IMG/VR virus record: IMGVR_UViG_3300026549_000024
Length of the DNA stretch: 32,852 nucleotides
From: a virus
Strand: one strand, 5' to 3'
Shown here: piece after piece, positions 1 through 32,852 of the stretch
Layout of the letters: each line of letters starts with the position of its first letter
Numbering within the stretch: the first letter of the stretch is position 1
Program-made: the position numbers and the translations under genes
The notes under the pieces: model-generated
The model's input: the letters and a program-made list of their open reading frames with translations, nothing else
Databases searched by the model: none
What the model was told of the DNA's origin: nothing

Positions 1-66
1 CTGTGAACTTCCTTTGACATGTCCCCTAAACGGGTGAGCGTACATCCTGGCAACTGAAAAAGTGTT

Positions 67-116
67 GAAAAACAGGGCTTCGCGGGCATTTCTGCTTGCC
101 AACAGCCCTGTTTTTT
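67..116 (+). terminator. Hairpin plus T-tract inside the IS left end, upstream of the transposase gene
   Basis: aacagggct (71-79) pairs with agccctgtt (104-112). Inner pairing ggca/tgcc (85-88/97-100). Followed by tttttt (111-116) and preceded by an A-run. Confidence 0.5.
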
Positions 117-165
117 GATAGAATTCTTTTAGGGTATTAGTACCCTCTAAAGATCAGCCAAGGAG

Positions 166-1911
166 GTGCCCATGTTCCTGGATTACAAAGTGCCGATTCC
201 CGACTCTCCCGGCAAGATTGTACGTAAGAATCGAGGTGGAAACACATATATCGAGTATGAGTACGACCGCTCCTACGACGCAACAAAGCAGTACACATAT
301 CCTAAGCGTGCATCGATTGGTCGGTTGGATCCTGATGATCCGACAAAGATGACGCCGAATGAGAACTATCTGAAGTATTTCGGCGATGAAGAACTGCCAA
401 GGGAGCACAGCCGTGACAGACGGAGTCCCTACCTGAACATCGGACCTTACGTGGTCCTTCATAAGGTAGTTGTGGATTACAAACTCGAGCAGCTGCTCAC
501 GAAGTTCATGTCCTCGGATGACGCCGGACTCCTTCTGGATCTTGCCTGCTACAGCATCATCTCAGAGAACAACGCCGCACAGTATTATCCGGATTACGCT
601 TATACCCATCCGCTGTTCACTCCGGACATGAGGATGTACACGGATTCGAAGGTGTCGGATTTCCTGAAGGAGCTGAAACCCGAAACAATCATCGGATTTC
701 TGAATGAGTGGAATGCATCGAGAAATAAAAAGCAGAAGGTATATTTCTCCTATGATTCCACAAACAAGAGCTGTCAGGCGGGTGATATTGATCTGGCAGA
801 GTATGGCAAGTCGAAGGTCGACGACGGGCAGCCGATCATCAACTACTCAGTGGCGTGTGACGTGGAGAACAAGGTGCCGCTCTTCTATGAGCTGTATCCC
901 GGCAGCATAAACGATGTGGCCCAGCTGACATGCATGGTCGACAAAGCGAAAGGATACGGCTACAGGAACATCGGATTCATCCTGGACAGAGGGTATTTCA
1001 GCAGAAAGAATCTCGTGCACATCGAAGAACAGGGATTCAGCTACCTGATCATGGTCAAGGGGATGAAGGAGTTCATTCAGGAGATCATCCTGAAGCACAA
1101 AGGGAAGTTTGAGAACAAGAGGGCCAAATACATCGAGCAGTACGATGTTTATGGAACGCAGACAGACCGGCCGCTGTTTGGAGACGAGAAAAAACGGCAC
1201 GTACATATTTATTACAGCGACGCGCGTGCGTACTCCGAGAAGAGTGAGATCAAGCAGATGATCCGCCGGCTGAAAGCCTATCTCGAAGCCTTCCAGGGCA
1301 AAGAATGCACATTCGGCGGGGAAATACAGAAGTACTTCTATCTTCATTATGAAGATGACGGCAAAACCTTTAAGATTGCTGAGGAGAACACGAAGGTGAT
1401 CGAACGGGAGCTGTCGCTGGCAGGGTACTTCGCGATCATTTCCTCCGATAACCTGACAGCAAGGGAAGCAATCGAACTGTACAAGAGCAGGGATGCCTCG
1501 GAGAAGCTGTTCAGAAGCGACAAGTCCTATCTCGGCAATAAGAGCATGCGGGTAGCATCTGAGGAATCGCTGGAATCCAAGACGTTCATACAGTTCATAG
1601 CCCTGATCCTGCGTGCGAAGATTTATACATGCCTGAAGGATAAATGCATTTCAATGCTGAAGCACCCGAACTACATGACAGTTCCGGCCGCGTTGAAAGA
1701 ATTGGAGAAGATCGTTGTGATCCGTCAGCTCGACGGGGTATACCGGCTGGATCATGCGGTTACAGCAAGACAGAAAACGATACTGAGCGCGTTCGGTTTG
1801 AATGAAGCCAATGTCCGGTACAGGGCGAATGAGATCGGAAAGGTTCTGAAGGAGCAGAACAATACAGCAGTCAGTCAGGAGGAAGATGAAGATGGCGAGG
1901 ATGAGACGTAA
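166..1911 (+). CDS. DDE transposase, IS4 superfamily (IS1634-like)
   Basis: 581-aa ORF with aaggagg RBS ending 8 nt upstream of the start. Candidate DDE residues in YFSYDSTN and FILDRGYFS. IS4-type Y-2-R-3-E-6-K signature in YKSRDASEKLFRSDK. Confidence 0.85.
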   Translation: MPMFLDYKVPIPDSPGKIVRKNRGGNTYIEYEYDRSYDATKQYTYPKRASIGRLDPDDPTKMTPNENYLKYFGDEELPREHSRDRRSPYLNIGPYVVLHKVVVDYKLEQLLTKFMSSDDAGLLLDLACYSIISENNAAQYYPDYAYTHPLFTPDMRMYTDSKVSDFLKELKPETIIGFLNEWNASRNKKQKVYFSYDSTNKSCQAGDIDLAEYGKSKVDDGQPIINYSVACDVENKVPLFYELYPGSINDVAQLTCMVDKAKGYGYRNIGFILDRGYFSRKNLVHIEEQGFSYLIMVKGMKEFIQEIILKHKGKFENKRAKYIEQYDVYGTQTDRPLFGDEKKRHVHIYYSDARAYSEKSEIKQMIRRLKAYLEAFQGKECTFGGEIQKYFYLHYEDDGKTFKIAEENTKVIERELSLAGYFAIISSDNLTAREAIELYKSRDASEKLFRSDKSYLGNKSMRVASEESLESKTFIQFIALILRAKIYTCLKDKCISMLKHPNYMTVPAALKELEKIVVIRQLDGVYRLDHAVTARQKTILSAFGLNEANVRYRANEIGKVLKEQNNTAVSQEEDEDGEDET

Positions 1912-2134
1912 CAGTGAGCAGACACTGGCACTGAAGATCGAGCAGGCACAGGCGAAGGTGGCACGGACCAGGGAAGCGCATGATAAGGCGGTCGATGAAT
2001 ACAAACGACTGCTGGATATCCAGAAGGAATGTCAGAAGGAGACCTTGCTGAAGGCACTGGAGTCAAGCACACGGTCGTTCGACGAGATTCTGGCATTCAT
2101 CACATCGCCGGCGGCATCTACGGAAGAAGTATAA
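1886..2134 (+). CDS. Small coiled-coil ORF inside the IS, overlapping the transposase 3' end (function unknown)
   Basis: 82-aa ORF overlaps the transposase end by 26 nt. Protein-like helical, charged composition. Followed by a 13-bp perfect hairpin. No recognisable motif. Confidence 0.4.
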   Translation: MKMARMRRNSEQTLALKIEQAQAKVARTREAHDKAVDEYKRLLDIQKECQKETLLKALESSTRSFDEILAFITSPAASTEEV

Positions 2135-2151
2135 AACGTTCGCATAAGCCA

Positions 2152-2189
2152 ACGGCATCACTGGTTGCTGAATCCGCCAGTGATGCCGT
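2152..2189 (+). terminator. 13-bp perfect stem-loop downstream of the IS ORF2 (possible terminator or transposase-binding structure)
   Basis: acggcatcactgg (2152-2164) pairs with ccagtgatgccgt (2177-2189) across a 12-nt loop. Followed by aaaatttt rather than a clean T-tract. Confidence 0.3.
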
Positions 2190-2239
2190 AAAATTTTACT
2201 CAGAAATCCTTTAGGGTACTTTTCAAAGGAAGTTCACAG

Positions 2240-2340
2240 TTTCGTGCCTTGAAGTCGCGACGGAAGGATCGAACACATGGATCCGGACGCCTTCGGGGTG
2301 GTTAGCCGCCTATTATGACGGCGACATTTATATCAAATAA
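2240..2340 (+). pseudogene. Displaced 3' end of the endolysin gene (C-terminal part of the SH3-like wall-binding domain)
   Basis: Reading from 2242 gives SCLEVATEGSNTWIRTPSGWLAAYYDGDIYIK-stop (stop 2338-2340). This continues in frame from ...LQKGTRV at 32722 once the IS and one TTT copy are removed. Confidence 0.75.
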
Positions 2341-2442
2341 AGAAGAAAGGGGGATCCGGATCCGGTCAAGGGCGGGTCAAGTAACACATTCACAAATACC
2401 TTCTTTATGGTCAAGGAATAGGGATATATCACACGGAACAGG

Positions 2443-2471
2443 GGACGTCGAAAGAAAATCGGCGTCCTTTT
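2443..2471 (+). terminator. Putative intrinsic terminator downstream of the original lysin stop
   Basis: ggacgtcg (2443-2450) pairs with cggcgtcc (2460-2467) with one G-U pair, followed by tttt. Confidence 0.45.
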
Positions 2472-2538
2472 GTTAATGGAATAGAAAGAATATTGTGTTA
2501 TATTAGTAAAGCGAAAACGAATGAAAGGAATTAAAACC

Positions 2539-2745
2539 ATGTCAGATCAATATAATTTCAGCAGGCCGGAAATCGAAAAGATGATTGAACAGCAGGATAT
2601 TACAAAGGATCCGCCGACTGAAGAACCGTTCAGGCAGTATTATTTTATTAAGAAAATGCGGGACTACGTAAAAAGAATGTCCGCTGAATTAGGCCGCCCG
2701 CTTACCGCGTGTACGAAAACATTCGGTTGTCAGATGATTTTCTAA
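2539..2745 (+). CDS. miaB: Phage-borne 5' fragment resembling the N-terminus of the tRNA methylthiotransferase MiaB, ending just after the TFGCQM motif
   Basis: MSDQYNFSRPEIEKMIEQQ...FRQYYFIKKMRDYVKRMSAELGRPLTACTKTFGCQM-IF-stop. From recall, the RQYYFI...GRPLT.C..TFGCQMN pattern is the N-terminal region and first Cys motif of clostridial-type MiaB. The ORF stops 2 codons after CQM. Its RBS (aaggaattaaaaccATG) matches the phage early-gene initiation motif. Confidence 0.6.
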   Translation: MSDQYNFSRPEIEKMIEQQDITKDPPTEEPFRQYYFIKKMRDYVKRMSAELGRPLTACTKTFGCQMIF

Positions 2746-2748
2746 CAC
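2709..2748. other. Candidate attP core for the serine integrase (imperfect 40-bp dyad)
   Basis: gtgtacgaaaacattcggtt | gtcagatgattttctaacac. 12 of 20 positions are symmetric, including outer GTGT/ACAC and GAAAA/TTTTC. The centre lies at 2728/2729 in the Gly-Cys codons of TFGCQM. It sits 245 bp from the integrase 3' end. Confidence 0.5.
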
Positions 2749-2955
2749 GGGACGTGGAAAACGCCGAAAATAAAGGATTCCTGAAAACAGAAAACACGAT
2801 TCCGGCCGAACTTGTGGACAATATCGGGCGAAGTTGTGGACAGATAGAGAACAAAGAACGCCGTTCGGGTTTGCATTGCAGCAGATCCGGCGGCGTTTTG
2901 ATATGTCAAAAATATCTTTCAAAAACGTGAAGCATTTCAAAAGATATTCGCGGGA

Positions 2956-2997
2956 TATGTACATTCAAATGTACATAAAATGAATACTTTTATTCAT
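2956..2997 (-). terminator. Two AT-rich hairpins at and after the integrase stop codon (likely int terminator)
   Basis: atgaata/tattcat (2980-2986/2991-2997) is followed on the minus strand by a T-run. Next comes the 9-bp-arm palindrome tatgtacat-tcaa-atgtacata (2956-2977). Confidence 0.4.
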
Positions 2998-4708
2998 TCC
3001 AGACGAAGCGGTTCCGAAGGCCGTTCTTGAAGACGATTTCAGACGGACGGGCTTTCTTTACGGTCACATGGTCAAGAACAAGGTTCACAAAATCCTTCAG
3101 GACTTTCGGATCGACGGAAGCGGCCAACGTCTGATAATCAATTTCTTCGCCTGATTGGATCTTGCAGGAAACAAGAAAGGAAGAAGCGGAGTTCACAAAG
3201 GACAGTTCAGACACATGTTCAAAGGAATCTTCTTCGGCGTCGGCGATCTTGTTCCGAACTCGCGTCAGCTTTTCCGTCAGTTCGGAACGGGTCGAGAGGT
3301 ATTCGTTTTCAGGGATCGCCGTATCATCAAACAGGAAAGCATTCTTCAGGCGTTCAAGCGCCCGTGAATACTTTTGTTCTTCTTTTCTCAATTCCGTCAG
3401 ATCCGGCCGCGGTTCCTCCTTGATCGGCGCGGGGATATAGGTCGAAGATCCGGAAACGGCAGCGGGCGAACGGATCACCTGAAGGATAACGTTCAGATCT
3501 TCCGGGTTTATGCAGCGGACGCCCTGAAAGGCGTTTCCGCGAAGAAGGACAGATTCAAGTTCTGCTGCCGACGCGATTTTCTTCCGGTTCTTCGTTGCCT
3601 GAATGATATTCGAGATATATTGGAAGACAAAAGGCCCGACGATCACTTCGGAAGCATACGGGGCAGAACAGGCGCGATATGTCCGGCGCGAAGTACAGAC
3701 ATAAAGCGACGGCCGGAAGCCGTTCGCCCGCTGCTTATCCGTCGAAGCGGCTTGCATTCCGGCGCCGCAATCAGCGCAGCGAAGCAGGCCCGCGAAGACG
3801 TGGATCCGCTTATCCTGCCGTGATCGGCCGGACATTCGTTTCACTTCGTTGTTATGGTCAAGGGTAGTGTTCACGCGATCCCACAATTCGGGATCTACAA
3901 GCGGCGGGAATACGCCGGGAACATAAATAACCTGATCTTCCGGTTTTTTCCTTCCGCGGGCTGAATTTCGGTAATTATACCGATAATCGCCTTTATTCAT
4001 CGGGTTCCGAAGATATACGGCAAGGCTTGACGTATTCCAACGGCCGCCGCGCTTCGTCGCGATATTATGGTCATAACAGTAATCGCGAAGTTTTGAAGTT
4101 GAATGAAGCTGATCATATTGTTCGTAAAGTGCCCGGGCAGCGTCAGCTTCTTCAGGATCGTGTTCAGGGAATTCCGTTTTGGGGTTCCATTTCCAACCGA
4201 ACGGCATTCGGGCGCCGTTCCATTTCTTTTCAAGCGCCCGTCCGATCATAACGTCCGTCACACGTTCAGACGTCAATTTCCTTTCAAGTTCAGCGAAAAC
4301 AAGAATGATCTTCAGGACGGCTTCGCCGATTGCGGAAGACGTGTCGAATTGTTCATTTAAAGAAACGAACGTCACATAATACTTTTTGAATTCGTCATAC
4401 ATTAAAGAGAAATCGACAAGGTTCCGCGATATCCGGTCAATCTTATAAACGACGACGTGGGACACTTGCCCGGCGCGAATCTTCTTTATCATTCGTTGAT
4501 ATCCGGGGCGGTCGGTATTCTTCCCGGATTTTCCGGCGTCTTCAAAGATTTCATAATTTGTTTTATGAAGGATATGTTCACAATATGCCTTCAGTTCCTT
4601 CTTCTGGAAAGGAAGCGAATCTTTATCAACCTGATATCCGGTCGAAACGCGGACATATAGGGCGACAATCTTTTCTTCTTTCATGGCTTGATTCCTTCCG
4701 ACGGTCAT
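2990..4708 (-). CDS. Large serine recombinase (phage integrase)
   Basis: 572 aa. N-terminal resolvase domain with ALYVRVSTGYQ (catalytic Ser) and VYKIDRISRN. Recombinase domain (GGRWNTSSLAVYLRNPMNKG). Zn-ribbon (LLRCADCGAGM...YVCTSR). C-terminal coiled-coil-like region. Confidence 0.9.
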   Translation of the reverse strand: MTVGRNQAMKEEKIVALYVRVSTGYQVDKDSLPFQKKELKAYCEHILHKTNYEIFEDAGKSGKNTDRPGYQRMIKKIRAGQVSHVVVYKIDRISRNLVDFSLMYDEFKKYYVTFVSLNEQFDTSSAIGEAVLKIILVFAELERKLTSERVTDVMIGRALEKKWNGARMPFGWKWNPKTEFPEHDPEEADAARALYEQYDQLHSTSKLRDYCYDHNIATKRGGRWNTSSLAVYLRNPMNKGDYRYNYRNSARGRKKPEDQVIYVPGVFPPLVDPELWDRVNTTLDHNNEVKRMSGRSRQDKRIHVFAGLLRCADCGAGMQAASTDKQRANGFRPSLYVCTSRRTYRACSAPYASEVIVGPFVFQYISNIIQATKNRKKIASAAELESVLLRGNAFQGVRCINPEDLNVILQVIRSPAAVSGSSTYIPAPIKEEPRPDLTELRKEEQKYSRALERLKNAFLFDDTAIPENEYLSTRSELTEKLTRVRNKIADAEEDSFEHVSELSFVNSASSFLVSCKIQSGEEIDYQTLAASVDPKVLKDFVNLVLDHVTVKKARPSEIVFKNGLRNRFVWNE

Positions 4709-5112
4709 TCTACTTTAGAATTAAAAAGGTATGAGGAAATAACAACGTCGTCAAAACGGTCAAGGTCAGAAATATCGCAGATATTCGCCCTCCAGAACCG
4801 GACGCCTTTATTCTTTTGCGCCGCAAATCGCGGATCGTCGGGTGAAATATCAAGATTTAAGGCAGCAACAGAAAGCCAACGCGCCCGCGGCGTATATTTG
4901 AAACGAAGGAAATCATTCGGGCCGCAGCACAAAGAAAGATAGTTGTCGGAACGCCTTTCAAGAGAAACAGACGCGTCGGGATATTTGGATTTAATAGCAG
5001 AAATAAAATGTTCAGAAATCAGGAGATCATCTTCAGAAGCGTTCAGATCCTTGTCAAATTGCGATTTAACAGTCAAAACGCCGTTTTCGTATTTGATAAT
5101 AATTCCGTTCAT
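4705..5112 (-). CDS. Hypothetical protein in the lysogeny operon (between repressor and integrase)
   Basis: 135-aa ORF. Its stop overlaps the integrase start (ATGA overlap) and its start lies 3 nt after the repressor stop. No recognisable motif. Confidence 0.6.
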   Translation of the reverse strand: MNGIIIKYENGVLTVKSQFDKDLNASEDDLLISEHFISAIKSKYPDASVSLERRSDNYLSLCCGPNDFLRFKYTPRARWLSVAALNLDISPDDPRFAAQKNKGVRFWRANICDISDLDRFDDVVISSYLFNSKVE

Positions 5113-5115
5113 GTT

Positions 5116-5490
5116 TCATTTCCTTTCATTCATTTCTTCATTTATTCCAACAGAACGAAGGACAACGGATTGTTCGGCGTCCGAAAGCTGCCGGAAGTGG
5201 ATTATTAAAGAATATTCCGTGTCAGAAAGAACAAGCGGCGGCAGCTTCGCGTCAGTATGTCCGATCAGCTGATCTTCAGAGACTTCAAGCGCGGCGGCAA
5301 TGCGTTTTAGCATGGAAAGATTGATCCGGCGGGTTCCGGTTTCATATCCTGAATACGTACTTTGCGAAATCCCGATTTTTTTCGCCGCTTCAGCTTGTGA
5401 AAGATTCAACGCGTTCCGCGCTTCTGCTATATTTCGGCCTAGTGATTCATATTCGGGGGATCGTGCTGCCGCCGTTCGCGTTCTCGCCAT
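5116..5490 (-). CDS. XRE-family HTH repressor (CI-like)
   Basis: 124 aa. HTH_3 signature LSQAEAAKKIGISQSTYSGYETGTRRINLSMLKRIAAAL. Divergent from a Cro-like gene. RBS aggaagg. Confidence 0.85.
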   Translation of the reverse strand: MARTRTAAARSPEYESLGRNIAEARNALNLSQAEAAKKIGISQSTYSGYETGTRRINLSMLKRIAAALEVSEDQLIGHTDAKLPPLVLSDTEYSLIIHFRQLSDAEQSVVLRSVGINEEMNERK

Positions 5491-5528
5491 ATTCTAAACG
5501 CCTTCCTTTCGTCATTCGTCACGCCTTC

Positions 5529-5557
5529 ATTATAAACGCAAAAATGCGTTATAACAA
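5529..5557 (-). promoter_or_regulatory. Leftward promoter for the repressor operon
   Basis: On the minus strand: TTGTTA (5557-5552), 17-nt spacer, TATAAT (5534-5529). The spacer is occupied by the palindromic operator. Confidence 0.5.
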
Positions 5558-5660
5558 GAGAATAAACGCAAACAGAAATATAATAACAGCAAAAAACATA
5601 TTGACATAAACGCGGAACGCAGTTATTTTATAAGAAGTGAATACCGCGAAACGCGTTTAT
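5531..5660. promoter_or_regulatory. Operator set: repeated ATAAACGC motif in the immunity intergenic region
   Basis: ATAAACGC occurs at 5532-5539, 5562-5569 and 5606-5613 (+) and at 5653-5660 (-). An imperfect inverted partner tgcgttataa lies at 5545-5554. A further copy sits at 5930-5937 downstream of the Cro-like gene. Confidence 0.5.
5601..5629 (+). promoter_or_regulatory. Rightward early promoter
   Basis: TTGACA (5601-5606), 17-nt spacer, TATTTT (5624-5629), about 60 nt upstream of the Cro-like start. An ATAAACGC motif overlaps positions 5606-5613. Confidence 0.55.
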
Positions 5661-5688
5661 TCTGTTTTAGAAAGGAGATCAAACCGAC

Positions 5689-5916
5689 ATGGCAAAAATG
5701 CTTATTAACATTTATCCGGGGCTTCGGGCAGAAATGGCAAGGTTCGGCGACAATGCCGAAACGCTTTCGAAGGTTCTGAATATTAGCGTGGACAGCGTTC
5801 GAAGAAGGCTTCGCGGGGAATACGAATTCGACATTAACGAAATCAGGATCCTTATGAACAGATACGGGAAGACGTTTGAAGAACTTTTCAGCACCGCCGA
5901 AAGGGTCACAGCTTAA
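5689..5916 (+). CDS. Cro-like / small HTH early regulator
   Basis: 75 aa, first gene of the rightward operon. HTH-like segment AETLSKVLNISVDSVRRRLRGE. Confidence 0.7.
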   Translation: MAKMLINIYPGLRAEMARFGDNAETLSKVLNISVDSVRRRLRGEYEFDINEIRILMNRYGKTFEELFSTAERVTA

Positions 5917-5931
5917 TTTTTTATTCAAAAT

Positions 5932-5951
5932 AAACGCGAATGGCGTTTTTT
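5932..5951 (+). terminator. Weak short-stem terminator-like hairpin after the Cro-like gene
   Basis: aaacgc-gaatg-gcgttt followed by a T-run. Overlaps a fifth ATAAACGC motif. Confidence 0.3.
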
Positions 5952-5970
5952 GAAAGAAAGGAATCAAATC

Positions 5971-6402
5971 ATGAACAAAACATTATTCAGCAGTAATTCG
6001 GAAGAATGGGCGACGCCGGGGGACTTCTTCGAAGAACTGAACAGGGAATTCAAGTTCGATCTTGATCCTTGCGCGACGGCAGAGAACCACAAAACGCCGA
6101 AGTTCTTCACGAAAGAACAGAACGGGCTTCTTCAGGATTGGGGGGGGCAGCGGGTTTTTTGTAATCCGCCCTACGGCCGGAAAATCGGGGACTGGATCGC
6201 GAAGGCATACGAAGAAGGACACAAAGACGGAACGATCGTCGTTCTTCTTATTCCGGCAAGGACAGACACGAAGTATTTTCACGATTACATCCTGAACCGG
6301 TCAGAAATCAGATTCGTAAAAGGCCGCCTGAAGTTCGGCGGGGTCGATCAGTCGGCGCCGTTCCCTTCAATGGTCGTTATCTTCAGGGGGCCGGGAATGT
6401 AA
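5971..6402 (+). CDS. DNA N6-adenine methyltransferase, phage Dam family
   Basis: Start moved to the ATG at 5971 (RBS aaaggaatcaaatcATG). EWATPGDFF, DPCA and the catalytic NPPY motif (VFCNPPYGR) are typical of the phage Dam-type N6A-MTase family. Confidence 0.8.
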   Translation: MNKTLFSSNSEEWATPGDFFEELNREFKFDLDPCATAENHKTPKFFTKEQNGLLQDWGGQRVFCNPPYGRKIGDWIAKAYEEGHKDGTIVVLLIPARTDTKYFHDYILNRSEIRFVKGRLKFGGVDQSAPFPSMVVIFRGPGM

Positions 6403-6441
6403 AAGCAGCAGCCGGAGCGTGAGAAAGGAAGGAATCAAACC

Positions 6442-6651
6442 ATGATGAACATTGACGAAGAAGAAAAGGACATCCGGGTTTGCCCGGTATGCGGAAAAGA
6501 AGTTGAACGGTCAAATATGTTATTCACACACGACTGTCACGGGATCCCGTTCCGGCTTGTTTGTTCCCGTTGTTGGGAAAAGCTTATGTCGAAAGGTTAC
6601 GACGGCGAATATTACACGGAAGCAGACGAACAGATCGAACCGGATTATTAA
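6442..6651 (+). CDS. Small Cys-rich (zinc-ribbon-like) protein
   Basis: 69 aa. CPVCG...CHG...CSRCW. Conserved initiation motif ggaatcaaaccATG. Confidence 0.65.
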   Translation: MMNIDEEEKDIRVCPVCGKEVERSNMLFTHDCHGIPFRLVCSRCWEKLMSKGYDGEYYTEADEQIEPDY

Positions 6652-6666
6652 CGAAAGGCGGGGGCA

Positions 6667-6867
6667 ATGGGAATTTATAACAACAAGCTGATGTTTCAGA
6701 TCAGTCAGATCATTAAACGCTGCAATGAAGACTTGAAGAAAGACACGATTCAGACGCGCGACAGCTATTACCAGATAAAGGCGTTCCATTATGACAGCAT
6801 TGAAAAGCTTGTCAGGAGGGCAGCGGAAGAAGAAGAACAGGAGAGGCAGCAGGAAGGGCAGGAATGA
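6667..6867 (+). CDS. Hypothetical early protein
   Basis: 66-aa ORF in the same-strand early array. RBS motif gaaaggcgggggcaATG. Confidence 0.55.
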   Translation: MGIYNNKLMFQISQIIKRCNEDLKKDTIQTRDSYYQIKAFHYDSIEKLVRRAAEEEEQERQQEGQE

Positions 6868-7148
6868 AGAAGAATCAGAAATTCGATATCCCGGAAGATT
6901 CACAGGCGTATGTCGTCGCGAATCTTCCGGAAGGGAAGCAGGACGCGATCGTCGTCTTCAAAGGGAACACGCGGAAGCTGATAACGCTTTACGCGTTCGC
7001 CGGGGCAAAGATCGCGGAACGTCTGAAGGCGGACGGGTTCACAGATATTCAGATCCGGGATGCGCTGATCGGGACGTTTACGACGGCGATCGACACGGCC
7101 CTGAAGGGGCAGGAAGGGAAGAAGGGATCAAACCATGAAGAAAGCTGA
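6864..7148 (+). CDS. Hypothetical early protein
   Basis: 94-aa ORF with a 4-nt overlap with the upstream gene (ATGA). Confidence 0.6.
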   Translation: MKKNQKFDIPEDSQAYVVANLPEGKQDAIVVFKGNTRKLITLYAFAGAKIAERLKADGFTDIQIRDALIGTFTTAIDTALKGQEGKKGSNHEES

Positions 7149-7395
7149 TATCAGGCTTCGGGATTTCCTGACATTGATCGGCCCGAATACGGTTGTCAGG
7201 ATAATCGACGACACGATTCCGGCGAAGTCGAAGAAGGAAGAAGAACAGGCCGAAGAACAGACCATCAGAAAGGGAATCGCAGTCAGGATCTTCAAAGAAC
7301 TTGAAGCAGACGACGGAACCATGATCAAGCACATTTCGCCGAACGTCGAATTTGACACTTTAGGCCGGTACGTTGTGCGAATCTATGTTTATTAG
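7135..7395 (+). CDS. Hypothetical early protein
   Basis: 86-aa ORF preceded by gggatcaaaccATG. Confidence 0.6.
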   Translation: MKKADIRLRDFLTLIGPNTVVRIIDDTIPAKSKKEEEQAEEQTIRKGIAVRIFKELEADDGTMIKHISPNVEFDTLGRYVVRIYVY

Positions 7396-7420
7396 GACAA
7401 AGAAAAGAAAGGCGGGGAAT

Positions 7421-7717
7421 GTGAAACTTTTTGAATTATTGCGCGTTATTCCTTCATCGGCGCGAATGCGGATTTTAGACAAGCGCGGCGAAGAAGTGTT
7501 CCGCGGATATCGCGGGAATCTGGACGAAAGGCAGATCAAGCTTCTTCCATTTGGTTATACAGACGCGGAAGTCAGAAGATTCGTCTTCAGTACGGACATA
7601 TACGCGAAGGATTACGAAAAGCGCGGTTTAATGCCGCCGATCGATCCGGAAGCGGTTCCAGATTACAGCTTTTCAGATCTGAATTTGATTATCTACTACG
7701 AAATAACAATCAGTTAG
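7421..7717 (+). CDS. Hypothetical early protein
   Basis: Start placed at GTG 7421 because of the upstream motif aaaggcggggaatGTG and the upstream gene's stop at 7393-7395. Confidence 0.55.
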   Translation: MKLFELLRVIPSSARMRILDKRGEEVFRGYRGNLDERQIKLLPFGYTDAEVRRFVFSTDIYAKDYEKRGLMPPIDPEAVPDYSFSDLNLIIYYEITIS

Positions 7718-7736
7718 CAGGGGCGGAAAGGACGGA

Positions 7737-8108
7737 ATGAAGACCGAACCGACATTCGCGACAAAGCGGGATCTTTTCAGGCTTATGAATTGGGAACTTG
7801 AAGATCTGGAAGAACAGGAATCTTCAGAAGATGAATTCAGAAGCGACGACGCGGCAGCGGGCGCGTTATTAGACGCCGTTCGATGCATCAGGAATAAGAC
7901 AAACGATATCGAAGGCGACGCCGTTGAATATTACGTCAAGCAGATATCAGGGACGGATCCGGAATATCTTCACGCGGTTCTGACAGACAATTACAGACAG
8001 GCATCAGAACTTGCGGCATTGTCGGTTCGATTCATGGCATTAACGCGCCGGGCGATCGTCCGTATATACGGAGACATTGACGCGCCCGGAACAGAACGGG
8101 GGCAGTAA
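7737..8108 (+). CDS. Hypothetical early protein
   Basis: 123-aa ORF with RBS ggaaaggacggaATG. Confidence 0.6.
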   Translation: MKTEPTFATKRDLFRLMNWELEDLEEQESSEDEFRSDDAAAGALLDAVRCIRNKTNDIEGDAVEYYVKQISGTDPEYLHAVLTDNYRQASELAALSVRFMALTRRAIVRIYGDIDAPGTERGQ

Positions 8109-8461
8109 TGGAAGAATTAAAAGAAAACCTGAAAGCGGAACTTCTGAAAATAGGAATCCGCAACGAATCAGATCTTCAGGAAGCGATCCGGAATCTGCCG
8201 CCGCTGAATCTTTCCGTAATGACAAATAAAGCGGTAACGGAAGGGAATATAAATGGACGCGAACGGAAACAAGATCTTTGCGGTCGATTTCGACGGGACG
8301 CTTTCGTTCGGGAAGTGGCCGGAAACAGGGAAACCGAACCGGGATCTTTTCGATTATCTGATTCAGCAGAATACGGAAGGGGCGCGGATAATCCTTTTCA
8401 CGTGCCGGACACGGGATCGCCTGACGGAAGCAGTCGAATATTGCAGGAAATACGGCCTTGA
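8108..8461 (+). CDS. Hypothetical protein; only the first ~48 codons look protein-like, the rest overlaps the next gene
   Basis: ATG overlaps the previous stop (TAATG). The N-terminal part MEELKENLKAELLKIGIRNESDLQEAIRNL looks helical. After 8253 the frame is Arg/Gly-rich and overlaps the HAD-like gene by 209 nt. Confidence 0.35.
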   Translation: MEELKENLKAELLKIGIRNESDLQEAIRNLPPLNLSVMTNKAVTEGNINGRERKQDLCGRFRRDAFVREVAGNRETEPGSFRLSDSAEYGRGADNPFHVPDTGSPDGSSRILQEIRP

Positions 8462-8633
8462 ATTCGACGCCGTGAACGAAAACCTTCCGGAACTTATTGA
8501 ATTATACGGGGAAGACACGAGAAAGATCGAAGCAGACGTTTATATCGACGATAAAGCGGTCAATCCGGTCGCGGGAAATTATTCAGCCGCGCCGAATCAA
8601 TATTTCATAGAAAGGAAAGGAATCAAACCATGA
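8253..8633 (+). CDS. HAD-superfamily-like phosphatase/nucleotidase
   Basis: 126 aa. N-terminal DxDGT motif (FAVDFDGTL), then FTCR and YIDDKA segments consistent with HAD motifs II-IV. Confidence 0.65.
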   Translation: MDANGNKIFAVDFDGTLSFGKWPETGKPNRDLFDYLIQQNTEGARIILFTCRTRDRLTEAVEYCRKYGLEFDAVNENLPELIELYGEDTRKIEADVYIDDKAVNPVAGNYSAAPNQYFIERKGIKP

Positions 8634-8959
8634 TGAAATTTTTAAGCAGCAGAAGGGAACATCAGAAACAGCTTCACGAAACATTCAAGCAGATCGAGCA
8701 GATCGGAACCGCCGCAACGGTTCAGGACGCCGATTTATTGACGGGCTACATCATCGGGCAGATCGAATTGAAGGTCAAAACGGGGCGCCTGACGCATAAG
8801 CAGGGAGACGCACTGGAAGACATGACGTTCGCGATTAACGAAGAAGTTCGGCAGCAGATCGAAGACGACGAAAAGGACAGCGAAGAAGCAGCGGATCCGG
8901 AATCAGATCTTCCGGAAGTGGAATATTTCCCGCAATATGCCGGCGCATTCAGGGAATAA
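8630..8959 (+). CDS. Hypothetical early protein (acidic C-terminus)
   Basis: 109-aa ORF preceded by ggaatcaaaccATG. Confidence 0.6.
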   Translation: MMKFLSSRREHQKQLHETFKQIEQIGTAATVQDADLLTGYIIGQIELKVKTGRLTHKQGDALEDMTFAINEEVRQQIEDDEKDSEEAADPESDLPEVEYFPQYAGAFRE

Positions 8960-9040
8960 AAAGACGCCGCGCAAGGCGGGGAGCCAAAACGCGGCGTCAT
9001 GGAATCAAACCTTTTTCAGTATAGCAGAAAGGTGGGGAAT

Positions 9041-9301
9041 ATGCAAAAGGAAGACGAAACGGCGGCGCTGATAATTGCCGAAACGGAAGGCTTGATCGCT
9101 GCCATCCTTCACTTGAAGAATGAGAACGAAGAACTTCGGGAACGGATAAAGCGGCAGGATCGGGGATATGAACATATCTTCAACGCGGTCGTTCAGTGGG
9201 AAAGAGTTTATGACGCCCTGCCGTCGTATGTGAAGAACGCGTTCAAGCTGACGGAAAGGATTGTTGAACAGGAATGCAAAGCAGAAGAAAAGGAAAGCTG
9301 A
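9041..9301 (+). CDS. Hypothetical early protein
   Basis: Start moved to ATG 9041 (motif aaaggtggggaatATG). Helical, charged sequence. Confidence 0.55.
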   Translation: MQKEDETAALIIAETEGLIAAILHLKNENEELRERIKRQDRGYEHIFNAVVQWERVYDALPSYVKNAFKLTERIVEQECKAEEKES

Positions 9302-9459
9302 AGACGGCAGCGGCAGCGGCCGCGATCATTGCGTTCTTCGCGTTGTGGATATACGGGGCGATCCTTGACAGGCGTTCCGCGGATCACAGCGAATGGAATT
9401 CACTGACGGAAGAAGAAAGGAATGAAGCACTTTATCAGCGCTATATTCGGGGATTTTAG
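9274..9459 (+). CDS. Small membrane protein (one predicted TM helix)
   Basis: 61 aa. Hydrophobic stretch AAAAAAIIAFFALWIYGAIL. Overlaps the upstream gene end. Confidence 0.4.
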   Translation: MQSRRKGKLKTAAAAAAIIAFFALWIYGAILDRRSADHSEWNSLTEEERNEALYQRYIRGF

Positions 9460-9470
9460 AACAGACGTTC

Positions 9471-9507
9471 GGGCGGCGTTCCTTCTTAATATATAGGAAG
9501 CCGCCCT
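9471..9507 (+). other. GC-stem / AT-loop hairpin upstream of the Rep gene (candidate nick-site origin or terminator)
   Basis: gggcggc(g)ttcct - tcttaatatat - aggaagccgccc. 12 bp of stem with one bulge and an 11-nt AT-rich loop. No T-tract follows. Confidence 0.4.
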
Positions 9508-9576
9508 GATCCGGCCTTGTAATGGATATTAACGTTTGTTCCTTACCCGAAAGATAGGTTTTCAAAGGCGGGGAAT

Positions 9577-10449
9577 ATGAACAGATTATTCGATGATTAT
9601 GATTTTGAAGAAGCATATCAGAAGCAGATCGAAAATCTGGAACAGTGGGAGATCGAAAGGATCCTGAAGAAGAAAGCTGGGGTTCTGTATCAGACGAAGA
9701 CAACGAAGGCCGGGGAACAGTTAGAGGTCGATATATATCCGGCATTCAGGACGAAGGCGGAAGCGCCACGAATAGAAAGAAGGAACAGCAGCAGACCGGC
9801 ACAAAAGAACCTGAACGACAGAAGGGCGAAGCGATATCTGAACAATCTGATCAATGCGAACTTCGGGAAGGGCGATCTTTGGTGTACGTTCACGTATGAC
9901 GACGAACACGTTCCAGAATCAGAGGAAGCAGCGGGGAAGTGTTTCAGGAACTTCATTCGGCGGATCAACCGACGCCGGGCGAAGAAAGGGAAAGAAAACG
10001 TTAGGTATATATGCGTGACGGAATACGTCAGCGTGGAGGGGGAACCGGTTCGCGCACATCATCACGTGATCATGGAAGGGGACGAAGACCGGGACGGGCT
10101 TGAAGAATTATGGAAGTACGGAAGTAGAAATCAGACGCGCCGGATCAGCCCGGATCCCGATACGAATATAACGGGAATTGCACACTATATCACGAAGCAG
10201 GCGAAGGATCCGAAACGTCGAAAAGGGTCGAAGCGTTGGACGTGTTCGAAGAACCTGAAGAAGCCGACGATCACGAAATCATATTCAAAGTTCGGGAAGC
10301 GGACGGCGGCACGTATGGCAACGGATCGGGCGTATCTGAAAGAACGAATCGTGAAAGCTTATCCGGGATATAGGTATATAGACGCGGAAGCACGGACAAA
10401 TGATATCAACGGCGGGTTTTATATTTACGCCCGCATGGTCAGGGATTAG
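9577..10449 (+). CDS. HUH-superfamily rolling-circle replication initiator (Rep)
   Basis: 290 aa. Motif-1-like WCTFTYDD, HUH motif RAHHHVIMEG, Tyr motif GIAHYITKQAK. Confidence 0.7.
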   Translation: MNRLFDDYDFEEAYQKQIENLEQWEIERILKKKAGVLYQTKTTKAGEQLEVDIYPAFRTKAEAPRIERRNSSRPAQKNLNDRRAKRYLNNLINANFGKGDLWCTFTYDDEHVPESEEAAGKCFRNFIRRINRRRAKKGKENVRYICVTEYVSVEGEPVRAHHHVIMEGDEDRDGLEELWKYGSRNQTRRISPDPDTNITGIAHYITKQAKDPKRRKGSKRWTCSKNLKKPTITKSYSKFGKRTAARMATDRAYLKERIVKAYPGYRYIDAEARTNDINGGFYIYARMVRD

Positions 10450-10457
10450 GGGGATGA

Positions 10458-10952
10458 ATGAAAGTGTCGAACATGAAAGCAGGAGAAGCGGCGGAACAGA
10501 TCAAGCTTTTCCGTTGGGCCGCAATGAATGAAGAATTCGTTCCAGAACTTCGCCTTCTGTATCACGTCCCGAATGAAGGGAAGCGAAGCGCGGCAGCAGG
10601 CGCACGAATGAAGGCGGAAGGATTGAAGGCGGGCGTTCCGGATATATGCCTTCCGGTTTCCCGGCATGGGTACGGCGCTTTATACATCGAACTGAAGTAC
10701 GGTCAGAACAGGCCGACGAAGGCACAAAAGGAAATGATCGCGGCGCTTCAGACAGCGGGAAACAAAGCGGTCATTGCATACGGGGCAGAACAGGCCCGCG
10801 AAATCATACGGCATTATTTGGAAAGGGCGGAAGGGTTCGATCTTGTGAATTGCGAAGAAGCGCCGAAGATCTTCGACAGGTGCGAAGGATTTCCGGATCA
10901 TCCGGCCGCGCCATGCCGTGAATGCAAATACTATCAACGCACAGCGGAATAA
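10458..10952 (+). CDS. VRR-NUC domain nuclease
   Basis: 164 aa. QIKLFRWA...LLYHVPNEG...GVPDICLP...ALYIELK...Q matches the PD-(D/E)xK VRR-NUC pattern. Confidence 0.8.
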   Translation: MKVSNMKAGEAAEQIKLFRWAAMNEEFVPELRLLYHVPNEGKRSAAAGARMKAEGLKAGVPDICLPVSRHGYGALYIELKYGQNRPTKAQKEMIAALQTAGNKAVIAYGAEQAREIIRHYLERAEGFDLVNCEEAPKIFDRCEGFPDHPAAPCRECKYYQRTAE

Positions 10953-10975
10953 TCCGCGGAAAGGAATCAAACATT

Positions 10976-11680
10976 ATGCTGACATTGCCGATTAAAAGAA
11001 AATGGTTAGACATGATCGTGTCCGGGGAGAAACGGGAAGAATACCGCGAAATAACGGATTACTGGACAAAGCGGTTTGTCAATCTGTTAGGGGAATCAGA
11101 GGATCACGCGAACGTTATCCTTCAGAATCTTCGGGATCACAGGATTGACAAGGAATGCGAAGTTCTACTTCAGAACGGTTACAATCCGGACGGAAGCCCG
11201 CAGGCGGTCGCGGTTGTCACAATATCAATCGGCGGGGGGCGCGAAGATTGGGGAGCGACACCGGGCGTCGATTACTTCGTTCTGAAGATCAAACGTATCA
11301 CCGAAACGAAGAACATGAACAAGGATTCGGAGCCGGACGAACTTGAAAAGATTGAAGGTGAAGTCCTGGAACCTGAAACGGCTCCGGGGAACCCGAACGC
11401 GCCTGCCGTCAGGAAAATGATTCAGTATTGGGGAATATGCAAATATTGCCATCAGGAAAGGCTCGTTGAAATCCCGGAAGGCGCGACGCCGGAACAGGCG
11501 AACGAGCAGGCAACAGAAGAATGCGATTGCGACGAAGCGATCCGGCAGCGGGAAAGAAAGCTGAGAATGCAGGCCGCGGGCGAATGGGCGAAGAATGTAT
11601 TCAGCAAAGAAACGAATCAGCTTCAGGTTGTTCTTGGTTGTTCTTTGCGCGATCCGTGCGACATTCGAAGGAAGTATTGA
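10976..11680 (+). CDS. ASCH-domain protein with Cys-containing C-terminal extension
   Basis: Start at ATG 10976 (aggaatcaaacattATG). The N-terminus LPIKRKWLDMIVSGEKREEYREITDYW is the typical phage ASCH opening. Confidence 0.6.
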   Translation: MLTLPIKRKWLDMIVSGEKREEYREITDYWTKRFVNLLGESEDHANVILQNLRDHRIDKECEVLLQNGYNPDGSPQAVAVVTISIGGGREDWGATPGVDYFVLKIKRITETKNMNKDSEPDELEKIEGEVLEPETAPGNPNAPAVRKMIQYWGICKYCHQERLVEIPEGATPEQANEQATEECDCDEAIRQRERKLRMQAAGEWAKNVFSKETNQLQVVLGCSLRDPCDIRRKY

Positions 11681-11814
11681 TTATGTGACATTGAAGATCG
11701 GGAAACATACATACAAGGTCGACACGGATTCGGACGGCATGATCCGGATCCGGACAACGTACAGAGAATCAGACGAAGAAACATTCTGACGGCAGAAATA
11801 GAAGGCAAACGCGG

Positions 11815-12207
11815 ATGAAGAAGTTCGGCATGAACTATGACGAAAAACAAATCGTTTACGCCGTGGTTCGCATGGACAGGAAGAACAAAGAAAAGGGAAC
11901 CGGCAGAACGGCGGGCTTCTGGAAGCGCGGATCGGAAGCGATCCGGAAAGCTGAAGAAGATATCGACGTCGGTTACGCTTCACCCGAAATCAGAAAAGAG
12001 ATCGTCGAAAAGCTTTATCAATCAATAGCATTCACGCAGCCATGGGAACTATTAGGCGAAACGTATTGTTCCCGCGGGACGTTCTATTCGTACCGGAAAA
12101 AGTTCTGTTTCCTGATTGCCGACAACATGGGAATGATAGACGCGAAGCGTCGGGGCAGCAGAACAGGAAAGGAAGCAGCGGGGAAGAATGGCAAAAGAAT
12201 TCAGTGA
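11815..12207 (+). CDS. Possible late-gene transcriptional regulator (RinA/ArpU-like by position)
   Basis: 130-aa ORF immediately upstream of the HNH and terminase genes. The C-terminal segment CSRGTFYSYRKKFCFLIADNMG resembles the HTH tail of such regulators. The functional call is weak. Confidence 0.4.
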   Translation: MKKFGMNYDEKQIVYAVVRMDRKNKEKGTGRTAGFWKRGSEAIRKAEEDIDVGYASPEIRKEIVEKLYQSIAFTQPWELLGETYCSRGTFYSYRKKFCFLIADNMGMIDAKRRGSRTGKEAAGKNGKRIQ

Positions 12208-12511
12208 TTGGTTCTATCACACGGAAGCGTGGCAGAATACACGCGCCGCATTCATCCGGGCGAAGGGCGGTTATTGTGAAAGGTGTATGAAGGAATTCAG
12301 GGAGGGGAAGCGAAGTCTTCAGGACGTTCAGCCGATCAAGATTGTTCATCACAAAATATATTTGACGCCTGACAACATAAAGGATCCGGGAATCTGTTTG
12401 TCCTTCGGTAACCTTGAAGGATTATGCGAAGATCATCACAACAAAGAACACAAATCAAAAACAAAAAGATATTTTTTTGATAAAGACGGAAGACCGCTTC
12501 CGAAAGAATGA
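12188..12511 (+). CDS. HNH endonuclease (packaging-associated)
   Basis: 107 aa. CERC...VHHK...NLEGLCEDHHNKEH. Lies adjacent to the terminase genes. Confidence 0.8.
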   Translation: MAKEFSDWFYHTEAWQNTRAAFIRAKGGYCERCMKEFREGKRSLQDVQPIKIVHHKIYLTPDNIKDPGICLSFGNLEGLCEDHHNKEHKSKTKRYFFDKDGRPLPKE

Positions 12512-12636
12512 TTATTTTCCTGAAGCACCCGCCCCGGGGTGCGCTTCGGGGACCGGCGTAAAGAACCGAGGGAGCAACTTCCGAAAAACGCTGCAATAGT
12601 CGCGTATATATGGGGGATAGGAGAATCTACGAATAA
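12512..12636. other. Candidate cos / packaging-recognition region
   Basis: Noncoding gap between the HNH and small-terminase genes. Contains a GC-rich hairpin gcaccc-gccccg-gggtgc and the palindrome ccccgggg. Position only; no ends are visible in a circular sequence. Confidence 0.25.
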
Positions 12637-13005
12637 ATGGCAGAAAAAAATGACGAAATACTGACAGAAGCAGCGATAAAGAAAGAGACAAACCAGATCC
12701 GCCGGATGTTCAGACCGATCAAGGAAGAAGATCCGGACAAGTGGAAGCTGATCGAAAAGATAATCGAAGAAGTCGCCTTTCAGAAGGTTGCAATGAAGGC
12801 GGCAAAAGAAGAACTGATCCTTCACGGCCTTCAGACGACGACGAAGAATGCTTCACAGAAGTTCGTGAAGGAAAATCCGGCGGTTCAGACATACGACAAA
12901 TACGTCAGGTCATACACGGCGAACATGAAAACGCTGATCGATATGCTGCCGCCGAAAGAAAAGAAGAACGTGTCAAGGCTTGCAATGTTACGGGGAGAGG
13001 ACTGA
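12637..13005 (+). CDS. Terminase small subunit (P27-family-like)
   Basis: 122 aa directly upstream of the large terminase. Layout LHGLQTTTKN...KENPAVQTYDKYVRSY...L is typical of P27-type TerS. Confidence 0.65.
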   Translation: MAEKNDEILTEAAIKKETNQIRRMFRPIKEEDPDKWKLIEKIIEEVAFQKVAMKAAKEELILHGLQTTTKNASQKFVKENPAVQTYDKYVRSYTANMKTLIDMLPPKEKKNVSRLAMLRGED

Positions 13006-13011
13006 TCGTTT

Positions 13012-14730
13012 GTGTATACGCCTGCCGCGCCGGTCAATACCGACAATTATGTTTTTGAATATTACGACGCGATCAGAAGCGGGAAGATTACCGCGGGAAA
13101 GTACGTCAAGGCGATATATAAGATCCTGACGGACGGGATCAGAAGCGGGAAGCATGTCTTCAATAGGCAGAAGGCAGACAAAGCGATCAAGTTCATTGAA
13201 AACTTCTGTCACCATAGCGAAGGCCGTTCGGATCTTCTGAAGCTTGAACTATGGCAAAAGGCAGCGGTCAGCGCGATCTTCGGAATTATGGACAGGAAGG
13301 ATCCGAAGATCCGACAGTTCCGGGAAGTCGTGCTGATTGTCGCACGGAAGAACGGGAAGACATTATTCAGCGCCGCGATAATGGCATATATGGCATATAT
13401 CGACGGGGAGTACGGCGCGAAGCTTTACTGTTTGGCGCCGAAGTTGGATCAGGCCGAATTGTGTTTCGACGCCTTTTATCAAATCGTTCAATCCGATCCG
13501 GAACTAAACGAAGTAACACAGAAACGCCGAACGGATATCTATATCAAAGAATTCAATACTTCCGTGAAGAAGATCGCATTCAACAGCAAGAAATCAGACG
13601 GCTTCAATCCGCATTTTGTTTTGAACGATGAGATCGAAGCATGGCCGGGCGATTCCGGCTTGAAACAGTATGAAGTCATGACGTCGGCGATCGGCAGCAG
13701 GCGAGAACCGATCATCATGTCGACAGGAACGGCCGGTTATTTGAATGACGGTCTATATGACGAACTGATCCGGCGGTCGACGGCGTTCCTGAAGGGGCAG
13801 CAGACAGGGAAAGAGCAGGAACAGCGCCTTCTTCCGCTTCTGTACATCATCGACGATCCGGAAAAGTGGGACACGCGGGAAGAATTGCAGAAATCGAATC
13901 CGAACCTTGACGTTTCCGTGAAGTGGGATTTCTACGTTGACCGGATCGCGGTCGCACATGAAAGCCTTTCAGCAAAGGCGGAGTTCCTGACGAAATACTG
14001 CAACGTGAAACAGAACAGTTCGGTCGCGTGGTTGGATTATCAGGACATTGAAAAGGCCGTCACGTACGACGAAGACGGGGCCGCGCATCATTGGACGCTT
14101 GAAGACTTCCGCGGTTGTTTTTGCGTCGGCGGGATCGATCTTTCCAGAACGACAGACTTGACGGCGGCGGCGATCGTGATCGAACGGGGCGGGAAGAATT
14201 ATATCTTCGTTCAATTCTTCATGCCGCGAAAGCGATACGAAGAAGCAATCGACGAAGAATCGGTTCCGTACAATCTGTACGAAGAAAAAGGATTCCTGAC
14301 AATCAGCGGGGAAAACAACGTCGATTATCACGACGTCTATAATTGGTTTTTCATGCTTGTGAAGCAGTACAAGATCCGGCCGTTGTGGGTCGGTTATGAC
14401 AGATATTCGGCACAATATCTTGTTCAGGACATGAAGGAAATTGGATTTCACATGGACGACGTATATCAGGGGACGAACCTGACGCCGATTCTTCACGCTT
14501 TTGAAGGGGAACTGAAAGACGGAAAGTTTGAAATCGGCGACAACGGCCTTCTTGAATCGCATTTCCTGAACGTCGCGGTCGATATCAATATCAACGACAG
14601 CAGAATGAAGCCTGTGAAGATCGATCGCCGGGCGCATATCGACGGCGCGGTCGCCGTATTCGACGCGCTGACGGTCAAATCAAAATATCACGAAGAAATA
14701 GGGCGGCAGCTTCAGAACATAGGCAAATAA
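13012..14730 (+). CDS. Terminase large subunit
   Basis: 572 aa with GTG start. Walker A-like ARKNGKT, Walker B/catalytic LNDEIEAW, and a C-terminal RNaseH-like nuclease region with GGIDLS and AVAVFDAL. Confidence 0.9.
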   Translation: MYTPAAPVNTDNYVFEYYDAIRSGKITAGKYVKAIYKILTDGIRSGKHVFNRQKADKAIKFIENFCHHSEGRSDLLKLELWQKAAVSAIFGIMDRKDPKIRQFREVVLIVARKNGKTLFSAAIMAYMAYIDGEYGAKLYCLAPKLDQAELCFDAFYQIVQSDPELNEVTQKRRTDIYIKEFNTSVKKIAFNSKKSDGFNPHFVLNDEIEAWPGDSGLKQYEVMTSAIGSRREPIIMSTGTAGYLNDGLYDELIRRSTAFLKGQQTGKEQEQRLLPLLYIIDDPEKWDTREELQKSNPNLDVSVKWDFYVDRIAVAHESLSAKAEFLTKYCNVKQNSSVAWLDYQDIEKAVTYDEDGAAHHWTLEDFRGCFCVGGIDLSRTTDLTAAAIVIERGGKNYIFVQFFMPRKRYEEAIDEESVPYNLYEEKGFLTISGENNVDYHDVYNWFFMLVKQYKIRPLWVGYDRYSAQYLVQDMKEIGFHMDDVYQGTNLTPILHAFEGELKDGKFEIGDNGLLESHFLNVAVDININDSRMKPVKIDRRAHIDGAVAVFDALTVKSKYHEEIGRQLQNIGK

Positions 14731-14831
14731 GGCCGGAAAGAATATTCAGACAATATTGTCATTCCGTCGCGGTTTCTTTTTGCATAATGGGGAAGGATAG
14801 GAAATTTTGAAGAAAGGGGGCAGCGCGTCAC

Positions 14832-16115
14832 ATGGGATTGATCAGGAATCTTTTGAACTTACGCCGGGCGAAGTTCGTTCCTTTTGCTGCCCTTCGTGGA
14901 GATTATCAGGCGAACGGGAATCTTTATGATTCCGACGTCGTGGGAGCGATTGCAAACTGTATCGCTTCAAACGTCGGGAAGCTTCACCCGCAGATCATCC
15001 GGAACACGGAAGACGGGATCCAGAACAGAAACGATTATCTGTCAAAAATGCTTTCACTTCGCTGGGCACCTGAACTTGACACATATTCAGCACTTTATAA
15101 AATGGCCGCCGATCTTGTGTATCATTCAAACGCTTACGCGGTCATATTTTACACGGCAGACTTTACGCGGGTTCAGTCGATCGTTCCGATCACGGCGTCA
15201 GGCGTCAGGATTTGGGAAGATTACGACAGCGGCGAAATCATGTTCCGTTTCACGTGGGATTATGACGGCAAACAATACACGCTGCCCTATTCAGACGTGA
15301 TTCACATTCGGGCGCGTATGGACAGGAAACGATTTATCGGAACGCCGCCGGATTCACAGCTAAAGAATTCGCTTGAGCTTCTGGACTATACGGCGGAAGC
15401 GCTTCGGAATACCGTAAGGAACACGTCGAACCTGAAAGGGTATTTGAAATATAACAACTTCGCCGACGACGACGAACTGAAGAAGAAGGTTCGGGAATTT
15501 CAGGAAGCGTATATGTCCGTTTCAAATTCGGGCGGAATTGCGGGACTTGACAATTCAATGGACTTCAAGGAAATCACACAGCAGACGCCGAATATCCCGG
15601 TCACACAGTCGCAATATATCCGGGACAATATATATCGTTATTACGGCGTGAATGAAAACATCCTGACGTCGAAGTTCACAGAAAACGAATGGAACGCCTT
15701 TTATGAATCCGTGATCGAACCGATCGCCCTTCAGCTTTCACTTGAATTCACATTCAAACTTCTGACGGAACGCGAACGGGGATTCGGGAACAAGGTTATT
15801 TTCAGTTCAAACCGGCTGCAATATGCGACGCTTCAAACACGAATGGCAGTCGGCGGCGGACTGTTTGACAGGGGAATCATAACGATCAATGAGTTCCGCG
15901 AACTTATGTATTACGAACCGATCGAAGACGGAGACGTCAGAATGATATCGCTGAATTACGTGAAGACTGACGATCAATCACTTTATCAGACCGGAAGCGC
16001 CGGGCAGCAGACGGAAGCGGGCGAAGGGACTGAAGACGGCGACGCGAACGCGAAAGCCGAATTTTACTTTACAACAGCACGAAAGAAAGGGGGCAGCGGG
16101 CAGAATGAAGAATAA
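14832..16115 (+). CDS. Portal protein (HK97 family)
   Basis: 427 aa. Follows the terminase and precedes the ClpP-like protease and HK97-type capsid. Confidence 0.85.
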   Translation: MGLIRNLLNLRRAKFVPFAALRGDYQANGNLYDSDVVGAIANCIASNVGKLHPQIIRNTEDGIQNRNDYLSKMLSLRWAPELDTYSALYKMAADLVYHSNAYAVIFYTADFTRVQSIVPITASGVRIWEDYDSGEIMFRFTWDYDGKQYTLPYSDVIHIRARMDRKRFIGTPPDSQLKNSLELLDYTAEALRNTVRNTSNLKGYLKYNNFADDDELKKKVREFQEAYMSVSNSGGIAGLDNSMDFKEITQQTPNIPVTQSQYIRDNIYRYYGVNENILTSKFTENEWNAFYESVIEPIALQLSLEFTFKLLTERERGFGNKVIFSSNRLQYATLQTRMAVGGGLFDRGIITINEFRELMYYEPIEDGDVRMISLNYVKTDDQSLYQTGSAGQQTEAGEGTEDGDANAKAEFYFTTARKKGGSGQNEE

Positions 16116-16857
16116 AGAGATCAAGAAACTGTTTAACTGTTTCGAAATCAAAAACGAAACATTGACGTCCGCGGATCTGTATTTTTACGGCGACATTGTT
16201 TCGGACTTCTGGAGCGCATGGCAGGACGAAGATCAATATCCGGAAGCCGTGAAGAACTTCCTTGCAGGGCAGGCAGGGAAGGCGCTGAACATATATATCA
16301 ATTCGGGCGGCGGTTCTGTATTCGCCGGAATCGCGATCTATAACATGATCAAGCGGTTCGGGCAGTCGAACGCCGTTCAGGTGTATGTCGACGGATTAGC
16401 TGGATCGATCGCGTCGATTATCGCGTTTTCGGGGACTACAGCGCCGAAGATCCCGGCGAATGCTTTCCTGATGATTCATAATCCGTGGGCTTCGGTTGAC
16501 GGAAACGCGGAAGAACTTCGGAAGATTGCCGACGATCTTGACGTCGTGGCTTCCGGAATGCTTTCAATCTACATGGAACACGTGAAAGAAGGCGTGACGG
16601 AAGAACAAATTCGTCAGCTTATGGCCGGGGAATCATGGCTGACAGGGCAGCAGGCAGCAGATTATTTCAACGTGGAAGTGACAAATGCCGTTGAAATCGC
16701 GGCAGCGTCCGGGGATTACGTGAACAGGCTTCACAATATCCCGAAGGATCTTCATATCCGGCCGAATGGAACGTCTGAAAATCTGGACGCGCGGAACAGC
16801 GAACAGATTCAGAATAAACGGGATCAGATATCCCGGATCATTATCAACAGCTTATGA
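16105..16857 (+). CDS. Head maturation protease, ClpP-like (S14)
   Basis: IYINSGGGSVFAGIAIYN, catalytic-Ser context GLAGSIASII, and His context MIHNPW. Confidence 0.9.
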   Translation: MKNKEIKKLFNCFEIKNETLTSADLYFYGDIVSDFWSAWQDEDQYPEAVKNFLAGQAGKALNIYINSGGGSVFAGIAIYNMIKRFGQSNAVQVYVDGLAGSIASIIAFSGTTAPKIPANAFLMIHNPWASVDGNAEELRKIADDLDVVASGMLSIYMEHVKEGVTEEQIRQLMAGESWLTGQQAADYFNVEVTNAVEIAAASGDYVNRLHNIPKDLHIRPNGTSENLDARNSEQIQNKRDQISRIIINSL

Positions 16858-16872
16858 AAGGAGCAAAGGACA

Positions 16873-18090
16873 ATGAAGCACGATGAACTTTTGAAACTGA
16901 CAAAGGATCAGCTGAACGCGCGTCTGAAAGAAATCGGCGTTCAGGCAAAGACCGCAGAAGGCGAAGCGTTAGACGCGCTTGTCGCTGAAGCACAGGATAT
17001 CAACGATATTCTTGCGGCAGCAAAGAAGCGTGAACAGCTTGCAGGCTACGCGGCAGCAGCAGGCGATCCGGAACCGGGCGCAGGCGAAGGAACAGAGGGC
17101 ACGAAGGATCAGAACGTCAAGGCGCTCGAAGCCCGCGGAAAGGTTCTGAAATCCGGCGGAAGCGTGAAGTTTTCCGCACGTGTCGCGGCCCGCAATATGA
17201 AAGCCGCCCTTTCCGTCACATCAACCGCGCCGGTTGTTCATACCGCGACAGACGTTCGCGATACATTCAATCCGGTTTCCGCGCTGATCGATATGGTTCG
17301 TCTTGTTCCGCTTCAGGGCGGCGAAACATACGAACGCGGATTCGTGAAGGGCTACGGGATCGGAGGAGCGACAGAGGAAGGCGCAGATTATACCGAAGCG
17401 GAACCTTCTTTCGGTTACGTTACGATCGAAAAGCAGAAGATCACGTCATATTGCGAGGAACCGGAAGAAATGGCAAAGCTGCCGAATGCAGATTATGACA
17501 GCATTGTCGAAGGTTCTGTTTCGAAGGCGGTCAGAAGATACCTTTCTCGCCAGATCCTTATCGGCGACGGCACAACGTCGAAGCTGAAAGGAATCTTCTT
17601 CAATCCGGCAGACACAAAGGAACAGGTGATCGATCCTGATACGGATATCACCACAATCACAGCGATTGCAGACGACACGCTTGACGAAATTATTTATTCC
17701 TACGGCGGCGACGAAGAGACTGAAGGCGTCGCAACGCTGATCCTGAACAAGAAGGATCTGAAGGCGTTCGCGAAGCTTCGCGACAAGCAGGGCCGGAAGG
17801 TTTACACAATCGTGAACAACGGGCAGACCGGCACAATCGACGGCGTTCCGTTCGTGATTTCTTCCGCTTGCAGAGCAATTTCAGACAGCGCGACAGCGGC
17901 GGGCGCTTACGAAATGGCATACGGCCCGCTCGAAAACTACGAACTTGCCGTCTTCTCTGATATCGACGTCAGAAGATCCGACGATTACAAGTTCAAGCAG
18001 GGTCAGACCGCTTTCCGCGCGTCCATGTTCGCAGGCGGCGCCGTGGCAGCTTATAACGGTTTCGTCCGCGTGAAGAAAGCGACAGCATAA
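16873..18090 (+). CDS. Major capsid protein (HK97 fold) with N-terminal scaffold-like delta domain
   Basis: 405 aa. Coiled-coil N-terminus followed by a typical HK97-MCP body. Position after the protease. Confidence 0.9.
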   Translation: MKHDELLKLTKDQLNARLKEIGVQAKTAEGEALDALVAEAQDINDILAAAKKREQLAGYAAAAGDPEPGAGEGTEGTKDQNVKALEARGKVLKSGGSVKFSARVAARNMKAALSVTSTAPVVHTATDVRDTFNPVSALIDMVRLVPLQGGETYERGFVKGYGIGGATEEGADYTEAEPSFGYVTIEKQKITSYCEEPEEMAKLPNADYDSIVEGSVSKAVRRYLSRQILIGDGTTSKLKGIFFNPADTKEQVIDPDTDITTITAIADDTLDEIIYSYGGDEETEGVATLILNKKDLKAFAKLRDKQGRKVYTIVNNGQTGTIDGVPFVISSACRAISDSATAAGAYEMAYGPLENYELAVFSDIDVRRSDDYKFKQGQTAFRASMFAGGAVAAYNGFVRVKKATA

Positions 18091-18129
18091 AGAACCGGAA
18101 GAACAGGCAGAAAATGAAAGGCGGTCGAA

Positions 18130-18474
18130 ATGACGATCGAAGAACTGTATAGCGCCGCCCGGTTACGGGTACGGAAAACCATAAAAGACGCACTTGACGA
18201 AGACGTTCAGCGGCTTGTTGACGCTTGCGTCGCGGATCTGAAAAGGATCGGCGTTCATGAATCATGGATTTCGGCGCCTACGGATCCGATTATCATCGAA
18301 ACCGTCCTTTCTTATGTCCGGGCGAATTATTCCGTCGATACGTCACAATATCCGATCCTTTCGGGGATCTACGACATGAACCTGACGAAGCTGAAAGGTG
18401 ATTCAAAGTATTTTTCCGAAGCTGAAACGGCTTCGGAATCTTCTGATTCTGGAAGCAGGAGCGGGACGACATGA
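18130..18474 (+). CDS. Head-tail connector (gp6-like)
   Basis: 114 aa. The pattern ...DEDVQRLVDACVADLKRIGV... and position after the capsid gene. Confidence 0.7.
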   Translation: MTIEELYSAARLRVRKTIKDALDEDVQRLVDACVADLKRIGVHESWISAPTDPIIIETVLSYVRANYSVDTSQYPILSGIYDMNLTKLKGDSKYFSEAETASESSDSGSRSGTT

Positions 18475-18761
18475 AGGATTGTGTGATTGAATTGATTCAT
18501 CCGGGCGACACGGCAGCAGAAGACGAAAAGACGGAAGTTTTCGCGTCCGTGGAACCGGTCGGGCGGGATGAATTTCAGGCAGCAGGAAATAACGGGTATA
18601 AAGCGGAACAGAAGCTGACGGTTTGGTCGTCAGAATATGACGATCAGCCGGAAGTGATCTTCAACGGCGAACGTCACACAATATACAGAACGTACGGCCC
18701 GAAGCCGGACGGAAAGACAGAACTGTATATCGCGGAAAGGGTCGGGAATCGTGGTCACTAA
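18471..18761 (+). CDS. Head closure / head-tail adaptor protein
   Basis: 96 aa. ATGA overlap with the upstream gene. Size and position match the SPP1 gp16/HK97 gp9 class. Confidence 0.65.
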   Translation: MKDCVIELIHPGDTAAEDEKTEVFASVEPVGRDEFQAAGNNGYKAEQKLTVWSSEYDDQPEVIFNGERHTIYRTYGPKPDGKTELYIAERVGNRGH

Positions 18762-19155
18762 AATCAACATTGAAGATCTTGACGAAGCCGTTCAAAAGCA
18801 GCTTGAAACGTATCAAACCGATCTGACAAAACTGGTTAATGAAAAGTTTGAAGAAGTCGCACAAAAGACCGACGAAAAGCTGAAGCAGGGCGGGCCGTAT
18901 AACGAACGGACGGGCAAATATACGCCTGATTGGGATTATAGGGTCAGGGAGAACGTAGGAAGCGTCCTTTCTACGGATGAATACACGGTCTACAACAAGA
19001 AGCATTATCAATTAACACATCTTCTTGAAAAAGGGCATTTATCACGGTCAGGAAAGCGGGTCAGGGCGTTCGAACATATTTATCCGGCCGAACAGGAAAC
19101 GGAAAAGTTAGCGCTTAAAGCAGCCGAAGAAGCGGCACGGGAAGCGGGTGAATAA
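18751..19155 (+). CDS. HK97 gp10-like tail-joining protein
   Basis: 134 aa with GTG start. LTHLLEKGH motif region. Called by position. Confidence 0.55.
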   Translation: MVTKINIEDLDEAVQKQLETYQTDLTKLVNEKFEEVAQKTDEKLKQGGPYNERTGKYTPDWDYRVRENVGSVLSTDEYTVYNKKHYQLTHLLEKGHLSRSGKRVRAFEHIYPAEQETEKLALKAAEEAAREAGE

Positions 19156-19156
19156 T

Positions 19157-19495
19157 ATGACAAAGTGGGAAGACGTGATCACCCGCGCGGCAGCGGTCGG
19201 GATCCCGATAACAGAAAATGAATTCAGGGTCACGAAGCAGAATCCCGCGCCGGATCCGCCTTTTCTTGTTTACCTTCACACGGAACGGCAGCGGGGAAGC
19301 GACGAAAAGAACAGAATCAGGGAAGTCAACGGGTCGATTGAATTATATACAGACAGGAAGCCGGATCCGGAATATGAACAGAAGGTCGAAGACGACGTTC
19401 TTTTCGACATAGAGTTCACGAAGAATCAGGTTTTGATCCAGTCTGAAAACATGGTTCAAACGTCGTATGACTTCACAATAGTTCAGAAGAAATAA
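19157..19495 (+). CDS. Tail completion/terminator-class protein (by position)
   Basis: ORF immediately upstream of the major tail protein. Start placed at ATG 19157, after the upstream stop at 19153-19155. Confidence 0.5.
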   Translation: MTKWEDVITRAAAVGIPITENEFRVTKQNPAPDPPFLVYLHTERQRGSDEKNRIREVNGSIELYTDRKPDPEYEQKVEDDVLFDIEFTKNQVLIQSENMVQTSYDFTIVQKK

Positions 19496-19514
19496 CAGAA
19501 AGGAAGGCTAAAAA

Positions 19515-20129
19515 ATGGCAGACGCAGCAAAAGCACCCGAAAGAATCGTTTTAGGTTCCGGGTATATCCATTTAGCAACGTTTACGAAGGGAATGACAAT
19601 TCAGGATCCGTGGGAGTTCTGCACGGATGAAAACCGCTTTTCCTATATCAGCGGCGGCGCTTCACTTGAATATTCTTCGACATATTCCGAAGCAAAAGAC
19701 GACATGGGAAAAGTGTCGAAGACAATTATCACAGAGGAAGAAGCGACACTAAAGACCGGGTTAATGACACTTGACGGGAACACGATTGAAAAACTTTGCG
19801 ACACGGCCCGCGTAACTACATCAACGGACGGGAAATATCGGATCGTGAAGATCGGCGGCGTCGGAAACAGGAAGGGCGCGAAGTATGTTATCTGCTTCCA
19901 CCATGTCGATCCAGTCGACGGCGATATCTGGATTATGATCGTCGGGCAGAATCAGGCCGGATTTACATTTACATTCGCGAAGGACGACGCAACGGTTATC
20001 GACGCGGAATTCAAGGCACTTCCGAATTTGGACGGCGAAGGAACGTTGATCCAGTACGTCGAACAGGTTGTCGACGCTTCTTCCGGCAGTTCTTCTTCAA
20101 GCAGTTCCGGTACCGGAACTGCAGGCTGA
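19515..20129 (+). CDS. Major tail protein
   Basis: 204 aa with a strong RBS (aaaggaagg). Located before the chaperone pair and tape measure. Ser-rich C-terminal tail. Confidence 0.75.
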   Translation: MADAAKAPERIVLGSGYIHLATFTKGMTIQDPWEFCTDENRFSYISGGASLEYSSTYSEAKDDMGKVSKTIITEEEATLKTGLMTLDGNTIEKLCDTARVTTSTDGKYRIVKIGGVGNRKGAKYVICFHHVDPVDGDIWIMIVGQNQAGFTFTFAKDDATVIDAEFKALPNLDGEGTLIQYVEQVVDASSGSSSSSSSGTGTAG

Positions 20130-20167
20130 TCGGCAGCAGGACAACAATAAATGAATCACTGAATCAG

Positions 20168-20203
20168 AACCGGCGGCAGACCGAAGGGATCCGCCGCCGG
20201 TTT
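20168..20203 (+). terminator. Stem-loop after the major tail protein gene (partial terminator)
   Basis: aaccggcggc (20168-20177) pairs with gccgccggtt (20193-20202) across a 15-nt loop, followed by a short T-run. Confidence 0.5.
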
Positions 20204-20255
20204 ATCAATCTCACAGGCGGTGCGTCGGCGTCAGCAGCGTGAAAGGGGCTATATT

Positions 20256-20594
20256 ATGGCGAATTTATCATTTTCATTTCCGGATGGCGTGAAAAGAACG
20301 TTCTTCAACGTGGAACTGAAGGACGGCAGGAAGCTTCAGGTTAAAATGCCGAAGAAATCAACATTTTCAAAAGTTTCCACATTGCAGGGATTTTCAAACA
20401 ATCCTGACGCTTCCGTCGACGACGTTATTGATACGTTGTCGGCGCTTATTGCCGAATGCCTTTCAAATAATTTGAACGGCGATACAGTGAAAGCGTCGGA
20501 AATCGCGGAAGATTACGACATTGAAGAAATGCAGCAGTTCTTGAATATGTATATGGATCAGTTCGTCGCGGGGATTCAGAACGAAAAAAACTGA
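20256..20594 (+). CDS. Tail assembly chaperone (G-like)
   Basis: 112 aa between the major tail protein and the tape measure. Ends ...QNEKN-stop on the slippery run A-AAA-AAC (20585-20591). Confidence 0.7.
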   Translation: MANLSFSFPDGVKRTFFNVELKDGRKLQVKMPKKSTFSKVSTLQGFSNNPDASVDDVIDTLSALIAECLSNNLNGDTVKASEIAEDYDIEEMQQFLNMYMDQFVAGIQNEKN

Positions 20595-20896
20595 AGCTGC
20601 CCTACTATCCGGGGCAGACAGGAAAAGAAGAAAAGGATCAGATTCACTACAAGACAAAGACGGAAGGCGAACATTTAGTGATCCGCTATACCGGCCTGAA
20701 TCTGATTCAGATAAATGATTTGGATATGGACATTTATCTTTTTTACCTTCGCGAAGCTTATATTCACTATATGAGCCTTACGAAAGAAGGCCGGGAATAT
20801 CTGGAAAAATGTTACATCTTCGAACAGACGAAGCCAGATCGCGGGGCGCTTCGCGAACGGTTCGGGAAGAAGAGAGGGGCTTCGAATGGCAAATAA
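20591..20896 (+). CDS. -1 frame extension of the tail chaperone (G-T-like frameshift product, joined to 20256-20591)
   Basis: By hand translation, the -1 frame is open from the slippery site (LKLPYYPGQTGKEEKDQIHYKTKTEGEHLVIRYTGLN...) to 20896. It ends by overlapping the tape-measure start. Confidence 0.65.
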   Translation: MKLPYYPGQTGKEEKDQIHYKTKTEGEHLVIRYTGLNLIQINDLDMDIYLFYLREAYIHYMSLTKEGREYLEKCYIFEQTKPDRGALRERFGKKRGASNGK

Positions 20897-23732
20897 TATC
20901 AAAGGTATCACGATCGAAATCGGGGGCGATACCACAAAACTTGATAAAGCCCTGAAAGATGTCAATAAAGAAACAAAGTCGCTGAAAGCGGAACTGAAAG
21001 AAGTTGACAAGTCGCTGAAGCTTGATCCGAAGAATACGGAACTTGTCGCACAGAAGCAAAAGATCCTTGCAGAATCCATTGACGCGACAGAAGAGAAGCT
21101 GCAAACGCTGAACGAAGCACAGGCACAGGCGAAGCAGCAGTTTGAAAACGGGGATTTAGGCGAAGAACAATATCGCGCCCTTCAGCGCGAAATCATAAAC
21201 ACGGAATCCGAACTGAAGAAACTGAAAGAAACACAGGATTCTATGAAGTGGGACGGACTTGTCGACGCCGGAAAGAAGCTTCAGGACGTCGGCGGGAAGA
21301 TTTCGGGTGTCGGGGAAAAGCTTCTTCCGGTAACGGCAGCGGTCACGGGCGTCGGCGCGGCGGGCGTTGCTGCCGCAATGGATCTTGATAACGGTTACGA
21401 CACGATTCTAACGAAGACCGGGGCGACAGGGGAAGCACTTGACGGCCTTCAAGATCAAATGGATCGAATCTTCGCAGATATTCCGACAGACGCGGAAACG
21501 GCAGGCGTCGCGATCGGAGAAGTAAACACCCGCTTCGGCCTTACCGGGGACGCGTTAGGCGATCTTTCACAACAGTTCATAGAATTCGCTGAAATCAACG
21601 GCACGGATCTGAATACGTCGATCGATTCTGTTGACGCCGTAATGACAAAATTCGGCGTCGATTCTTCACATACGGGCGAAGTATTGGGTTTAATGACGAA
21701 AGCAGGGCAGGACACCGGGCTTTCTATGGACACGCTTTATTCTTCGCTTGAAACGAACGGCGCGGTCCTGAAAGAAATGGGTTTAGGGCTGACAGAATCG
21801 ATCAATCTGTTAGCGCAATTTGAAAGCAGCGGCGTCGACACGTCAACAGCGCTTGCCGCCCTGAAGAAAGCACAACAGAACGCGACGGCAGAAGGGAAGA
21901 CGCTTGATCAGGCATTAGCCGACAGCATTGACAAAATAAAAGGCGCGAAGACGGAAACGGAAGCGCTGCAAATTGCGACGGACTTGTTCGGAAAGAAGGG
22001 CGCGGCAGAAATGACGCAGGCGATCCGGGAAGGTCGTTTTTCCGTCGAAGATCTGACGGCTTCACTTTCCGATTACGGAACGACAGTCGAAGACACGTAT
22101 AACGCGACGTTGGATCCGTGGGATCAGCTGACAGTCGCGACGAATAACCTGAAGCTTGCGGGCGCTGAACTTGCGTCAACGCTTCTTGACGCGCTTCAGC
22201 CAGTGATTGAATCACATGTCGAAAAGGTCAAAGAATTCACGAATTGGTTTAAGAATCTGAGCGACGGACAGAAACAAATGATCATCCGGATCGGCGCGGT
22301 TGTGGCGGCAATAGGCCCGGCGCTGATTGCGATCGGAAAAGTGACGTCAGGCGTTGGGACATTCCTGACGACGATCCCGAAGATAACGGGCGTCCTTGCG
22401 AAGTTGGTTCCGGGAATATCCGGCGCGGCAACGGCAGCGACAGGGGCAGGAACGGCGGCAGCAGGCGCCGGAACAGCGGTCGCGGGTGCGGGTGCGTCGA
22501 TTGCAGCAGTAGCGGCGCCGATCCTTGCGATTGTGGCCGTTATTGCCGTATTAGTGGCCGCCTTCAAACACTTGTGGGACACAAACGAAGAATTCAGGAA
22601 CGCGATCACGGGCATTTGGGACAATATCAAAGCGAAGTTTCAGGAATTCGCCGATGGGATATCGGAACGCCTGAATGCGGTCGGAATCAACTTCGATTCC
22701 GTGACAAGCGCAATCAAAGCCGTTTGGGAAGGCTTCTGTGATTTTTTAGCGCCGATCTTCGAAGGAACGTTCAAGGTTATTGAAACAGTCCTTTCAACGG
22801 TTCTTGACGTCCTGACGGGGCTTCTTGACGTATTTATCGGACTGTTTACGGGAAATTGGGAACAGTGTTGGAACGGCGTCAAAGAAATCTTTCAGGGCGT
22901 TATGAACGGGATCGCCGGGATATTTAACGCATTAGCGGACACGCTGAAAAGCGTCCTTGACGTCGTTTTAGGGTGGTTCGGTACGTCATGCGAAGACATA
23001 AAGAACGTATTCGCAACGATCCCGGAATGGTTCGGGCAGATCTTCACGAACGCCTATAACGCCGTGACAAATGCCTTCACCGCGATCGGGCAATGGTTTT
23101 CTGCCCGTTGGACAGACATTCAGGGTGCTTTTTCGAATACGGCTTCATGGTTCAGTACGACGTTTAACAATGCCGTTACAAGCATTCACAACGCGTTCAA
23201 CGGGATCGGTAGTTGGTTCCAGACAAACGTAATTGACGCGATCAGGGGCGTGTTCGACGGCTTTTCGCTGAAGGAAGCAGGCGAAAGAATAATGAATTCG
23301 TTTGTAAATGCGATCAAGTCGATACATATTCCGACACTTCATGTTGATTGGGACATGGACGAAAAGACAATCGCCGGGCTGACGGTAAAAGTTCCGGTTC
23401 CACATATTTCATGGAATGCAGCGGGCGGAATATTCAACGCGCCGGGAATTGCGGGATTCTATAACGGACAGCTTCAGGGCGTCGGGGAAAAGGGTCCGGA
23501 AGCGGTTCTTCCGTTGGACCAGTTTTATAAAAGGGTTGAAGGATATATTGACAGGGCTATAAACGAAACGCGGGCAGCGGCAGCAGGCAGCAGGACAGCA
23601 GCGACGACAGCAGGCGGAGGATTCACACAAAATAATTATTACACGTCGCCGAAAGCCCTTTCGCCATACGAAGCAGCACGGCAAACAAGAAACGCGACGC
23701 GGAATATGATCCTTCAGCTTCAAAGGGGTTAA
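20886..23732 (+). CDS. Tape measure protein
   Basis: 948 aa. N-terminal coiled coil, central Ala/Gly/Thr-rich hydrophobic segments, repeated helical FxxW-type segments. Position fits. Confidence 0.9.
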   Translation: MANNIKGITIEIGGDTTKLDKALKDVNKETKSLKAELKEVDKSLKLDPKNTELVAQKQKILAESIDATEEKLQTLNEAQAQAKQQFENGDLGEEQYRALQREIINTESELKKLKETQDSMKWDGLVDAGKKLQDVGGKISGVGEKLLPVTAAVTGVGAAGVAAAMDLDNGYDTILTKTGATGEALDGLQDQMDRIFADIPTDAETAGVAIGEVNTRFGLTGDALGDLSQQFIEFAEINGTDLNTSIDSVDAVMTKFGVDSSHTGEVLGLMTKAGQDTGLSMDTLYSSLETNGAVLKEMGLGLTESINLLAQFESSGVDTSTALAALKKAQQNATAEGKTLDQALADSIDKIKGAKTETEALQIATDLFGKKGAAEMTQAIREGRFSVEDLTASLSDYGTTVEDTYNATLDPWDQLTVATNNLKLAGAELASTLLDALQPVIESHVEKVKEFTNWFKNLSDGQKQMIIRIGAVVAAIGPALIAIGKVTSGVGTFLTTIPKITGVLAKLVPGISGAATAATGAGTAAAGAGTAVAGAGASIAAVAAPILAIVAVIAVLVAAFKHLWDTNEEFRNAITGIWDNIKAKFQEFADGISERLNAVGINFDSVTSAIKAVWEGFCDFLAPIFEGTFKVIETVLSTVLDVLTGLLDVFIGLFTGNWEQCWNGVKEIFQGVMNGIAGIFNALADTLKSVLDVVLGWFGTSCEDIKNVFATIPEWFGQIFTNAYNAVTNAFTAIGQWFSARWTDIQGAFSNTASWFSTTFNNAVTSIHNAFNGIGSWFQTNVIDAIRGVFDGFSLKEAGERIMNSFVNAIKSIHIPTLHVDWDMDEKTIAGLTVKVPVPHISWNAAGGIFNAPGIAGFYNGQLQGVGEKGPEAVLPLDQFYKRVEGYIDRAINETRAAAAGSRTAATTAGGGFTQNNYYTSPKALSPYEAARQTRNATRNMILQLQRG

Positions 23733-23735
23733 TCA

Positions 23736-24623
23736 ATGTCAAAACGCGAAATTATATGCCGGAACGAAGACGACGTTGAAATTCGCTTCAGTTACGAAGA
23801 AGAAGCTGAATATTTCCTTGAATCACTGGAAGGATTCACGTCGATAACGAACAAGGTCGCAACGTCAGAGAATACGACGATCGACGGATCCACATATCAG
23901 GGATCCGTCACGTCACAACGAAACCTTGTTATTACGTGTTCAATGGATAACGATTATCAGAACCGGCGAAATCAGCTTTATAAATGCTTCAAGCCGAAAG
24001 CAACGGGGACACTAACATTCATCGAAGACGACGAAAAACGCGTTATTGATTACAAAGTCGAAAACGTGGACGTCGACGAAAAGGGCGTTATCAGATACGG
24101 AACGTTAAGCCTGATATGTCCGGATCCGTTCTTCAAGGATCTTGAAGATTTGACCGTTACAATGGCCGGTTGGGAAGCAGATTTTGAATTTGAACACGAA
24201 TTTCTCGCCGACGAAGAAGGCGGCGAAGAATTAGGACACAGATCAGCGGAAATAACAAAGGTTATTGAAAACGACAGCGCCGCCGACAATATCGGAATCC
24301 GGGTCGATATCGAAGCAACGGGCGCCGTTGTAAATCCTGCCGTATATCATCAGGAACAGGGCGAACACATCCGGATCGGAACCGACGCGAATCCTTTCAC
24401 AATGCAATCGGGAGACATTTTACGAATAACGACAGGAACGAATGAAAAAGACGTCGTTCTTGTGCGCGGGGAAACAAAAACTTCCGTGAATGAATATCTT
24501 GACGAAGAATCAGAGTTCATTCAGCTTGTACACGGCCCGAATACGATAACATATGCTGCCGACGCCGGGCGTGATTATATGAACGTTACGATCATTTATC
24601 GGTACAGATATTTAGGGGTTTAA
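23736..24623 (+). CDS. Distal tail protein (Dit, siphovirus tail family)
   Basis: 295 aa immediately after the tape measure. Confidence 0.7.
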   Translation: MSKREIICRNEDDVEIRFSYEEEAEYFLESLEGFTSITNKVATSENTTIDGSTYQGSVTSQRNLVITCSMDNDYQNRRNQLYKCFKPKATGTLTFIEDDEKRVIDYKVENVDVDEKGVIRYGTLSLICPDPFFKDLEDLTVTMAGWEADFEFEHEFLADEEGGEELGHRSAEITKVIENDSAADNIGIRVDIEATGAVVNPAVYHQEQGEHIRIGTDANPFTMQSGDILRITTGTNEKDVVLVRGETKTSVNEYLDEESEFIQLVHGPNTITYAADAGRDYMNVTIIYRYRYLGV

Positions 24624-24625
24624 TA

Positions 24626-32852: not shown

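Follow-up and report, generated by a model that had tools for sequence, protein, structure and literature searches.

A temperate phage of gut Lachnospiraceae with a probable serine-integrase attachment site in its own 5' segment of miaB

Introduction

Phages that integrate at tRNA 3' ends, and e14 and phage 21 in icd, carry a copy of the segment that they displace, and the target stays functional. In these cases, a tyrosine integrase acts at the 3' end of the gene, within a long identical core. Intragenic prophages of serine integrases include SPbeta in spsM (PMC5499854) and A118 / phi10403S in comK (PMC3556126), in which the gene is interrupted. Burkholderia phage JC1 inserts itself into rimO at its 5' end with a serine recombinase (Viruses 2022;14:938, PMC9144972), and its ATG, 15 bp upstream of attP (18-bp overlap), keeps rimO in frame (PMC9144972). 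The dusA-associated integrases are found in islands and prophages (NAR 2015;43:4547, PMC4482086).

Here we describe a phage of gut Lachnospiraceae found on one stretch of 32,852 nucleotides, hereafter called the window (IMG/VR virus record IMGVR_UViG_3300026549_000024). Very likely, its attP lies within a phage-borne 5' cassette (hereafter, miaB') of miaB, the gene for the tRNA ms2i6A37 methylthiotransferase, and a TG crossover in a Cys codon of host miaB creates a hybrid MiaB open reading frame (ORF). Like JC1, this phage has a serine recombinase, an attP next to the recombinase gene, and an in-frame start that it supplies itself, and the target gene stays open. The target in JC1 is rimO rather than miaB, and about 10 initial codons are all that JC1 replaces, whereas the miaB phage brings 63 codons along with a hairpin and a candidate promoter; its crossover is pinned to 2 bp in a cluster-ligand Cys codon, a habit that appears common to the whole integrase clade. 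The dusA elements likewise insert into the 5' end of a tRNA-modification gene and replace that end with element-borne sequence, keeping a structural beta strand and with putative promoters after integration, but they use tyrosine integrases in Proteobacteria, whereas the miaB phage uses a large serine integrase and needs no extended identical core. SPbeta and A118 / phi10403S share with it a large serine integrase, an attB in coding sequence, short att sites, and a central dinucleotide; they inactivate the target until excision (a regulatory switch), whereas the miaB phage leaves the gene open via a replacement module. In contrast to the tRNA and icd cases, it replaces a 5' end, with expression signals, and its segment is only 35% identical to the one replaced. 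No description of a phage that enters miaB by means of a serine integrase was found in the literature searched. The miaB phage is thus a new, unusually complete, and well-documented case of gene-restoring integration, and not a new kind.

Results

Genome organization of the phage

Bases 32726-32852 of the window repeat bases 1-127, and the window assembles as a circle. The endolysin gene runs from 31447 to 32725, resumes in frame at 2240, and ends at ~2340, being split by an insertion sequence (IS):

1-2239 (repeated at 32726-32852), IS inside the endolysin gene, with a DDE_Tnp_1 transposase (166-1911) and an 82-aa ORF (1886-2134)

The IS is bounded by perfect 17-bp inverted repeats (CTGTGAACTTCCTTTGA) with a TTT target duplication, and the phage is ~30.5 kb once it is subtracted. 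In other phage copies the endolysin is an intact protein of 452 aa, and the IS-split window copy may be lysis-defective. Logan contig L170 (run SRR7971122) is 100% identical to the window over 2209-10916, including the right end of the IS. At least ten phage-form contigs of about 30-32 kb, from unrelated gut metagenomes, have the uninterrupted 452-aa lysin followed by an identical 74-aa miaB' ORF and a 572-aa integrase. Given the circular assembly and an endolysin that reads in frame across the IS, the order lysin, 2340-2990, integrase represents the excised, attP-bearing form. The phage is temperate and siphovirus-like, and belongs to gut Lachnospiraceae.

A look-up of the window's exact integrase returned just one further attP contig, from the same sample, and in the deposited-phage collection a related fragment was present in only five records, all unannotated faecal "Bacteriophage sp.".

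The window also encodes a diversity-generating retroelement at 27255-30285:

27255-28370, mtd-like target gene
28237-28361, variable repeat
28403-28837, bAvd
28918-29042, template repeat
29230-30285, reverse transcriptase

The variable and template repeats differ at 11 positions, every one at a template adenine.

The integrase and its relatives

The gene next to the putative attachment site is on the opposite strand to miaB', with its stop codon at 2990-2992:

2990-4708, minus strand, large serine integrase of 572 aa, predicted from its Pfam domains and YVRVST motif

Pfam detected a Resolvase domain (PF00239, 5.4e-36, residues 15-160), a Recombinase domain (PF07508, 5.5e-18), and a Zn_ribbon_recom domain (PF13408, 6.2e-9), and the catalytic serine as read from the translation is Ser22 in YVRVST; on these domains the protein is assigned to the large serine integrases.

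Among relatives of the integrase at 50-67% identity, most of those with enough flanking DNA adjoin a truncated miaB N-terminus, about 100-250 bp beyond the int stop codon. Those with a lysin on the far side (L103, L107, and L113) are the phage form with their own copy of miaB', and those with a host gene on the far side (proA, proB, degV, lacI-type, or pepT) are attL sites in which the miaB stub is host-derived.

One genome, Lachnospiraceae bacterium UBA1683 (L080, 10001-14427), has, after a truncated miaB N-terminus, genes for a C5 DNA methylase, an Eco47II-type restriction enzyme, and a serine integrase with 56% identity to that of the window; the gene beyond them, for an M20-family peptidase, is on the minus strand and appears to belong to the host. 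The arrangement may represent a small element, not a phage, at the same attachment site.

Just past the int stop codon of the window lies a perfect palindrome (ATGTACATTCAAATGTACAT, 2956-2977), which is conserved in relatives L094 and L175 and may be a bidirectional terminator or an int regulatory site.

A phage-borne 5' segment of miaB

Between the endolysin and the integrase is a short ORF on the plus strand:

2539-2745, plus strand, miaB', phage-borne replacement 5' segment of miaB, assigned by homology and by its in-frame fusion in attR contig L144

The ORF comprises 68 codons plus a stop and reads ...RQYYFIKKMRDYVKRMSAELGRPLTACTKTFGCQMIF before the stop, ending TFGCQMIF; a further in-frame ATG is present at 2521. 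It encodes an N-terminal extension, strand beta1, and the first cluster-ligand Cys (TFGCQM), followed by IF and the stop. The sequence-only reading had taken this ORF for a MiaB N-terminus that terminates shortly past the motif. The stop indeed falls two codons after QM, and tblastn matched the product, at 40-64% identity and with E-values as low as 3e-21, to about 70 full-length miaB genes of Lachnospiraceae, at their N-termini (DNA scan of one genome per species); a Pfam search with the 68-aa product alone recognized no domain. The shared pattern is ...EPxRQYYF...LGRPLT.C..TFGCQMNARDSEKL. A word-indexed protein search with the phage or host MiaB N-terminus as the query retrieved short fragments only and no full-length MiaB, and the full-length proteins were reached with a query from the C-terminal part and with DNA scans. 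The window ORF stops after the first Cys, without UPF0004, radical-SAM, or TRAM domains, and miaB' is thus a gene fragment, not a MiaB.

All 35 short homologues of miaB' are conserved up to TFGCQM(N) and diverge beyond. Their tails after QM vary freely and include IF, NVVSEI, and NTEHEIEKAA, each followed by a stop, as well as others.

Several candidate expression signals lie upstream of the ORF:

2437-2474, plus strand, terminator-like hairpin followed by UUUUGUU, 3' of the endolysin stop codon (RNA fold)
2476-2504, plus strand, candidate miaB' promoter, with an extended -10 element TGtTATATT (2496-2504) and a weak -35-like ATGGAA (2476-2481), read by hand
2523-2530, plus strand, Shine-Dalgarno sequence GAAAGGAA, 8 nt before the ATG at 2539

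The hairpin has a folding energy of -18.6 kcal/mol (z = -4.1), better than that of any of 200 shuffled sequences. It is kept in relative L175, as is TGnTATATT despite the diverged flanks, and it likely insulates miaB' from late transcription. A consensus promoter and terminator scan of 2240-3000 called no plus-strand promoter and no terminator. From the conserved hairpin and the extended -10 element, we infer that the hybrid miaB would be transcribed from a phage promoter.

The attP site and the position of the crossover

The 3' end of miaB' overlaps the attachment site:

2704-2753, no strand, attP, ~25 bp to either side of the crossover, with P arm ...GCGTGTACG... and P' arm ...AACACGGGACG...
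2728-2729, no strand, crossover dinucleotide TG, bases 1 and 2 of the TGT codon for Cys64 (frame from the ATG at 2539)
Host miaB, attB, 50-bp stretch, acgtaccatgtcaccaatttcggcTGccagatgaacgcgagggacgctga

A dyad at 2709-2748 with 12 of 20 symmetric positions, 245 bp from int, had led the sequence-only reading to place attP here, with the crossover at about 2728/2729. The count was reproduced (14/25 when the dyad is extended), and the distance from the int stop codon measures 242 bp to the edge and 261 bp to the centre of the dyad. Dyads of at least 12/20 have 54 centres in the window (0.16%), four of them in the 650-bp spacer between lysin and int (2728, 2816, 2929, and 2966), and the dyad alone is not statistically significant. 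It is accepted as real since the junctions place the crossover at its centre, i.e., on the TG at 2728-2729, and since related phages keep its outer arms, GTGT...ACAC, in their attP. The phage-borne P arms share GCGTGT(A/T)CGG and the P' arms share AACACG(A/G)GA, the latter also present in attL; host B arms are without the GTGT/ACAC motif. The window and L175 have diverged in the flanks but hardly at all in the roughly 60 bp around the crossover.

Junctions within host miaB

Exact-pattern scans for the attR and attL of the window phage found none in viral contigs or JGI metagenomes (first scan), and the attP pattern was likewise not found in the viral contig collection. Junctions that split miaB at about 2728/2729 were found in metagenome contigs, both as attL and as attR. 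The attR of the window phage is on contig L144, which matches the window at 99.7-100% identity from holin via lysin and miaB' to 2737, and continues beyond as host miaB (AACTTCAACGACTCCGAGAAG). The gene at this junction encodes an in-frame hybrid MiaB of 506 aa with UPF0004, Radical_SAM, and TRAM domains, with mutS and mutL downstream. The lysogen keeps an intact hybrid miaB reading frame, as had been proposed for the phage-supplied N-terminal segment. The hybrid protein aligns to the solved MiaB 7MJV at 1.8e-85; the alignment to 7MJV/7MJZ starts at TKTFGCQMN, and the N-terminal extension of about 58 residues is without a counterpart in these structures. The hybrid MiaB is presumably enzymatically active. 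In-frame substitute segments were also observed for related phages in L015 and L001, the latter frameshifted in the assembly.

Contigs L094, L138, and L140, from a second host, carry attL in the order pepT, host MiaB N-terminus (MQNLKLIADEKELARQEEFLQRDREYTQELKAQLGRTPTYHVTNFGCQM), TG, phage sequence, and int, and the phage sequence after TG encodes IF and a stop (...ACAC(G/A)GGACG...). The phage in L094 and L140 is a relative with 88% identity; L138 bears the ACACGGG variant of the window and ends 23 bp past the crossover (2752). These attL junctions and the attR of the window phage come from different hosts and different samples, with no contig carrying both. The corresponding attB is present in L163 and L164, where an intact pepT-miaB-mutS-mutL region encodes a MiaB of 488 aa (P0038/P0158, found on contigs up to 607 kb) and reads ...aatttcggc TG ccagatgaacgcg. 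The attL of L140 equals the attB of L163 over 1,735 nt through the TG, and the next base is phage T, not host C. On the other side of the dinucleotide, position 2727 is host C in attL and phage T in attP. The crossover corresponds to codon 64 of the phage-borne frame and to codon 47 of 488 in host MiaB P0038. The attL contigs, together with attB in L163, bear out the earlier proposal that the phage integrates within the FGCQMN-coding segment of host miaB.

True attL sites (L052, L094, and L115) look much like the window in that a truncated MiaB N-terminus adjoins int, and the window could be read as such a host-prophage junction, with miaB' as the truncated miaB of the host. However, what precedes miaB' is the endolysin of the phage and no host gene; the circular layout recurs in the ten or more contigs of about 30-32 kb; and the real attL in the known host carries a different N-terminus, with pepT before it. 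This reading is refuted by the endolysin, the circular layout, and the pepT-preceded attL, and its probability is close to nil.

The real attP might instead be another dyad of the spacer, either the perfect palindrome at 2956-2977 or those at 2816 or 2929, which score 12-13/20, the palindrome being conserved in relatives. Against this, all six junctions examined (L144, L147, L168, L094, L138, and L140) break at 2728-2729, and the DNA from 2730 to int, these dyads included, is of phage origin in the full-length attL of L094, L140, and L168. No junction was found at the palindrome, where breaks had been named as what would speak against the miaB site; the palindrome is refuted as attP of the window phage, and an alternative dyad has a vanishingly small chance of being the site. 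We thus retain attP at 2704-2753, and junctions of the integrase relatives, including the 'TFGCP' junctions of more distant ones, are all compatible with exchange at the same TG.

In a further strain of the P0038-type host (L142, 1729-1900), miaB is out of frame and shows a gap of roughly 40 codons, attB among them, that starts at FGCQMN and reaches about ADFV. The gap is either a real attachment-site deletion or an assembly artefact.

A secondary integration site

A complete copy of the window phage was found at a non-miaB site on a 52-kb contig (ERZ27252042 k141_45447) with both junctions. The contig was reached via a 75-aa neighbour protein and had been missed by a look-up with the repressor. 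The attL (L168, position 2040) reads ...gtcgcagcgg TG tcagatgatttt... and the attR (L147, position about 8126) reads ...acattcggt TG agcgatgtctac..., with only the TG in common. In silico removal of the prophage restores a continuous Gfo/Idh/MocA oxidoreductase ORF, and the phage miaB' ORF ends there as a 69-aa stub. The insertion is a natural off-target event of the integrase.

Selection on miaB' and the range of hosts

Compared with its closest relative L175 (79% amino-acid identity), miaB' has 14 synonymous changes in 40 sites and 19 non-synonymous changes in 164 sites (dN/dS 0.26), and this ratio indicates that it is under purifying selection. The phage MiaB N-terminus and the host N-terminus that it displaces are only 35% identical, and thus miaB' was not recently captured from the current host. 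Lineages with no more than 50-67% identity between their integrases keep the EPxRQYYF...GRPL...TFGCQM pattern in their phage-borne copies. The earlier proposal that miaB' is a phage-adapted replacement, rather than carried-over host DNA, is supported by these three observations; its original argument, that the ribosome-binding site matches the phage's own motif, does not hold, as GAAAGGA(A) is a generic Shine-Dalgarno sequence that precedes most phage genes and is not diagnostic.

Serine integrases require only about 50 bp of attP, and the other 150 bp or so of miaB' are unneeded for recombination. This fact, and the failure of Pfam to find a domain, would suit a passive relic, i.e., functionless host DNA from an imprecise excision, with only its final ~25 bp in use as the P arm. 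A relic is improbable, however, given the dN/dS of 0.26, the pattern conserved across divergent lineages, the low identity to the current host, and the retention of start codon, ribosome-binding site, frame, and upstream hairpin. Alternatively, the 68-aa product could also act independently in the free phage (e.g., mimicking or titrating a partner of the MiaB N-terminal extension), with gene repair as a secondary matter. The ORF is complete with its own stop codon in every phage-form contig, and its extension is the part absent from the solved MiaB structures, both in keeping with such a peptide. Nevertheless, we consider it highly improbable, given the freely varying tails after QM and a conservation whose end coincides exactly with the crossover, as selection on the fused form would predict.

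The host parts of MiaB in L144 and P0038 are only 62% identical, and the window phage and its very close relatives therefore occupy miaB of clearly different Lachnospiraceae or Clostridia. The presence of a near-identical phage in two hosts suggests lysogeny across genus-level boundaries. A related case comes from the cultured isolate 'Lachnospiraceae bacterium 50-23' (L015 8329-11500, JBCLPV010000001.1, around 55 kb), in which a full-length miaB directly follows a lysin gene (87% identical), with a P arm identical to that of the L107-type phage. The isolate is an attR lysogen of an L107-type relative, and its miaB is presumably a hybrid.

A Lachnoclostridium sp. metagenome-assembled genome (L038, 10001-12293) has a truncated miaB N-terminus ending ...TTFGCPFV before the stop, then about 640 bp with one small ORF, and after this gap a full-length miaB of 494 aa whose N-terminus is different and phage-like. 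It looks like the remnant of a decayed element whose replacement 5' end became fixed in the chromosome.

Discussion

Under the preferred reading, strand exchange takes place on the TG of the Cys codon in the TFGCQMN-coding segment of host miaB. We take this Cys to be the first ligand of the auxiliary [4Fe-4S] cluster of MiaB, from knowledge of the family and homology to the solved MiaB. Because both Cys codons begin with TG, the dinucleotide is invariant for as long as a Cys is kept at this position. On its left side, attP is the 3' end of a cassette made up of the terminator-like hairpin, the candidate extended -10 element, a ribosome-binding site, and 63 MiaB codons, and the phage supplies everything upstream of the third base of the crossover Cys codon. 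Integration joins phage miaB' to host miaB at attR, giving an in-frame hybrid upstream of mutS-mutL, and leaves the host promoter and N-terminal stub stranded at attL beside int.

Although homology is not required by serine integrases, a 63-codon replacement module has evolved in this phage lineage and been kept there. A crossover on bases that the host cannot change, combined with such a module, would explain how a housekeeping gene can offer a cost-free intragenic site, and the same design would explain near-identical prophages in distantly related gut bacteria. Short "hypothetical" ORFs beside integrases and 5'-truncated miaB stubs in Lachnospiraceae can be recognized as signatures of attachment sites, and some "native" miaB genes are phage-host hybrids. 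For an uncharacterised large serine integrase, the data provide a natural attP/attB pair, a base-precise crossover, and one off-target site, which are of direct use for recombinase toolkits, and isolate 50-23 is a ready experimental system.

More tentatively, a whole clade of gut Lachnospiraceae phages could use the unchangeable Cys TG of miaB as a universal crossover, each with a portable cassette of promoter and N-terminus; we regard this extension as possible but rather doubtful. If true, one phage could lysogenise hosts of different genera, and the transcription of an enzyme that serves translation fidelity would be under phage-supplied control. Now and then, the cassette would be fixed in the chromosome, as in L038, and phages would then drive the turnover of MiaB N-termini.
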